64,000 nucleotides of DNA from Vulcanimicrobiota bacterium (GCA_963812135.1 CAWETU010000001.1:416001-480000), one strand, 5' to 3'. Counted from the first letter of the stretch, positions 1-64,000 are shown. Program-made: numbers and translations. The notes: a model not told the origin generated them from the sequence alone.

Positions 1-512
1 GACCTGCGCTGCAGAAAGCGTTCGGTTTTTTGCCGCTTTTCCAAGGACCTATTTATGGCGTCGGTTTCCTTGCCGGCGGTCTGATCCTGGCAATCATGGC
101 GGTGCCGACGGTCGCCGCGATATCCCGCGACGTGTTTGAAGCCGTGCCCAACGACCAGCGCGAGGGCATGCTGGCGTTGGGGGCGACTAAGTGGGAGATG
201 CTCACCCAAGCCGTATTGCCGTACTCGAGCTCCGGCGTCATCGGCGCACTCGTCCTCGGTCTGGGCCGTGCGCTCGGTGAAGCGATGGCAGTAGTCATGG
301 TCATCGGCAACAAGCCGCAGATTGTCGCATCGCTATTCGCGCCAGGCTATACGATGGCCAGCGTGCTCGCCAATGAATTCTCCGAAGCGACCGGCAAGGT
401 ATATATCTCCATGCTTATCGAGATCGGCCTACTTCTATTCGTGGTGAGCCTCATCGTCAACGTTCTCGCGCGCTTGCTGGTGTGGAACGCGAGCGGTCGG
501 GGTCGCCGCTGA
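1..512 (+). CDS. pstC: Phosphate ABC transporter permease PstC (5'-truncated by the window edge)
   Basis: Motifs REGMLALGATKWE, LGLGRALGEAMAV and MASVLANEFSEA; stop TGA overlaps the ATG of pstA (TGATG). Confidence 0.93.
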   Translation, partial: PALQKAFGFLPLFQGPIYGVGFLAGGLILAIMAVPTVAAISRDVFEAVPNDQREGMLALGATKWEMLTQAVLPYSSSGVIGALVLGLGRALGEAMAVVMVIGNKPQIVASLFAPGYTMASVLANEFSEATGKVYISMLIEIGLLLFVVSLIVNVLARLLVWNASGRGRR

Positions 513-1363
513 TGATCAATCTCAAGTCGATTGCCGTCCGCAAGGTATGGAGCGGTTTCATGATTGCTATCAGCGCGCTGTGCGCGCTGCTGTGCGGCGC
601 GGTGCTTGTGACCGTTGTGATCTACGTCATCGGAAGAGGCTATAAGGCGCTCAACTGGGACTTCTTCACGAAACTGCCGTTGCCGGTGGGCATGACGGGC
701 GGCGGCGTCGCCAACGCGATCGTCGGATCACTTGAAATTATAGCTATGGCATCTCTCGTCTCAGTGCCCATCGGCGTAATGGCCGGCATCTATCTTGCGC
801 TCTTCGGCAGGGGCCGACTCGCGGCGTCGGTACGCTTCTACAGCGACGTGCTCACGGGCATGCCATCGATCGCCGTCGGTGTTTTCGCCTACTCGCTGAT
901 CGTCATACCGAGCGGGCATTTCTCCGCGCACTCGGCCGCGGTGGCCCTGGCGGTTATCATGTTGCCAATCATCGTGCGCACGACCGAGGAAGCGGTCCGG
1001 CTTGTGCCCGGCGTGATCCGCGAGGGCGCCTTAGCGCTCGGGATTCCCGCGTGGAAGGCGACGCTTTTGGTAACTGTTCCAGTTGCACGCGCCGGCATCG
1101 TCACGGGTGTACTTCTCGCGGTGGCGCGTGTCGCGGGCGAATCCGCGCCGCTGCTATTTACCGCGTTCGGCAGTCAGTATTGGCCACGGGGTCTGGCTTC
1201 GCCGACCGCAGCGCTGCCGCTCATCATCTTCCAATACGCGATCTCTCCATACCACGACTGGCAGCAGATCGCGTGGGGCTGTGCGCTCGTGCTCGTAGCG
1301 CTGGTGTTCGCCCTGAATCTAATCGCCCGGTTCGCCTTCTCAGGGCGTGTGTCGGCGAATTGA
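512..1363 (+). CDS. pstA: Phosphate ABC transporter permease PstA
   Basis: [42 protein letters not shown] at 512 coupled to the pstC stop. Confidence 0.95.
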
Positions 1364-1379
1364 GAATGAAAAGGTGGAA

Positions 1380-2189
1380 ATGGCGACGACAATGACGATG
1401 TCCGGGACTGAGATCGCGACGAAGCTTGAGGTCAAGAACCTGAGCGCCTATTACGGCAAACACCTCGCCGTAAGCGGGGTCAACATGTATTTTGAACCTG
1501 GCGCCATCACAGCGTTGATCGGACCGTCTGGCTGCGGCAAGTCGACGCTGCTACGTTGCCTCAACCGCATGCACGAAGTGATTCCCAACGCGCGCGTCGA
1601 GGGCGAGGTGCTGCTGGACGGAAAGAATCTCTACGAGCCAGGCGTGGACCCCACGGACACGCGCCGACGCATCGGCATGGTGTTCCAACGCCCGAACCCG
1701 TTTCCGACGATGAACATCGTTGACAATGTGCTTGCCGGAGTACGTCTGGCGGGCAGGCCGCCCGGAGACGCCACGCTCGAGGATATCGCCGAGAAAAGCT
1801 TGCGCCGCGCGGCGCTCTGGGATGAGGTCAAAGACAAGCTCACCAAGGCGGGCACGTCTCTGTCAGGTGGACAACAGCAGCGGCTGTGCATCGCGCGCGC
1901 GCTGGCAGTGGACCCAGAAGTTCTGCTGATGGATGAGCCCGCCTCGGCGCTCGATCCGATCTCGACCGTGAAGATCGAAGAGCTCATGCGCGAGCTGCGG
2001 GGGGCCTATACGATCGTCATCGTGACCCACAACATGCAGCAGGCGGCGCGCTGTTCGGACTTCACCGGTTTCATGCTGGCCGGCGAAGCCGCGACTGGCG
2101 AATTGGTGGAATTCGACTCGACTTCAAAGATGTTCACCACGCCCAAAGAAAAGCGAACAGAAGATTACATCACTGGGCGCTTCGGTTAA
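1380..2189 (+). CDS. pstB: Phosphate ABC transporter ATPase PstB
   Basis: [53 protein letters not shown]-terminal YITGRFG; RBS-like AAGGTGG before ATG 1380. Confidence 0.97.
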
Positions 2190-2215
2190 TACAGGCATAA
2201 TCCGGACTTAATCCC
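2185..2215 (+). promoter_or_regulatory. Pho-box-like direct repeats (3 units, 11-nt period)
   Basis: GTTAATAC / CATAATCC / CTTAATCC starting at 2185, 2196 and 2207; resembles the cyanobacterial SphR/PhoB box YTTAAYYW; sits next to pst genes. Confidence 0.5.
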
Positions 2216-2335
2216 GCCCGCCTAGCATCGGAGCTAGGACGGAGACCGCCCGCGTCCCCTCTCGCGTTGCCGCGGACCATTCATGTAGGCCGGCAACGAC
2301 GCGTTCGCTACGTAACCGCCGTCCGGAAAGAGCCG

Positions 2336-5131
2336 ATGTTGTTGAAACGGATTTCTATTGCCGCGTGCGCGCTTGCCGCGGCCTTTTTGTTTCTCGCGCC
2401 GTCGATCGCATCAGCGGACGGATTCACCGTCAAGGGCAAAGTGGTCGACGCGGCCACCGGCCTGCCGTTGGTCGGCGTGAAGCTCACGACCGTCGGCCCG
2501 ACCGTCACTTCGGCGACGTCCAACAGCGCCGGACGCTTCGAGTTCGATAACCTCGCGAGCGGCACGTACAGCTTGCAGATGGGGCTTGCGGGCTACGACA
2601 ACACGTTGTCGGAAGAATTCGCCGTCGGAACAGGCGTCTCGTTGCCGCTCACGCTTGCGATGCAGCGCACGACGCAGAGCTCGCAGATCCGCACGCTCGG
2701 CCGCACCACCGTCACGGCGGCGGCGTCGCTCCAAAAAGCGACCGTCATCTACAAGCAAGTGTCCGGCAATACGTTGCAACGCCAGGGCGTCACGCGCACC
2801 GGCGACGCCGTTCGCGCGCTGGGAGGCGTCGACAACACGTCAAGCGATTCGGCGAGCTTCGGCGACGACGTGCATCTGGCTATCCGCGGCATCGGCGATC
2901 TCGAGACCGTCTCGCTCATCGATGGTCACCCGGTCGCGCTCGGCCTCTCGGGCGGCCTCAACTACGAGATCAGTCCCTCCTTCGCGCTTCGCGCGGTCAG
3001 CGTGGTCTATGGCGCGGGCGGCGGCGACCTCTACGGCGTCGACGCGATCGGCGGCGTGGTCGACATGCAGACGCTCGATCCGACGCGCACGCCGCAGTAC
3101 GTGTTCACCCAAGGATGGGGCACCTTCGACAAGCTGACGAGCTCTCTGACGGGCACGGGTACTCTCGGCGGCGATCGCTGGGGATACGCGTTCGCGCTCG
3201 GTACGCAAGGCATCAACGGGCCGATCAAAAATACCGTGTTTTTCCAACCGGCCGCCGCGTTCGATCCATCCGCCACCGCACCAAACGTCGTCGCGGCCGA
3301 CCAATATCAGGTCAATTCGAACATCGTCAACCGCTCGATGCTGTACAAGCTGCGCTACGGCCTCGGCACCAACGCGCATCTCACCGCAGTCGCGTTGTCG
3401 AGCTACTACTGGGACAACAAGACCGGCAACGGCGACGGCGACTTCCTGCCGATGAACACCGCGCAAGCGATCGGCGCCCAGCGCCTCGCGGGCTACACGC
3501 CGGCCGGCAACGCGCCACCGTTCAACGCGCTCAACCCGCCGGATTGCCCGGCCGGCACGTTCGTCGGCTCGGGAACCGGCGGAAACGCATACGGCTACGG
3601 ACTCGACGGCGTGACGCCCGACGGCGGCACGACGTGCGTGACGCCACAGCAATGGGCCAATCTCAACTCGGGCTGGCAAGGTGCGGGACCTGCGTGGCAA
3701 GGGTTCACCAATCAGGACTATCAGGTGAAGTTCGACGCCACGTTCGGGCCTGGTACGCTGAACGTCAACGGCTTCCAGGATCTCTACGCGCATGTGTACG
3801 ATCGCACCAATGAGCTGCCGTTCTTGCTGGTGCCACCGGCGACGCCGCTCGGTCCGGGCTGCAATCCGAGTTGCACACTGGCGTCCAATCCGTTCTGGTA
3901 TAACGAGGCGATGAACAACGCCGGCGTCATCGGCACCTATAACATCGTCGGGCAGCAGAACGAATTCGGCTTCGGCGGCTACTACGACAACACGCGCAGC
4001 AAGTTCTCGAACGTCGGCGTTCCGGCGCCAAGTCCAGGAGCGTACGAGACCAGCGCGTTCTTTCGCGATTCATGGCACCCGACCAATTCGCCGCTCACAA
4101 CCTACGTGAGTGCGTACTTCAAGCACTCGACCGTGACGAACACGTCGTTCGTCGATCCACGCATCGCGTTCGTCGCGAACAAGCCCAACGATGTGTATCG
4201 CGCCGCCTTCGGCTACGTCAGCACGCAACCAACGCTCAGCGATGTCTTCTCGCCGTTCTCCCCGTCAGCACCAGGTTCGCTGGCAGGCAACGTGCGCTGC
4301 GGCACGCTGAACTCGGTCGGCAGCGGCGGCAACCCGGGCGTCGGGCCCGAGCGCGCGAGCGATACCGAATTCAGTTGGGGCCATAGTTTCGGCGGGGACT
4401 CGACCCTCCAGCTGTCGTTGTACTCCGAGCCGATCTACAATCAGCTCTACACGCAGACGATTCCCGTGATGAACTTCCCGTCGAGCTTCTTCGGTCCAAA
4501 CGGCTATGCGACCGACCTCAACTCGTACACGGGCATCTACACCGCGAACTGCGGCGGCACGGCAGCGCAAGCACTGCAGTTCCTCGGCGTCGACGGCGTC
4601 GTCAACATCGGCTCCGGACAAGCCGAAGGCATCGACCTCCAGGGCCGCCAGCGGATAACCCGGCAGTTCTTCGTCGACTATGGCTACGCGACGAACTCCA
4701 GCATGCCGCTACAAGTGCCGGCGAGCATCCTGCAAGGCAACTTGACGCTCGTGCCAGGCTCACAGTTGCCGGGGATCCCGCTGCACAAGGTCAACTTCGC
4801 GTTCGACTACACGTTCGGCAAGGGTCTCGAAGCGCGCAGCGAGACGTACTTCGTGTCCTTCAACAATCCGAAGAACCTACCGGCATACAACTACACGAAC
4901 CTCATCCTGTCGGCGAACACCGGACAGCGCGGCGTGTTCACAGCGATCATCAACAACTTATTCCAGCAGAACGCGTTCTCGCAGGGCCTGATCGGCAATG
5001 GGTATCCGCACGCGCTCAACCAATATGCGTCGCCGTCGGACTACACGCCGCTGATCGGGGCCGGGGCGACGGAAGAGTTCGGCCTCACGTCACGCACCCT
5101 CGAGTTCATCTACAGCTACAAACTTCACTGA
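2336..5131 (+). CDS. TonB-dependent outer-membrane receptor with N-terminal carboxypeptidase-regulatory-like domain
   Basis: Signal peptide; GKVVDAATGLPLVGV...SNSAGRFEF N-domain; plug motifs IRGIG, LIDGHPV and VVYGAGG...AIGGVVDM; beta-barrel-like C-terminus. Confidence 0.88.
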   Translation: MLLKRISIAACALAAAFLFLAPSIASADGFTVKGKVVDAATGLPLVGVKLTTVGPTVTSATSNSAGRFEFDNLASGTYSLQMGLAGYDNTLSEEFAVGTGVSLPLTLAMQRTTQSSQIRTLGRTTVTAAASLQKATVIYKQVSGNTLQRQGVTRTGDAVRALGGVDNTSSDSASFGDDVHLAIRGIGDLETVSLIDGHPVALGLSGGLNYEISPSFALRAVSVVYGAGGGDLYGVDAIGGVVDMQTLDPTRTPQYVFTQGWGTFDKLTSSLTGTGTLGGDRWGYAFALGTQGINGPIKNTVFFQPAAAFDPSATAPNVVAADQYQVNSNIVNRSMLYKLRYGLGTNAHLTAVALSSYYWDNKTGNGDGDFLPMNTAQAIGAQRLAGYTPAGNAPPFNALNPPDCPAGTFVGSGTGGNAYGYGLDGVTPDGGTTCVTPQQWANLNSGWQGAGPAWQGFTNQDYQVKFDATFGPGTLNVNGFQDLYAHVYDRTNELPFLLVPPATPLGPGCNPSCTLASNPFWYNEAMNNAGVIGTYNIVGQQNEFGFGGYYDNTRSKFSNVGVPAPSPGAYETSAFFRDSWHPTNSPLTTYVSAYFKHSTVTNTSFVDPRIAFVANKPNDVYRAAFGYVSTQPTLSDVFSPFSPSAPGSLAGNVRCGTLNSVGSGGNPGVGPERASDTEFSWGHSFGGDSTLQLSLYSEPIYNQLYTQTIPVMNFPSSFFGPNGYATDLNSYTGIYTANCGGTAAQALQFLGVDGVVNIGSGQAEGIDLQGRQRITRQFFVDYGYATNSSMPLQVPASILQGNLTLVPGSQLPGIPLHKVNFAFDYTFGKGLEARSETYFVSFNNPKNLPAYNYTNLILSANTGQRGVFTAIINNLFQQNAFSQGLIGNGYPHALNQYASPSDYTPLIGAGATEEFGLTSRTLEFIYSYKLH

Positions 5132-5148
5132 GACTTCGTGTCACGACG

Positions 5149-5224
5149 GCGCCGGTGGTTGCGACCCACCGGCGCGCCCCGCCGCCGCAGCCGGATATCC
5201 CCCCGGCGCGGCGGACCTTTTTTT
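5149..5224 (+). terminator. Tandem hairpins; the second is a likely intrinsic terminator
   Basis: GCGCCGGTGG-N7-CCACCGGCGC (5149-5175), then a CCGCCGCAGCCGG...CCGGCGCGGCGG stem followed by ACC-T7 (5182-5224). Confidence 0.55.
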
Positions 5225-5256
5225 CCGCGCTCGCTTTGAAGCGAGAGGGAGTTCTC

Positions 5257-7659
5257 ATGCATCGGACGTGCGCCGCGATCTCAAGCCTCCTCGCGACCGC
5301 CATCGCGGTCGTCGCGGCAAGCACCGCCGATGCGGCGACGCTGCCCGACGGGCGCTCCGTGACGCCGGCTGGATTCACGACGCCGGTCGAGGGCTTCGCG
5401 TCCTCGGAAGCGCTCTCACCCGACGGCGCGTACCTCGCGGTCTTGTCGCAAGATGGCGGCGCGATCGATATCATCGTCGTCGGCGAGCACTCGCAGCTCG
5501 TGCAGCGTTTGGCCGTGCCGTGGGCGAGCGCGATGACATGGACGACGGACGGGCTCTATGTGACGCGCGGCTATAGCGGAAGCATTGCACGATTCAGCTA
5601 CGATCCGAAAGCCGACGTTGAATCCGTTGACCTCAAAGGGCGCCGATCTGCAAGTCGGCGGCCTGCTCAACGGGATCGCTGAGGACCCGGCGACGCATCG
5701 CATTCTGGTCGCAAGGACAGCGGCGCACGAAGTCGCCGTGCTGGACGATCAGACCGGCGCCGTCACCACTCGGCTCGCGGCGAGCGGCCAACCGTTTCGC
5801 GTCGGGTTTGCCGGCGGCAGCGTGCTGGCGACGCTCTACAACTCGGATCACGTGGACGCGTGGCCTGCAGGCGCGACGAGCCCGACCCACATCGCCACGG
5901 GACCGCATCCCACCGCGCTGCTGATCGACGGCACGCGCGCCTTCGTCGCGAACGCCGACGGCCACGACGTCAGCATGATCGATATGAACTTACGACGTCT
6001 GTCGCGCCGCTTCGACCTCGGCATGACGCGCGACCAACCGCCGGGGCAAACGCCATCGGGGATGGCGCTCTCGGCCGATCGCAAGCGCCTGTTCGTCGCC
6101 GAATCGGGCTTCAACGACGTCGCGGTCGTGGACATGGACAGCGGCAAAGTGCTCGGACGCATCCCGACGGCATGGTATCCGATGGATGTCATCTTCGTGG
6201 CGGGCTCGACGATCGACGACGATCCGCGGATCAAGCCGCAGCTGTTCATCGTGAGCGCGCAAGGTCTGGGCTCGCAACCGAATCCGGGCTCCGAATGGGA
6301 TGGCGTCTACACCGGCCTGATCCAACATCTCGTGGTCGAGCCGGCGCGCTTCGAGCAATGGTCCGCGACCGTCGCGCGCAACGACCGCCTCAACGCCGCG
6401 CCGGCGACGGCGGGCGCAGCCATGCCGCCGATCAAGCATTTCATCTTCATCGTCCGCGAGAACAAGCACTTCGATGAGTTGTTCGGCGATGTTCCCGCGG
6501 CCAACTCGGATCCATTGCTCTGCCTGTACGGGCGCAAGTACACGCCTAACGCGCACGCACTCGCCGATCGCTACACCCTGTTCGACAACTTCATGGGCAA
6601 CGGCGAGAAGAGCGACTTCGGCCATGCGTGGACCACGGAAGGCGTCGCGAACGACTATCTCGAGCGCAACGGCCATACACCTGACGACGCCGCGACGAAG
6701 GACGATGCCCGCGTGGCCGGTTCGATATGGCCAGTCTACCTCTTCGGCGAAGACGCAGTCCCCGTTGCGACGATGGATTTCGATTGGTTCAAGAACCTCA
6801 TCGCGCTGGCGCATGGTCCGCGAGTCAACGTGAGCGCGGTTTTCGGTCCTCGCGGCGAGCTCATCGACGAGCTGCGCCGGCATAACGTGAGTTTCCGCGT
6901 CTATGGCGAGCAGATGACCATGCTGTCGAGCGGCGCGATCGCGCCAGGTCTGGCCGCGCACGCCGCGCAGGACTATCCCGGCGCGCATATCGATTTCGAC
7001 ATCCTCGACACCGCGCGCGCGAAACTGTTCCTCGCCGACGTCCAAAAGAACGGACTCGCGCAATACTCGTATCTCACGCTGCCGACCGATCACACCGCCG
7101 GCTTCGATCCGGGCTTCTACACACCGGCGTCGTACGTCGCGAGCAACGATGTCGCGCTCGGCGAAATCGTCGCCGGGCTCTCGAAGCGGCCGGAATGGCG
7201 CGGCACGCTGATCTTCGTGACGACGGATGACCCGCAGGGCACGGGCGACCATGTCGATTCCCACCGCATGCCGGCGCTGCTCATCGGGCCATACGCGCGC
7301 CACGGGCACATCGACCACACGCGATACAGCTTGCCATCGGTGTTGCGGACGGTCGAGCTCGCGTTCGGATTGCAGCCGCTGAACATCTACGACGCGATGG
7401 CGACCCCGCTGCTGGACGCCCTCGGCGCCCAACCGGCCGTGGCGCGTTACACGCGCTTCCTTCTAATATCGCGATGACGCGCAACCCCGGTAAGCGCAAG
7501 GGCACGTCGTTCATGCTCGACGGCCCGGACTCGGCCCGCATCCCCGATGAGGAATGGGCCTCGATCAAAGGAAGCTCGTCGCTCGCCGACCATGTCGCGT
7601 ATCTCAGCAAGCTGTCAGCGACGTTGGCCGCAGATCCGGACGCCCTCACGCGCTTCTAA
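5257..7659 (+). pseudogene. Secreted YVTN/YncE beta-propeller plus phosphoesterase (alkaline-phosphatase superfamily), split by two frameshifts (about 5640 and about 7453); pseudogene or sequencing error
   Basis: RBS GAGGGAG; signal peptide and LPDGRSVTPAG in frame 1; propeller repeats and PIKHFIFIVRENKHFD, PNAHALA, DDPQGTGDHVDSHR in frame 2; ALPSNIAMTRNPG... C-terminus back in frame 1; total span 2403 nt, 800 aa if repaired. Confidence 0.8.
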
Positions 7660-7694
7660 GAGGGGGCGCCCCGCGCGTCCGCTAACGCCATAGC

Positions 7695-8513
7695 GTGTCT
7701 CTCGCTGCAGAACGCTTTTTGGTGGCGGCGGCACGTTTGTGCGCCGTCCTGGTCGTCGCGATCCAGCCAGTCGTCATCATCATCTTGGTCATCGCGACCG
7801 TGGGCGCATTGATCCATGGCGTCACGATTTCATCCAACGGATTCATCTGGCTGACGACGGCGACGGTGGGGCTGGCGCTCGTCGGGGCGACACTCGGCAC
7901 GGCGCTCGGCGTCGGCGGCTCGCTGTACGCCGAAGAGATCGCGCCCGCGGCGGCGCGGCAGATCATCAAGGGGCTGGTAGGCGGCCTGCACGCGCTGCCC
8001 GCCGTCGGTTTCGGCGTCGCGGCCGCCGGCGTGCTGCTCGTGACGCCGGTCGTGCCCAATACCGCGCTGACGTTCGCGATCGCTTCGATCGTCATCACGG
8101 CGATGATCGCCTCGGTCGTGTTCGTGCAGACCCGTCGCGCCCTTGCGGCCCTGCCGCCTGAGCTGCGCGAAGTGGCCGCCGCAGCGGGCGCAGATCCCGT
8201 GAACGCGGCGGTGCGCGCGGTCTTACCGGCGTTGCAGCGCAACGTCGCGGGCATCTGGTGGTCTGCGCTCGCCCTTGCGTTGGGCGAGGCGACCGCGCTG
8301 CAGATCATCTTCAGCGCGGCATCCATGAAAGCAGCGGCTGTCGGCATGCCGCCGGTCGCGGGAACGCTCGCGAGCACCTTGCTGCAGGTCGGCGCGTCTG
8401 AACGAGGCGCGGCGCTGCTCGGCACGGCGCCGGTGGCGTTGCTGCTCGTCGCAATGGCGATCGCGGCCGTCCTTCTCGGCCGCCGCGCGGTTGGGCACGT
8501 GCAATGGCCGTGA
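7695..8513 (+). CDS. Divergent PstC-like ABC permease
   Basis: Hydrophobic; SLYAEEIAP, LPAVGFG, EAA-like loop LPPELREVAAAAGADP, LALALGEATA; stop overlaps the next GTG start. Confidence 0.75.
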   Translation: MSLAAERFLVAAARLCAVLVVAIQPVVIIILVIATVGALIHGVTISSNGFIWLTTATVGLALVGATLGTALGVGGSLYAEEIAPAAARQIIKGLVGGLHALPAVGFGVAAAGVLLVTPVVPNTALTFAIASIVITAMIASVVFVQTRRALAALPPELREVAAAAGADPVNAAVRAVLPALQRNVAGIWWSALALALGEATALQIIFSAASMKAAAVGMPPVAGTLASTLLQVGASERGAALLGTAPVALLLVAMAIAAVLLGRRAVGHVQWP

Positions 8514-9349
8514 CCGCGCTACGCGCCACGATCCCACCCGCGCGTGTGGCGCAACCGCTCACCGCGATCGTCCTCGCGACGTGCGCCGCGATCCTGTGCT
8601 TCTCGATCGTGGCGATCCTCGGCTGGCTTGCGCTCACGGGGATTCCGAACAGCCTGCGCGTGCTCAACCCGCATTATCCAGGTTCGGTGTTGGCGCCGGT
8701 CGCGGCGACGATCTACGTCACGGTGCTCGCGTTGCCACCGACGATCATCGTCGGCGTGTTCGCGGCGATCGCGGCGACCGAGGTGCGCATCTTCGGCATC
8801 GCGGCGGCCGGCATGCGCAGCGCGCTCGCCTTGCTGGGCAGCCTGCCGACCATCGTCGTCGCGTTCGCAGCGGTGATCGGCGTGAACGCGCTGGGCTGGC
8901 ACCCGAGCCTGACGGGAGCGGCCTTTTTGCTTGCGGCGATCAACATGCCGCTCATGACGGCTTTGGCGGTCGACGCGCTCAGTCGCAAGTCGATGGACGT
9001 GCGTGAGGCCGCCAGCGCGCTTGGCGCATCGCCGATGTTCATCGTGCGCCGCGTGCTCTTGCCGAAGTCCGGCGCGCGGCTCGGCAGCGCGATCATCATC
9101 GTGGCCACGCAGCTGATCGGTGCGGCTGCGGCCGTCGCCATCGTGGCCGGCGCGCTCGTGCCGCGCAGCAGCGGCGCTGCGCCCGTCGGAGCTTGGCCGC
9201 TCGCGGTGCACGTGTGGATCCGGGGCGGCGATATCGGCGGCTACGGCGCCACGGCCGCCGCCGCGCTGTTCCTCGGCTTGATGATCTGGTTCTTGCAAGG
9301 CGTGGCTCGGTTGCGCGCAAGCCCAGATGCCCGTCGGGAGGTGCGATGA
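8510..9349 (+). CDS. Divergent PstA-like ABC permease
   Basis: LGSLPTIVV, EAA loop VREAASALGAS, LAVHVW; GTGA and ATGA overlaps with its neighbours. Confidence 0.75.
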   Translation: MTALRATIPPARVAQPLTAIVLATCAAILCFSIVAILGWLALTGIPNSLRVLNPHYPGSVLAPVAATIYVTVLALPPTIIVGVFAAIAATEVRIFGIAAAGMRSALALLGSLPTIVVAFAAVIGVNALGWHPSLTGAAFLLAAINMPLMTALAVDALSRKSMDVREAASALGASPMFIVRRVLLPKSGARLGSAIIIVATQLIGAAAAVAIVAGALVPRSSGAAPVGAWPLAVHVWIRGGDIGGYGATAAAALFLGLMIWFLQGVARLRASPDARREVR

Positions 9350-10122
9350 GCCCGGAACGAACGCAGCTCGAGACCAAGATCGAAGTCAACAAAGTCGACG
9401 TGTGGTATGGTGGCGTGCAAGCGCTGCGCAACGCGACGTTCGATGTCGGCTCGAAGACGACGACGGCTTTGATCGGCGCCGGCGGTTCCGGCAAGACGAC
9501 GCTGCTGCGCGCCTTGAACCGCATGCACGATCTCAACCCGGATGCGCGCGTGCAGGGCAGCATCAAGATCGACGGCGCGGAGATCCTCGGGCCGGGCGTG
9601 GACAGCGCGCGGCTGCGGCGCAATGTCGGCATGGTGTTCGCACGTCCGACCATGCTCCCGACGAGCATCGCTGACAACGTCCGATTCGGTCTTGCAGCGC
9701 AGGGCGTGCGCGACGAGCGGACGCTGCGCGAGACAAGCGAGCGAGCGCTGCGGCGCGTCTCGCTGTGGGAGCGCCTGAGCGGCAGTCTGGATGCGCCGGC
9801 GGCTTCATTGCCGGAGGACCTGCAGCAGCGGCTGTGCATCGCGCGAGCGCTCGCAGTCGATCCCGATGTGCTTCTGCTCGACGACCCGACCGCCACATTG
9901 GATCCGATCGCCGCGCTGGCCGTCGAGGACGTCATCGCACGCTTGCGCCGCGACCACACCATCATCATCGCCACCAACGACCTGCAACAAGCCGCGCGGC
10001 TCGCGGACATCACGATCTACATGGCAAACGGGGAGATCGTCGAGTCCGGCGACACGCCGCTCCTCTTCAACAAGCCGGCCGACCAGCGCACCGAAGCGTT
10101 CTTGGCGGGTCGCACCGCGTGA
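9346..10122 (+). CDS. PstB-like ABC ATPase with degenerate catalytic motifs
   Basis: Collinear with PstB ([35 protein letters not shown]); Walker A GAGGSGKTT intact; RBS GGAGG before ATG 9346. Confidence 0.85.
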   Translation: MSPERTQLETKIEVNKVDVWYGGVQALRNATFDVGSKTTTALIGAGGSGKTTLLRALNRMHDLNPDARVQGSIKIDGAEILGPGVDSARLRRNVGMVFARPTMLPTSIADNVRFGLAAQGVRDERTLRETSERALRRVSLWERLSGSLDAPAASLPEDLQQRLCIARALAVDPDVLLLDDPTATLDPIAALAVEDVIARLRRDHTIIIATNDLQQAARLADITIYMANGEIVESGDTPLLFNKPADQRTEAFLAGRTA

Positions 10123-10186
10123 GGTTCAAGCCGTGAAAACTGAGGTCAAACCAGAGTCGCGCCTCGGGCCGCTGCGCGAGGACGGC

Positions 10187-11530
10187 ATGCATTACTATGA
10201 CTCTGCGCTCGACGTCGTCGGCTCGACGCCGCTGGTGCGCCTGCATCGCGTCGTGGATGCCCGCTGTCTCGTTTTGGGTAAGGTCGAGTTCTTCAACCCG
10301 GGCGGGTCGGTGAAGGACCGGCCTTCGCTTGCCATGATCAGCGACGCGGAAGAGCGCGGTCTACTGCGCCCCGGCGGCACGATCGTCGAAGCGACCTCCG
10401 GCAATACCGGCACCGGCCTTGCCATGGTGGCCGCCATCAAGGGGTATCGCTGCATTCTCGTGATGCCCGACAAGGTCAGCGAGGAAAAAGTACGTCTGCT
10501 GCGTGCGTACGGCGCTGAGGTCGTCATCACACCGACGAACGTGCCTGCGAGCAGCCCGGAATCCTATTACGGTGTGGCCGCCAAACTCGCGAGCGAAATA
10601 CCGGGGGCCTTCCAGCCGAACCAATTCGCCAACATGCTCAATCCGCGATCCCACGAGGCTTCGACGGGTCCGGAGATCTGGGAAGCGACCGCCGGCAAGA
10701 TCACGCACTTCGTGAGCGGCATCGGGACGGGCGGCACGATCTCGGGCGTGGCGCACTATCTAAAGAAGCAAAATCCCTCGATCGTGGTCGTCGGCGCCGA
10801 TCCGGAAGGGTCGATCTACTCGGGCGATACGGCCAAGTCGTACAAGGTCGAGGGCATCGGCGAAGACTTCTTGCCGGCGACCGTCGACCTCAAGGCCATC
10901 GACCGGATCGAGCGCGTCTCGGATAAGGACTCATTCTTGATGGCGCGCCGCACGTGTCGCGAAGAGGGTCTGCTGGTCGGCGGTTCTTCGGGCACCGCGC
11001 TGGTCGCCGCCGCCCGCATCGCGCGCGAGCTGCCGGCGGACGCGATCGTCGTCGTCCTGCTGCCGGATAACGGCCGCGGCTATCTCTCCAAGATCTTCAA
11101 CGACGAGTGGATGCGCGCCAACGGCTTCTTGGGTGAGCAGGGGCTGGGCGCGACGGTGGGCGACGTGCTGCGCGCCAAAGGCGAACTGCAACTCGTCACA
11201 TTGGCGCCGTCCGATCCCGTCAAGCGCGGCATCGAATTGATGCGCGAGTTCCAGATCTCGCAGATCCCGGTCGTCGATGCCGGCGAGATGGTCGGCAGCA
11301 TCAACGAAGTCGCGGTGATGCAGCTCATCTACGATCGCGCCGACGTGGCGCACCAGCCGGTCAAAGAAGTCATGGCAAAGCCGTTCCCGGTGCTCGAAGA
11401 GCGCGATGAGGTCGAGAAGGCGTACAAAGCGCTATCCCTCGGCCACGGCGCGGTCGTGGTTTCGCGCAAAGGCATCCCGGTCGGCGTCTTGACGAAGATG
11501 GACATCATCTCGTACCTCTCGGCCAACTAA
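10187..11530 (+). CDS. cbs: Cystathionine beta-synthase with C-terminal CBS domains
   Basis: NPGGSVKDR (PLP lysine), EATSGNTG, GTGGT, C-terminal CBS pair; alternative GTG start at 10133. Confidence 0.9.
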   Translation: MHYYDSALDVVGSTPLVRLHRVVDARCLVLGKVEFFNPGGSVKDRPSLAMISDAEERGLLRPGGTIVEATSGNTGTGLAMVAAIKGYRCILVMPDKVSEEKVRLLRAYGAEVVITPTNVPASSPESYYGVAAKLASEIPGAFQPNQFANMLNPRSHEASTGPEIWEATAGKITHFVSGIGTGGTISGVAHYLKKQNPSIVVVGADPEGSIYSGDTAKSYKVEGIGEDFLPATVDLKAIDRIERVSDKDSFLMARRTCREEGLLVGGSSGTALVAAARIARELPADAIVVVLLPDNGRGYLSKIFNDEWMRANGFLGEQGLGATVGDVLRAKGELQLVTLAPSDPVKRGIELMREFQISQIPVVDAGEMVGSINEVAVMQLIYDRADVAHQPVKEVMAKPFPVLEERDEVEKAYKALSLGHGAVVVSRKGIPVGVLTKMDIISYLSAN

Positions 11531-11540
11531 AGGCGGCTCC

Positions 11541-12686
11541 ATGGAGTTCTCGACCAAGGCGATCCACGTCGGCCAGGACGCCGATCCGACGACGGGCGCG
11601 ACCATCGTGCCCATCTACCAGACGACCACCTACACGCAGGCGGCGCCCGGGCAACATAAAGGCTTCGACTATTCCCGGACGATCAATCCGACGCGCGTGG
11701 CTTTGGAGCGCTGCCTCGCGTCGCTCGAGAACGCGTCTTTCGGTCTGTGTTTTTCAAGCGGCATGGCCGCGACGTCGGCGGTGATGAACTTGTTGTCGTC
11801 GGGCGACCACGTTGTGGTCAACGACGACATCTACGGCGGCACGTTCAGGCTGTTCGACAAGGTGTTCACGCGCTACGGCGTGAGCTTCACCTACGTGGAT
11901 GCGACCGATGTGGCGCGCGTCGCGGCGGCGATGAAGCCGTCCACCAAGATGGTCTGGCTGGAGACGCCGACCAATCCGCTGCTGCACCTCGTCGATCTCG
12001 CAGCAGTGGCCGCGCTGTGCGCAGGCCGCGGGATCCACGTTGCGGTCGACAATACGTTTGCCACTCCATATCTGCAGAATCCGCTCGATCTCGGCGCATC
12101 GATCGTGGTGCATTCGACCACCAAATACATCGGCGGTCATTCCGACGCGCTCGGCGGCTTTGCGGCTGTCAACGACCCCAAGCTTCACGAAGTCTTGAAA
12201 TTCCATCAGAACGCGGTCGGGGGCGTTCCCGGACCGTTCGATTGCTTCTTGACGTTGCGCGGCGCAAAAACGCTGGCGATCCGAATGCGCGAACACGATC
12301 GCAACGCGCGTGCGATCGCCGATTTCTTGTCCAAACACGCTGACGTCGACCGCGTCTACTACCCGGGTCTCACGACCCACGCGCAGCACGAGCTCGCGAA
12401 GAAGCAGATGCGTGGTTTCGGCGGCATGGTGTCGTTCACGCTCAAGGGAGCGCCCGATCGGGCGCGCGCGTTCGCGTCGAGCACTAAGCTATTCTCGCTC
12501 GCCGAGAGCTTAGGTGGCGTCGAATCGCTGGTCTGCCACCCGGCGACGATGACCCACGGCTCGATCCCCAAGGAAGTCCGCGAAGCCCGCGGCGTGACCG
12601 ACGGGCTTCTGCGGCTGTCGGTGGGCATCGAAGACATACACGATCTGATCGCCGATCTCGAGCGCGCGTTCAATGCGTCCCGCTAA
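11541..12686 (+). CDS. Cystathionine gamma-lyase/gamma-synthase (Cys/Met metabolism PLP enzyme)
   Basis: YSRTINPT, ETPTNP, DNTFATP, STTKYIGGHSD, AESLGGVESL, RLSVGIE. Confidence 0.93.
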   Translation: MEFSTKAIHVGQDADPTTGATIVPIYQTTTYTQAAPGQHKGFDYSRTINPTRVALERCLASLENASFGLCFSSGMAATSAVMNLLSSGDHVVVNDDIYGGTFRLFDKVFTRYGVSFTYVDATDVARVAAAMKPSTKMVWLETPTNPLLHLVDLAAVAALCAGRGIHVAVDNTFATPYLQNPLDLGASIVVHSTTKYIGGHSDALGGFAAVNDPKLHEVLKFHQNAVGGVPGPFDCFLTLRGAKTLAIRMREHDRNARAIADFLSKHADVDRVYYPGLTTHAQHELAKKQMRGFGGMVSFTLKGAPDRARAFASSTKLFSLAESLGGVESLVCHPATMTHGSIPKEVREARGVTDGLLRLSVGIEDIHDLIADLERAFNASR

Positions 12687-12772
12687 CCCTTGTAGCGACA
12701 GAGGACGGCTCGACCACGCCTAGCGGATGCACGCGTGCGTCGACGAGGTCGGAGCCGTAGATCGCGCTCGCG

Positions 12773-13045
12773 CTAATCCGCGCAGCAGCAAATCCAGCCG
12801 GAATGTTCGATCGGCGGATAGACGATGTGGTACCAATTGTTCGCCGCCTGCCGATAGCCGACACCCGCGCGCTTGATGAGCAGCACCCTGTTCACTTTGT
12901 GTCCAGCCTTCTTAAGGAAGCGGCGTGCGAACGCATCCGGATTGGATTCGAACCTCCGTCGCTCCGCCGACGAGAGTTTGACCTGATAGCGCTCCATGAC
13001 GATGGACCCGGTCAACGCCAATTTCTTCGACGACCTTTTAGCCAT
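12773..13045 (-). CDS. Small basic hypothetical protein (90 aa) ending WYHIVYPPIEHSGWICCCAD
   Basis: Strong RBS GGGAGG upstream of ATG 13045; fills the gap between cgl and iclR. Confidence 0.65.
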   Translation of the reverse strand: MAKRSSKKLALTGSIVMERYQVKLSSAERRRFESNPDAFARRFLKKAGHKVNRVLLIKRAGVGYRQAANNWYHIVYPPIEHSGWICCCAD

Positions 13046-13180
13046 GTCGTGTCCTCCCAAGGATTTTCGAGGGGTAGTGCGGGTGACCGTATTTGGTGGC
13101 GTTAAAGACAACTGCCTGCCCCCGAGCGGCGCAAGCGTTCGGCAGCCTCTTTCAGATCACGAAGTGGAAAAGGCGCCGTT

Positions 13181-14008
13181 TCAGGCGCCGAGCAACCGGC
13201 TGATATCCGCCGCTTCGCGCGCGACCTCTGTAGCCATCTCGGCTAAACGGTCGCGGTCCACGTGACGCGAGAAACCCGCCACCCATATAATTGCCAACAG
13301 CTGGCGATCGGGGCCGAAGATCGGCGCGGCGGCGGCGCGCATGCCGTCGACATACTCGTCGATGTCCGTCGCGGCGCCGTCGTGCGCCGCGGCGCGAATC
13401 GCTTCCATATATTGTGGCACGTCGCGGATGGTGTTGGCAGTGAACGCCGGCAGGCGTCCCTCGCCGAAGAACTCGGCGCGGCGCTGCTCGTCCCACGCTG
13501 AGACGATCGCTTTGCCGACCGCGCCAGCGAGCAAAGGAATAGCGGAACCGATCGGCGCGGAGATCGACATGGTCGGGCGGCCATGGACAAGGTCGAGAAT
13601 GGTCACATGATCGGCGGCCGGGACGCCGAGGAAGCTGGTCTGTTCGGTCGCGGCAGCAAGCCGCTCGAGCGCCGGCCGAGCGATGTCACGCAGATCGCGC
13701 TGGCCCGCCGAGCGCGATGCCAAAGAGAACAGCCCCGGGCCAAGGCGGTAGCGTTTGGCGCCGTTCGGGGATTCGATTATCCCGAGGGATTCTAGGGTCG
13801 TGACGAGCCCGTGAACCGTGCTCTTCCCGAGCCCGAGCGTGCGGGAAAGTTGCGACACGCCCAAGGGCTCCGCGGATTCGCCGAGGGCGGTCAGTAGGCG
13901 GAAGGCCTTGTCGACCGCGGGCACGAGCGTGGTCCGCTCTTGCTCAACATCGGTCAACTCTGCCACGCCGTTCCCGGGGCTAGCCACCCCGTTCTCTGGC
14001 CTGAACAT
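13181..14008 (-). CDS. IclR-family transcriptional regulator (start may be GTG 13966)
   Basis: VPAVDKAFRLL, HTH LGVSQLSRTLGLGKSTVHGLVTTL, GAVGKA, FTANTI, AAAAPIF. Confidence 0.93.
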   Translation of the reverse strand: MFRPENGVASPGNGVAELTDVEQERTTLVPAVDKAFRLLTALGESAEPLGVSQLSRTLGLGKSTVHGLVTTLESLGIIESPNGAKRYRLGPGLFSLASRSAGQRDLRDIARPALERLAAATEQTSFLGVPAADHVTILDLVHGRPTMSISAPIGSAIPLLAGAVGKAIVSAWDEQRRAEFFGEGRLPAFTANTIRDVPQYMEAIRAAAHDGAATDIDEYVDGMRAAAAPIFGPDRQLLAIIWVAGFSRHVDRDRLAEMATEVAREAADISRLLGA

Positions 14009-14079
14009 CTACGTATTCCTTAGTTGCCGGGGGACCGGTGGCCTGCGCGCCCGAAAGCGCGCGGCGGGCTTTTGACGCA

Positions 14080-14099
14080 AGGCGAGCTGCAGCTCGCCT
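14080..14099. promoter_or_regulatory. Perfect 20-bp palindrome between divergent iclR and tldD
   Basis: AGGCGAGCTG|CAGCTCGCCT. Confidence 0.45.
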
Positions 14100-14122
14100 C
14101 CTTAATGTAAGGGTGTACCCAC

Positions 14123-15577
14123 GTGCAGTTCGACAACGAAGCGCAGCGCGCGCTCGACACCGCTTCGGCCAAGGGAGCGGACTATGCGGACGTGCGTTTC
14201 GGCGTCAACAAAGACGAGCACGCCGAGGTCCGTAACGGCGTCGTCTCAAGTCTGAACGACTCTGAGAGCAGCGGCTTTTCCATTCGTGCCCTGGTCGACG
14301 GCGCGTGGGGATTTGCGTCGAGCGCGTTGATCGAGTCCGCTGAGATCGATCGCGTCGCGGCGCTCGCGGTCGAGGTCGCGCGTGCCAGCCGCGCCATCCA
14401 AGAGCACCGCATCGAGTTGCAACCAGCCGGCAAATTCGTGGACAGTTACAAGACGCCGGTGCAAATCGATCCCGCGACGGTTTCGACGAGCGATCGCGTC
14501 AAGTATCTGCTCGACGTAGACAAAGAAGTGCGCGCAGCCAGCGGCGTGACCGTCGCGCGCGCCTGGATCGACGTCTGGCGCACGAAGAAGTGCTTCGCGA
14601 GCACGGAAGGGAGCCGCATCGAGCAAGACCTCGTCCAATGCGGGTCCGCCCTCTCTGCGCTTGCGATCGGCGACGGCGATGTGCAGGACCGCCTGTATCC
14701 CGGCACGGCGGGCCTCTACCAGACGGGCGGCTACGAGATCGTGAACAACGCGCAGCTGTTGGAGAACGCGCGCCGCGTCGGCGACGAGGCGGTCGCGTTG
14801 CTCACCGCGGACCAGTGCCCGAGCGGCACGACGGACATCGTGCTCTCGAGCGACCAGCTCTCACTGCAGATCCACGAGTCGATCGGCCACGCCCTCGAGC
14901 TCGATCGCGTGCTTGGTTGGGAGGCCAACTTCTCAGGGTTGTCATTCGCCACGCTCGACAAATTGAAGACGTTCCGCTACGGAAGCGACATCGTCACGGT
15001 CGTGTGCGACATGACGTGCCCACAAGCGCTTGCGACCGAGGGCTACGACGATGAGGGCACGCCGTCCAAGAGCGTCGACCTGATCCGCGATGGGATCTTG
15101 GTCGGTTATATGGCTGGGCGCGATACCGCCTCGGCTGCCGACGTGCAACTTGCGGGCGTCGTGCGCGCCGAGTATTGGGGGCGCCTGCCGATGATCCGCA
15201 TCGGCAACGTCAATTTGCTGCCGGGTACCGCCACGTCGCTCGACGACCTGTTCGCGGATATCAAGCAAGGCGTCTATATGGAGAGCAATCGCTCGTGGTC
15301 GATCGACGACAAGCGCTTGAACTTCCAGTTCGGCTGCCAACTCGGCTACGAGATCAAGAACGGCAAGAAAGGGCGGCTGCTCAAGAATCCGACCTACGCC
15401 GGCATGACGCCGGCGTTTTGGGCGTCATGCGATGCGATCGGCGACAAGTCGACCTGGGTGGCGTGGGGCACGCCCAACTGCGGCAAAGGCGAGCCCATCC
15501 AGACGGCGCGTTCGTGCCAAGGATCGGCGCCCGCGCGCTTCCGCGCGATCGAAGTCGGGGTGGGCTATGGCGGTTGA
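14123..15577 (+). CDS. tldD: TldD metalloprotease (catalytic subunit)
   Basis: YADVR, GAWGFAS, HESIGH, YDDEG, C-terminal CGKGEP. Confidence 0.92.
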   Translation: MQFDNEAQRALDTASAKGADYADVRFGVNKDEHAEVRNGVVSSLNDSESSGFSIRALVDGAWGFASSALIESAEIDRVAALAVEVARASRAIQEHRIELQPAGKFVDSYKTPVQIDPATVSTSDRVKYLLDVDKEVRAASGVTVARAWIDVWRTKKCFASTEGSRIEQDLVQCGSALSALAIGDGDVQDRLYPGTAGLYQTGGYEIVNNAQLLENARRVGDEAVALLTADQCPSGTTDIVLSSDQLSLQIHESIGHALELDRVLGWEANFSGLSFATLDKLKTFRYGSDIVTVVCDMTCPQALATEGYDDEGTPSKSVDLIRDGILVGYMAGRDTASAADVQLAGVVRAEYWGRLPMIRIGNVNLLPGTATSLDDLFADIKQGVYMESNRSWSIDDKRLNFQFGCQLGYEIKNGKKGRLLKNPTYAGMTPAFWASCDAIGDKSTWVAWGTPNCGKGEPIQTARSCQGSAPARFRAIEVGVGYGG

Positions 15578-16910
15578 TTTCGTCACCGACCGGCAAGCGG
15601 TGAGCAGCGCGCTCGACCAGGCGCTGGCGGCGTCCAAAGCCGACGAGACCGAAGTGCTCATGCTGGGCAGCGAAAGCGCGCTCAGCCGGTACACCCACAA
15701 TTATATCCACGAGAACATGGTCGAGAAGAACTGGAATCTCTCGGTGCGCGCGGTCATCGGCAAGCGAATCGGCGTGGCATCGACCAACCGGCTCGATCCT
15801 GCGAGCATCGTCGCGGTCGTCGAGCGCGCGACCGAGATCGCGCGCCTGGCGCCAGAGGATCACGATTTCCCCGGACTGCCGGACGACACAAGCCCGATCG
15901 CCGACCTTCCAGCGAGCTGCGATGCGGCGACTGCAGCGCTGCCCCCCGAGGCGCGCGCCGACGCGGTCGCGCAAATCGTGCGAGTGATGTACCGCAACGA
16001 CTTGTATGCCGCCGGCTATGTCGCCAGCCGTTCAGACACGATCGCGCTCGCCAACTCCAAGGGCGTGCGGCGTTTTTATCGAGGGTCGGACAGCGCCATC
16101 AACATCAAGGCGATCGGCGACACGTCCAGCGGCTATGCCGAAGGCTATGCCAAACGCTTCGCTGACCTGTCTCCGACCGCGTTGGCCGAGCGCGCCGCGC
16201 GCAAGTGCGTGGACGGCGCGGATCCGAAGGTGCTCGAGCCCGGCCACTATACCGTCATTTTGGAACCGACGGCGTTCCGCGAGTTCCTCGTGTATCTCTC
16301 CTGGATCGCCTTCGGTGCGCAACCGTTCGAACAAGGCTCGTCGTTCATGAGCGGCAAGATCGGGCAGCCGGTCGCTGGCTCTAACGTGACGATTCGCGAC
16401 GACTACGCGCATCCGCTGCATCTCGGCTTGCCGTTCGATTTCGAGGGCGCGCCGCGCCACCCGGTCACGCTGATCGAGAGCGGCATCGCGAGGGACGTCG
16501 TCTACGATTCCTACTATGCTGCCAAACTCAATCACTCGAACACCGGTCATGCGCTGCCCGCACCGAACCCCGACGGCCCGATGCCGCTCAACGCCGTCAT
16601 CGCGCCGGGCAAACGGTCGCTCGAGCAGATCATCTCAAGCGTCGAAAAAGGCGTGCTGGTGACGCGTACGTGGTACATCCGCCTCGTCGATCAGAAACAG
16701 ACGATCATCACCGGCATGACACGTGACGGGTTGTTCTTGATCCAAGACGGTAAGGTCGAGCATGGCTTGAAGAACATGCGCTTCAACGAATCGATCCTCG
16801 GCGCACTTGGCCGCTGCGAATTGGCGAGCGAGCTCGTGCGCAGCGAGAGCCACGTGCTACCCGCCGCGTGCATCGAAGACTTTCACTTCACCAGCGGTAC
16901 GGCGTTCTAG
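15567..16910 (+). CDS. TldE/PmbA family non-catalytic partner
   Basis: LEPGHYTVILEP, FDFEG, TGHA, TGMTRDG, NMRFNES; no HExxxH; overlaps the tldD 3' end. Confidence 0.88.
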   Translation: MAVDFVTDRQAVSSALDQALAASKADETEVLMLGSESALSRYTHNYIHENMVEKNWNLSVRAVIGKRIGVASTNRLDPASIVAVVERATEIARLAPEDHDFPGLPDDTSPIADLPASCDAATAALPPEARADAVAQIVRVMYRNDLYAAGYVASRSDTIALANSKGVRRFYRGSDSAINIKAIGDTSSGYAEGYAKRFADLSPTALAERAARKCVDGADPKVLEPGHYTVILEPTAFREFLVYLSWIAFGAQPFEQGSSFMSGKIGQPVAGSNVTIRDDYAHPLHLGLPFDFEGAPRHPVTLIESGIARDVVYDSYYAAKLNHSNTGHALPAPNPDGPMPLNAVIAPGKRSLEQIISSVEKGVLVTRTWYIRLVDQKQTIITGMTRDGLFLIQDGKVEHGLKNMRFNESILGALGRCELASELVRSESHVLPAACIEDFHFTSGTAF

Positions 16911-16940
16911 GGCGGCGCCAAGGACCTTAAGAGGCCGGGA

Positions 16941-17459
16941 CTACATCGAAGCGGAGGGGCTCGGCTCGGGCATCGGACGGCGCGGCTCGTTCGGCATTGG
17001 CGGGATGATGATGCGGTCGAGTCCGAGTTCGATCGCGATTTTCGACACGCTCGAGTACAGCGCCGTCGCCTTCGGATCGGCTGCGCACTGCAGATCCGGC
17101 GAGCGCTTTCCGCGCCACCAGACAAACGTCGACGAGCCGAACGACGCGCTCTTCATGCAATGGCCCGCGGCCAGCGCGGTCAACGGCATCGCCGCAGACA
17201 TGTCGGCGAAGAACGACTCGGTTTTTTGCGCGCTCAATTGCGCTTTCTTGCGCACGCTGCCCATCACGTATTCCGCCTGACCGTCGCGCTGCACGACGAT
17301 CCGATAGCCCAACGTGTTCGTCGACCCCGTGTTCAAGATCACGGCCGCATCGTGCGGCACCGGTAGATATGATACGGCCCGCGCGGCGAGCGCCGGCGCG
17401 GCGCACAGCGCGATGCACACGCAAAGACCGAGGGTCAGGCGACGCGATCGATTGTTCAT
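16941..17459 (-). CDS. Secreted hypothetical protein
   Basis: RBS GGAGG; signal peptide; ILNTGSTNTLGYRI, CMKSASFG, SPDLQC; Pro-rich tail. Confidence 0.75.
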   Translation of the reverse strand: MNNRSRRLTLGLCVCIALCAAPALAARAVSYLPVPHDAAVILNTGSTNTLGYRIVVQRDGQAEYVMGSVRKKAQLSAQKTESFFADMSAAMPLTALAAGHCMKSASFGSSTFVWWRGKRSPDLQCAADPKATALYSSVSKIAIELGLDRIIIPPMPNEPRRPMPEPSPSASM

Positions 17460-17556
17460 CCGAGTTTCCGCCTCCATGCTTAAAGAAGAACGTGATACTC
17501 TGTCGCGGCGTTCCGGCAGGGCGTTAAAGGGCTGTGAGCAAAACCATTCTGTCCCG

Positions 17557-17640
17557 GCCGAAGTGGCGAAACTGGCAGACGCGCAAGCTTCAGGTGTTTG
17601 TGTCCGCAAGGACGTGCAGGTTCAAGTCCTGTCTTCGGCA
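17557..17640 (+). tRNA. tRNA-Leu (anticodon CAG); CCA not encoded
   Basis: Acceptor stem GCCGAAG/CTTCGGC; D-arm; anticodon arm CAAGC-TTCAGGT-GTTTG; long variable arm GTCC-GCAA-GGAC; T-loop GGTTCAAGTCC. Confidence 0.96.
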
Positions 17641-17671
17641 GGCCGCGCTTTTTTGATGTAAAGGGGAACGC

Positions 17672-18949
17672 ATGTCGTCCACGCTTGACCGGTCAGCCGT
17701 CCAGTCCCAACAAAACGTTTGGCAGATGGCGCAGCGCCAGCTCGACGAGGTCGCCCAGCTTACCGGCCTCGACGAGAACATCCATGCCTATCTGCGCGAA
17801 CCAAAGCGGATCCTCACCGTCTCCGTGCCGGTCGGGATGGATAACGGCAAGCTCAAAGTGTTCGAAGGCTATCGCGTGCAGCACAACCTGTCACGCGGAC
17901 CGGGCAAAGGCGGCATCCGTTTCCACCCCGACGTGACGCTCGACGAAGTCAAAGCGCTCGCGATGTGGATGACCTGGAAGTGCGCGCTCGCCAACATCCC
18001 GTTCGGCGGCGCCAAGGGCGGCATCATCTGCGACACCAAGTCGATGTCGCTCAAAGAGCTCGAAAATCTCACGCGCCGTTTCACCACCGAGATCTCCATC
18101 ATCATCGGCCCAGAAAAAGACATTCCCGCGCCCGACGTCTACACGACGCCGCAGATCATGGCGTGGATCATGGACACGTACTCCATGCAAAAGGGATATT
18201 CAATCCCAGGCGTCGTCACCGGCAAGCCGATCGCGATCGGCGGCTCGCTCGGGCGCGACAAGGCGACCGCGCGTGGTTGTCTCTACGTGACCAACGAAGC
18301 GATGAAGGAGCTCGGGCTCAAGCGCGAGGGAGCTCGCGTCGCGATTCAAGGCTTCGGTAATGCTGGGTTGCATGCCGCAGAGCTGATGGCCGCCGACGGG
18401 TACCTCGTCGTCGCGGTATCCGACAGCCGCGGCGGCGTCGCCAATCCCAAAGGTCTGGACATCGCCGGGCTCACTGCGTTCAAACAGGAGACCGGCACCG
18501 TCGCCGGTTTCTCGGGCGGCGATCGCATCAGCAATAAGGATGTCTTGGAGTGCGACTGCGAGGTCCTCGTGCCGGCCGCGCTGGAGAAAGTGATCACGCG
18601 CGAAAACGCCGGCCGCATCAAGGCGAAGATCATCGCCGAAGCGGCGAACGGCCCGACGCTTCCCGAGGCCGATGAGATCCTGCACGAGCGCGGCATCATG
18701 GTGCTGCCCGACATCTTGGCGAACGCCGGCGGCGTCAGCGTGTCGTATTTCGAGTGGGTGCAAGACCTCCAAGAGAACTTCTGGGAGGAAGAGGAAGTCA
18801 ACGAGCGGCTGCGACGCAAGATGGTGCGCGCGTTCCGCGAGACGCTCGAGCAGAGCAAGAAGTTCAAGACCGACATGCGCCACGGCGCCTACGTGGTGGC
18901 GGTCGGACGGGTCGCAGAAGCCACCAAACTGCGCGGCGTCTACCCGTAA
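17672..18949 (+). CDS. gdhA: Glutamate dehydrogenase (Glu/Leu/Phe/Val family)
   Basis: GPGKGGIRF, MTWKC, GGAKGG, DIPAPD, QGFGNAG, EAANGP, VSVSYFEWVQ. Confidence 0.92.
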   Translation: MSSTLDRSAVQSQQNVWQMAQRQLDEVAQLTGLDENIHAYLREPKRILTVSVPVGMDNGKLKVFEGYRVQHNLSRGPGKGGIRFHPDVTLDEVKALAMWMTWKCALANIPFGGAKGGIICDTKSMSLKELENLTRRFTTEISIIIGPEKDIPAPDVYTTPQIMAWIMDTYSMQKGYSIPGVVTGKPIAIGGSLGRDKATARGCLYVTNEAMKELGLKREGARVAIQGFGNAGLHAAELMAADGYLVVAVSDSRGGVANPKGLDIAGLTAFKQETGTVAGFSGGDRISNKDVLECDCEVLVPAALEKVITRENAGRIKAKIIAEAANGPTLPEADEILHERGIMVLPDILANAGGVSVSYFEWVQDLQENFWEEEEVNERLRRKMVRAFRETLEQSKKFKTDMRHGAYVVAVGRVAEATKLRGVYP

Positions 18950-19037
18950 GCGTCGCGGCGGCATCGCGTCCCGCGGGTGGAAGCCGCGGCGCGCGCAGCC
19001 CCGAACGCACGACACAACATTGAGGGGAGGTCCAACG

Positions 19038-20255
19038 ATGCCATATCTTCCAGGCATGCGTCGGCGCGAGTTCCTCATCGGTGGCACGGCACTTGGAAGC
19101 GCACTGCTCGTCGGTGCGCCCGCTCTCGCGCAGACGGTCACACTCCCGTTCGCAAACGGCACGCGCCCCGTCGCGGCGTATCCCCAAAAGCGTCCGCTCA
19201 TCGTGATGACGACCCGGCCCGTACAGCTGGAAACGCCCATGTCGATCTTCAACGAAGGCGCGTTCACGCCGAACGACGCCTTTTTCGTGCGCTGGCACCT
19301 GGCTGGCGTTCCCACCGACATCGACGTCAACGCATTTCGCATCAACGTCCATGGCTTAGTCTCGTCGCCGCTACAAGTCAGCGTCGCCGACCTCAAGAGC
19401 AGTTACGACTCGATCGAGATCGCCGCGGTGTGCGAATGCTCGGGCAATAGCCGCGGCTTCTTCAATCCACGCGTGGCCGGTGGGCAATGGGGCAACGGCG
19501 CCATGGGCAACGCGTTGTGGAAAGGCGTACGCCTGCGCGATATCCTCACCAAAGCGGGCATCGGTGCGGGCGCAGTGCAGGTGCGATTCAACGGCGCCGA
19601 AGTGCCGGTGTTGCCTGCCACGCCGGACTTCATGAAGTCGCTCGACACGGATCTGGCCATGAGCGACAACGTCATCCTCGCATATTCGATGAACGGCGCA
19701 GACCTGCCAGTGCTCAACGGCTACCCAGTCCGGTTGATCGTGCCGGGATATTTCGCAACATATTGGGTCAAGATGCTCAACGACATCGAAGTGCTGTCCG
19801 AGCCGGATCAGAATTTCTGGATGAAGACCGCATATCGGATTCCAGCGGACCCATGCGGCTGTCAGCAGCCGGGCTCGACCGTCAAGACGATACCGATCAA
19901 TCGCTTGACCGTGCGCTCGTTTATCACGAGCGTCGCGGACGGCGCTCGCGTGAAGTCCGGCGCCGCGCTGACCGTCAGCGGCATCGCCTTCGACAGCGGC
20001 TACGGCATCCAAAGCGTGCTGTTCTCGAGTGACGGCGGCGCGCACTGGACGCCCGCCGCGCTCGGCAAGGACTATGGCAAGTATGCATTTCGGCCGTGGC
20101 AGGCGCGCTTCACGCCGCAAGCCGGAAAGCAGTACACGCTCGGCTCGTTGGCCATGAACACGATCGGGGAGGCTCAACGGCTGGACAACCCGGTCTGGAA
20201 TCCGGGCGGCTACTTGCGCAACACCGTGGAGACGGTTCGCGTCTCCGCGAGCTGA
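19038..20255 (+). CDS. sorA: Molybdopterin sulfite:cytochrome c oxidoreductase subunit A (Tat-exported)
   Basis: RBS GGGGAGG; MRRREFL Tat motif; FFVRWH, CECSGNSR, GAMGNALWKGV, NGYPVRLIVPG. Confidence 0.88.
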   Translation: MPYLPGMRRREFLIGGTALGSALLVGAPALAQTVTLPFANGTRPVAAYPQKRPLIVMTTRPVQLETPMSIFNEGAFTPNDAFFVRWHLAGVPTDIDVNAFRINVHGLVSSPLQVSVADLKSSYDSIEIAAVCECSGNSRGFFNPRVAGGQWGNGAMGNALWKGVRLRDILTKAGIGAGAVQVRFNGAEVPVLPATPDFMKSLDTDLAMSDNVILAYSMNGADLPVLNGYPVRLIVPGYFATYWVKMLNDIEVLSEPDQNFWMKTAYRIPADPCGCQQPGSTVKTIPINRLTVRSFITSVADGARVKSGAALTVSGIAFDSGYGIQSVLFSSDGGAHWTPAALGKDYGKYAFRPWQARFTPQAGKQYTLGSLAMNTIGEAQRLDNPVWNPGGYLRNTVETVRVSAS

Positions 20256-20265
20256 AGAGGGTGTC

Positions 20266-20592
20266 ATGAAGAAGTCGATCGTTCTTGGACTCTTGGCGTT
20301 CGCTGGCGTGGCACTCGCCGGTGTCGCGGTGACCCGCGCAGATCCAGCAGGCTCGATCACGCTGCCACCGCCGGACATCACGCTCAAAGACGGCCCGAAT
20401 GCGGCGTTGGCGCAGTCAAAATGCGTGATCTGCCACTCGGCTGATTACATCTACACCCAGCCGCCGCTCACCAAAGCGCAGTGGACAGCAGAGGTGACGA
20501 AGATGCAGAAAACGTACGGTGCGCCGATCGCAGACGCCGACATCCCGCTGTTGGTGGATTATCTGATGTCGCAGAACGGCAAACAGAGCTGA
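20266..20592 (+). CDS. sorB: Monoheme cytochrome c (SorB-like)
   Basis: Signal peptide; CVICH; KMQKTYGAPI; directly follows sorA. Confidence 0.88.
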   Translation: MKKSIVLGLLAFAGVALAGVAVTRADPAGSITLPPPDITLKDGPNAALAQSKCVICHSADYIYTQPPLTKAQWTAEVTKMQKTYGAPIADADIPLLVDYLMSQNGKQS

Positions 20593-21065
20593 GCGAAGTT
20601 TCGCCGGTCCGCATCCGCCTGGTCGAATCGGCTGACGACATCGACGCCGTCACCCCGCTCTTCGACGCGTATCGCGTCTTCTACAAAGCCCCCTCGGATA
20701 CAGAGGGCTCCCGCGCATTTCTGCTGGAGCGTTGGCGAGCGCGCGAATCGGCGCTCTTCATCGCGTTCGACGGCGACGACGCGATCGCATTCGTACAGCT
20801 GTATCCGCTGTTCTTGTCCGTCGGCATGCGGCGACTTTGGCTGCTCAACGATTTGTACGTCCATCCGGGATCGCGGCGGTCCGGCGTCGGGCGGCAACTG
20901 ATGCAGCGAGCCGAACGGCACGCGCGCGAAACCGGCGCAGCAGGGCTCACCTTGAGCACGGCGCTCGACAACAAGACGGCGCAGGCGCTGTACGAATCGG
21001 AAGGCTACGAGCGCGACGGCCGGTTCTGCGTGTACAACAAGCAGTTCGACGGGAACGGCGTGTAA
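20589..21065 (+). CDS. GNAT N-acetyltransferase (start uncertain: CTG 20589 or GTG 20481)
   Basis: LFDAYRVFY, FVQLYP, LNDLYVHPGSRRSGVG, AQALYESEGY. Confidence 0.88.
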   Translation: MSEVSPVRIRLVESADDIDAVTPLFDAYRVFYKAPSDTEGSRAFLLERWRARESALFIAFDGDDAIAFVQLYPLFLSVGMRRLWLLNDLYVHPGSRRSGVGRQLMQRAERHARETGAAGLTLSTALDNKTAQALYESEGYERDGRFCVYNKQFDGNGV

Positions 21066-21101
21066 GTCGGAAAGCCGCCTCGATCTGGGTATAAGGCAGA
21101 T

Positions 21102-21584
21102 ATGAAGAAGATCATATTTGCCTCATTCCTGGGCCTGGCGCTGGCGACGTCGATGGTCAGCATGGCTCGCGCCGACACCGATCCGCCAAAGGCATGGCAG
21201 GACGTACGCGCATTGGTCGTGCGTTTCAACGACGCGCAGAACGCCCACAATCTCGATGTGATCGGCGCGCTGCTGGTGAATTCGCCTGATTTCGTGTGGA
21301 CGGTCGGACCGACCGTGCAACACGGCCGCGACGCCGCGCTCGGTCAGCTGGCGGCGATGTATCAGCAAGCGAACTGGAGCGTGCTGCCGGATTATGGTGC
21401 CCTTAATATCCAGTTGCTGGGCGACAGTCAAGCAGACGTGACGTTGCCGACGCAGTTCAAGGCGACGACGGCGCTGCAAGACACCACGATGCAGGCGGTA
21501 GTCCATGAGCGCGCGGTCAAAACGCCTGAAGGCTGGCGAATCGCCTCAGTAGCGGTGCAGGCACAGCCCGCGGCCGCGTTTTAG
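21102..21584 (+). CDS. Secreted NTF2/SnoaL-like protein
   Basis: Signal peptide; FNDAQNAHNLD; GRDAAL; VKTPEGWRIAS. Confidence 0.75.
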   Translation: MKKIIFASFLGLALATSMVSMARADTDPPKAWQDVRALVVRFNDAQNAHNLDVIGALLVNSPDFVWTVGPTVQHGRDAALGQLAAMYQQANWSVLPDYGALNIQLLGDSQADVTLPTQFKATTALQDTTMQAVVHERAVKTPEGWRIASVAVQAQPAAAF

Positions 21585-21612
21585 CGTCCCGCAGCTAGGG
21601 CGGGTTGTTCAC

Positions 21613-22569
21613 ATGGGGCGAGAACCAGGCGCGGCTATGGGTTTGGGAGACGAAGTCCGCGCAGGGCTGACGGCGCATCCGAAGACGCTGCCGACCAAGT
21701 ATCTGTACGACGATCTTGGTTCGGCGCTCTTCGAAGTGATCTGCCTCCTGCCCGAGTATTATCTCACCCGGTCGGAAGCGGCGATTCTGCGCGCGCATGC
21801 GCGCGACATCGTCGCTGCGGTCGGCGATACGCTTGAGATCGTCGAGCTCGGCAGCGGTACCGCCACCAAAACCCGCTTGCTGCTCGACGCAGCGCTCGCG
21901 CGCCAGGGCACGCTACGCTACAGCCCCATCGACATCTCGCGCTCCGCGTTGGATCAGACGGTCCATGCGCTCAATGCCGAGTATCCGGCGATCACCGTCG
22001 ACCCGCAGGTCGCCGACTATTTCGAAGGGCTGCGGCGCTTCTCGCGCAACGGCGTCGAGCGCACGCTCGTGCTGTTCTTGGGGTCGAATATCGGCAACTT
22101 CGAGCCGTATGAAGCGCGGCGCACGCTGAGCGCCGTCCGCGAGACCTTGCGCCCCGGCGATTCGCTGCTCATGGGCGCCGACATGAAAAAGGACGTCGCC
22201 ATCCTCGAGGCGGCTTATAATGACAAGCTCGGCGTTACCGCCGCTTTCAACAAGAACCTGTTGTGGCGCATCAATCGCGAGCTCGGCGGCCATTTCGACC
22301 TCGACTCGTTCCGGCATCGAGCGAAATACAACTCGGCCGAAGGACGCGTCGAGATGCATCTGATCAGCGACACAGCGCAGGACGTCGCCATCGACGCGCT
22401 CGGCATGACCGTCCATTTCGAGCCCGGCGAAAGCATACACACCGAATCTTCTTATAAATACAACCCCAAGCAGGTCGAAGCGCTTGCCGATGAGACAGGC
22501 TTCAAGGTCTTACAGACCTGGACCGACCAAGCCAAGACCTTCACGTCAAACCTGCTCGTCGCACGCTGA
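21613..22569 (+). CDS. egtD: L-histidine N-alpha-trimethyltransferase
   Basis: KTLPTKYLYDDLGSALF, PEYYLTR, ELGSG, FLGSNIGNF, AAYND.LGVTAAFN, VEMHL, IHTESSYKY. Confidence 0.92.
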   Translation: MGREPGAAMGLGDEVRAGLTAHPKTLPTKYLYDDLGSALFEVICLLPEYYLTRSEAAILRAHARDIVAAVGDTLEIVELGSGTATKTRLLLDAALARQGTLRYSPIDISRSALDQTVHALNAEYPAITVDPQVADYFEGLRRFSRNGVERTLVLFLGSNIGNFEPYEARRTLSAVRETLRPGDSLLMGADMKKDVAILEAAYNDKLGVTAAFNKNLLWRINRELGGHFDLDSFRHRAKYNSAEGRVEMHLISDTAQDVAIDALGMTVHFEPGESIHTESSYKYNPKQVEALADETGFKVLQTWTDQAKTFTSNLLVAR

Positions 22570-22574
22570 TCCGA

Positions 22575-23207
22575 TCAAGCGGGGGTCGCCGCAAGGTGGC
22601 GGCGATAGCGCGCCTCCATCCGGCGTAACGCAAAATCAACCGTGATCGCTAGCGCCGCTGAGACAAGCGCGCCGGCTACAGCCTTTGCCGGATAGTCCGA
22701 CTGGATGCCGCCGAGCACGAGCGTGCCGAGGCCGCCCGCGTCGATCCAGGCCGCGACGTTCGCGATGCCGATGATCGAGACCGCGGCGACGCGCACGCCG
22801 GCGAGCGCGACCGGCATCGCGAGCGGCCGCTCCACGGACCAGAACACCTGCCACGAACTCATGCCCATGCCGCGCGCCGCTTCGACGACTGCGGGGTCGA
22901 CGCCGTTGATGCCGGCGGCGATGTTGCGCACGAGGATCATCTGCGCATATGCGGCGAGCGCGACGAGCGCCGTCGTGAATCCGAGGCCGAGCGCAGGGAT
23001 GAGCAGCGCGAACAACGCGAGACTCGGGATCGTGTAGATCACGCCGAGCAGGCCGAAGATCGCAGGCCGCGCGATCGCCGAGCGCGCCGCCAACACGCCT
23101 AAAGGAATGGCGAACAGCAGCGCGAGCGTGAGCGCGGCGACGCTGAGCCAGATGTGCTGCCCCAGCGCTTTGGCGACGATGTCGGGATGCGCGAACAAGT
23201 ACTGCAT
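22575..23207 (-). CDS. OpuC/OsmF-type ABC transporter permease
   Basis: YTIPSLALF, EAARGMGMS, GGLG. Confidence 0.92.
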   Translation of the reverse strand: MQYLFAHPDIVAKALGQHIWLSVAALTLALLFAIPLGVLAARSAIARPAIFGLLGVIYTIPSLALFALLIPALGLGFTTALVALAAYAQMILVRNIAAGINGVDPAVVEAARGMGMSSWQVFWSVERPLAMPVALAGVRVAAVSIIGIANVAAWIDAGGLGTLVLGGIQSDYPAKAVAGALVSAALAITVDFALRRMEARYRRHLAATPA

Positions 23208-23208
23208 G

Positions 23209-24189
23209 TCAGCGCTTCTGGGTGGCCGGTTTGGCCGCACGCTGCAGGTCGGACCACGTCAGCGAACCTACCGGACCGCCCGCGGCGTCCACCACGAGCA
23301 ACGACTGCACGCCGGTCGAGATCATCAGCGAGAGCGCCGTGCGCAGATCTCGATCTAGCGAGATGCGATGGCCGCTTGATGGCAGCGGGGCTTCGCCGGC
23401 GGGCGACATGACGGAGCCGACCTTCATCACCGAAAAGCGCCGCATCACGTCGTCCGCATTGAGCAGGGCAGCGACGAAGACGTTTGCCGGACCAGTGATG
23501 ATGTCCAACGGCGTGCCGGCTTGCTCCACGCGGCCGGCCTTCATGACGACCAAGAGGTCGGCGAGGCGCAGCGCCTCGTCGACGTCGTGGGTCACGAATG
23601 CGATCGTCTTGTGCAGCCGCGCGTGCAGCTCGGCCAATTCGTGCTGGAGCCGCTCGCGTTCGATCGCGTCGAGCGCGCCGAACGGTTCATCCATCAACAA
23701 GATCTGCGGATCCGCCGCCAGCGCGCGCGCGAGCCCGATCCGTTGCTGCTGACCGCCGGAAAGCTGCGAAGGATACCGCTGCCGATAGCGTTCGGGTTCC
23801 AGATGCACAAGCGCGAGCAGCTCGTCAACCCGCGCAGTGATGCGCGCGCGATCCCAGCCCAGCAACGATGGAACGACCGAGATGTTCTCCGCAATGGTCA
23901 TGTGCGGGAACAGGCCGACTTGCTGGATCACATAGCCGATGCCGCGGCGCAACGCCACCGGATCCGTCGTGGCGACGTCGACGCCGTCCACCAGCACGCG
24001 GCCGGAGGTCACGTCGTAGAGACGATTGATCGTCTTGAGCAGCGTCGTCTTGCCGCTCCCGGACGGCCCGACGAACACCGCAAACGTGCCGGGTGGGATC
24101 GCCAAGCTGACATCGTTGACCGCATGCTCGCCACCGGGATAGGCCTTGACGACGTGGTCGAACGCGATCGCCGCGCGGGCGTAGGCCAT
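23209..24189 (-). CDS. OpuC/OsmF-type ABC transporter ATPase with C-terminal CBS domain
   Basis: [43 protein letters not shown]. Confidence 0.94.
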   Translation of the reverse strand: MAYARAAIAFDHVVKAYPGGEHAVNDVSLAIPPGTFAVFVGPSGSGKTTLLKTINRLYDVTSGRVLVDGVDVATTDPVALRRGIGYVIQQVGLFPHMTIAENISVVPSLLGWDRARITARVDELLALVHLEPERYRQRYPSQLSGGQQQRIGLARALAADPQILLMDEPFGALDAIERERLQHELAELHARLHKTIAFVTHDVDEALRLADLLVVMKAGRVEQAGTPLDIITGPANVFVAALLNADDVMRRFSVMKVGSVMSPAGEAPLPSSGHRISLDRDLRTALSLMISTGVQSLLVVDAAGGPVGSLTWSDLQRAAKPATQKR

Positions 24190-24191
24190 CG

Positions 24192-25100
24192 TCAGAGCAG
24201 CGATGCCTGTGTGAGGAAGGCGTGCGCCACGTCAGCGGGCTCTTGGCGTATCCCGTCCACCTGATAGTTCAGGTGCCGCATGACGACGTCGGTGAGGAGC
24301 GGCGCGAGCCGGTTGAGCGTCGGCGCGATCGAAGGATACGCTTGCAGCGCCTGGGCGCGCACCACTGGTGCGACCGGGTACGGCGGGAAGAAGCGGCGAT
24401 CGTCTTCGAGCACGACCAAGTGGTCGGCGTCGATCTGTCCGTCGGTGCCGAACGCCACGACGATATCGACCGCGCCGGTCTCGAGCGCTTTATATTTGAG
24501 ACCGATGTCAACCGGCACGACCTTGGCGAACGCAAACCCGCCGTACGCCTTGATCAACCCCGGCAAGCCGTCGGGCCGCTCAAGGAACTCGTGCGGCGCG
24601 CCCAGCCGCAGTTTCGGCGCCGCACGCGAGCAGTCGGACAAAGTCCGCAATCCGTATTTCGCCGCGATCGGCGACGTCGTTGCCAGCGCCTGCGTGTCGT
24701 TCATCGGAGCCGGATCGAGCACCACGAGCTGATATTGTTTGGCATACTCGGCCTTGACCAATTCGTAGACCGCTTGGCGATCGGCGATCGGCGCGTGCTT
24801 GAGCACGACCAGCAGCGCGGTGCCGGTGTATTCCGGATACAGATCGATGTCGCCGCGCGCGAGCGCAGGCATGACCACTTGTGTGCTGCCGAGGTTCAGA
24901 CGGCGCTCGACCGTGAGGCCGGCGTGTTCGAGCAGCGCCGCATACATCTCGCCCAGGACGAGCTCCTCGGTGAAATTCTTTGAGCCGACCTTGACGTTGG
25001 CGCGTCGCGCGCAGGCCGCCGGTAGCAATGCGGACGGCATCAGCGCCGCCAGCGCAAGCGATGAGAGTGCCCGGCGGCGCGTGATGCGCGCGATCTTCAT
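24192..25100 (-). CDS. Quaternary-ammonium (betaine-type) substrate-binding lipoprotein
   Basis: TRRRAL Tat-like leader; lipobox-like PAAC; VGSKNFTE, YPEYTGT, RPDGLPG, TDG, LEDDRRFFPPY. Confidence 0.92.
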   Translation of the reverse strand: MKIARITRRRALSSLALAALMPSALLPAACARRANVKVGSKNFTEELVLGEMYAALLEHAGLTVERRLNLGSTQVVMPALARGDIDLYPEYTGTALLVVLKHAPIADRQAVYELVKAEYAKQYQLVVLDPAPMNDTQALATTSPIAAKYGLRTLSDCSRAAPKLRLGAPHEFLERPDGLPGLIKAYGGFAFAKVVPVDIGLKYKALETGAVDIVVAFGTDGQIDADHLVVLEDDRRFFPPYPVAPVVRAQALQAYPSIAPTLNRLAPLLTDVVMRHLNYQVDGIRQEPADVAHAFLTQASLL

Positions 25101-25744
25101 GCGCGAGCCAGCGCCGGCGCGGCGAGTTGCCGTTGCGTCAAAGCGAGCACGCCTTCGGCGACGAGTGCGAGCAGCGCCACGCACAACGCGCCGGCGAGCA
25201 GCTCTCCGACGTCATCGTTCTGCAAACCGGCGATGATGAGATCGCCCAAACCGCCGCCGCCGATAAACGCCGCGAGGGTCGCCGACGCGATCACCTCGAC
25301 GGCTGCGGTCCTCACGCCGGCCAGGATCACGGGAGCGGCAAGCGGCGTCTCGACGCGGCGCAATACTTGGCCCGGCAGCATCCCCATGCCGACGGCGGCT
25401 TCGACGGCCGCACGATCCACGGAACGGTAGCCGACGTCGGTGTTGATGAGGATCGGCGGGATCGCGAGCAAAGTCAGCGCGACGAGCGCCGGTTTTGACC
25501 CAAGGCCGAGCACGGGCAGCATCAGGGCCAAAACCGCGAGGCTTGGTATAGAGCGCAACGCGGTCATGACGCCGATGACCGTCGAGCCGGCAGGGTGCCG
25601 AGACGTCCAGATCCCGAGCGGAATGCAGAGCGCGCAGGCGATCGCCAGCGCGGTGAAGCTCAAACCGACGTGCACCCCGACCGCGTGCGCGAGCGCTTGG
25701 TGATTGGCGGCGACGTACGTCCAGAGCGCTTGGGCCGCGGTCAT
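25097..25744 (-). CDS. OpuC/OsmF-type ABC transporter permease
   Basis: IPSLAVLA, EAAVGMGM, ATLAAFIGGGGLG. Confidence 0.92.
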   Translation of the reverse strand: MTAAQALWTYVAANHQALAHAVGVHVGLSFTALAIACALCIPLGIWTSRHPAGSTVIGVMTALRSIPSLAVLALMLPVLGLGSKPALVALTLLAIPPILINTDVGYRSVDRAAVEAAVGMGMLPGQVLRRVETPLAAPVILAGVRTAAVEVIASATLAAFIGGGGLGDLIIAGLQNDDVGELLAGALCVALLALVAEGVLALTQRQLAAPALARA

Positions 25745-26370
25745 GACGGCCCACCTTCTGCCGCGAGCGTCGCGCGCACCTCTTCGTCGGATACTTCGCG
25801 AAAGTCAGCGTAATAGCGCCCAACCGCAAAGTGCCACTCGGTCGCCGGGATCAAGACGACGAGGCGGTCGCAACTCGCGCGCAGGCGGCCGAGAAAATCG
25901 GCCGGCGCGACCGGCACGGCGCACACGATGCGCGTGGCGCCGCGGCGGCGAGCGGACTCGATCGCGCATAGCATGGTCGCGCTGGTCGCGATGCCGTCGT
26001 CGACGATGATCGCCGGTTTGCCGCGCACGTCCACGGGCGGGCGGTCGCCGCGCAACGAGGTCTCGAGCGCGCCCGCGCGCGCTTGCGCCGCGGCGATCAG
26101 GACATCAAGCTCTGCTTTCGAAACGTCGCGTGCGTGATCGGTGAGCACGACATCGCCCGTCGCGGAAACCGCACCCATCGCCAGTTCCGGCTGGGCGGGA
26201 TGGCCGACTTTGCGAACGACGACGACGTCGAGAGGGTCGCGCAACGCACGCGCGACCGGATCTGCGACCAGCACGCCGCCGCGCGCGATGCCGAGCACGG
26301 CTCCCGGCGATTCGTCGCGGAGCCTTTCGGCGAGCAGCGCGCCGGCTGCCCTACGGTCGGCGAAGATCGT
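25741..26370 (-). CDS. Phosphoribosyltransferase-family protein (non-canonical start or fused to PilZ)
   Basis: Conserved N-terminus IFADRRAAGALLA lies upstream of the called GTG 26298; RGGV, RKVGHP, IIVDDGIATSAT, AVGRYYADF. Confidence 0.85.
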   Translation of the reverse strand, partial: TIFADRRAAGALLAERLRDESPGAVLGIARGGVLVADPVARALRDPLDVVVVRKVGHPAQPELAMGAVSATGDVVLTDHARDVSKAELDVLIAAAQARAGALETSLRGDRPPVDVRGKPAIIVDDGIATSATMLCAIESARRRGATRIVCAVPVAPADFLGRLRASCDRLVVLIPATEWHFAVGRYYADFREVSDEEVRATLAAEGGPS

Positions 26371-26785
26371 TCTGAACGGGACTCGTCGAGAAGGCGCGGA
26401 CGCCGAATTGGCTTGCGCTTGCGCGCTCGCTCACGTATGTGTCGAGCCGATAGCGCTCATCGTCGCTGATCCATACGAAGCGCAAGCCGTAACGCGCGTG
26501 GAAACCGCTCGCTCCCGGCAACATGTAGATGACCTTCGCTTGGATCTCATAACGCTGATCGAGCCCGAAATACATCGCGACTCCGACCTGTTGACCGACG
26601 CGCAAGCGCTGGTGGGTGCGCAAACAAGCGCCCCCCGCCGAAACGTCCTGCAGGATCGCGGGCTGCACTTCGCCGTCCCCTAACACCAGCCGGACCGGTT
26701 CGCTCATCGCCAGACGCGTTGATAGGCGAGGCTTTAAACCAGACCCGCCCGGCTTTTTCTTGAAGAGGAACCCAAAAATGGACAT
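26351..26785 (-). CDS. PilZ-domain c-di-GMP receptor
   Basis: RxxxR (RLSTR) and DxSxxG (DVSAGG); YGLRF. Confidence 0.85.
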   Translation of the reverse strand: MSIFGFLFKKKPGGSGLKPRLSTRLAMSEPVRLVLGDGEVQPAILQDVSAGGACLRTHQRLRVGQQVGVAMYFGLDQRYEIQAKVIYMLPGASGFHARYGLRFVWISDDERYRLDTYVSERASASQFGVRAFSTSPVQNDLRRP

Positions 26786-26838
26786 TATTCGGAGCGTGCA
26801 GCCCCCGCCGTCCTACTCACTTGGTCCCCCAAGTCTTA

Positions 26839-26868
26839 ATGATACGTTTACGCCTACGGACCTGTCAA
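26839..26868 (-). promoter_or_regulatory. Sigma70-type promoter for the pilZ-PRTase-ABC unit
   Basis: Minus strand TTGACA-N18-TATCAT; the -35 is overlapped by the inverted repeat CCTGTC-N5-GACAGG. Confidence 0.6.
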
Positions 26869-26937
26869 GCCGACAGGCCGTTCGCCTTCCCGAAGCCCGC
26901 TTTTTCCGAAGGTCCGCTGTCCCTAAGAGAGGGGCTT

Positions 26938-28986
26938 CTAGCCCACTTGCTGCGGGAAGCTCAGCACGCGGCCGGCGATGAGCTGGCCGTCCAGCACGAA
27001 CGCGTTGCCGCCGGCGGCGCGCGCGACACGTTTATAGCGGGCGGTGCGGCCCGCCAGGCTCGCGAGGTTCGGTAGCGGCGGCGTCGTGGCGGTGATCGCG
27101 ACAAGGGCGAGCCCGACGCTGGGCGGCGGCACATTGCCGTGTTCCACCGAGGCGAAATCGCGTGTGACGTGCAGCGGCGCCGTCCGACGTTGGAAGCTGT
27201 CGATGATCGCGCGGCCGATGGCTTCGACGTTTGCGGGCTCGCACAGCGCGAGGAAGTTGACGCCGCCGAGGTGGCCGACGGTCGCGTGGCGATCGGCCGA
27301 GTCCGCGATCACGGTGCTCAACGTCTCCGCGAGCAGCGCGATCACTTCGTCGCCGCGCTCGACGCCGTAACGCTCGTTGTAGGCGCGGAAGTTGAGCAGG
27401 TCGACGTGCAGCACGGCGAACGGCATGTTCGAGGTGCAGCGCCGGTCGATCTCCTGCTGGAGCGGGATGCGGCCGGGCAAGCCGGTGAGCGGATTGGCGT
27501 TGCGCGCCATGGTCGCTTGGAACTCGGTCATCGTGTGGAGTAGATCGCGGACGGACACGACGCCCGAATACACGCCGTTCTCGAGCACCACGATCTCGTC
27601 ATACATCTCGGTGCTGCGCCGGTGCGTGACTTTGCGCGCGACGTCTTCGATCGAATCTTTCGCGTCCACGGCTAGATATGAATCGTCCATCACGAGGCGT
27701 GCCGCTCGTCGTGAATAGAGCGAATAGCCGAACTGCTGCGACAGACGCTCGTACAGTTTGGTGCGGCTCACCAGCCCGACCGGGGCGCCGAACTCGGTGA
27801 GCACCACGCTGTCCAGGTCGGCGTTGCGGTCGAAGATCTCGAGCAGTTCGCTCGTGTACGCCGTCGGCATGAGCGCGGGGGCGCGCCGCGTGATCGTGCT
27901 GATCGCCATGCGCTTGGGCATGGGTACGGTGCGCAGCGTGGACGAGCGCTCGCGGATGAAGGCGGCGATCTCCGGCTTGGGCTCGATGAAACCGCTCGAC
28001 GGACGGCCGAGCAAGAAGCCCTGGCCTAGATCCACGCCGATCTCGATCAGCGTGGCCAGCTCGTCGACGGTCTCAATGCCTTCGGCCAGCACCTTCGCAT
28101 CGATGCGTTTCGCGAAGATGATGATCGCGGACACGAGCGCGTTCTTGGCGCGGTCGCGATCGATGTCGCGCACGAGCGCCATGTCGAGCTTGATGAAGTG
28201 CGGCCGGACTTCGGTGACCGCGCGCAGGCTGTTGTGGCCGGCGCCGGCGTCGTCGATCGCGACTTTGAAGCCTTGGCGATAGTAATAGAGCAGCGTGCGC
28301 TTGAGCAGATCGAAGTCGGCGATCGCCTGCTTCTCCGTGATCTCCAAGACGATGCGCTCTTGCGCGAGGCGGCTTTGCTCGATGACCTCGCGCGACAGGC
28401 CGGCGTTTTGTTCTTCGAGCACGCGCGGGCTCAAATTCAAGAAGAGGAAGCAGCCGGCTGGGATGCCCGCGGCCGCGGCGATGGACCGGAAGCGGCACAC
28501 GCGCTCGAGCCGCTGCGTGGCGCCGACCGCCTGCGCGGCGCTGAACAACGCGTCGGCGCTTTCCAGGCGCGTGCCGATCGGACCGCGCGAGAGCGCTTCG
28601 TAGCCGAAGACGGTGCCGTCGGCCAAGTTGATGATCGGCTGGAAGACGGAACGGATGCGATTCTCGTTGAGGACCTGCTCGAGATCGTCGTCGCGTTCGA
28701 CCGTCAGCGGAGGCGCAGCGAAGATCGTGGGTGCGGGTACGACCGGTTCCGGCGGCGGCGGCGCAGTAATGCGCTCGATGCGTTCGATGCGTTCGATGCG
28801 CTCGGGCGCGCTCGGCGTCGCGGCCATCGGAGGATCCGCTCCAAGCGGCTCATCCGAGGAGTCTTCGCCCGCCGGCAGCGGGCCTGGTTGGTTCTCGGTC
28901 GGTTGCGGCAACGGCGACCGCTCGCCCGTGACAAAGCCGAGCAGCTTGCGGAAGCGCCGTCGAATCCGATCCGAAGTGTCGTCCAA
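26938..28986 (-). CDS. EAL-CBS-GGDEF(degenerate) protein, probable c-di-GMP phosphodiesterase
   Basis: FQPII, YEALSR, LEITE, DDAGAG, IKLD, AEGIET, GQGF; NPLTGLPG; GGDEF site reads GGVNF; TTG start at 28986 with RBS GAAGGG. Confidence 0.88.
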   Translation of the reverse strand: MDDTSDRIRRRFRKLLGFVTGERSPLPQPTENQPGPLPAGEDSSDEPLGADPPMAATPSAPERIERIERIERITAPPPPEPVVPAPTIFAAPPLTVERDDDLEQVLNENRIRSVFQPIINLADGTVFGYEALSRGPIGTRLESADALFSAAQAVGATQRLERVCRFRSIAAAAGIPAGCFLFLNLSPRVLEEQNAGLSREVIEQSRLAQERIVLEITEKQAIADFDLLKRTLLYYYRQGFKVAIDDAGAGHNSLRAVTEVRPHFIKLDMALVRDIDRDRAKNALVSAIIIFAKRIDAKVLAEGIETVDELATLIEIGVDLGQGFLLGRPSSGFIEPKPEIAAFIRERSSTLRTVPMPKRMAISTITRRAPALMPTAYTSELLEIFDRNADLDSVVLTEFGAPVGLVSRTKLYERLSQQFGYSLYSRRAARLVMDDSYLAVDAKDSIEDVARKVTHRRSTEMYDEIVVLENGVYSGVVSVRDLLHTMTEFQATMARNANPLTGLPGRIPLQQEIDRRCTSNMPFAVLHVDLLNFRAYNERYGVERGDEVIALLAETLSTVIADSADRHATVGHLGGVNFLALCEPANVEAIGRAIIDSFQRRTAPLHVTRDFASVEHGNVPPPSVGLALVAITATTPPLPNLASLAGRTARYKRVARAAGGNAFVLDGQLIAGRVLSFPQQVG
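28768..28803 (-). repeat. 9-nt tandem repeat x4 encoding ERIERIERIERI
   Basis: Near-identical GATGCG(T/C)TC units on the + strand, within a Pro-rich linker. Confidence 0.8.
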
Positions 28987-29125
28987 ACGATGCCCTTCAA
29001 AAGAAACGTAGCTCCGGGCGCCCCTGCCCGGACCCGCGCTCAAGAGCGCAAGCCTACAATTAGAACCATCGGAGCGGGCTGACGGCACAATTAGCTCATA
29101 AGCGGCGAGTGTCCCGCCCTTTGTC

Positions 29126-32100
29126 ATGAGCCAGCCCATATGTTCGTCCAAAGGGAGCGAGCGGCCACGCACGAAGCCGCGGCCTATGCTGTCGTCCGAG
29201 CGACCGTTCTCGAGGGAGAGCGTCGAGAAAGCCCCCCGCATTCGCGGGGCGCAGGTCAAGCACTCGGTTTGCCCTTATTGCGCCGTCGGCTGCGGACAGC
29301 TCGCGTATGTGAAGGACGGCACACTGCTCGACGTCGAGGGCGACCCCGACAGTCCCATCAACCGCGGCACGCTTTGCCCCAAGGGCGCGGCGACCTATCA
29401 GTTCGCGGTGAACCCGCTGCGCGTCACCAACGTCATGTATCGCGCGCCGTACTCGAATCGCTGGGAGCGCAAGTCGCTCGACTGGGCGATGGAACAAGTC
29501 GCGCAGCGCATCAAGCAGACGCGCGACGAGACGTTCATCGAGACGCTGCCCAACGGCAAGGTCGTCAACGCGTGCTACGCGATAGAGTCGCTCGGCGGCG
29601 CGACGCTCGACAACGAAGAGAACTACCTCATCAAGAAGCTGTTGTGCGGCGGCTTGGGGATCATCCCCATCGAGAACCAAGCGAGGATATGACATAGCAG
29701 CACGGTGCCCGGTCTGGGCACCTCCTTCGGCCGGGGCGGCGCGACGACGTTCCCGCAAGATCTCGTGAACAGTGATGCGGTCCTCATCATGGGCTCGAAC
29801 ATGGCCGAGAACCATCCGATCGCATTCGCGCGCGTGCTCGAAGCAAAAGAGCGCGGTGCGACCGTCATCCACGTCGATCCGCATTTCTCGCGCACGTCAG
29901 CGCTCGCCGATATCTATCTGAAGATCCGCGCCGGTTCCGACATCGCGTTCTTGGGCGGCGTGATCCGCTGGCTGCTGGAAAATGACCGCTACTTCCACGA
30001 CTACGTCTACTATTACACCAACGCGCTGACGGTCATCGACGACAAATTCGAGGACACCGAATTGCTCGACGGCGTGTTCTCGGGTCTTGACGCCAAGACG
30101 AACACGTATGCCGACATCGCGTCGTGGCAATACAAGCGCGACAAGAAAGGCAACATCGTCACCGATCCCGAGCTCAAGAATCCGCGCACGGTGTTGAACC
30201 TGCTGAAATCCCACTTCGAGCGCTACACGCCCGAAGAGGTCGAACGCATTTGCGGCGTTGACAAGGATGGTTTCTTGCGCGTGTGCGAGGTGCTCGCCGC
30301 CAACTCAGGGCGCGAGCGTACCGCAGCCTTCTGCTACGCGCTCGGTTGGACGCAGCACAGCCACGGCGTGCAGAACATCCGCGCCGCGGCCATCATCCAA
30401 TTGCTGCTCGGCAACATCGGCCGGCCGGGCGGCGGCATTCTGGCGTTGCGCGGACACGCTTCGATCCAGGGCTCGACCGACGTGCCGACCTTGTACGATT
30501 TGCTGTCGGGCTACATGCCGCAGCCCAGCGCGCTGCTCGATCACGACACGCTCGAGAAGTACATCAACGCGTCGTGGCGGCCGACCGGCTGGTGGGCGAA
30601 CTTCCGCAAATACATCGTCTCGTTCTTGAAGACGTGGTATGGCGAACGCGCCACCAAAGAAAACGATTTTGCTTTCGACTGGGTCGCCAAGACCAACGGC
30701 GACCACTCGCATTTGGCTTCCACCTTTGCGATGGTCGAGGGCAAGATCAAAGGCATGATCATCATGGGCCAGAACCCGGCATCGGGTTCGTCTCACGCGC
30801 GTCTGCAGCGCAAGGCGCTCGCCAGCCTCGAGTGGCTCGTCGTGCGCGACCTCTACGAGATCGAGTCGGCGGCGTTTTGGTACGCGGCGCCCGACGGCGA
30901 AGATCCGCTGGCGGTCAAAACCGAGATCTTCTTCATCCCCGCCGCCTCGCATCTCGAGAAAGAGGGCTCGTTCACCAACACGCAGCGTCTCGTGCAATGG
31001 CGCGAGAAGGCGATCGATCCGCCGGGCGATGCGCGCAGCGACGCGTGGTTCATCCACAAGCTGGCGAAGCGGCTGAAGGAGCTGTACGCGGACAGCACCG
31101 CCAAACGCGACGAACCGATCAAGGCGCTCACCTGGGATTTCGATCGCGCTGCGCCCGAGCCGGGATCGCGCATCCTCGACGAGCCCGACATGGACAAGGT
31201 CGTGCAGGAGCTCAACGGGCGCGACATCGCCAGCGGCAAGCTCGTGTCCGGATTCGCCGAGCTCAAAGACGATGGCAGCACCGCGTGCGGCTCGTGGATC
31301 TATAGCGGCATCCATCCTACACCAGAACTCAACCGGGCGGCGTCGCGCGACAACCGCGGGCGCGTGTTCCCGAACTGGGCGTGGTCGTGGCCCGCGAACC
31401 GGCGCATCCTTTATAATAGGGCGTCCGCCGATCCGTCAGGGCGGCCGTGGTCGGAGCGCAAGAAATACGTCTGGTGGGATGAAGAGCAGTCCAAGTGGAC
31501 GGGCGAGGACGTTCCCGATTTCCCGGCCACCAAGGATCCGGAGACTCCGGCGAAGCCAGGCGCCGGCGGTATGGATGCGCTTTCGGGCAGCGACCCGTTC
31601 ATCATGATGCCCGACGGCCGAGGCTGGCTGTTCGTGCCCAAGGGACTCAAGGACGGTCCGTTACCGACGCATTACGAGCCGTACGAGTCGCCGGTGCACA
31701 ACGCGCTATACGGGCAGCAGTCGAATCCAGTCGCCAAGACGTTTGCCTCGACCGGCGACAACCCGCTCGCAGCGCCCGAGAGCGCCGAGTTCCCCATCGT
31801 CATGACGACCTACCGCGTGACCGAACATCACGTGAGCGGAGCGATGACGCGTTGGCTGCCTTGGCTCGCAGAGCTGCAACCCGAGGCGTTCGTCGAGATG
31901 AGCCCGCAGCTCGCGGCCGCCAAAGGGATCACCAACGCTGGGTGGGTGACCGTCAGCTCTGTGCGCGGGGAGTTCGAGGGTCGCGCGCTTGTCACGCCGC
32001 GCATCCAGCCGCTGCAGATCCAGGGCAAGACGGTCGACCAGATCGGGGTGCCGATGCACTGGAGCTACATGGGGGTGACCAAGGGCGACACGCCCAATGA

Positions 32101-32221
32101 CCTGACCCACCTCGTGTTGGAACCGAACGTCTCGATCTACGAAGTCAAGGCGATCACGTGCAACGTGCGCGCCGGCCGGCGCACGCGCAAGACTCCGGCG
32201 CCCGAGAACGACGTGCTGTGA
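29126..32221 (+). CDS. fdhA: Selenocysteine-containing formate dehydrogenase alpha subunit (UGA at 29690-29692 read as Sec; start may be 29186)
   Basis: CPYCAVGC...LCPKG; ENQARI-U-HSSTVPGLGTSFGRGG equivalent to FdnG NQARV-U-H; GSNMAENHP; LRGHASIQG; the two ORFs share one frame. Confidence 0.94.
29704..29722 (+). promoter_or_regulatory. Bacterial SECIS element
   Basis: GGTGCCC-GGTCT-GGGCACC hairpin starting 11 nt after the UGA; the loop resembles the E. coli fdhF SECIS (GGTCT). Confidence 0.88.
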
Positions 32222-33033
32222 GCTTCTTCGAGGCCTTCGAGCGCGTCGAGCCGCCGCCGCAGCAGCGCCCGGTGGGGTTCTTCACCGACTCGTCCGTGTG
32301 CATCGGCTGCAAGGCGTGCGAAGTCGCGTGCAAGCAGTGGAACCAGCTGCCCGCCGACGGCCAAAAATTCACCGGCATGTCGTACGACAACACGGTCGAG
32401 CTGAGCGCGACGACGTGGCGGCACGTCCAGTTCATCGAGCAGCAAGACGAGCGCGGCAAGATGCGCTGGCTGTTCAACAGCGACGTGTGCAAGCATTGCG
32501 TCGACGCGCCGTGCGAGAACGCGTGTCCGACCGGCTCGCTCATCCGGACCGAGTTCGACACGGTCTACGTGCAGCAAGACATCTGCAACGGCTGCGGCTA
32601 CTGCGTCACCGCGTGTCCGTTCGGCGTCATCGAGACCGCGCACGCGCCGCCGAACGAAGATGGCGGCGCGCACAAGTGCACGCTGTGCTACGACCGGCTC
32701 AAAGACGGCATGGAACCCGCGTGCGCGAAGGCGTGCCCGACGGATTCGATCATCTTCGGCGACGTCGAACAGCTGCGGGACTACGCGCAGCGGCGCGTCG
32801 ACGTGTTGCATGCGCGCGGTGAAGAAAAAGCGCAGCTCTACGGCATGCCCGAAGGCAACGCGCTCGGCGGCCTCAACTCGTTCTTCCTCTTGCTCGACGA
32901 GCCGGAACGCTACAACCTGCCACGCTACCCGCGATCGCCAAAACGCGCGATGCCGAAAGCATATCTCTTCGGCCTTGGCGCCGCGCTCGTGGTCGCGGCC
33001 ACGATGGCGCTCGCCTTCGACAGTTCGGGCTGA
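32218..33033 (+). CDS. fdhB: Formate dehydrogenase beta (4x[4Fe-4S]) subunit with C-terminal hydrophobic anchor
   Basis: CIGCKACEVAC, CKHC...CENAC, CNGCGYCVTAC, KCTLC...PACAKAC; GTGA overlap. Confidence 0.93.
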   Translation: MSFFEAFERVEPPPQQRPVGFFTDSSVCIGCKACEVACKQWNQLPADGQKFTGMSYDNTVELSATTWRHVQFIEQQDERGKMRWLFNSDVCKHCVDAPCENACPTGSLIRTEFDTVYVQQDICNGCGYCVTACPFGVIETAHAPPNEDGGAHKCTLCYDRLKDGMEPACAKACPTDSIIFGDVEQLRDYAQRRVDVLHARGEEKAQLYGMPEGNALGGLNSFFLLLDEPERYNLPRYPRSPKRAMPKAYLFGLGAALVVAATMALAFDSSG

Positions 33034-33040
33034 GCGATAG

Positions 33041-33976
33041 ATGGATATGAAAGAGCTGCCGGCGCAATCCACCGACGGCAACGGCGTCGCTCACTACTAC
33101 GATCAACCGGTGCTCAAACCGCCGGACTGGGGCTGGTCGGTGATCGGCTATCTCTTCGTCGGCGGCATCGGCGCGGGCGCGTTCGTCGCTTCGTCGCTCG
33201 CCGCATTGCGCGGACGCAAAGACGACCGCCAGATCGCCAAACTCGGCTACGCCGTCTCAACCATCGCCATGGGCATCAGCGCGCCGCTGCTCATCAGCCA
33301 TCTCGGGCGGCCGGCACGCTTCCATCATATGCTGCGCGTCTTCAAGCCGCGCTCGCCGATGAATGCCGGCGTCTGGGGAATGACGTCGCTTTCCACCGCG
33401 GCGTTCGGGGCGGCGGTCGTGAATCTCGCGAACGCAGGGAGCGTGCCGCGCGCATTGGCGGCGCTCGTTGGTCTGCCTCCCGCGCTGTTCGTCGGCACCT
33501 ACACGGGCGTGCTGCTCGGCCACTCGAGCATTCCGCTGTGGGCCAAGTCGCCATTGCTGCCGGCCGTGTTCGCCTGTTCGTCGCTGGCGACCGGCGCAGC
33601 CGGCGTCGCTCTGCTCGCAGAGCTCTTCGGCGTGGGTTCCACGCAAGCGCGCAAGCGTTTAGCCAATGCCGAGCGCATCGGGTCGCTCGCGGAAGCGATC
33701 GCATTGGCCGCATGGCTCTCCGACGTCGGCGAGTACGCAAAACCGCTGCGCGAGCCCCCGCTCAAAGATATTTTTGAAAAAGTGGTGCAAGGCGCCGGCA
33801 TTGCCGCGCCCATCGCGCTGCCGAGTACGAAGAAGTCGAGCATTTGGGACGTGCTCAAGCCCGCGCTGGTGTTAGCGGGCGGTTTGGCGCTGCGCTACGT
33901 CTTGATCGAAGGCGGCCGCAAGTCGTCGCAAGACGCGGACGCGTATCTGAAGTTCACGTCGCAACCGCAGGAGTGA
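33041..33976 (+). CDS. NrfD/PsrC-family membrane anchor
   Basis: WGWSVIGYLFVGG, HLGRPARF, SPMNAGVW, YTGVLL...IPLW, GGLALRY. Confidence 0.88.
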   Translation: MDMKELPAQSTDGNGVAHYYDQPVLKPPDWGWSVIGYLFVGGIGAGAFVASSLAALRGRKDDRQIAKLGYAVSTIAMGISAPLLISHLGRPARFHHMLRVFKPRSPMNAGVWGMTSLSTAAFGAAVVNLANAGSVPRALAALVGLPPALFVGTYTGVLLGHSSIPLWAKSPLLPAVFACSSLATGAAGVALLAELFGVGSTQARKRLANAERIGSLAEAIALAAWLSDVGEYAKPLREPPLKDIFEKVVQGAGIAAPIALPSTKKSSIWDVLKPALVLAGGLALRYVLIEGGRKSSQDADAYLKFTSQPQE

Positions 33977-33983
33977 ATCGGGC

Positions 33984-34403
33984 TTAGAAGACGACGACCG
34001 GATTGCCGCCGGCCGCGACGAACAGCGCTTTGATCTGGTCGACTTTGTCGGTCTCGATGCCCGCGACACAACGTCCGGCTTCGACCGCTGACACATAATC
34101 GTCCGTCCGGCCGTCGGGCACGGCGAGATCGCTGAGCGACTCGAGCGCGGGCGAACTATCGGGCGCTTCAAGATCTGAGATGCCCGGCGAACCAGAACCC
34201 GGCACGCTGATTTCGACGTCGCCGCTGATGCGCGTCGGGTCCGCCGCGGAGACGAGGTTGGCGCCCACCGACACGAGGTACCCGGTGGGCTCCTGGTTGC
34301 TGATCACGGTGAGGCCTGCGACGTCGAAGCCGGCCGACTTCATCGCGTGCGCGAGCGCGCCGACGGTGTCGGTGTTCGCGAAGATCCCGACGACGGCGCT
34401 CAC
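33984..34403 (-). CDS. Hypothetical protein (general-stress-like), coupled to ferredoxin
   Basis: GTG start overlaps the ferredoxin TGA; VVGIF..., LSDLAVPDGRTDDYVSAVEAG. Confidence 0.65.
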   Translation of the reverse strand: MSAVVGIFANTDTVGALAHAMKSAGFDVAGLTVISNQEPTGYLVSVGANLVSAADPTRISGDVEISVPGSGSPGISDLEAPDSSPALESLSDLAVPDGRTDDYVSAVEAGRCVAGIETDKVDQIKALFVAAGGNPVVVF

Positions 34404-34642
34404 TTGTTGAAATAGTCCGCGTTGATCTTGGTGTAGTCTTTCCACTGATCCGGCACTTCGGTCTCGTTGTAGATCGCGGTCACCGGACAGGCGGCCACGC
34501 ACGCACCGCAATCGATGCACGTGCTCGGATCGATGTAGAGCATGGGATCTTCATCCGTGCCTTTGATGCAATCGACGGGACACACGTCGATGCACGACTT
34601 GTCTTTGACTCCGATGCACGGCTGGCAGATCACGTAGGTCAC
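34400..34642 (-). CDS. fdxA: Dicluster (7Fe-type) ferredoxin
   Basis: TYVICQPCIGVKDKSCIDVCPVDCI...CIDCGACVAACPV; RBS AGGAG. Confidence 0.93.
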   Translation of the reverse strand: MTYVICQPCIGVKDKSCIDVCPVDCIKGTDEDPMLYIDPSTCIDCGACVAACPVTAIYNETEVPDQWKDYTKINADYFNK

Positions 34643-34720
34643 GGGCGGCGATTCCTCCTATTGGTCAAGCCAGGCGGTATTCTCAAGGATGGCTTTGGGG
34701 ACCTACTGAAGGCGCCCCGC

Positions 34721-35476
34721 ATGGCGCGTGCGATGTCCGTCAGCCGCTACTCGCAACTCATCGACCGGATGGACGCGCTCGGACGGCGGCCCGGCATCAG
34801 CGTCGAGGTGCTCGACGTTTTGCGACGCGGCGGATACGCACTGCCGTTCTTCTTGGTGACGCTCGGACCAGTGCAAGGGAAGCGTCTGCTCGTGAGCGCC
34901 GGCATCCATGGCGACGAACCTGCCGGAATCGAAGCGCTGCTCGCATTTCTCGAGCGGCCGGCACAGCCGCAACTGCGCATCACCGCATTGCCGTGCATGA
35001 ACCCGATTGGTTACATCGCCGGTACCCGCACGAACGATCTCGGCATCGATCTCAACCGGACGTTCGGTCAAGAACGCGCGCCATACGAGACCGAGCTGGT
35101 CCGCCTGGCGCTCGACGGGGAGCGCTTCGATTGCGGCATCGACCTCCATGAGGATTCGGAATCGAACGGGTTCTACGTCTACGAGCACGTGCGCGACGAA
35201 CGGCCGCATCTCTGCCCGCGCATCGTCGCCGGCGTGCGCGCGCTGCGACTTCCAGTCAGCGACGCGCCGAGCGTGGAAGGCCGCGCCCTCGTGGACGGCT
35301 GCGTCGAGCCCGCCGATGAGACGCTCTCGCCGTTCGTCGGATTCTTCTCCGTCTATCTGTTCGACCGCCACAGCGATCAGACGCTCGTACCCGAATCCGC
35401 GGCAGAGCTGCCGATGCAAGCGCGCGTCGCGATGCATCACGCCGCGCTCGACACGGCCGTCGCCGCGCTCGCATGA
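34721..35476 (+). CDS. M14-family zinc carboxypeptidase / succinylglutamate-desuccinylase-like protein
   Basis: SAGIHGDEPAG, NPIG, DLNRTF, IDLHED. Confidence 0.85.
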   Translation: MARAMSVSRYSQLIDRMDALGRRPGISVEVLDVLRRGGYALPFFLVTLGPVQGKRLLVSAGIHGDEPAGIEALLAFLERPAQPQLRITALPCMNPIGYIAGTRTNDLGIDLNRTFGQERAPYETELVRLALDGERFDCGIDLHEDSESNGFYVYEHVRDERPHLCPRIVAGVRALRLPVSDAPSVEGRALVDGCVEPADETLSPFVGFFSVYLFDRHSDQTLVPESAAELPMQARVAMHHAALDTAVAALA

Positions 35477-36333
35477 ACATCGTCGTCGGCACGTGCGGGT
35501 TCTCGTACCGCGATTGGGTCGGCCCGTTCTATCCGGCCGGCACGAAGAGCGCCGACATGCTCGAGTATTACGCGCGCCGCTTCCGCGCGGTCGAGATCGA
35601 CAGCACGTATTACGCGGTGCCCAAGCCGGCGCTATTCGAGCGCATGGCGGCGCGTACGCCGCCTGCTTTCATCTTCACCGTCAAAGCGCCGGGCAGCGTC
35701 ACCCACGTGCCCGCAGACGCGGAGCCCATGGCGAGCGAAGTCAGCGCTTTCGCGGAGTGCCTTGCGCCGTTGCTCGCGAGCCGAAAGCTCGGCGCCGTGC
35801 TGGCGCAGTTTCCGCACGGCTTTCGGCCGAACGCGGACGCCTATCGCCGCCTTGAGGCGCTGCGAGCGTGGTGGCCGAAACTTCCGCTGGTGTGCGAATT
35901 CCGGCATCGCGACTGGCAAGCGCACGACGTGTTGGTGCGCTTGCGCGAATTGGACCTCGGTTGGTGCAATGTGGACGAGCCGCAGTTCGGCACGCTGCTA
36001 CGCCCGAGCGCGGAAGCGACGTCGCCGATCGGCTACGTGCGCTTCCACGGGCGCAACTACGAGAAATGGTGGCGTCAAGAACGCGCGTCACACGAGCGTT
36101 ACTCGTACGAGTACACGCAGCCCGAACTCGAACGCTGGCTACCGAGGATCGGCGAGATCGCCGAGCAGACCGAGAAGACGTTTGTGTTCTTCAACAACCA
36201 TCATCTCGGACGCGCGGCGCAAAACGCGTTCGAGATGCGGCGCATCCTCGCGCCGCTCACCGGTGAGATCGTCGAGGAGCCTGCGTCCGATGACGCCGCG
36301 GGCGGGTCAGCCGCTCAGCCCCGGCTCTTGTGA
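35473..36333 (+). CDS. DUF72 (YecE-like) protein
   Basis: VGTCGFSYRDWVGPFYP, VEIDSTYY, EFRHRDW, YVRFHGRN, FFNNH. Confidence 0.92.
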   Translation: MNIVVGTCGFSYRDWVGPFYPAGTKSADMLEYYARRFRAVEIDSTYYAVPKPALFERMAARTPPAFIFTVKAPGSVTHVPADAEPMASEVSAFAECLAPLLASRKLGAVLAQFPHGFRPNADAYRRLEALRAWWPKLPLVCEFRHRDWQAHDVLVRLRELDLGWCNVDEPQFGTLLRPSAEATSPIGYVRFHGRNYEKWWRQERASHERYSYEYTQPELERWLPRIGEIAEQTEKTFVFFNNHHLGRAAQNAFEMRRILAPLTGEIVEEPASDDAAGGSAAQPRLL

Positions 36334-37038
36334 GGCGGGTGGCTCCGGCGAAATGGGCAGCGGCTCCGATGGTGTAGGCGGCGGCTCCGGCACGGCTCCG
36401 AGACGGCGGGAGACGATGAAGCCGCCGATGAGATCCTGGAGCGCGTGGCCGATGATGCACGGCCAGATCGAACCCCACACCACCACAATCATCGCGAAGA
36501 ACAGACCGAAGATCGCCGTGCCGATCACGCCCCGCCGACCTTGGTAGATGTGGGCGAGGCCGAATGCCGCCGTCGAGAGGACGACACCGGCGGCCATGCT
36601 GTGCGTCAGCGCCGCCACGACGTGTAAAGCGTAGCCGCGATACAGGAACTCCTCGCAGATGCCCGCTGACAATGCTAACGGCACGTACCAGAACCAATCG
36701 CCGATCGTCAGCGGCGCGATGCGCCGGATGCGTTCGGCGTATTCTTGATCGCCCGACTTCGCGCTCATCGCGCCCAACACGCCAAGCGTCGCCACGAATG
36801 CGAGCACGACGAGGTAGGGATAGATCGGCAAGCTTGGCGGTACCCAGCCGACGTCTTCGGGCCCCTGGCCGTGGAGCCGCAGCGCGTACAGCGCCAACCA
36901 CGTCATTGCCCAAAGCACGAGCAGCGAACGCGCGTAGCGCGCGTGCTTCGCGCCTGGCGTGGTCTTCGCGCGCTTGGCGAGCAGCGCGCTCGCGAGCGGG
37001 GCGACCACGAGGATCACCGCGAGCGCGCACAAGAGCAC
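36307..37038 (-). CDS. CPBP/CAAX-family intramembrane protease
   Basis: CEEFLYRGY, FGLAHIYQG, GHALQD. Confidence 0.9.
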   Translation of the reverse strand: MLLCALAVILVVAPLASALLAKRAKTTPGAKHARYARSLLVLWAMTWLALYALRLHGQGPEDVGWVPPSLPIYPYLVVLAFVATLGVLGAMSAKSGDQEYAERIRRIAPLTIGDWFWYVPLALSAGICEEFLYRGYALHVVAALTHSMAAGVVLSTAAFGLAHIYQGRRGVIGTAIFGLFFAMIVVVWGSIWPCIIGHALQDLIGGFIVSRRLGAVPEPPPTPSEPLPISPEPPASQEPGLSG

Positions 37039-37065
37039 GATGAGCGGCAGGTGTGGGATGTCGGC

Positions 37066-37758
37066 CTACTCCGTCGCCATGAACACGGAGTACGATTGGA
37101 AGCCGAGCGTGCCCGGGCCTGTGAAGCGGTTCCACGTCAGATTGCCCGCGCTGCTGAAGAGGCTGGTCGAGAGCTTTTGCAAGATCGTGTCCATTTTGAC
37201 GGTCGGCGATTTGTAGAGCCACGCGCCTGGCTCGACGTCGATCACCTCGCCGGCAGCGAGTTGGACCTCGAAAACGTTGCCGTATCCGTGCAGCCAGAGC
37301 ACGCCCGCATCGCCGGCGCAGCGGAACGTGTCGATGAAGAAGCCGGTGCCCCCGAAGAGCATGCTCGCCATCCCTTTGACGCGCGCGTACGTGTAGCCGA
37401 TCTGATGCGTCGCGGCGAGGAACTGATGCTCGCGCACGTCGACGGCGTCGCCCTGCTTCATGTGGATCCCGAACACATGACCCGCGCCGTCGCGGCTGAA
37501 TGCGATCCGCCCATTGCCCTTTGCCTCGGTCACGAAGACCGGCATGCCGGCGAGCACGCGTTTCATCGCGCCGGGCATGACCGCGGCCGTGACTTCCACC
37601 GACGGGTCTTTCCACAACAGTATATTGTGCTCGAAATAGACGCGCTCGCCGGACAATTCGAGGTGGAGGACCGGCACGAGTTCGCCTTCGATGTGGTACG
37701 TCACGCCGGCGAATGACTCGTTCGTCACCCCGGTCGGTTTTAAGACAGGAACGGCCAT
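37066..37758 (-). CDS. AIM24-family protein
   Basis: YHIEGELVPVL, GTGFFIDTF, LHGYGNV, FTGPGTLGFQS; RBS GAAGGG. Confidence 0.85.
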   Translation of the reverse strand: MAVPVLKPTGVTNESFAGVTYHIEGELVPVLHLELSGERVYFEHNILLWKDPSVEVTAAVMPGAMKRVLAGMPVFVTEAKGNGRIAFSRDGAGHVFGIHMKQGDAVDVREHQFLAATHQIGYTYARVKGMASMLFGGTGFFIDTFRCAGDAGVLWLHGYGNVFEVQLAAGEVIDVEPGAWLYKSPTVKMDTILQKLSTSLFSSAGNLTWNRFTGPGTLGFQSYSVFMATE

Positions 37759-37917
37759 GTCACACCCTTCTTTCAGCTCGCCGACGTTCGTGGTTCCCGC
37801 CTGCCCGCGCGCATCCATCCAAAGTCTCTTCCCGCGCCGCCGCAGGAGACTTTGTAGAGCAAAGTAAATCGCGTCTAGAGGCTTTGCGGTGCAAAGCTGG
37901 ATCGAAAGCGGGGTGGG

Positions 37918-39087
37918 ATGGAAACGTACGACGTCGCGGTCATCGGTGCGGGATTATCAGGACTGTGGTGCGCGCGCGCGCTGAGCCGGCGGGGACTGTC
38001 GGTCGCGATTGTGGATGCGCATCGCACGGTGGATCGCGTGGTGCGTACTACGGGGATTTTCGTCCGCCGCACGTTCGATGATTTCGATCTGCCGCCGCGC
38101 AGCCTCGGTCCGCCGATCCGCACGGTCGTGCTGTATTCCCCACGTCGGCGTGCGATCGCGTTCGAAAGCGCGCACGACGAATTCCGGATCGGCGATATGC
38201 GGGCGCTCTATCGTGCGTTGTTGGACGATTGTCTGCGTGCCGGCGCGACGTGGCTTCCCGCGACGCGCTATTTGGAGATGCGGGCCGCCGGTGCGACAAG
38301 CGTGCTCCAGCTGCGCGACCTGAAGAGCCGCGAAATAGGGCGGATCGTCGCGCGTTTCGTCGTGGGTGCCGACGGCGCGCGCTCGCGCGTGGCGTCGGAT
38401 CTCGGCTTGTCGGCGAATCGCGACTTCTTGATCGGGCTTGAGGACGTCTACGATGATACGGCCGTGACGTCGCCGCCGGCGCTGCACTGTTTTCTCGAGC
38501 CGCGATTGGCGCCCGGCTACCTCGCGTGGATAGCGCGCGATGGCAGAGACGCCCACGTCGGCCTGGCGGGTGATGCGCGGCGTTGCCGGCCGGCGCCGTC
38601 GCTGCGCGCGTTCACGCGTTCTATCCGCGACGCGGCCTGCGGGCCGTTCGTGCGCCGGCGCGATCGGCGCGGTGGCCTCATTCCGTGGAACGGCGTGCTG
38701 CCGCGCATCGCGTGTCCGCGCGGCCTGTTGGTCGGCGATGCCGCTGGTGCAGTGTCGCCGTTGACGGCCGGCGGCTTGGACGGCTGCATCCGGCTTGCGG
38801 AATTCGCCGCGCAGATCATTCCCGAACAGCTGCGCGCCCCGAACTGCGACGCCCTCGTATCGTATGACGGGCGGCGCTTCGCGGCGCGATTCATCGCGCG
38901 GCGCTGGATGCGAGAGTTCCTGAGGAACTCTGGAGAACGCGCGCTCGAGTTGGCGTGTGCCGCGCTGACGGTGCCCGCCGTGCGCGCGATCGGCGCGCAC
39001 ATCTTCTTCGGCCGCGGCTCGTTCCCGGACACGGGGTCGCGACGCGTGCTGCGCGGAACGCGCGTCGCGCACAGGCCCGCCGGGTGA
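37918..39087 (+). CDS. FAD-dependent oxidoreductase (geranylgeranyl reductase-like)
   Basis: YDVAVIGAGLSG, VVGADGARSRVA, LVGDAAGAVSPLTAGG. Confidence 0.85.
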   Translation: METYDVAVIGAGLSGLWCARALSRRGLSVAIVDAHRTVDRVVRTTGIFVRRTFDDFDLPPRSLGPPIRTVVLYSPRRRAIAFESAHDEFRIGDMRALYRALLDDCLRAGATWLPATRYLEMRAAGATSVLQLRDLKSREIGRIVARFVVGADGARSRVASDLGLSANRDFLIGLEDVYDDTAVTSPPALHCFLEPRLAPGYLAWIARDGRDAHVGLAGDARRCRPAPSLRAFTRSIRDAACGPFVRRRDRRGGLIPWNGVLPRIACPRGLLVGDAAGAVSPLTAGGLDGCIRLAEFAAQIIPEQLRAPNCDALVSYDGRRFAARFIARRWMREFLRNSGERALELACAALTVPAVRAIGAHIFFGRGSFPDTGSRRVLRGTRVAHRPAG

Positions 39088-39110
39088 GCCCGCCGAAACG
39101 CGAAATCACT

Positions 39111-39536
39111 ATGAGACATGTATCCGCACGCGCCGTGCAGGCGCTTTTGCTCGTCGCCTTCGCGTTGCTTCCGGCCGCCGGCTGCAAGTCCGTGTCCACC
39201 AATCCGGCGGGCATCACGGTCGACCCGACGACGATGGTGCTCCACAACGTGAACCTCTTTCCGTCGCAGAATGCGAACGACTATAACAACTCCATCATGG
39301 TCATCGATATCACGTATACGAACCACGATCCCATCCCGCAAGCATTGGAAGCCAACAAGTTCGTCCTGATCGACCAGAACACGCTCGCGCAATACCACGC
39401 GCTCGACGGCGGCGACATCCACGTGCCGCCCTTCTCCCAATCTGGATTGCTCGATCCGAACAAGACGGTCGACCTCTCGCTCGGATTCCGCGTGCCCGCC
39501 AGCATCGTGGTGGCGCGGCTGTCCTACTCGCCGTAG
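39111..39536 (+). CDS. Lipoprotein (DUF4352-like beta fold)
   Basis: Lipobox AAGC; IDITYTN, FVLID, LDPNKTV...FRVP. Confidence 0.65.
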   Translation: MRHVSARAVQALLLVAFALLPAAGCKSVSTNPAGITVDPTTMVLHNVNLFPSQNANDYNNSIMVIDITYTNHDPIPQALEANKFVLIDQNTLAQYHALDGGDIHVPPFSQSGLLDPNKTVDLSLGFRVPASIVVARLSYSP

Positions 39537-39552
39537 ACGAAGATCGTTCCGG

Positions 39553-42318
39553 GTGACCGCAATGCCGTCTGACGGGCGGACGTTGCTCCTCATCGACGTC
39601 TACGCCCTGGTATACCGCGCGTTTTTCGCGTTGCCGCCGCTCACCGCGCCCGATGGGCGTCCGGTGAATGCGGTCTACGGTTTCGAGCGGATGCTCAACC
39701 GCGTGCTGAACGACGAGAAGCCGACGCATGTCATCGCGGCGTGGGACGCAGGCATTCCCGCAGAACGCATGGCGCTGTACCCGGAGTACAAGGCTAACCG
39801 CGCCGAAACGCCCGACGATCTGCGCTCGCAATTCGCGTTGGTGCGCCGGGCGCTCGCCGCGTACGGCATCCCGATCGTCGAGGTCGAAGGCGAAGAAGCC
39901 GACGATGCGATCGCGACGTTGACGACGCGCGCGTCCGCTGACGGCCTGCGCACGATCGTCGTCTCCGGCGATCTCGATCTGCTGCAGTTGGTGGACGATC
40001 ACGTGACGGTGGTCGTGACGCGTCGCGGCATCTCCGACATGGCGCGCTACGACGAAGCGGCGGTCCGCGAGCGCTACGGGCTTTCGCCATCGCAGCTGCC
40101 GGACTATCGCGGGCTCAAGGGCGATCCATCAGACAACTTGCCCGGCGTGCCCGGCATCGGCGAGAAGACGGCGGCGCGCCTCATCGCGCAATACGGCACG
40201 CTGGATGAACTGCTCGCGCACACCGCCGAGGTGACGCCAACGCGCATCGGCGAGTTGCTTGACAGATATGCCGCCCAGGCGCGCGCGTGCCGCGACGTCT
40301 CCACGGCCAAGCGCGATCTGGCGATTCCACTGCGCTGGGAGGACGGCGAGTTGCGCTCGACCGATCCGATGGCGCGCAACGAATTGTTTCAAGAGCTCGG
40401 CTTTCGATCGCTGATGACGACGCTGCCCGGCCAAAGCCAAGGCCAGGCGCCGTCGCGGCCGCCTGCGGCCGAAGACGCGTTTCAAACGATCGACGCAGCG
40501 GATGCGAATGTGGCGCCCGTCGAGCAAATACCGACACAGTACCGGCTCGTCGCCGATCGCGCAGCCGCGACCGACGTGCTCGCCGCCGCGCGCCGCGCGC
40601 CCGAGTTCGCGTTGGTCACGCTGCCGGCGCTCACCGCATGGCGCAGCCCCGAGCCGCTTGCGTTCGCGCTTTCGCAGGCAGCCGGCTCGGCAGATGCGAT
40701 TCCGGCGGCGCTGGCGTTGCGCGACACCACCGTGCGCGAGGCGTTCGCCGAACTGCTCGCCGATCCGAACGCGATCAAGATCGTGCACGACTCCAAGACG
40801 CTTGCCGGTTGGCTGGCGGGCGAGCATCTCGAACTCGCCGGCGTCGGGCTTGACGCGAAGCTCGCGCACGAGCTGCTGGACGCGACGCGCGTCGAGCCGC
40901 CGCTGCCGGATACGCTCGCCTTCGCCGGCACCGCGGCGGTGCTCGCCTCGCCCGTGCCGCAGACGCAGCGCATCGATCTCTTCGAGCAGTCGCCCGCGCT
41001 CGAGGCCGCGCATGCCTCGGCGGCAGACGCGCTGCTGCGCGCCGCGCCGCGCTTGCGCGAGCGCATCCGCGCGGCCGGCATGGAATCGCTCTTGCGCGAC
41101 ATCGAGCAGCCGCTTGCCCCCGTGCTCGCCTCGATGGAGCGCGCCGGGTTTCGACTCGATCTTGAAGAGCTGACGCGCATCCGCGGCCGGCTCGACCGCA
41201 TCATGGCTGAGACGTCAGCGGCGATCTATTCGATCGCCGGCCACGAGTTCAACATCAATTCACCCAAAGCGCTGGGCGACGTCCTGTTCGAGAAACTCGC
41301 GCTGCCGCACGGCGGCAAGACCAAGACCGGCTACGCGACGGGCATCGAGGTGCTCGCGCCGCTGGCGGTCGAGCACGACATCGCCGCGAAAGTGCTCGAG
41401 TTCCGCGAAGTGAGCAAGCTCAAGGGAACGTACGTCGACGCGCTGCCGGCGCTGCTGGACGCGAACACCGGCTTGCTGCACACCACCTTTCATCAGCTCG
41501 GCGCCGCGACCGGGCGGCTTTCGAGCAGCGACCCGAACCTGCAGAACATCCCGATCCGCAGCGCAGCAGGACGCGAGATCCGGCGCGCGTTCCTCGCGCC
41601 GACGCCGGGCAATGTGCTGCTGGCGGCCGATTATTCGCAGATCGAGCTGCGGCTCTTCGCGCATCTGGCAGAAGATCCGAATCTCATCGACGCATTCGCG
41701 CGCGGCGAGGACATCCACGAATTCTCCGCCCGAGCGGTGTTTAGCATCGCGCCAGACGCAGAGGTCGACCGCGAGATGCGACGCCGCGCCAAAGCGGTCA
41801 ACTTCGGCATCCTCTACGGCCAGGGCGAGTTCGGCCTGGCGCAGAGCGTCGGCTTCTCGCGCGAGGAAGCGCGCGAATTCATCGGCGCGTATTTCACGCG
41901 CTTCCCGCGCGTGCGCGAGTACATCGACGCCGGGCTCGAACGGGCGCGCGACGATGGCTACGTGACGACGCTCATGGGCCGCCGGCGCTGGCTGCCCGAT
42001 CTGCGCTCGCGCAACTACGGCCTGCGCGCAGCGGCCGAGCGCATGGCGATCAACGCGCCGCTGCAAGGCGGCTCTGCCGATCTCATCAAGATCGCGATGG
42101 TGCGCGTGGCGCGCGGACTGCATGAGCGCGGACTGCAGGCGCGGCTCGTCCTGCAGGTCCACGACGAGTTGATGTTCGACGTCGCGCCAAGCGATGTGCC
42201 GGCTGTGCGCGCCATCGTCAAGGACGCGATGGAGCATGCGATGGATCTACGCGTGCCGTTGGTCGTCGATTTCAAAGTCGGGCCCACGTGGGGCGAGGCC
42301 GAAGCGGCCGACGACTGA
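39553..42318 (+). CDS. polA: DNA polymerase I
   Basis: 5'-3' exonuclease (YKANR, EADD, GDPSDNLPGVPGIGEKTA); polymerase motifs TGRLSSSDPNLQNIP, DYSQIELR, AKAVNFGILYG, QVHDE. Confidence 0.98.
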   Translation: MTAMPSDGRTLLLIDVYALVYRAFFALPPLTAPDGRPVNAVYGFERMLNRVLNDEKPTHVIAAWDAGIPAERMALYPEYKANRAETPDDLRSQFALVRRALAAYGIPIVEVEGEEADDAIATLTTRASADGLRTIVVSGDLDLLQLVDDHVTVVVTRRGISDMARYDEAAVRERYGLSPSQLPDYRGLKGDPSDNLPGVPGIGEKTAARLIAQYGTLDELLAHTAEVTPTRIGELLDRYAAQARACRDVSTAKRDLAIPLRWEDGELRSTDPMARNELFQELGFRSLMTTLPGQSQGQAPSRPPAAEDAFQTIDAADANVAPVEQIPTQYRLVADRAAATDVLAAARRAPEFALVTLPALTAWRSPEPLAFALSQAAGSADAIPAALALRDTTVREAFAELLADPNAIKIVHDSKTLAGWLAGEHLELAGVGLDAKLAHELLDATRVEPPLPDTLAFAGTAAVLASPVPQTQRIDLFEQSPALEAAHASAADALLRAAPRLRERIRAAGMESLLRDIEQPLAPVLASMERAGFRLDLEELTRIRGRLDRIMAETSAAIYSIAGHEFNINSPKALGDVLFEKLALPHGGKTKTGYATGIEVLAPLAVEHDIAAKVLEFREVSKLKGTYVDALPALLDANTGLLHTTFHQLGAATGRLSSSDPNLQNIPIRSAAGREIRRAFLAPTPGNVLLAADYSQIELRLFAHLAEDPNLIDAFARGEDIHEFSARAVFSIAPDAEVDREMRRRAKAVNFGILYGQGEFGLAQSVGFSREEAREFIGAYFTRFPRVREYIDAGLERARDDGYVTTLMGRRRWLPDLRSRNYGLRAAAERMAINAPLQGGSADLIKIAMVRVARGLHERGLQARLVLQVHDELMFDVAPSDVPAVRAIVKDAMEHAMDLRVPLVVDFKVGPTWGEAEAADD

Positions 42319-42321
42319 TCG

Positions 42322-43122
42322 ATGCCCGAACTGCCCGAAGTCGAAACGATCGCCCGCGATCTCGCACGCACGCTCACGGGAAGGCGCATCGCCTCCGTGG
42401 ACGTGCGCTGGGCGCGCACCATCGATTCGCGCGGCCTGCCGGGGCAGACGTTGGTGGGCGACACCATCTCGCGCGTCCGCCGCGTCGGCAAGTTCGTCAT
42501 CTTCGATCTCGCGAGCGGCCGTCATGTCGCCGTGCACCTGCGAATGACCGGCAGGCTCGTCGCCGATCCGCGCGACGAAGCGCCTCACACTCGACTTACG
42601 TTGCATTTCGACGACGGTGGCAGCCTCCGGTTCGCCGACGCGCGCAAGTTCGGGCGCTGGCGCATCTTCGAGGGCGATCCACGTGATGTGCTTCAGGTCG
42701 GCATTGATCCGTTCGATCCGGCGCTCGACGCGAAGCGCATGTACGAGCTCACGCGCGGCCGCTCCACCAAAGTGAAGGCCTGGCTGCTCGACCAGCGGCG
42801 CCTGTCGGGCGTGGGCAATATCTACGCCTGCGAAGCGCTGTACGACGCGCGCATCCGCCCCACTCGGCGGACCGGCCGCTTGACCGCCGCGCAGGCCTCG
42901 GCGCTGCTGGCGAGCCTGCGCAAAGTGTTGCGCAAAGCCATACAGCATCGGGGTTCGAGCGTTGACGACTACGTCGATGGGGAAGGATTGCCCGGCGAGT
43001 TTCAGAAGAAACTCGCTGTCTACGGGCGTGGTGGTTTGCCGTGTCGCCGATGCAAGACGGCGATCAGGCGGGTTGTCCTCGCGCAACGAGGGACGTTTTT
43101 CTGCCCCGTGTGCCAGCACTGA
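42322..43122 (+). CDS. mutM: Formamidopyrimidine-DNA glycosylase
   Basis: PELPEVET, HLRMTG, GVGNIY, zinc finger CRRC...CPVCQ. Confidence 0.97.
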   Translation: MPELPEVETIARDLARTLTGRRIASVDVRWARTIDSRGLPGQTLVGDTISRVRRVGKFVIFDLASGRHVAVHLRMTGRLVADPRDEAPHTRLTLHFDDGGSLRFADARKFGRWRIFEGDPRDVLQVGIDPFDPALDAKRMYELTRGRSTKVKAWLLDQRRLSGVGNIYACEALYDARIRPTRRTGRLTAAQASALLASLRKVLRKAIQHRGSSVDDYVDGEGLPGEFQKKLAVYGRGGLPCRRCKTAIRRVVLAQRGTFFCPVCQH

Positions 43123-43188
43123 TCCAATTCGTTCCACGCGGTTCCCAAGACGAAAAAACTCGGAAGAGGGATAGGTTAACTTTTGTTA

Positions 43189-44346
43189 ATGACTGATACA
43201 CCGGCGGACGCGCAAACGCAGACCCAGGACGAGTTCGCGCTCGAGCAGCAGCTCTACGAAGCAAGTCTGCGGACGCTTGATGAAGGCCAGGTGCTCACCG
43301 GCGTCATCGTCGCGAAGACGCATGACGAATTGCTCGTCGACATCGGCGGCAAATCCGAAGGCATCGTGACGGGCCGCGAACTGTCGCCGGGGATGCGCGT
43401 CGCCGATCTCAAGGTGGGCGACACGCTCGAAGTGCTCGTGCATCGCATCGACGGCGACGGCGATGGCGCGATGTACTTGTCCGAGCGGCGCGCGCGCGCG
43501 CTCAAGACGTGGGAGCGCGTGCTCGAAGCGCACGAGAACAACGAAGCGATCACCGCGACGGTCACGCAGGTCGTCAAGGGCGGCGTGCTCGTCGACCTTG
43601 GCATGCGGGGCTTTGTGCCCGCGTCGCAGATCCGGCGCCACCCGGTCGGCAATCTCGAAGAGATGGTCGGCAAAGTGCTGCGTCTCAAAGTGATCGATCT
43701 CGATCACAAGCGCCGCCGCGTCGTCTTGAGCCAGCGCGTGGTGCTCGAAGAAGAGCTCAATCAGAAGAAGCAGGAGCTGCTCTCGACGTTGCAACCCGGA
43801 CAGATCCGCGAAGGCACCGTCGTGCGGCTTGCCGATTTCGGCGCGTTCGTCGACCTCGGTGGCGTCGATGGCCTGATCCACAACAGCGAGCTGTCGTGGT
43901 CGCGCATCAAACACCCGAGCGAGGCCGTGCAGATCGGCGACAAGGTCCAGGTTGAGATCATGAAGTTCGACTCGGAAGCGCGCAAGGTCAGCCTGTCGCT
44001 CAAACACTCGCTCGAAGATCCATGGAAGAACGTGCCGGATCAGCTGCAAGAAGGCCAGATCGTGCCCGCGACGCTGATCAAAGCGACATCGAACTATCTG
44101 TTGGTCGAAGTGCTGCCTGGCGTCACCGGGATGGTGCCCAAGTCGGAGTTCGATCCGAACACGCCGATCCAGGTCGGCGAGCAGCTCAACGTCAAACTGC
44201 TCTCGATCAACGCCGCGTCGAGGCGCATCAACGCGAGCGCCACCAAAGCCGAGGCGAATGGCGGCGAGGGCGAGCAAGCGGCTGCGGAAGAACCGGCGGC
44301 GCCTGAGTCAGGCGCTCCAGAAGAGACCGCAGACGCGACGACATAG
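43189..44346 (+). CDS. rpsA: Ribosomal protein S1 (four S1 domains, acidic tail)
   Basis: VDIGGKSEG, KGGVLVDLGMRGFVPASQ, DFGAFVDLGGVDGLIHNSELSW. Confidence 0.88.
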   Translation: MTDTPADAQTQTQDEFALEQQLYEASLRTLDEGQVLTGVIVAKTHDELLVDIGGKSEGIVTGRELSPGMRVADLKVGDTLEVLVHRIDGDGDGAMYLSERRARALKTWERVLEAHENNEAITATVTQVVKGGVLVDLGMRGFVPASQIRRHPVGNLEEMVGKVLRLKVIDLDHKRRRVVLSQRVVLEEELNQKKQELLSTLQPGQIREGTVVRLADFGAFVDLGGVDGLIHNSELSWSRIKHPSEAVQIGDKVQVEIMKFDSEARKVSLSLKHSLEDPWKNVPDQLQEGQIVPATLIKATSNYLLVEVLPGVTGMVPKSEFDPNTPIQVGEQLNVKLLSINAASRRINASATKAEANGGEGEQAAAEEPAAPESGAPEETADATT

Positions 44347-44367
44347 ACGGATCTCGATTCTCGGGCG

Positions 44368-44393
44368 AAGGGGCGACGCACATCGCCCCTTTA
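44368..44393 (+). terminator. Hairpin between rpsA and coaE (terminator or processing site)
   Basis: AAGGGGCGA-CGCACA-TCGCCCCTT followed by an AT-rich run. Confidence 0.5.
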
Positions 44394-44403
44394 ATATTGC
44401 GCC

Positions 44404-44991
44404 ATGGTGATCGGACTGACCGGGGGGATCGGGTCCGGTAAATCCAGCGTTGCCGCTCTGTTCGCCGCTCGCGGCGCCACCATCATCGACACCGATGCCG
44501 TGGCGCGCGAGATCGTCGAGCCGCCTAGTCCTGTGCTCGACGCGATTCATTACGAATTCGGCGGCGGCGTCATCACCCCCGACGGCAAGCTCAATCGTGA
44601 GGCGATGGCGCGGATCGTGTTCGCCGATCCTCGCCAACGCGAACTGCTCAACCGGCTCACCCACCCCGCCATTCGCGAGCGCACCATCGAGCTCATGGCC
44701 GCGCAACCGGCCGGCGCGACCGTCGTCGTCGTGGTGCCGCTGCTGTTCGAGGCAGAATTCGACAAGTTGTGCGACAGCGTCGTCGCAGTCGTCGCCGACC
44801 CCGATCTACGCCGTTCGCGCGTCGCGGAGCGCGACCGCGTGAAAGAAGAGGCGGTCGCGGCGCGCATGAACGCGCAACTCGCCGACGACGAGTACGCGCG
44901 CCGCGCCAAACACGTGATCAGAAACGACGGCGACCTGGCGCATCTGGAGCGCCAAGTCGCGGCTATCTGGGAGACGATCCACTCGGGCTGA
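44404..44991 (+). CDS. coaE: Dephospho-CoA kinase
   Basis: IGLTGGIGSGKS, LNRLTHP, VPLLFE. Confidence 0.96.
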   Translation: MVIGLTGGIGSGKSSVAALFAARGATIIDTDAVAREIVEPPSPVLDAIHYEFGGGVITPDGKLNREAMARIVFADPRQRELLNRLTHPAIRERTIELMAAQPAGATVVVVVPLLFEAEFDKLCDSVVAVVADPDLRRSRVAERDRVKEEAVAARMNAQLADDEYARRAKHVIRNDGDLAHLERQVAAIWETIHSG

Positions 44992-44993
44992 GG

Positions 44994-45788
44994 TCAGAGG
45001 TCCTGGTGCGCGAGGAGTTGGCTGACCGTCACAAATGTGTAGCCTTCCGCGCGCAGCTGCGGGATGATCTCGGCCAGCGCTATGGCCGTGTTGTATTGGC
45101 CGCTGTGCAGCAGCACGATTCCGCCGGGCGTGGCACGCTTGACCACGCGCTCGACGATCAGCGATACGGGCAGCTCGATGTTGTCGACCTTGGCATCGTC
45201 GGGAGCATCGCTCCAAAGAATGGTCCGGTAGCCGAGCTTGCGCGCGATGTCGATCACACGGGTATCGTAGTGGCCGTGCGGTGGCCGGAACAGCGTTGGC
45301 GCGTCGCCGGTGTAGCTCTGGATGAGCCCGCCGCATGCCGAGATCTGGTCTTCGATCTCGTCGTCGCTGAGCGACGTCAAGGTGAAATGATTGAACGTGT
45401 GGTTCCCGAGCTCGCTGCCGGATGCGATGATCCGCTCGACGAGTTGCGGATATTCTTGCATCGTGCGGCCGACCAGGAAGAACGTCGCGGGCGTGCCGTC
45501 GGTTTCGAGCTGGTGCAGCAGCAACGGCGTGTAGAAGGGGTACGGGCCATCATCGAAGGTGAGCGCGATTTCCTTGCGCTGCATCGGCACGAACCACACG
45601 CGGCCGTCGGCCGCCATCCCGCCGGGATGCGGATGTTCGCCAGAGGCCGGCAGCGCATCGGCGGAAGCAAGCGACGTCGCGGCCCGCGCGGGCGATGCCG
45701 CTGTGGCGCAAACCATGAACAGGGCGACGCCGAGCGCGAGCAAGGGAGCCAGGCGGCGGATCAGCGGGGCACCTGCGGCGCGAGCCAC
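44994..45788 (-). CDS. Secreted polysaccharide deacetylase (NodB/CE4)
   Basis: ALTFDDGP, GNHTFNH, LFRPPHG, GGIVLLH; start is GTG 45788 or CTG 45764. Confidence 0.92.
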   Translation of the reverse strand: MARAAGAPLIRRLAPLLALGVALFMVCATAASPARAATSLASADALPASGEHPHPGGMAADGRVWFVPMQRKEIALTFDDGPYPFYTPLLLHQLETDGTPATFFLVGRTMQEYPQLVERIIASGSELGNHTFNHFTLTSLSDDEIEDQISACGGLIQSYTGDAPTLFRPPHGHYDTRVIDIARKLGYRTILWSDAPDDAKVDNIELPVSLIVERVVKRATPGGIVLLHSGQYNTAIALAEIIPQLRAEGYTFVTVSQLLAHQDL

Positions 45789-46426
45789 ACTCGGCCGAAC
45801 GCCGCCAAGAACGATTCGTCGCTGTACCCGCGCGTGCGGATCGCGAGGTACGTCGGGCGATCGGCGGACACGGAGAAGACGGTGCTCTCGATGCTGGTCA
45901 GATCGCTGCGGTCGACCGGGATCGTGGCCCAGATGTCGAGCGTCTGCAGATCCGGAAAGCGGTCAAAGGCGGTCCGGATGAGCGTCACGGCTTCGCGCTG
46001 CATCTCGGTCGCATCGATATCGCGCATCGTGTGCGGCACTCGCGCAGAGAACCGGATGCCCGCGGCGTCGTACGCGCCTTCGTCCGACACGTAGATCTTG
46101 ATGATGTTGTGCGCGGGCAGCAGGGGATATGTGGCGCGGAACAGCTCGTCCTCACGCGCCGGCTCGTAGCCTTCGATCCACGGCCGGTCGGCATACGGGG
46201 TGGTGCCGGGCATGACCGCGCGATCGGTCATCGGCTCGGAGCTGACGCCGCCTGCCGCTTGCGCGGCTTCGACCGCCCCGCCGACGCCGCCGGTGGGCGC
46301 GGTGTGCACGGCGTGCACCGAATGCGCCGCCTGACCGTGCGCGTGCGCTTGGGCGGCCAGCGCGCCCGCCGATGGCGCGGCGCAAAGAACGCCGGCTGCT
46401 AACGCCCCGGCGCACAAGAACCTCAT
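45761..46426 (-). CDS. Secreted hypothetical protein with His/Ala-rich linker
   Basis: Signal-peptide-like N-terminus from ATG 46426; stop overlaps the deacetylase 5' end. Confidence 0.65.
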   Translation of the reverse strand: MRFLCAGALAAGVLCAAPSAGALAAQAHAHGQAAHSVHAVHTAPTGGVGGAVEAAQAAGGVSSEPMTDRAVMPGTTPYADRPWIEGYEPAREDELFRATYPLLPAHNIIKIYVSDEGAYDAAGIRFSARVPHTMRDIDATEMQREAVTLIRTAFDRFPDLQTLDIWATIPVDRSDLTSIESTVFSVSADRPTYLAIRTRGYSDESFLAAFGRVWLAPQVPR

Positions 46427-46662
46427 ATCGATAAAACGTCCAAGCAAAGGGCTTTGTTTCCTCGCGGTCTTCTTCACGCGCGACGTCCGGCGCGTCAATG
46501 ACAGACCCGCTGGACCAAGATTAATTCCCGATGAGTCGCCCTGAGCCCTCGGGACGCGGCGGCACGTTTCGGAGCGTCCGTGCGTTTCCTTGACGAGTAG
46601 ACAGCCGCTCAACGTGGTGCGCCCCGAGCGACGCCGTCTGCCGGCCCAAACGAGGAAAGATA

Positions 46663-46962
46663 ATGCAAGAGGAAACAGCTCAAGAGGGAACGGGCACCCC
46701 GATGACCGTGCGCGAGGCCGGCAAAAAAGGCGGCGACGCGGTGCGGAAAAAGTACGGCCCTTCCTTTTATGAAGAGATCGGGCGCAAGGGCGGCGAGCGC
46801 ACCAAGGAACGCCACGGCGCCGGCTTTTACGGCAGCATCGGACAAAAAGGCGGCAACGCCGTCAAGGACAAGTATGGGACCGGTTTCTACGAGCAGATCG
46901 GTCACAAGGGCGGGCAAAAGGTCAAGCGGTTGATCGAAGAGGCGAAAAAGGCGGCCTCGTAG
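46663..46962 (+). CDS. KGG-repeat stress protein (GsiB/YciG/Con-10-like)
   Basis: MTVREAGKKGG plus three repeats of G.GFY..IG.KGG; RBS GAGG. Confidence 0.92.
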   Translation: MQEETAQEGTGTPMTVREAGKKGGDAVRKKYGPSFYEEIGRKGGERTKERHGAGFYGSIGQKGGNAVKDKYGTGFYEQIGHKGGQKVKRLIEEAKKAAS

Positions 46963-46997
46963 GCCCAGAAGGCGGCCCGCTACGAAGGGGTCGAAGC

Positions 46998-47032
46998 GCA
47001 GCGCGGGGATTCAGGTCCCCGCGCTGTTTTTG
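46998..47032 (+). terminator. Intrinsic terminator
   Basis: GCAGCGCGGGGAT-TCAG-GTCCCCGCGCTGT followed by a T-tract. Confidence 0.85.
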
Positions 47033-47075
47033 CCTCGGTCGAATAAATTCGACCGCCACATGGGTGGGTGCAAGC

Positions 47076-48161
47076 ATGCTCGACGCCATCGATCGAAAAG
47101 CCGCCGATCCCCAAGACATGATGGGCGCGATCCTGTCGCTGCCCGACCAGTGCGCCCGAGCCAAACAGATCGCGCGCGATGCGGACCTCGGCCCATTGAC
47201 CGGCCGTCGCTTCGCCAACGCGGTCGTCGCCGGGATGGGCGGCTCGGCGATCGGCGGCGATCTGCTGCGGGCCATCTTCCAATCGGTGCTGCGCGTGCCG
47301 GTCGAGGTGTCGCGCGATTACCACGTCCCAGAATATGTCGGCGCGGACTCGCTGGTCATCGCCGCAAGCTACTCAGGGAACACGGAAGAGACGCTGGCCG
47401 CATACGACGCGGCGCGCAACGCAAGGGCGGCGCTGCTCGCCGTCACGACCGGCGGGGAGCTTCGGGCCTGCTGCACGCGCGATGGCGTGCCGGCCATCAT
47501 CATCCCGGGCGGTCTCCAGCCGCGCGCGGCGCTCGGCTATTCGTTCGTGCCGCTCATCGTCGCAGCCGCGCGCCTCGGTCTCATGCCGGAAACGCTGACC
47601 GACGACATCGACGAGATGATCGCCGTGCTCGAACGCGTGCGCAACGAGTGCAACCCGGAAGCGGCGCAATCGAGCAACCGCGCGAAGCAGCTCGCCGCGC
47701 AATGGACCGGCACGATTCCGGTGATCTACGGCTCGCAAGGCGAACGCGGCGTCGTCGCCTACCGCTGGAAGACGCAGATCAACGAGAACGCCAAAGCGTT
47801 CGCCGTCTCAAACGTGCTGCCCGAACTCGATCATAACGAATCGGTCGGCTGGAGCGGCCACCGGGATCAATCGGCCCCGGAACACGCGCTCGCGGTCGTC
47901 TTCTTGCGCGATGAGCACGAACCGGCCGCCACCCGCCGGCGCGCGGAGCTGACGAGGACGATCGTCGAAAAACGGGCTGCGGCCGTCACCGACGTCTGGT
48001 CGATCGGGGAGAGCGCGCTCGCGAGAGCGCTTTCGCTGGTCTACGTCGGGGATTTCGCGTCGTGCTATCTCGCCTACGCGTACGGCGAGGATCCGACGCC
48101 GGTCAAAGTCATCGATTGGTTGAAGGGCGAGTTGGCGAAGACTGACCGACATTCGCGATAG
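47076..48161 (+). CDS. Bifunctional phosphoglucose/phosphomannose isomerase (SIS domains)
   Basis: GMGGSAIGG, SYSGNTEET, QPRAA, RWKTQINENAK, PELDHNE. Confidence 0.92.
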   Translation: MLDAIDRKAADPQDMMGAILSLPDQCARAKQIARDADLGPLTGRRFANAVVAGMGGSAIGGDLLRAIFQSVLRVPVEVSRDYHVPEYVGADSLVIAASYSGNTEETLAAYDAARNARAALLAVTTGGELRACCTRDGVPAIIIPGGLQPRAALGYSFVPLIVAAARLGLMPETLTDDIDEMIAVLERVRNECNPEAAQSSNRAKQLAAQWTGTIPVIYGSQGERGVVAYRWKTQINENAKAFAVSNVLPELDHNESVGWSGHRDQSAPEHALAVVFLRDEHEPAATRRRAELTRTIVEKRAAAVTDVWSIGESALARALSLVYVGDFASCYLAYAYGEDPTPVKVIDWLKGELAKTDRHSR

Positions 48162-48717
48162 ACTCGCCGGTCGTGATCATCCCCGTCTGGAGGTTCGCGG
48201 CCAGGTGGGTGGTGTGGATGGCGACGCCGTGATAGAGCAAGTCGGTATCGCCGGGGCAGTTCAACAATTGCGAGTTGTTGTTCCAGACCAGCGATTGCGT
48301 CAAGAAGTGCTGCTTCTCGGGTAAGCCGATCGACCACACGTGCACGCCTTTGTCGGCGGCGTAGTTCAGGCTGCGGGTGTCGAGCGTCACCTCGCCGGCG
48401 ATGATGCGGTACGTGGGTTTGCCGCGCAGATAGTAGGTCGCGGTCGCGTTGTGATACGTCTGGGTCGCGCCGTCGATGCTGAACTCCGAGCGGGATGACG
48501 CGAAGCGCCAGCTGGTGCGGCCATCATGCAGGCCCTGACCGGTGATGTTGTTGACGACGATCTTCGCGTTCGACGTCGCGGGCACGAGATCGGGCGTCAT
48601 GAGACCGGCGATCAAAAAGCCCACGATCGTCAGCGCGAACGCGCCGCCGGCGATGGCCGCTATCAGCGACCAGCGTTTGCGAAGAGCGACGAGCCCATCG
48701 TACAGCTTTGCGAACAT
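48109..48717 (-). CDS. lptC: LptC-like LPS export protein
   Basis: Single N-terminal TM followed by beta-jellyroll-like sequence (DGRTSWRF, TQSLVWNN); TAATG overlap with lnt; lpt context. Confidence 0.6.
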   Translation of the reverse strand: MFAKLYDGLVALRKRWSLIAAIAGGAFALTIVGFLIAGLMTPDLVPATSNAKIVVNNITGQGLHDGRTSWRFASSRSEFSIDGATQTYHNATATYYLRGKPTYRIIAGEVTLDTRSLNYAADKGVHVWSIGLPEKQHFLTQSLVWNNNSQLLNCPGDTDLLYHGVAIHTTHLAANLQTGMITTGESIANVGQSSPTRPSTNR

Positions 48718-50234
48718 TATTTGCGCCGTGTCTTCTGCACGGGCGGTCGCGCCACCGCTGCGCCGAGCAACGCGAGCAGCGCAAGCGCTTCGAGCCAGCC
48801 CGCGCCGTAGCGCACGTACGGCGTGTCGACCGGCGGGCCGATGTTGGCGATCAGCACCCCGGCGGCGTCCAGCGGCAGCTGCGCCACGACCTGGCCTTTC
48901 GGATTGATGAACTGCGAGATGCCCGTGTCGGCACCGCGCACCACCCAGCGCCCCGTCTGCACCGCGTCGATGGCGGCGAGATCGGCGTGCATCAGCGGAC
49001 CTGAGGTCGGCCCGAACCACGCGTCATCGGTGATGATCAATAGCGCTGTCGCGCCGAGCACCGCGTTCTGGCGCGCGTATGAGGAGTAGGCGGATTCGAA
49101 GCAGATCAGCGCGCCGAAGCGCGTGCTGCCGATATCCAGCACTGTCGCGCCCGGGCCGTGGCTGAACGTCGATGCCTGATCGAAGCCCGGGAAACGGCGG
49201 AAGATGAAATCGAGCGGCAAGTATTCCGCGAACGGCACGAGGATGTGCTTCTGATATACGCCGCGCACGTGCCCATCGGGGTCCAGCGTCATGATGACGT
49301 TGTAGGTGAAGCCGGGCTGCGGCGAATCGACCGTGCCCGCGAGCAGCCACACGTGTTGCTGACGCACGAGATACTGCAGCGATGCGAGGATCTCGGATTT
49401 CTCGAGCGGGTAGTCGGTGATCGCGGTCTCCGGCCACACCACGATGTGCGCGCCTTCTGCCGCAGCGCGCCGGGTCAATGTCGAATACACGTCGATCGTG
49501 TGCGCGAAGACGGCGGGCGACCACTTGACGCGCTGCGAGATATCGCCTTGCACGACGGCGACTTTCGTGCGTGCGGGCGCCGGTTTGACGGCTTCGCGTG
49601 CCGCATCGCCGATGGCGATGAGGACGACGAGGCACCCGAGCGTCGTCACCGCGGCGATGCGCGTGCCCCGGTCGCCGAAGATCAAGCCGGCGAACGCGCC
49701 GTTGGCGAGCGCCACGATCGCGGTGAGGCCGTAGATGCCGGCGTAGGCGGCCATCGGCAGCAGCCACGCGGCGTGCGGCGCGATCGCGCCGAGCTGCGCG
49801 AACGGCATGCTCGCGGAACCGTTGGTGCGCACCGACTCCATGACCAGCCATGCCGCCGGCGCGGCGAAGATCATCGGCGTGCCGAAGCGTCCGCGCGCGA
49901 CGAGCGAGATCGCGATCGCGCCGACCGCCACGAAGAGACTTTCGATGACCGACAGCAGCCCGATCGCGACGAAACGCGCGGCGCCGATCTCGTCGCCGAG
50001 CGAATAGATCATCCATTGATCGACGACGCAGAAATACAGCGTGCAGGATAGCACGCACCAGCCAAGCGCCGCTTTCCAGGACGACACGGACCACAGCCAG
50101 AACAGGGGCGCCAGTGCGATGAACGCCAGCGGCGTGAGATCGGTTTTCGGAAACGCCAAGGCCGCCAGCAACGGACAGACGATCGCCAGAAGCAGACGCA
50201 GGAAGAATGAATTTCGACCAAACACGCCGCTCAT
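48717..50234 (-). CDS. lnt: Apolipoprotein N-acyltransferase
   Basis: Triad VVWPE, YQKHILVPFAE, ICFES; VAVVQGDI; TGIS. Confidence 0.95.
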   Translation of the reverse strand: MSGVFGRNSFFLRLLLAIVCPLLAALAFPKTDLTPLAFIALAPLFWLWSVSSWKAALGWCVLSCTLYFCVVDQWMIYSLGDEIGAARFVAIGLLSVIESLFVAVGAIAISLVARGRFGTPMIFAAPAAWLVMESVRTNGSASMPFAQLGAIAPHAAWLLPMAAYAGIYGLTAIVALANGAFAGLIFGDRGTRIAAVTTLGCLVVLIAIGDAAREAVKPAPARTKVAVVQGDISQRVKWSPAVFAHTIDVYSTLTRRAAAEGAHIVVWPETAITDYPLEKSEILASLQYLVRQQHVWLLAGTVDSPQPGFTYNVIMTLDPDGHVRGVYQKHILVPFAEYLPLDFIFRRFPGFDQASTFSHGPGATVLDIGSTRFGALICFESAYSSYARQNAVLGATALLIITDDAWFGPTSGPLMHADLAAIDAVQTGRWVVRGADTGISQFINPKGQVVAQLPLDAAGVLIANIGPPVDTPYVRYGAGWLEALALLALLGAAVARPPVQKTRRK

Positions 50235-50983
50235 CGTTCGCGCCTTGGCGCGTCGCGTCCGCCCTGATCGCTGCGGCGTTGGTCGCATCGTGCGGCCGCG
50301 GTCCGCTGGTTCCGCCGCCGATCAGCACCGCGGGGCCGACGATCCAATTCCAGCTCATCGTGGCAGGCCAGATCACGCAGGCGCAAGGCGACTATATCAT
50401 CGCGGTCAACGCGGTGACCGCGCAAGGCACCAGCGTCAATCCTGGTGAGCCGGCGGGCATGCCCACCGTCGCGGAGGCGCAAGCGGGCTCGTTCACCCAT
50501 TGGGATCAAGAGTTCGTCTACGGCTTCGACACGGTCGCCGCGCCGAACGGTTTCAACTATGCGTACAAGGCCCTGGGCACGGGCGGTCAGGTCAGCTTCA
50601 TCCCGATCATCTTGACGACCAACCAGTTCATCTTCAATCCGACGCTGACGACCGGGACCGGTTCGATGAACACGCTGTCCATCACGTTGCCGATCGCGGC
50701 GCTCTCGATCCGCAGCAACCCGAACGGCACGAATCCTCCGACCGTGAACACGCCGCCGGCGGTCTTGCTCCATGTCAATTACATCACGACCGACAATAGC
50801 ATCGGTCACACGCCGCAAGATCAATTGGGCTGCTGCAGTCTGCTGACCAGCGGCTACGATCTGGTCATCGACCTGACCACCGCTGCGACCTATTTCAATC
50901 AGCTGACGTCGCCGCCGACCAAAATGGGACCGGCGAACCCCAACCTGTTCATCACCGGCGGACAGATCATCGTCTCGCCCTAG
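50207..50983 (+). CDS. Hypothetical lipoprotein, antisense within the lpt/lnt cluster
   Basis: Lipobox VASC; Thr/Asn/Pro-rich globular sequence with genome-typical codon usage; fills the gap exactly. Confidence 0.75.
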   Translation: MNFDQTRRSSFAPWRVASALIAAALVASCGRGPLVPPPISTAGPTIQFQLIVAGQITQAQGDYIIAVNAVTAQGTSVNPGEPAGMPTVAEAQAGSFTHWDQEFVYGFDTVAAPNGFNYAYKALGTGGQVSFIPIILTTNQFIFNPTLTTGTGSMNTLSITLPIAALSIRSNPNGTNPPTVNTPPAVLLHVNYITTDNSIGHTPQDQLGCCSLLTSGYDLVIDLTTAATYFNQLTSPPTKMGPANPNLFITGGQIIVSP

Positions 50984-53424
50984 GGGCTGCTGCCGAAGCT
51001 CTGCGGCAGCAGCGATCCACCGGTCAAGCCGAAGTTCACGGTCTGCGACGGGAATGCGAGCAGGCTGAACGACACGTCGAGCTCGTGGAGCGCCTGGCGG
51101 TAGGCCAACCGGATCTGATAGCAATCGTTCACGGTGTGCGTCAGGAAATAGTTCTGGCCTTGCAGCCCGTGCAGCTTGAAATCGTAGTTGCCGAGGAACT
51201 GCAGGTAATCGTTGCGCCCGAGCGGCGTCGAGAGCGTGATGCTGACGGGCCCGTAGCCGGTGCCGTGCGGATCGTATGAGTCGCCGAGCAGCACGTTCGA
51301 AAAGGGCGTGGGGTTCACGGTGAGCTGGTAGTTGATCGAGCCGAGGAATTTGTTCTTGAAGTCGTAGTTCGTCGTCGCGGTGAAGCGGTACGCGCTGCCG
51401 TTGTAGACGTTGAGCGTCTCGTTGATCTGATCGTAGCCGGTGAGCAGATCGTACGCGGGCAACGGCGTGAAACCGCGCACGCTTTGCATCTGATAGGCGA
51501 GGGTGTCGTCGGCATGCCGGCCGAAGAACTTCTGCAGCGAGAACTGCTCCGTGATCGCGCCGCGCTCGTCACCCGTGCCGTAGATGTCTTGGCGGATGCC
51601 CACCAAACCGGTCGCCGTGGCGCTATCGCCGATGCGATAGAGCGCACTGCCCGCCTGCGCGTTGAGCTCGTAGCGCGCGGTCGTGATGTTGTCGTAGCCG
51701 TCGTCGTAGACGCCGTCCACCAGCGTCAACTGCAGCGGCAGCCTGATGTTGCTGATCGTCAGCGGCCGGCTGCGGACCGTCAGCTCAGGCACTTTTTGAA
51801 GACCGATGACGGGCTGCGTCGTCTCGACGCCGTTGAACGTGTCGCTCGTCTGACCGTGGTTCGTCAGGACGAGCAGATCGGCGTCGAACGAGCGCGCCGA
51901 ATAGCGGGTGTCGTTGGAGAACACGACCGATCGCGAGAACGAGGTCGACTCCGACGAGGTGCCCGACCCGAAGACCGAGTTGTTGTATTGAAGCTGCAGC
52001 GAGACGTTCTCTGAGAACACCGGGGAGAACGAGATGCTGTGGTTGATGATGCCGCCGAACGAGCTGCTCGGGCCGGTGGTCGTCGCGGTTCCGCCGTAAC
52101 TGGTCGTGCTCCGCGCGCCGTTGTGCACGACGTTGACGTTGGCGGAAAGCGTCGGCGGAATCGACGTGAGCAGCGACTGGCTGACGTAGTTCGCGTTGGC
52201 CGACAACGTCACGCGATGCGAGAACACCCGCGAGTACGTCAAGCTTGAGTTGAGAGAGTTCTTCACGCCGGTGATCGCCAGCTGGTATTGGTTGCTGTGC
52301 AGATCGTAGATCGTGAACTCGCCTTGGCCCAGGCCGTCGCGGCGCGCGAAGAACAGGTCGGCGCCCAAGCCGATGCCGGCTTTCTGGAAATAGTCGACGT
52401 GATACGTGCCGTAGAAGTACGGGCTGGAATAGAAATTGATGTAGTTCTTGATGAAGAATCCGTAGATCGAGTTATAGCCGATGCGCGGTGCGATCGCAGT
52501 CGGCCGCCGCTGCCCTTCCTGGGTGAGCGGGATTACCAAGATGCCCAACCCCGCGACGAGATACTTGCCCAGATACAGCGCCGGGCTGTGCACGATCATC
52601 CGATCATTCGGACGCAGCTCGATCTCCTTGCCCGTGACGTGATACGCGACGTGGCGCAGATCGCAGGTCGTCACCCAGCCGCGTTCGAGCACCGCATGGC
52701 CGTTGTGGTCGATCGTGATGCGCTGGCCTTTGTAGTACACGAAGCCGTGGATATGCTCTGACTGAAAAGCCACTGCTGAGGATTGGCCTTCGACGTCGTC
52801 CATGATGACGCGATCGTGGGTGACATCGTAGTCGAGCGTCTTCGCGGTAGCGGTGTCGCCGTTCGCTGCGACGTAATGCACGTCGCCGATGGCGCGCACG
52901 GTCCGGGTGGCGGCGTCGTAATGCGCGCGGTCGGCGGTGATGGTCGAATCGCCCGACACGATGAGCACGTGGCCGTCGGCGTCCATGTCGCCGTTCGCGT
53001 TGCCGTACAGCCGGTCGGCGGTCAGCCGGCCAAAACCCGGCGGCGGTGGCGGCGGCGGGGCGGTCTGTTCGGCGCCTGGCGAACCTGATGGACCAGGTGT
53101 CGGCGCCACCGCCGGGTGCACGAGGGTTGGATACGAATCCGGATCGGGAGGTCCGACCGGATTGGCGGCCGGCGTTTGCGGAATCGCGGTCGGCGGCATC
53201 GGCGGCATCGGCGTGATTGTCGGCGACCCGGATGGTGCGGGGGACTCAGCCGGCGACGGCGATGTCAGCGCGGGGGTCGGCGTCGGCGTGGGAAGCGCGG
53301 GACCTGGCGATGCCGGCGAGCCGCTGATGTCAGCGCTCGCGTTCAGTCCGCCGCCTGCCACAACGAAGACCGCCGCGAGGACTGCGGCGGCGGCTCCGAA
53401 TTGACGCATGCGTTTTTGGCGCAC
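50980..53424 (-). CDS. lptD: LptD/OstA-like LPS assembly outer-membrane protein with Pro-rich N-terminus
   Basis: Signal peptide; OstA-like jellyroll (ITADRAHYD); VTTCD; APRIGYNS..GFFIK; barrel-like C-terminus with NDCYQIRLAY. Confidence 0.8.
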   Translation of the reverse strand: MRQKRMRQFGAAAAVLAAVFVVAGGGLNASADISGSPASPGPALPTPTPTPALTSPSPAESPAPSGSPTITPMPPMPPTAIPQTPAANPVGPPDPDSYPTLVHPAVAPTPGPSGSPGAEQTAPPPPPPPGFGRLTADRLYGNANGDMDADGHVLIVSGDSTITADRAHYDAATRTVRAIGDVHYVAANGDTATAKTLDYDVTHDRVIMDDVEGQSSAVAFQSEHIHGFVYYKGQRITIDHNGHAVLERGWVTTCDLRHVAYHVTGKEIELRPNDRMIVHSPALYLGKYLVAGLGILVIPLTQEGQRRPTAIAPRIGYNSIYGFFIKNYINFYSSPYFYGTYHVDYFQKAGIGLGADLFFARRDGLGQGEFTIYDLHSNQYQLAITGVKNSLNSSLTYSRVFSHRVTLSANANYVSQSLLTSIPPTLSANVNVVHNGARSTTSYGGTATTTGPSSSFGGIINHSISFSPVFSENVSLQLQYNNSVFGSGTSSESTSFSRSVVFSNDTRYSARSFDADLLVLTNHGQTSDTFNGVETTQPVIGLQKVPELTVRSRPLTISNIRLPLQLTLVDGVYDDGYDNITTARYELNAQAGSALYRIGDSATATGLVGIRQDIYGTGDERGAITEQFSLQKFFGRHADDTLAYQMQSVRGFTPLPAYDLLTGYDQINETLNVYNGSAYRFTATTNYDFKNKFLGSINYQLTVNPTPFSNVLLGDSYDPHGTGYGPVSITLSTPLGRNDYLQFLGNYDFKLHGLQGQNYFLTHTVNDCYQIRLAYRQALHELDVSFSLLAFPSQTVNFGLTGGSLLPQSFGSSP

Positions 53425-53433
53425 GGTCTTTAG

Positions 53434-54666
53434 TCAGCGCTCTTCTAAGAACAACAAGACCAGACCGGCTGATCCCATGATGATATTGGGCGCCCACGCT
53501 GCCAATATCGGCGGCATGGCGCCGCTCTTGCCGAGCGCATTGGTGGCAGCCATGATGAGATAGTACCCAAGCAGGATGACGATCGCGAAGATCGCGGCCA
53601 CGCCCCGGCCGCGCTTGCCGAAGCGGATGCCCATCGGCAGGGCGATGAGCACGCCGATCAAGCAAGCGGCCGGCATCGCGTACTTCTGTTGCAGCGACAT
53701 CTCGAGCTGGGTCACGTCCTGGCCGCCGGTCTTCAGGTTTTGGATCTGCAGGCGCAGCTCTCGAGAATTGGTCTCGAACGCGCTCTGCGGCGAATACAGC
53801 AAGCTCGTGTCGCCCAGCGGGAACTCGAGCTTGTCGAAATGCTTGACCTGCGTGACGGTGCCTTGGAATCCGGTCGTCGTCACGACGCCGTCCGTGAGCA
53901 CGAGCTTGCCGCCCAGCTGCTGCCCGGTCTTCGCGGTCAGCGTCTCGGGCCAGTAGCCGGAGCCGATGTTGAACACTTGCACGTTGTGCATGACGCCCGT
54001 ACCGGAGTCAACCGACTGGATGTAGATGACGTGCTGGCCGTCGGTCGTGCGGAAGAACTGATACGGTTGGATGATCGCCTGCGTCGAGTGGAAGGCGATT
54101 TGGCGGAAGAGCTCGACCGATTTGGCTTGTGAGCGCGGCGCGATCTCTTCGTTGATGCCGAACGCGATGAGCGTCATGATCACGCCGAGCACGTAGCACG
54201 GCATTGCGATGCGCTGCAGGCTGATGCCGCTGGTGCGCATCGCGGCGATCTCGTTATCGGCGGCAAGCCGGCCGATGCCGAGCAAGATGCCGAACAGGCA
54301 CGAGAACGGCAGGATCAAGTACATGAGCGCCGGCAGCTGCAACGCAAGGTATTTGGCGATGAGGAACGCCGGCACGCCCTTGTTGATCACGTACTCGGCC
54401 GCGAGGAAGAGCGAATTGATCAACATGAACAGCGTGAACGCGGCGATCGCGAATCCAAAAGGCGCGAGCAGTTCGCGCGCCATGTAGCCATCGAGGATGG
54501 ACAGTCTCAGGTAACTGCGCCACGACTTGCGCCCGGTCGGAGGCGGCTCGCCATGGCCTGCCGACAGCCAGTCGAGCCGATGCCCGGACGCAGACGGCAC
54601 AGGCGCCGTCGACGGCGGGCCGAGAGTGGTGGAACGGGAGATCGGCTGTTCGAACGCGCCGAACAT
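53434..54666 (-). CDS. LptF/LptG-family permease
   Basis: ILDGYMARELLAPF, NEIAAMRTSGISL, NEEIAP, LAAWAPNI. Confidence 0.9.
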   Translation of the reverse strand: MFGAFEQPISRSTTLGPPSTAPVPSASGHRLDWLSAGHGEPPPTGRKSWRSYLRLSILDGYMARELLAPFGFAIAAFTLFMLINSLFLAAEYVINKGVPAFLIAKYLALQLPALMYLILPFSCLFGILLGIGRLAADNEIAAMRTSGISLQRIAMPCYVLGVIMTLIAFGINEEIAPRSQAKSVELFRQIAFHSTQAIIQPYQFFRTTDGQHVIYIQSVDSGTGVMHNVQVFNIGSGYWPETLTAKTGQQLGGKLVLTDGVVTTTGFQGTVTQVKHFDKLEFPLGDTSLLYSPQSAFETNSRELRLQIQNLKTGGQDVTQLEMSLQQKYAMPAACLIGVLIALPMGIRFGKRGRGVAAIFAIVILLGYYLIMAATNALGKSGAMPPILAAWAPNIIMGSAGLVLLFLEER

Positions 54667-54679
54667 CAGGCGCTGCTAC

Positions 54680-55231
54680 CTATTTGTGCGTGTCCGGCGC
54701 GTGATACACCGACAGCACGCTGTTCACGTAGGCGCCGGTTTCGGCGTACGGGGGGATGCCCTTATAATGCGCGACCGCGCCCGAGCCGGCGTTGTATGCG
54801 GCGAGCGCCAAGGGAACGTTGCCGCGGTACTCGCGCAATAGGTCGCTCAAGTGCTTCGCGCCGCCGGCGACGTTCTGCTCGGGATCCCATGGATTCGAAA
54901 CGCCGAGCGCGCGCGCCGTGCCGGGCATGAGCTGCATGAGGCCCATCGCACCCGCGGTCGAGATGGCGGACGGATCCCCGCCCGACTCGATGCGGATGAC
55001 CGCCTTCACGAGGTTAGGATCGACGTGATTCGCCTTGGATTGCACGCTGACGATGGAGTTGAGGCGCTGGGCAGCCATGCTGTGCGGCCCCTCGCCCATC
55101 GGGAACAGCCCGCCGCCGCTGCAGCCCGCGAGGACTGCGGCTGCGATGACCGGTGCCGTGCGCCAAAATGCGCGCGTGGCGTCCACCAACGTCCCAATCT
55201 CCTCTGATGATCGTCGAGGGGACGGTTTCAA
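54680..55231 (-). CDS. Lytic transglycosylase (SLT domain), probable lipoprotein
   Basis: LAGC lipobox; AVIRIESGG, GAMGLMQLMP, ALAAYNAG, ETGAYV. Confidence 0.92.
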   Translation of the reverse strand: MKPSPRRSSEEIGTLVDATRAFWRTAPVIAAAVLAGCSGGGLFPMGEGPHSMAAQRLNSIVSVQSKANHVDPNLVKAVIRIESGGDPSAISTAGAMGLMQLMPGTARALGVSNPWDPEQNVAGGAKHLSDLLREYRGNVPLALAAYNAGSGAVAHYKGIPPYAETGAYVNSVLSVYHAPDTHK

Positions 55232-55328
55232 CGTCCCGCGGGACTCTACATCTAATACGTATCGGCCGACGGGCGCGGCTTAACGAACCTCTCATAGAGA
55301 TCGTACGGGATGACCGACGGGGACGGTC

Positions 55329-55628
55329 TTACGTGCGGGTGCGCCGGCCAGCGACCGTCTTGTAACAGTCTTGGCAGTAGACCGGCTTATCGGCCCGCGG
55401 CGAAAACGGGACTTGCGTCGCCACTCCGCACTGAGAACAGATCGCGTCGTACATCGTGCGTTCGCCGCTCGCCGAGGAGCGATCGCGCTTGCGCGCCTGC
55501 CTGCAGTTCGGGCAACGGGCTGGTTCGTGCTCGAAGCCTTTTTGTGCGTAGAATTCTTGCTCGCCCACCGTGAAGATGAATTCGGAACCACAGTCGCGGC
55601 AGGTCAGCGTGCGGTCTTGCAATGCCAC
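55329..55628 (-). CDS. Zinc-ribbon plus CxxC-x17-CxxC domain protein
   Basis: DRTLTCRDCG.EF.FT.GEQEFY..KGF...P.RCPNCR; CSQC...VPF.P...KPVYCQDC. Confidence 0.92.
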   Translation of the reverse strand: MALQDRTLTCRDCGSEFIFTVGEQEFYAQKGFEHEPARCPNCRQARKRDRSSASGERTMYDAICSQCGVATQVPFSPRADKPVYCQDCYKTVAGRRTRT

Positions 55629-55779
55629 TTATCTGCTCTCAGTTCCACCATCTGGAAACGTCAAAAACGCTCGTGGCCATGGTGAGTGGCCGCGAATCGT
55701 GAAAAAACTCTAACACACCATGCGCCCGAAAAGCAACCTGCAGGCCATGGGGCAAGGCCGCGCGTACCATCATAGCGCT

Positions 55780-57480
55780 ATGCGTCTGCTCAAAACGCTG
55801 CTGCTCGTCAGCACCTATGTCATAGCGGGCCTCTTGTGCCCGCGCGCGGCCCTCGCCGCCTCGCCCACTGTCGGCCAGATCGCTCCCGACTTTTCGCTGC
55901 AAACCACCGCCGGGAAGACCCTCAAGCTCTCGGATCTGCGCGGGAAAGTCGTCGTTGTCAATTTCTTCGCAACCTGGTGCCCGCCGTGCCGCGCGGAGAC
56001 GCCTGACTTGGTCAGCGCGTCCTCTGCGTTCACACCGCGCAACGTCGTCTTTCTCGGCGTCGACGGCAAAGAGGCGTCGCCGCTCGTGCAAGAGTTCGCA
56101 GCGGCGAAGGGCATCGCATTCCCGATAGTCCTGGACCTGGACGGTAAGGTCAACCAACTGTACGACGTCCGCGCGATCCCTACGACGTTCGTGGTGGGAC
56201 GCGACGGCCGGATCGTCTATCGACAAGTCGACCAGCTTTCGAACGCGGTTCTCGCGAGCGCGCTCAACGACGTGCTCGCTGGCCGCACTCCGAACGAGTC
56301 TCCGTTGGGCCGTCAATTTGCGACGGTCGCCGCCGTGGCGACACAAAACGTGAACGCGCTCGTCGCGCAAGCGAATTCGGCGCAGGCCGCGCATGACAAG
56401 GCGGTCGCGCTCGCGGCAGCGAGCCATGCGATCGACGCCGGCGTGGCTGCGAACAAGAAACTCGACGATCTGCAGAGCTTGGACGATCAGTCTTCCATCA
56501 ACTATTACACGAGCACGCAACAGCGCGACACGCTCGGCGTCGCGCTCGCGAGCGCGTACATGTTGCGGTCGCAGATCAGGCTCGCGGGTTCGAAACAGCC
56601 GCCCGCCGGCGCGGCTCGAAGCGACATCGAACAAGCGGATCTGCTGCTCGGACAGCAAGCCGAAGACCAAGAGCGCTTCGCGCAGGCCGAGAACTATTAC
56701 AAGCAGGCAGCGGTTCTCGAGCCCAAAGACACAAAGTCGCTCGACGGCATCTATTTGGCGGCCTACGAGCTGCGCGACTACGCGACGTCAGCGGATGCCG
56801 CGCAGACCGAAGCGCGCATCGCGCCGACCGACCCGGAATCATGGCTCACACTCGCTTCGGCGTACAATTCGCTCAAGCGGTATGACGACGCGATCAACGC
56901 TGAAATGACTGCGTTGGCGTTGGCTGGAGTGGACTACGCGAATCACCCTCGCAAGAAGCACGCTGCGTACGAAGTCGGGCGCGTCTTTTTGAAGATGGGC
57001 CGCACCTCGATCCTTGCGGGCAAGAATGACATTGCCGGACTGTACCTGGCGACGTCATCCACCATGGCGCCCGGCACGATCGTCGCGCAACAGGCGGATG
57101 AACAGTTCGCGGCGCTTTCGCCGCAACCGGTCTACGTGGCGGTGTCGGGTTCGGACAACGTCGCGACGAACGGCTCGCAACCCGCGAAGCTGTACGTGAC
57201 CGTGCGCAATGATGCCTCGACGACGCGCATGGTCCACCTGGCTGCGATGAACGTGCCCAAGAAGTGGGTGCTGTCGTTCTGCTATGACAAGGTCTGCGAT
57301 CCGTACAAGAGCGATGTGTCGCTCGCCCCGAATTCCACGCGCCGCGTGGAGCTGCAAGTCGTGCCGCTCTCGCCCGTCAAAGGCAAGTGGAATATGACGT
57401 TGCATCCGGGCGGCGTCGATCAGATGGACGTCAACGTCGACGGCACCGCAAAGGCGAGCATCACCGTCCTCGCGTCGTAA
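55780..57480 (+). CDS. Secreted TlpA/redoxin-TPR-Ig-like multidomain protein
   Basis: Signal peptide; APDFSL, NFFATWCPPCRAETP, IPTTFVVGRDG; TPR-like helices; beta-rich C-terminal domain. Confidence 0.8.
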   Translation: MRLLKTLLLVSTYVIAGLLCPRAALAASPTVGQIAPDFSLQTTAGKTLKLSDLRGKVVVVNFFATWCPPCRAETPDLVSASSAFTPRNVVFLGVDGKEASPLVQEFAAAKGIAFPIVLDLDGKVNQLYDVRAIPTTFVVGRDGRIVYRQVDQLSNAVLASALNDVLAGRTPNESPLGRQFATVAAVATQNVNALVAQANSAQAAHDKAVALAAASHAIDAGVAANKKLDDLQSLDDQSSINYYTSTQQRDTLGVALASAYMLRSQIRLAGSKQPPAGAARSDIEQADLLLGQQAEDQERFAQAENYYKQAAVLEPKDTKSLDGIYLAAYELRDYATSADAAQTEARIAPTDPESWLTLASAYNSLKRYDDAINAEMTALALAGVDYANHPRKKHAAYEVGRVFLKMGRTSILAGKNDIAGLYLATSSTMAPGTIVAQQADEQFAALSPQPVYVAVSGSDNVATNGSQPAKLYVTVRNDASTTRMVHLAAMNVPKKWVLSFCYDKVCDPYKSDVSLAPNSTRRVELQVVPLSPVKGKWNMTLHPGGVDQMDVNVDGTAKASITVLAS

Positions 57481-57483
57481 TCG

Positions 57484-58326
57484 ATGAAGCTCGGCTCGAT
57501 CTTCGATCGAGCCGTTAGTCTTTGCGCCAAGAACATCGGGCCGATTGCGACATGTATGGCGCCGGCCGCGGTAACTCAACTCGCCGCCTTCCTCGGACCG
57601 TGGTTTCCCGAGCCCCCGGAAAGCGTCGCCGCAAGCGATTTCGCTCCATCCGCAATACTATTCGTCGGGGTATCCGCTACTCTCGGCTTCATCCAATGGT
57701 TTTGTGCTGCATCGCTTATGTGCGGGGTTTCGGCGATGTCGCTCGGCCAGCCAACGCAACCGATATCGTGGCTGAGCACAGGATTAAAACGATGGGCAGC
57801 TCTGGCAACTACATTTCTCATACCGGTCGCTGCTGCCGCGGTGCTTTGGGTGCCGCTGGCATTTACGATGGTAAGACTCAACCAAATCATCAGCGGCATC
57901 CGCTTCATCACTCCGCTATCGCTGGATTTTCAACTCGAGGCGATGCGGTACGAAATGCTTGGAGCTCTCCTGATCTTTGCGGTTGGGATTCCATTTGCGT
58001 GGATCACAACCGCCGAGGTGATACTCGGTCAATCGCGCCTGCTACCCGCGGCGATGACGGTGCTGCGCGCCTGTTTTTCGAGAGCTGGTGCCGCCCGTTT
58101 CCTTGGGCTTTCCGCTTCGATCTACGCTCTTTGGGGAGTCTTTCTTGGAATTGCTGCACTGGCGGAAACGATTGATCGGTTCTTCCCAAACCCTCGCATA
58201 GTCGCAAACACAATCGAGGTTGTTGCCGGCGTGGCGGTGGGCGCCTTTATCGCAGTTGTTGTCGCGCTGGCGAGGTCGGAAGGGTATTTGCCAATCGCGC
58301 GCCGGCCCGAGGCCACAGAAGCGTAG
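57484..58326 (+). CDS. Hypothetical multi-pass membrane protein
   Basis: Several hydrophobic segments; N-terminus LGSIFDRAVSL; more A/T-ending codons than neighbours. Confidence 0.65.
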   Translation: MKLGSIFDRAVSLCAKNIGPIATCMAPAAVTQLAAFLGPWFPEPPESVAASDFAPSAILFVGVSATLGFIQWFCAASLMCGVSAMSLGQPTQPISWLSTGLKRWAALATTFLIPVAAAAVLWVPLAFTMVRLNQIISGIRFITPLSLDFQLEAMRYEMLGALLIFAVGIPFAWITTAEVILGQSRLLPAAMTVLRACFSRAGAARFLGLSASIYALWGVFLGIAALAETIDRFFPNPRIVANTIEVVAGVAVGAFIAVVVALARSEGYLPIARRPEATEA

Positions 58327-58364
58327 GCTAACGCCAAAAAGCCTCACGAACATGTGTGTCCCAC

Positions 58365-58418
58365 TTTACAAACAGCCGATAAGTGGGGTATAGTGGGGCA
58401 AAGTGGTTCACCGTGGGG
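58365..58418 (+). promoter_or_regulatory. dcw promoter with MraZ-binding repeats
   Basis: TTTACA-N18-TATAGT; GTGG(G/T) repeats at 58383, 58393, 58403 and 58413 (10-nt period). Confidence 0.8.
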
Positions 58419-58433
58419 ATTGGAACCTCTGTT

Positions 58434-58874
58434 ATGACCGCGCTCCCGAAGTTCACGGGACAGTTCGAACATTCTCTGGACGAGAAGGGTCGTTTGACCA
58501 TCCCGGCCCGTTTTCGCGCGCGCCTTGGCGACCACTTCGTTTTGACGATCGCGCCGCCCGAACCGTGCCTGGCCATGTATCCGGAATCGGCGTGGTCGGA
58601 TTTTTGCGCCAAGCTGGAAGCCGCGCCGCGCAAGGACGCGCAGTATCGCAGCTTCGTCCGCCATCTTTTCGCCCACACGGACGAGGTCACGCTGGATGGC
58701 CAGGGCCGTCTGCTCATCCCACCTACGCTGCGGGAACATGCTCAGCTCGATCGCGACACGGTGCTCGTCGGAGCGCTCACGCGCATCGAGCTCTGGTCCG
58801 CGGATGGCTGGCGCAAAGCCAGCGGTGCGCCGGAGCGCATGGCCGATTTGATGACCGAGCTTGGACTCTACTAG
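58434..58874 (+). CDS. mraZ: Transcriptional regulator MraZ
   Basis: FTGQFEHSLDEKGRLTIPARFR, LDGQGRLLIP, RIELWS. Confidence 0.96.
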   Translation: MTALPKFTGQFEHSLDEKGRLTIPARFRARLGDHFVLTIAPPEPCLAMYPESAWSDFCAKLEAAPRKDAQYRSFVRHLFAHTDEVTLDGQGRLLIPPTLREHAQLDRDTVLVGALTRIELWSADGWRKASGAPERMADLMTELGLY

Positions 58875-59823
58875 CCATGTGCCGGTCATGCTCGCCGAGA
58901 CCCTCGACCTGCTGCTGCCGGCCGCAAGCGAAGGTGCGCCTCGCAAAAGTTCGACTAGCGAGCATCCGCTGTTCGTCGATTGCACCTTCGGCGCAGGCGG
59001 ACACACCCAAGCGTTACTCGATCGAGTTCCCGGCTCGCGCGTCATCGCGCTCGACGCCGACCCGAACGCAGTGGCGCGGGCGGAGGAGCTTGCTCGCAAG
59101 TACCCCCGCCGCGTCACCCCGATCCACGCCAACTTCGCCGAGCTTGGCCCAAAGCTCGCTTCCATTGGAGTCAGCGACGTGAACGGCATCATGTACGATC
59201 TCGGTCTGTCGTCGCTGCAGCTCGCTGACGAGGCGAGAGGCTTCGCGTTCGCCGGCACCGGCGAGCTCGATATGCGCCTGGATCCAACCTCCGACGCCGC
59301 AACCGCTGCACAGTTGCTCGCGACCGCCAAAGAAGGCGAGATCGCGGACATCATCTTCGAATTCGGCGACGAGCGCAACGCGCGGCGCATCGCGCGTCAG
59401 ATCGTCAGGCGTCGGGAACGCTCGCCGTTGCGCACGACGTCGGATCTGGTGGCGGCGGTGCTCTCCGCGCAACCGCGCGCGACGCGCGGCCGGCGCAGTG
59501 CGCTGCATCCCGCGACGCGCACGTTTCTCGCGCTGCGCATGGCGGTCAACGCTGACCTCGAGAGCCTTGCGACGAGCTTGCAAGATGCGATCGCGTGCGT
59601 CGTACCCGGCGGACGGATCGCCGTGATCAGTTTCCACTCCGGCGAGGATCGCGTCGTCAAGCATCAATTCGCCGCATGGCGTCGCGCCGGCGTTGCGGAG
59701 TCGCTGACGCGCAAGCCGATGACGCCGACGCAGACGGAGATCGCCTCGAATCCACGCAGCCGGAGCGCCAAGCTTCGCGCGGTCGAGCGCGCGCACCATC
59801 CCGATCTGCCGAGGAGCGCCTGA
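58861..59823 (+). CDS. rsmH: 16S rRNA m4C1402 methyltransferase
   Basis: HVPVM, DCTFGAGGHT, DLGLSSLQL, LDMR, HPATRTF, ISFHSGEDR, NPRSRSAKLR. Confidence 0.97.
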   Translation: MDSTSHVPVMLAETLDLLLPAASEGAPRKSSTSEHPLFVDCTFGAGGHTQALLDRVPGSRVIALDADPNAVARAEELARKYPRRVTPIHANFAELGPKLASIGVSDVNGIMYDLGLSSLQLADEARGFAFAGTGELDMRLDPTSDAATAAQLLATAKEGEIADIIFEFGDERNARRIARQIVRRRERSPLRTTSDLVAAVLSAQPRATRGRRSALHPATRTFLALRMAVNADLESLATSLQDAIACVVPGGRIAVISFHSGEDRVVKHQFAAWRRAGVAESLTRKPMTPTQTEIASNPRSRSAKLRAVERAHHPDLPRSA

Positions 59824-59825
59824 CC

Positions 59826-60266
59826 GTGCCCGCCGCGCACGCATACAAGCTCGAATTCGACCGCCGCTTGGCCCCGCCGTCGCGCACGGCCCGCGCCGCG
59901 CGCCCAACCAGCCGCGCCGCGCGCCGCAAGAGCATGTCGACGGCACGCATCGTCGCGCTCGTCGCCGCGCCGCTCATCATGTTGTTCGGCTACGTCGGAT
60001 TGACGGCAGAGCTCGCGGCGCAGACGTATCGGCTCAACGCCGATCAGACGCTCCAGGCACAGCTCGTGCAGACCGACGACGCGCTGCGCCAGCATCTCGC
60101 ACAAGTACAATCCGTCGCCAAGCTTGAAGCCGCGGCGGCCGCGCTGCACATGAAGGAACCGGCGCGCACCGCCGTCATCACGCTGCCGTCCGCAAGCACC
60201 AAGCCCACGACCACGGCCTTCGCCGCCCGACTCGCGAGCTTCAAGCGCTTGTTCTTCGCGCGCTGA
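59826..60266 (+). CDS. ftsL: FtsL-like cell division protein
   Basis: Basic N-terminus, one TM, coiled coil; located between rsmH and ftsI; RBS GAGGAG before GTG 59826. Confidence 0.72.
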   Translation: MPAAHAYKLEFDRRLAPPSRTARAARPTSRAARRKSMSTARIVALVAAPLIMLFGYVGLTAELAAQTYRLNADQTLQAQLVQTDDALRQHLAQVQSVAKLEAAAAALHMKEPARTAVITLPSASTKPTTTAFAARLASFKRLFFAR

Positions 60267-60287
60267 GCGCGCGCCGGCCTTGACGCC

Positions 60288-62078
60288 GTGAAGGAAAAGG
60301 AACGCAGCCGCCTCCGCGGGCGAGCTATCGCCGTCTTTTGGCTGTTCTTCATCGTCGCCGGCCTGCTCGGCGTCCGCCTCTACGTCGTACAAGTACGCGA
60401 AGGCGCCGCGCTCGCGTCGATCGCGGTCGATCAACATCGCGCGGAATATCCGGTCAGCGGACGGCGCGGCCGTGTCGTCGACAGGTTCGGTACCGTGTTC
60501 GCGGGCACGTCACCGGCGGTGCAAATATTTGCGCAACCGCCCGACGTCACCGATCCGCACGCCGAAGCGCTCGCGCTCGCCCCGTTGCTGCGCGAACCGG
60601 CGCCGCTCATCGAGCGCCAGCTCACCGAGAAGACGACGTTCGTCTATCTCGGACGCATGCTGCCCAAAGCGCTGGGCGCGAGCGTCGAAGCGCTCGGTCT
60701 TCCAGGCATCGGCACGAGCGACGAGCCGACCGGTTTGCGCATCGATCCGCAAGGTCGGATCGGCTCCACGGTCATCGGCTTCACCGGCATCGACAACCAA
60801 GGGCTCGCGGGCATCGAAGTGTCGTTCAACGACGTGCTCGCAGGCAAGGCGGGCCAAGTGGTCGAGGAGACCGACAGCCAGTTGCGGCCATTGCCGTTCG
60901 GCCGGCGCGTGGTGCACGAGGCGGTCACGGGCGACACGGTCGTGCTCACTCTCGATCGATCGCTGCAGCTCGCGGCCGAAGACGTGCTCGCGAAGACGGC
61001 GTCGACGACCGGCGCGCGTAGCGCCAGCGCGATCGTCATGCGTGCCGATACCGGCGAGATCCTCGCGCTTGCGAACTGGCCCAACTTCGATCCGAATCAT
61101 TACGCCGCATTCCCGCAAGATTCGTATAAGAACCGGGCGATCGCCGATCCCTACGAGCCGGGCTCGACGTTCAAAGTCATCACCGCGACCGCCGCGATCG
61201 ATTCGGGCCGCGTGTCACTCGACGACACCTTCCCCGCTGAGAACGTCATCGACATCGGCGGCTACGTCATCCACAACGCCGACGACGGACTCATGCCCTC
61301 AGGCCATACGCGCGAAACGCTAAGCGACATCGTCACTTTCTCCCACAACGTCGGCGCAGCCGAAGTCGCGCTGCGCGTCGGCAAGAAGACGATGGGCGAA
61401 TATATCAAGCGTTTCGGACTCGACGACGTCAGCGGCATCGATCTGCCGGGCGAGAGCCCTGGCATCATCGACACGCCCGATCATTGGTATGGCTCGCGTG
61501 AGGCGACGATCGCGTTTGGCCAGGGCGTGTCGGTGACCGCGCTTGCGCTGGCCCGCGCCTATGCGGCGATCGCCAATGGCGGCCGCCTGATGAAACCGCT
61601 CATCGTGCGCGAGGTGCTGGATCCCGACGGGCGGGTCGTCACCCGCTACGAGCCTGAGACGGTGCGTCGGGTGATGCGCCCGCAGACGGCGGCAGCGCTG
61701 CTCGCGATGCTGCGTAACGTCGTCAAGAAAGGCACCGGCACGAACGCGGCGATCGCCGGCTACGCGGTCGCGGGCAAGACCGGTACCGCCGAAATCGTCG
61801 CGCACGGCGAATACCAACCCGGCGAATACATCGCTTCCTTCATAGGCATCGTGCCGGCGGATCGACCGCAGTACGTCGTATTGGTCAACGTCGAGCGGCC
61901 GCGCGGCCTGTATTACGGCGGCTTGGTGGCGGCGCCGGCGTTCCGCGAGCTCGCCCGGCGCGTCTTGTGGCGCGAGGGCGTGCTTCCGCAACGCCCGGTG
62001 AGCGCGCTGACGGAGAACGCACCCCCGCGCGAGGCGCCGGCTCCCGCTCGGCGGAATACGTCTCCGAAACATCCATGA
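60288..62078 (+). CDS. ftsI: Class B penicillin-binding protein (FtsI/PBP3)
   Basis: RGRVVDR, EPGSTFK, SHN, GKTGT. Confidence 0.93.
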   Translation: MKEKERSRLRGRAIAVFWLFFIVAGLLGVRLYVVQVREGAALASIAVDQHRAEYPVSGRRGRVVDRFGTVFAGTSPAVQIFAQPPDVTDPHAEALALAPLLREPAPLIERQLTEKTTFVYLGRMLPKALGASVEALGLPGIGTSDEPTGLRIDPQGRIGSTVIGFTGIDNQGLAGIEVSFNDVLAGKAGQVVEETDSQLRPLPFGRRVVHEAVTGDTVVLTLDRSLQLAAEDVLAKTASTTGARSASAIVMRADTGEILALANWPNFDPNHYAAFPQDSYKNRAIADPYEPGSTFKVITATAAIDSGRVSLDDTFPAENVIDIGGYVIHNADDGLMPSGHTRETLSDIVTFSHNVGAAEVALRVGKKTMGEYIKRFGLDDVSGIDLPGESPGIIDTPDHWYGSREATIAFGQGVSVTALALARAYAAIANGGRLMKPLIVREVLDPDGRVVTRYEPETVRRVMRPQTAAALLAMLRNVVKKGTGTNAAIAGYAVAGKTGTAEIVAHGEYQPGEYIASFIGIVPADRPQYVVLVNVERPRGLYYGGLVAAPAFRELARRVLWREGVLPQRPVSALTENAPPREAPAPARRNTSPKHP

Positions 62079-63562
62079 CGAATCCGATGCCGACGCTGCT
62101 CCGGCGCCTGCTCGCCGGAGTTGCTGACGCCCGTGTGAGCGGGGATCCCGACGTCCTCATAACTTCGGTGAGCATCGACTCGCGCCGCATCGAGCGCGGG
62201 GGTCTCTTCGCCTGTCTGCGCGGCCTGCGCGACGACGGTCACGCGCACGCGCGCGAGGCCATCGCCGCCGGCGCGGCCGCCGTGCTGGCCGAGCGGGATC
62301 TCGATATCGGCACCGCGTCGCTGGTCGTGGTGCCGTCGGTGCTCGCGTCGCTGTCGCCGATTGCCGCCGAGCTGTGGGCGCGCCCGGCGAATTCGCTCGT
62401 GTGCGTCGGCGTCACGGGGACGAACGGCAAGACGACGACCACGCATCTTTTTGAATCCATCGCAGCGGCGGCGGGCCGCTCGTTCGGTCTCATCGGAACG
62501 CTCGGCGCGCGCTTGGGCGACAAGTTTTCCGTCGACCTCGACCACACGACCCCGTATGCGCACGACCTTCAAGCGTTGCTCGCGCGCTTTCGCGCGGCGG
62601 GTGCGAACGGCGCCGTGCTCGAGGTCTCAAGCCATGCGCTTGCGATGCATCGCATCGACGACGTCGAGTTCGACGTCACAGCGCTTACCAATGTCACGCA
62701 CGATCATCTCGATTTCCACGGCAGTTTCGAGGAGTACGCGAAGACCAAGCGGCGACTTTTCGATCTAGCGCGGCACAACGAGACCAAGGCGCCGGGCACG
62801 TGCGTCATCAATCTCGATGACCCCGAAGGTCGCCGGATCGCGGCGGAGCTGCCGTCGGCGCTGACCTATTCGATCGCGAGCCCGGACGGCGCGCTGCGCG
62901 CCGTCGATGTGGAGCTGTTCGCCGACGGTTCGCGCTTCCGAGTGCCGGCGCTCCGAGCCGAGCCGTTCACGATGCGGTTGCCCGGTCCGTTCAACGTGGC
63001 CAATGCGATGGCGGCGATCGGCGCAGCGTCGGCGCTCGAGTTCGACGTCGACGCGATCGCGCAGGGCCTGCTGTCGGTCACGACCGTGCCTGGGCGCATG
63101 TCGCAAGTGCCGGCAGAACATATCGGCGTGTATGTCGACTACGCTCACACGCCGGACGGATTGCGCAACGTGTTGCAAGCGGCGCGCGCGCTCACGCAAC
63201 ACCGCGTCGTGTGCGTGTTCGGCTGCGGTGGCGACCGCGACGCGCTCAAGCGGCCGGTGATGGGCCGCATCGCGCGCGAGTTGGCGGATCACGTCGTGCT
63301 GACCAACGACAATCCGCGCTTTGAGGATCCCCAACGCATCGTCAACGACGTGCTCGCCGGATTGGAAGGCGACGGCGCATCCTATACTGTGGTGCTCGAT
63401 CGGGCGCTCGCGATCGAAAACGCTATCGCCGAAGCCGAACCGGGCGATGTCGTCGTCATCGCAGGCAAAGGCCACGAGTCATATCAGCTCGTGCGCGACG
63501 AGCGCTTGCCGTTCTCCGATGTGAGCACGGCCGAGGCGGCCATCCGTAAGGTGGGCGCGTGA
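62075..63562 (+). CDS. murE: UDP-MurNAc-tripeptide ligase, meso-DAP type
   Basis: GVTGTNGKTT, EVSSH, DHLDFH, DYAHTPD, DNPR (DAP specificity), AGKGHE. Confidence 0.97.
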   Translation: MTNPMPTLLRRLLAGVADARVSGDPDVLITSVSIDSRRIERGGLFACLRGLRDDGHAHAREAIAAGAAAVLAERDLDIGTASLVVVPSVLASLSPIAAELWARPANSLVCVGVTGTNGKTTTTHLFESIAAAAGRSFGLIGTLGARLGDKFSVDLDHTTPYAHDLQALLARFRAAGANGAVLEVSSHALAMHRIDDVEFDVTALTNVTHDHLDFHGSFEEYAKTKRRLFDLARHNETKAPGTCVINLDDPEGRRIAAELPSALTYSIASPDGALRAVDVELFADGSRFRVPALRAEPFTMRLPGPFNVANAMAAIGAASALEFDVDAIAQGLLSVTTVPGRMSQVPAEHIGVYVDYAHTPDGLRNVLQAARALTQHRVVCVFGCGGDRDALKRPVMGRIARELADHVVLTNDNPRFEDPQRIVNDVLAGLEGDGASYTVVLDRALAIENAIAEAEPGDVVVIAGKGHESYQLVRDERLPFSDVSTAEAAIRKVGA

Positions 63563-64000
63563 ACAGGTTGACGCTGTCGCGCTTTCTCGAAGCGTCAGGC
63601 GGCATGCTCGCCGGCGGCGAACTCGACGGCGAGCTGCCGTTTGTCCCCAGCACCGACTCGCGGACGTTGCGCCCCGGCGAGACGTTCGTCGCCTTGCGCG
63701 GCCCGAATTTCGACGGCCATCAATATGTGAAGGCGGCGCTCGAGGCCGGTGCGGTCGCGGTGGTGGTGGACCGGGCCGACGCGTTGCCGGTCGATGGCAC
63801 GGTGCCGGCGGTCATCGTCGACGATACGAACGCCGCATATCTGCGCGGCGCCGCCGCGGCACGGCGGCTGGCGTCGGGCACGATACTCGTGGGCGTCACC
63901 GGCAGCGCCGGCAAGACGACCACCAAAGCGTTCGCCGCGCAGCTGATCGGCCGGGTGCGGCGCGTGATCGCGACGCCGATGAACGAGAACAACGAGCTCG
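63559..64000 (+). CDS. murF: UDP-MurNAc-pentapeptide ligase (3'-truncated by the window edge)
   Basis: GTGA overlap with murE; my translation gives STDSRTL..GETFVALRGPNFDGH and GVTGSAGKTTTK. Confidence 0.93.
   Translation, partial: MNRLTLSRFLEASGGMLAGGELDGELPFVPSTDSRTLRPGETFVALRGPNFDGHQYVKAALEAGAVAVVVDRADALPVDGTVPAVIVDDTNAAYLRGAAAARRLASGTILVGVTGSAGKTTTKAFAAQLIGRVRRVIATPMNENNEL

Follow-up and report, generated by a model that had tools for sequence, protein, structure and literature searches.

Why should a bacterium keep, a few kilobases behind a canonical phosphate transporter operon, a second one whose ATPase subunit has lost its catalytic motifs? The question is raised by a 64,000-nucleotide stretch of DNA from a Vulcanimicrobiota bacterium (GCA_963812135.1 CAWETU010000001.1:416001-480000), here called the window. 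It carries the 3' end of a canonical pst operon (pst1) and, further along, three intact, overlapping ORFs on the same strand, pstC2, pstA2 and pstB2 (pst2; Table 1). Uptake of phosphate (Pi) is already served in this genome by Pst1 and a Pit-type carrier. The genome has a single PstS and a single PhoU, both encoded just upstream of the window, and its PhoR has no hydrophobic N-terminal segment.

The pst2 locus

The pst2 genes are open and translationally coupled, as the preliminary description of this DNA had said, the overlap between pstC2 and pstA2 being ATGGCCGTGA. The listed pstB2 ORF (9193-10122) is over-extended. The true start is the ATG at 9346, which forms an ATGA overlap with the pstA2 stop, has GGGAGG ahead of it, and gives a protein matching the orthologs in length. 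The first listed start of pstB1 may also be too early. The canonical PstB had been placed 8 kb upstream; the distance is in fact shorter, pstB1 ending 5.5 kb before pstC2 and about 7.2 kb before pstB2. No phoU follows pstB2 at the locus.

All 19 family loci share one gene order, pst1 ... pstC2A2B2-CBS-CGL, and pstC2, pstA2 and pstB2 are retained together in every locus examined. The genes between the two operons are less constant. The TonB-dependent-receptor-like gene is found in the window's genus (g1), with distant versions in some genera, and is absent from others; in one genome (G278) pstC2 comes directly after pstB1. Where present, orf175 is always directly upstream of the phosphoesterase gene (57-78% identity in the family loci). 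The frame of the phosphoesterase gene breaks in the window near 7449-7450, and the listed ORF stops at 7477; in the orthologs it runs on until about 35 nt short of pstC2. Compared with five orthologs, this gene has a 1-nt gap in the window, and contigs from three soil runs have an extra G behind 7450.

Table 1. Features of the two pst operons and their surroundings (positions in the window).
Feature	Position	Strand	Remarks
pstC1, 3' part	3..512	+	Gene start upstream of window; TIGR02138 179.7 bits on 169-aa fragment
pstA1, canonical permease	482..1363	+	TIGR00974 269.1 bits (cut-off 193.45)
pstB1, canonical ATPase	1347..2189	+	TIGR00972 366.4 bits (cut-off 343.2); every motif canonical
TonB-dependent-receptor-like gene	2267..5131	+	Pfam CarboxypepD_reg and Plug; variable insert separating the two pst operons
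orf175	5155..5682	+	No Pfam match
Phosphoesterase-family gene (PF04185)	5585..7660	+	Pfam E 2.6e-23
pstC2, very diverged PstC-derived permease, 272 aa	7695..8513	+	EAA loop 8160-8231
PstC2 LALGE	8274..8288	+	Leu at E. coli PstC Arg237 position; Glu241 equivalent retained
pstA2, very diverged PstA-derived permease, 281 aa	8504..9349	+	EAA loop 8999-9070
PstA2 QLIGA	9110..9124	+	Gln at E. coli PstA Arg220 position; Ala at Glu224
pstB2, PstB-derived nucleotide-binding subunit, degenerate catalytic motifs, 258 aa	9346..10122	+	
PstB2 Walker A, GAGGSGKTT	9475..9501	+	Retained; Lys in 24/27 orthologs, Arg in 3
PstB2 Q-loop, GMVFA	9628-9642	+	Ala at 9640..9642 for Gln (E. coli Q98); Gln in 0/27 orthologs
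PstB2 LPEDL, replacing LSGGQ signature	9808..9822	+	LSGGQ in 0/27 orthologs; replacement residues variable
PstB2 Walker B, LLLDD	9871-9885	+	Asp-Asp at 9880..9885 for Asp-Glu (E. coli E179)
PstB2 switch ATND, replacing VTHN	9970-9981	+	Asn for His at 9976..9978; Asn in 26/27 orthologs, His in 1/27
Cystathionine beta-synthase-like and gamma-lyase-like genes	10187..12686	+	Pfam PALP and CBS, Cys_Met_Meta_PP; fixed downstream neighbours of pstB2

PstB2 and its permeases

The four motif changes in PstB2 all lie where the preliminary description had put them, and Walker A is intact, as it had said. Besides Walker A and the PstB fold, PstB2 still has the D-loop and the Walker B Asp. Its score against TIGR00972 (275.8 bits) is under the cut-off of 343.2, but no other family comes near PstB as a match, and the alignment to E. 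coli PstB (9k3x_C; E 7.1e-61, 42% identity) is gapless. The AlphaFold2 model (pLDDT 90.2) superimposes on that chain with TM scores of 0.90/0.95 and an rmsd of 1.5 Å, and E. coli PstB occupies ranks 1 and 2 of the Foldseek search. PstB2 is 45% identical to PstB1 over 265 columns, and the flanks of the motifs, including QQAAR, are common to both; the PstB1 switch is VTHN. Gln160 of E. coli PstB is conserved (9826-9828), with the preceding SGGQ replaced, and the PstB-wide invariants kept by the clade include G45, G50, K51, D180, D187, P188, Q216, A217 and R219 (numbering from nucleotide 9343).

The loss of catalytic motifs recurs in all 27 orthologous genes of the family genomes and in 26 database proteins of the clade, two sets that overlap in part, and because of this recurrence the degenerate pattern is not due to chance. 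At the second Walker B residue the 27 orthologs have Asp (23), Glu (3) or Asn (1). As the NBD fold and the EAA loops persist, and with them Walker A, the D-loop and the Walker B Asp, nucleotide is probably still bound, to judge from the sequence. The Asp at Walker B and the Asn at the switch could leave residual activity. Other lineages contain 21 PstB-like clusters without three or four of the four catalytic motifs. A third 'PstB-like' match in genome G045 (216 bits) was rejected as a general ABC ATPase; it is only 34% identical to PstB1, and its motifs are canonical.

The permeases had been described as very diverged, and the curated models bear this out: PstC2 scores 22.2 and 23.3 bits against TIGR02138 and TIGR00974 (cut-offs 196.45 and 193.45, respectively), and PstA2 scores 45.2 bits (E 6.5e-12) against TIGR00974. 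In a single-sequence search of the PDB, PstC2 had no matches and PstA2 only MetI-type matches, with E 0.01. The family profile of PstC2 (A4) has E. coli PstC as its best match (E 1.1e-21, against 2.3e-6 for MetI) and that of PstA2 (A5) has E. coli PstA (E 9.3e-17, against 2.9e-7 for PotC), while the AlphaFold2 model of PstC2 (pLDDT 78.6) has 9k3x_B as its best Foldseek match. On these profile comparisons, PstC2 and PstA2 descend from PstC and PstA specifically, and not from the permeases of another type I importer.

In E. coli, PstA Arg220 and PstC Arg237 bind the Pi in the membrane domain, and mutating them cuts Pi binding and import, according to passages of PMC12976172. In the window, the PstC1 fragment aligns with E. 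coli PstC (9k3s_B) and has GRALGE, corresponding to Arg237 and Glu241, and PstA1 has both Arg220 and Glu224. At the PstC Arg237 position the pst2 proteins have Leu in 7, Ala in 1 and Arg in 11 of 19 family loci; at the PstA Arg220 position they have Gln in 15 and Arg in 5 of 20. Both arginines are gone in all seven loci of genus g1, and both are retained in the early-branching genera g5 and g8, of which g5 also retains the Walker B Glu. Two observations are new here: that these PstC- and PstA-derived permeases lack both Pi-binding arginines in the window's genus, and that pstS2 is intact in two genera (see below). The loss of the Pi-coordinating arginines fits a non-transporting complex, and strengthens the earlier suggestion of one. 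Since g5 and g8 keep the arginines, and g5 the Walker B Glu, a role connected with transport may have persisted for a while in the ancestral Pst2, and the function of Pst2 may not be uniform across the family.

The glycine of the EAA loop is invariant in PstC2 (19/19) and PstA2 (20/20), and only 22 and 14 columns are conserved at a level of at least 90% in the two permeases. Identity across the family is 27-39%, compared with 63-89% for PstC1 and PstA1, and the pst2 permeases drift to an Ala-rich, GC-rich composition. Their fast evolution and composition drift could reflect only a loose structural requirement.

Distribution, origin and selection

The pst2 genes are present in 28 of the 29 other genomes of the window's family, which belongs to the Eremiobacterota, in all ten genera, and in none of the 371 other genomes of the phylum that were searched. 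The sister family has nine PstB copies in four genomes, all canonical. The observation that no pstS is adjacent to pst2 stands for the window, where none adjoins pstC2, and for its genus; pstS2 has been lost in most genera, but not in g4 and g8, which keep an intact, bona fide PstS (E 5.8e-72). Because of these two genera, the putative ancestor is a full tandem duplicate of pstSCAB, and pstC2A2B2 would be the remnant of a duplication of the whole operon near the base of one Eremiobacterota family. In a PstB tree that includes other degenerate PstB-like proteins, the PstB2 clade falls among them, with weak support and long branches; in a tree without them, the family PstB2 and PstB1 proteins each form one clade. 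Constraining family PstB1 and PstB2 together is not rejected (p-AU 0.116). The PstB tree is compatible with an in-family duplication, which the PstS tree supports better.

In genus g1, omega (estimated with IQ-TREE) is 0.055 for pstB2, 0.076 for pstC2 and 0.090 for pstA2, and omega=1 is rejected (2dlnL 924, 713 and 626, respectively). A second lineage gives 0.064, 0.060 and 0.111, with omega=1 again rejected. Pairwise dN/dS values (NG86) are 0.06-0.36, leaving out three tblastn-segment artefacts (TBDR L012-L013, TBDR win-L013 (dN >2) and pstB1 L124-L013); locus L124 has no pstB1. The values for pst2 are 2-4 times those for pst1. No stops or frameshifts were found in the three genes across 19-20 loci, and in environmental (soil) contigs the indels are in-frame only. 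The genes are under purifying selection across the family, and are not decaying. The preliminary description had proposed selective loss on a conserved scaffold in preference to random decay, and had suggested a comparison of orthologs. That comparison upholds the proposal: the substitutions and synteny are shared, no ortholog has an intact motif set, and dN/dS is far below 1.

Possible roles of Pst2 and its relation to known systems

Pst2 probably regulates or senses rather than pumps. We tentatively read it as a complex derived from Pst that no longer transports, is held in the resting conformation and acts on PhoU/PhoR signalling, and put the chances of this slightly short of even. The reading leans on E. 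coli. According to passages of PMC5775613 (citing Cox et al. 1988/89), PstB Q160K, a mutant predicted to be fixed in the resting state, with the NBDs open and the complex facing inward, gives PhoR a constitutive 'phosphate sufficient' signal without transport, and replacement of the two membrane arginines by Gln blocks transport but not signalling. In the model put forward there, it is the transporter's conformation that PhoU and PhoR sense; this is a hypothesis, the mutants being predicted and not shown to be locked. PhoU bridges PstB and PhoR in high phosphate, as stated in part of PMC9239213. It is because a PstB mutant predicted to be locked signals sufficiency, and because PhoU and PhoR have been proposed to sense conformation, that a resting-state Pst2 may be considered a regulatory subunit set of the Pho system.

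In such a system PstC2, PstA2 and PstB2 would still form a membrane complex of the PstC/PstA/PstB type. The pump function would be lost, PstB2 being without the catalytic Glu, switch His and Q-loop Gln and without the signature residues with which the dimer clamps ATP, and the membrane domain in the window's genus being without both Pi-holding arginines. PstB2 would bind ATP without hydrolysing it, and Pst2 would be permanently in the NBD-open, inward-facing resting conformation. Presumably co-expressed with Pst1 from the Pho island, the complex would show its likely targets, PhoU and the soluble PhoR, a PstB surface fixed in the resting state; alternatively, in lineages with pstS2, it may be a docking site for PstS-Pi. 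The outcome would be that Pst2 feeds back on, or tunes, the Pho response, with no import of phosphate. In a scan of the genome, a Pho-box-like triple repeat (CTTAAC every 11 bp) was found before pstS only, with two-repeat matches in 2 other, unrelated places and none before pstC2, the receptor gene or the phosphoesterase gene; the motif is a guess from the single site upstream of pstS, and its absence elsewhere says little. It is therefore gene order alone that suggests Pho control of pst2.

It is possible, although we consider it somewhat unlikely, that Pst2 is a dedicated phosphate-signalling receptor, with transport and sensing split between the paralogs: Pst1 would pump, and Pst2 would only report PstS-Pi occupancy or show a fixed conformation to PhoU and the soluble PhoR. 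The ingredients of such a receptor would be a dead NBD, the absence of a membrane Pi site, and an ancestral PstS2 of its own. If this were true, the 21 degenerate PstB-like clusters found elsewhere would be a widespread and unrecognised class of pseudo-Pst sensors. The position of pst2 in tandem with pst1 (in G278, directly after pstB1), the many PstB-specific residues kept on the PstB fold, and the loss of pstS2 in the genus, which leaves PstS1 as the sole binding protein available, could also be explained if PstB2, PstC2 or PstA2 entered Pst1 complexes or competed for PstS, giving inactive transporters that hold down the influx of Pi after full induction of the Pho regulon. We think this unlikely, since the constant company of the three genes argues for a complex of their own, and the permeases have diverged so far from PstC1 and PstA1 that mixed membrane dimers seem improbable. 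Such a role would overlap with the transport-inhibiting role ascribed to PhoU.

A passive channel, a facilitator or a transporter of another solute, with changed specificity, conduction without ATP hydrolysis and PstB2 as a nucleotide-gated or structural lid, would account for the loss of the two Pi-selective arginines and the retention of Walker A, and the phosphoesterase and TonB-dependent receptor neighbours suggest organophosphate scavenging. It is distinctly unlikely, in that NBDs without the signature cannot close on ATP, which tells against ATP gating of a known type; g5 and g8 have the arginines yet a dead NBD, placing the loss of ATPase before any change of specificity; and few membrane-domain positions are conserved. 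It is very improbable that Pst2 is a slow, ATP-driven importer in which PstC2A2 is powered by enough hydrolysis from a heterodimer of PstB1 and PstB2, or from the non-canonical Walker B Asp and switch Asn. In favour of this are the conservation of Walker A, of the Walker B Asp and of the D-loop, the Asp-Glu of g5, the switch His of one genome (G067) and the intact PstS2 of two genera; against it, four catalytic elements have gone together, the replacement of the signature is itself not conserved in sequence, and the Pi-binding arginines are missing in the window's genus. The asymmetric heterodimer with PstB1 that had been suggested is disfavoured because PstB2 is degenerate on both the Walker B/switch/Q-loop side and the signature side: one site would take its signature and the other its Walker B, switch and Q-loop, so that, from what is generally understood of ABC heterodimers, neither composite site would be consensus, and a PstB2 homodimer would likewise have none. 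As for a functionless duplicate dying in one lineage, the faster evolution of pst2 than pst1, its composition drift and the loss of pstS2 in most genera are what might be expected, but the uninterrupted frames, the rejection of omega=1 in two lineages, the near-universal presence in ten genera and the in-frame indels of environmental contigs leave it next to no probability.

It has long been asked how PstSCAB, independently of transport, informs PhoR of phosphate, and the evidence so far consists of a few engineered E. coli mutants. On the preferred reading, as a non-transporting complex acting on PhoU/PhoR signalling, Pst2 would be a natural separation-of-function system, with the same kinds of change fixed beside a working Pst1 under purifying selection in ten genera. 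If it binds PhoU or PhoR, it would provide a ready-made, conformation-locked signalling state for biochemical and structural work. There is also a warning for annotation: databases name the pstB2 products 'phosphate ABC transporter ATP-binding protein', and metabolic reconstructions of Eremiobacterota would take pst2 for a second system of high-affinity Pi uptake.

Compared with E. coli PstSCAB (PDB 9k3s, 9k3x, 9k3y; PMC12976172), Pst2 has the same subunit types and gene order, and keeps the EAA coupling loops. It differs in lacking the Q-loop Gln, SGGQ, Walker B Glu and switch His and in scoring below the curated PstA, PstB and PstC cut-offs; in the window's genus it also lacks the equivalents of PstA Arg220 and PstC Arg237, a pstS of its own, and a phoU after pstB2. 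The likeness to the E. coli separation-of-function mutants described in passages of PMC5775613 (PstA R220Q, PstC R237Q and PstB Q160K) is close: natural PstA2 has Gln exactly at the Arg220 position, PstC2 is without Arg237, and the signature region of PstB2 is destroyed. Those mutants are single laboratory changes in the only Pst system of the cell, whereas Pst2, a second complex in a genome whose Pst1 is intact, has the changes combined and evolutionarily fixed.

More than one pst operon per genome is also found in Synechocystis (Pst1/Pst2; PMC3199254) and S. pneumoniae (Pst1/Pst2; PMC4913102), and more than one pstB gene in E. faecalis (pstB1/pstB2; PMC12096839), with the paralogs dividing the work; in the parts of these papers concerned they are treated as working transporters or ATPases, unlike Pst2. 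Among the titles of the matches listed in a literature search for degenerate or pseudo-ATPase PstB, or for pst or PhoU in Eremiobacterota, there was no such system, and a whole second Pst system with dead NBDs is not described in the literature found.

One degenerate ATP site, with Walker B Glu changed to Asp, the switch His replaced and a non-consensus signature, occurs in TM287/288, TAP1/2 and CFTR. There, each of two different NBDs carries part of the changes, which leaves one consensus site intact, whereas PstB2 has all of them in one polypeptide. The yeast proteins Snf3/Rgt2 and Ssy1, and UhpC of E. coli, are transporter-like, non-transporting sensors with demonstrated signalling roles. 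They are single-polypeptide secondary carriers, whereas Pst2 is a three-gene ABC importer whose signalling role is proposed here; they nevertheless provide the model for it, namely a duplicated transporter that has lost transport and been kept as a signalling receptor.

The second pst operon and its surroundings

The pst2 operon, pstC2A2B2, lies within a Pho island in which the window begins. There phoB, phoR, phoU, pstS, the canonical pstC1A1B1 (pst1) and a TonB-dependent-receptor-like gene follow one another on one strand, and after them come orf175, a PF04185 phosphoesterase gene, pstC2A2B2, a cystathionine beta-synthase-like gene (CBS) and a gamma-lyase-like gene. A pstB2 reading frame from TTG 9193 was rejected as over-extended.

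Features of the pst2 operon and the Pho island (window positions unless a contig is named; L137 is the own-genome locus that includes the region upstream)
Feature	Position	Remarks
phoR	L137 12295-13392	365 residues; PAS, HisKA, HATPase; starts 19 nt past phoB end
CTTAAC-like repeats	G000:C1:414256-414295 (L137 about 14256-14295)	Three to four, 11-bp spacing, upstream of pstS
pstB1	1347-2189	Canonical
orf175	5155-5682	No family match
Phosphoesterase gene, 3' region	7440-7660	1-nt gap near 7449-7450
pstC2	7695-8513	Open; same strand as pstA2 and pstB2
pstA2	8504-9349	Open; overlap with pstC2 ATGGCCGTGA
pstB2	from ATG 9346	258 residues, as in orthologs; ATGA overlap with pstA2 stop; GGGAGG 5 nt upstream
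PstB2 Ala	9640-9642	E. coli PstB Q98
PstB2 PEDL		E. coli PstB S155-Q158
PstB2 Asp	9883-9885	E. coli PstB E179
PstB2 Asn	9976-9978	E. coli PstB switch His

PstB2 is 45% identical to PstB1. The preliminary description took it for a selectively inactivated pseudo-ATPase, and the motifs that it named all lie at the coordinates it gave: GAGGSGKTT, GMVFA, LPEDL, LLLDD and ATND, the last standing where PstB1 carries VTHN. The E. coli numbering is that of the 2026 cryo-EM entries, to which PstB2 aligns without gaps.

With 275.8 bits on the PstB model, PstB2 falls short of the 343.2 cut-off, which PstB1 passes at 366.4. The pst2 permeases reach only 22–45 bits on family models, and single-sequence PDB searches with them did not find E. 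coli PstC or PstA. Family profiles match PstC2 to PstC (E 1.1e-21) ahead of PstA (1e-13) and MetI (2e-6), and PstA2 to PstA (9.3e-17) ahead of PotC (3e-7). The AlphaFold model of PstB2 (pLDDT 90.2) fits 9k3x_C with TM 0.90/0.95 and an rmsd of 1.5 Å, and the closest structure to that of PstC2 (pLDDT 78.6) is 9k3x_B. Since profiles and models agree, the operon is PstC-, PstA- and PstB-derived, in canonical order. Third-position GC is 0.85–0.88 in pstC2A2B2, against 0.75–0.76 in pstA1 and pstB1 and 0.82–0.83 in the neighbours (window 482-10122), and alanine makes up 22–23% of PstC2 and PstA2.

The host genome (2.79 Mb, 98% complete) encodes one PstB above the family cut-off, with PstB2 as second-best match, and one each of PhoU, PstS and a Pit-type carrier. 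Its PhoR has no hydrophobic N-terminal segment and looks soluble, so that partners must bring it to the membrane; E. coli PhoR is membrane-anchored. The CTTAAC-like repeats are a candidate for this lineage's Pho box. Nowhere else in the genome does the triple repeat occur, and no such repeats were found upstream of pstC2 or of the receptor and phosphoesterase genes.

In the family loci orf175 is always immediately upstream of the phosphoesterase gene, whose listed start the listed ORF overlaps. Relative to five orthologs, the gap in the phosphoesterase gene removes about 60 C-terminal residues, which run on in another frame to 7660; because contigs of three soil runs have an extra G behind 7450, the gap probably stems from an assembly error or from strain variation.

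Conservation and origin within the family

Leaving the host genome aside, 29 of the 401 genomes sampled from the phylum belong to the window's family (ten genera), and 28 of these have a PstB2-type gene at 51–87% identity (25/26 without the unpublished G344, G232 and G128). The exception, G211 (89% complete), has PstB1 only. The 371 genomes outside the family gave no match above 50%, and the two best (G357, G036) have canonical motifs. In their sources the clade's organisms are labelled Candidatus Eremiobacteraeota, Eremiobacteraceae or Vulcanimicrobiota.

The substitutions recur across 27 orthologs, and setting aside the unpublished genomes leaves 24 and does not alter the pattern. The Q-loop Gln and LSGGQ are kept in none, the residues replacing LSGGQ being different ones; the switch His is kept in one (G067), and the Walker B Glu in three, all of genus g5, with Asp in 23 and Asn in one. 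The Walker A Lys is kept in 24 and is Arg in three genomes of genus g8. An identical pattern is found in 26 database proteins of the clade, which overlap partly with these genomes. All nine PstB copies from four genomes of the sister family are canonical. One of that family, G045, has two adjacent canonical pstB genes after pstS-pstC-pstA (L149 9086-10626), the tandem layout known from Firmicutes.

At all 19 family loci examined, pstB2 lies downstream of pst1 and the same two sulfur-amino-acid genes come after it. What varies is the insert of receptor, orf175 and phosphoesterase genes: in G278 (81% complete) pstC2 directly follows pstB1, with receptor and phosphoesterase absent. Its pstB1 matches as two pieces in different frames (L125 7471-8302), possibly a frameshift or assembly error. 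Locus L012, titled Candidatus Binatus sp., has the gene order of g1, the window's genus, and 72–95% protein identity throughout, so its taxon label probably arose from faulty binning or labelling.

A second pstS stands directly before pstC2 at three loci in two genera (g4, g8). The PstS2 of g8 resembles PstS proteins of solved structure (E 5.8e-72) and by eye keeps the segments that we take to be Pi-binding. All three PstS2 group together (SH-aLRT 96) within the family's PstS group (98); PstB2 likewise forms one clade (99–100), with a topology mirroring that of PstB1, and the AU test does not reject an origin within the family (p-AU 0.116). On the simplest account, pstSCAB was duplicated in tandem once near the family base, and most genera then lost pstS2.

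The dN/dS of pst2, proposed earlier as a check, is far below 1 (codon-model omega 0.055–0.111, rough as absolute values because the trees are long; pairwise 0.06–0.36).

Codon-model omega, rough in absolute value, in g1 (5–7 sequences) and a second lineage
Gene	g1	g4, g7, g9
pstB2	0.055	0.064
pstC2	0.076	0.060
pstA2	0.090	0.111
pstB1	0.024	0.024
pstA1	0.045	
CBS	0.029	0.021

In g1, omega = 1 is rejected with 2dlnL of 924 (pstB2), 713 (pstC2) and 626 (pstA2); it is also rejected in the second lineage. Pairwise Nei-Gojobori ratios at dS 0.5–1.0 are 0.06–0.16, 0.15–0.30 and 0.20–0.36 for pstB2, pstC2 and pstA2, against 0.02–0.07 for pstB1, and in soil-metagenome contigs of relatives all indels within the three genes are in-frame. 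Constraint on pst2 is 2–4 times weaker than on pst1 but clearly present; decay is a highly improbable explanation of the operon. At the 13 family loci outside g1, identity to the window's proteins is 51–62% for PstB2 (PstB1 74–81%), 27–39% for PstC2 (PstC1 69–89%) and, where detectable, 27–33% for PstA2 (PstA1 63–77%).

The membrane phosphate site

A feature new in this analysis is the loss of arginines at the membrane Pi site of the pst2 permeases. In the E. coli structures, Pi sits between PstA Arg220 and PstC Arg237, mutation of which is described as reducing Pi binding and import (PMC12976172). PstA1 and PstC1 of the window carry both. In PstA2 the Arg220 position is taken by Gln and that of Glu224 by Ala; PstC2 has Leu at the position of Arg237 and keeps Glu241. 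Across the family, the PstA2 position is Gln at 15 of 20 loci and Arg at five (g5, g8), and the PstC2 position is Arg at 11 of 19, Leu at all seven g1 loci and Ala at one. Both permeases have an invariant Gly in the EAA loop. Since loss of the Gln and signature is common to all, the nucleotide-binding domain (NBD) died first; the membrane site appears to have been lost later, most completely in g1, which is also without pstS2, an order read from presence patterns rather than formal reconstruction.

Possible roles and relation to known systems

In the ABC mechanism, Walker A and B of one NBD and LSGGQ of the other enclose ATP between them, and dimer closure turns the membrane domain outward (PMC12976172). 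A PstB2 dimer has neither signature, Q-loop Gln, catalytic Glu nor switch His, and so should neither close nor hydrolyse ATP; with a conserved Walker A, Walker B Asp and D-loop it probably still binds nucleotide. The Pst2 complex would be inward-facing at rest. Among E. coli mutants, PstB Q160K, predicted to be open, is reported to signal Pi sufficiency without transport, E179Q to signal starvation, and Arg-to-Gln changes in PstA/PstC to block transport and spare signalling (PMC5775613); PstB2 keeps the residue equivalent to Q160. PhoU is described as bridging PstB and PhoR in E. coli (PMC9239213).

While the anatomy and evolution of pst2 are solid, its role we can only infer. The expected rest state, the E. 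coli mutants, the PhoU bridge and the PhoR without a hydrophobic N-terminal segment lead us to favour a regulatory role, among those first proposed, in which Pst2 would act on PhoU/PhoR as feedback or as a receptor for PstS-Pi. Against this, g5 and g8 keep the arginines and g5 the Glu, the permeases are constrained only loosely, and the argument for Pho control of pst2 is one of gene order. It is unlikely that Pst2 is instead a brake on Pst1 through mixing of subunits, and a little less likely that it is a passive channel or serves a new substrate. Residual transport, or transport powered by the PstB1-PstB2 heterodimer that the preliminary description also suggested, is doubtful: neither composite site of such a dimer would be consensus, and the arginines are gone.

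In a search of 1.84 billion representatives with the clade profile, the best 150 clusters (P0127-P0276) had lost none (88), one (21), two (18), three (12) or four (10, one being the family's own representative) of the four catalytic motifs, with one gapped; these counts are not frequencies, as the query favours degenerate sequences. Many of these PstB-like representatives from outside the family have lost two to four motifs and keep the Walker A Lys. Their sources include Verrucomicrobiota and Acidimicrobiales, and one relative lies in a pstC-pstA-pstB-phoU operon (contig L151, 6585-9472). All are annotated as ordinary PstB. Among the literature titles listed, nothing was found on a degenerate Pst system. 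The known duplicate Pst systems (PMC3199254, PMC4913102) and tandem pstB genes (PMC12096839) are treated as functional copies, whereas the NBD motifs of Pst2 are degenerate.
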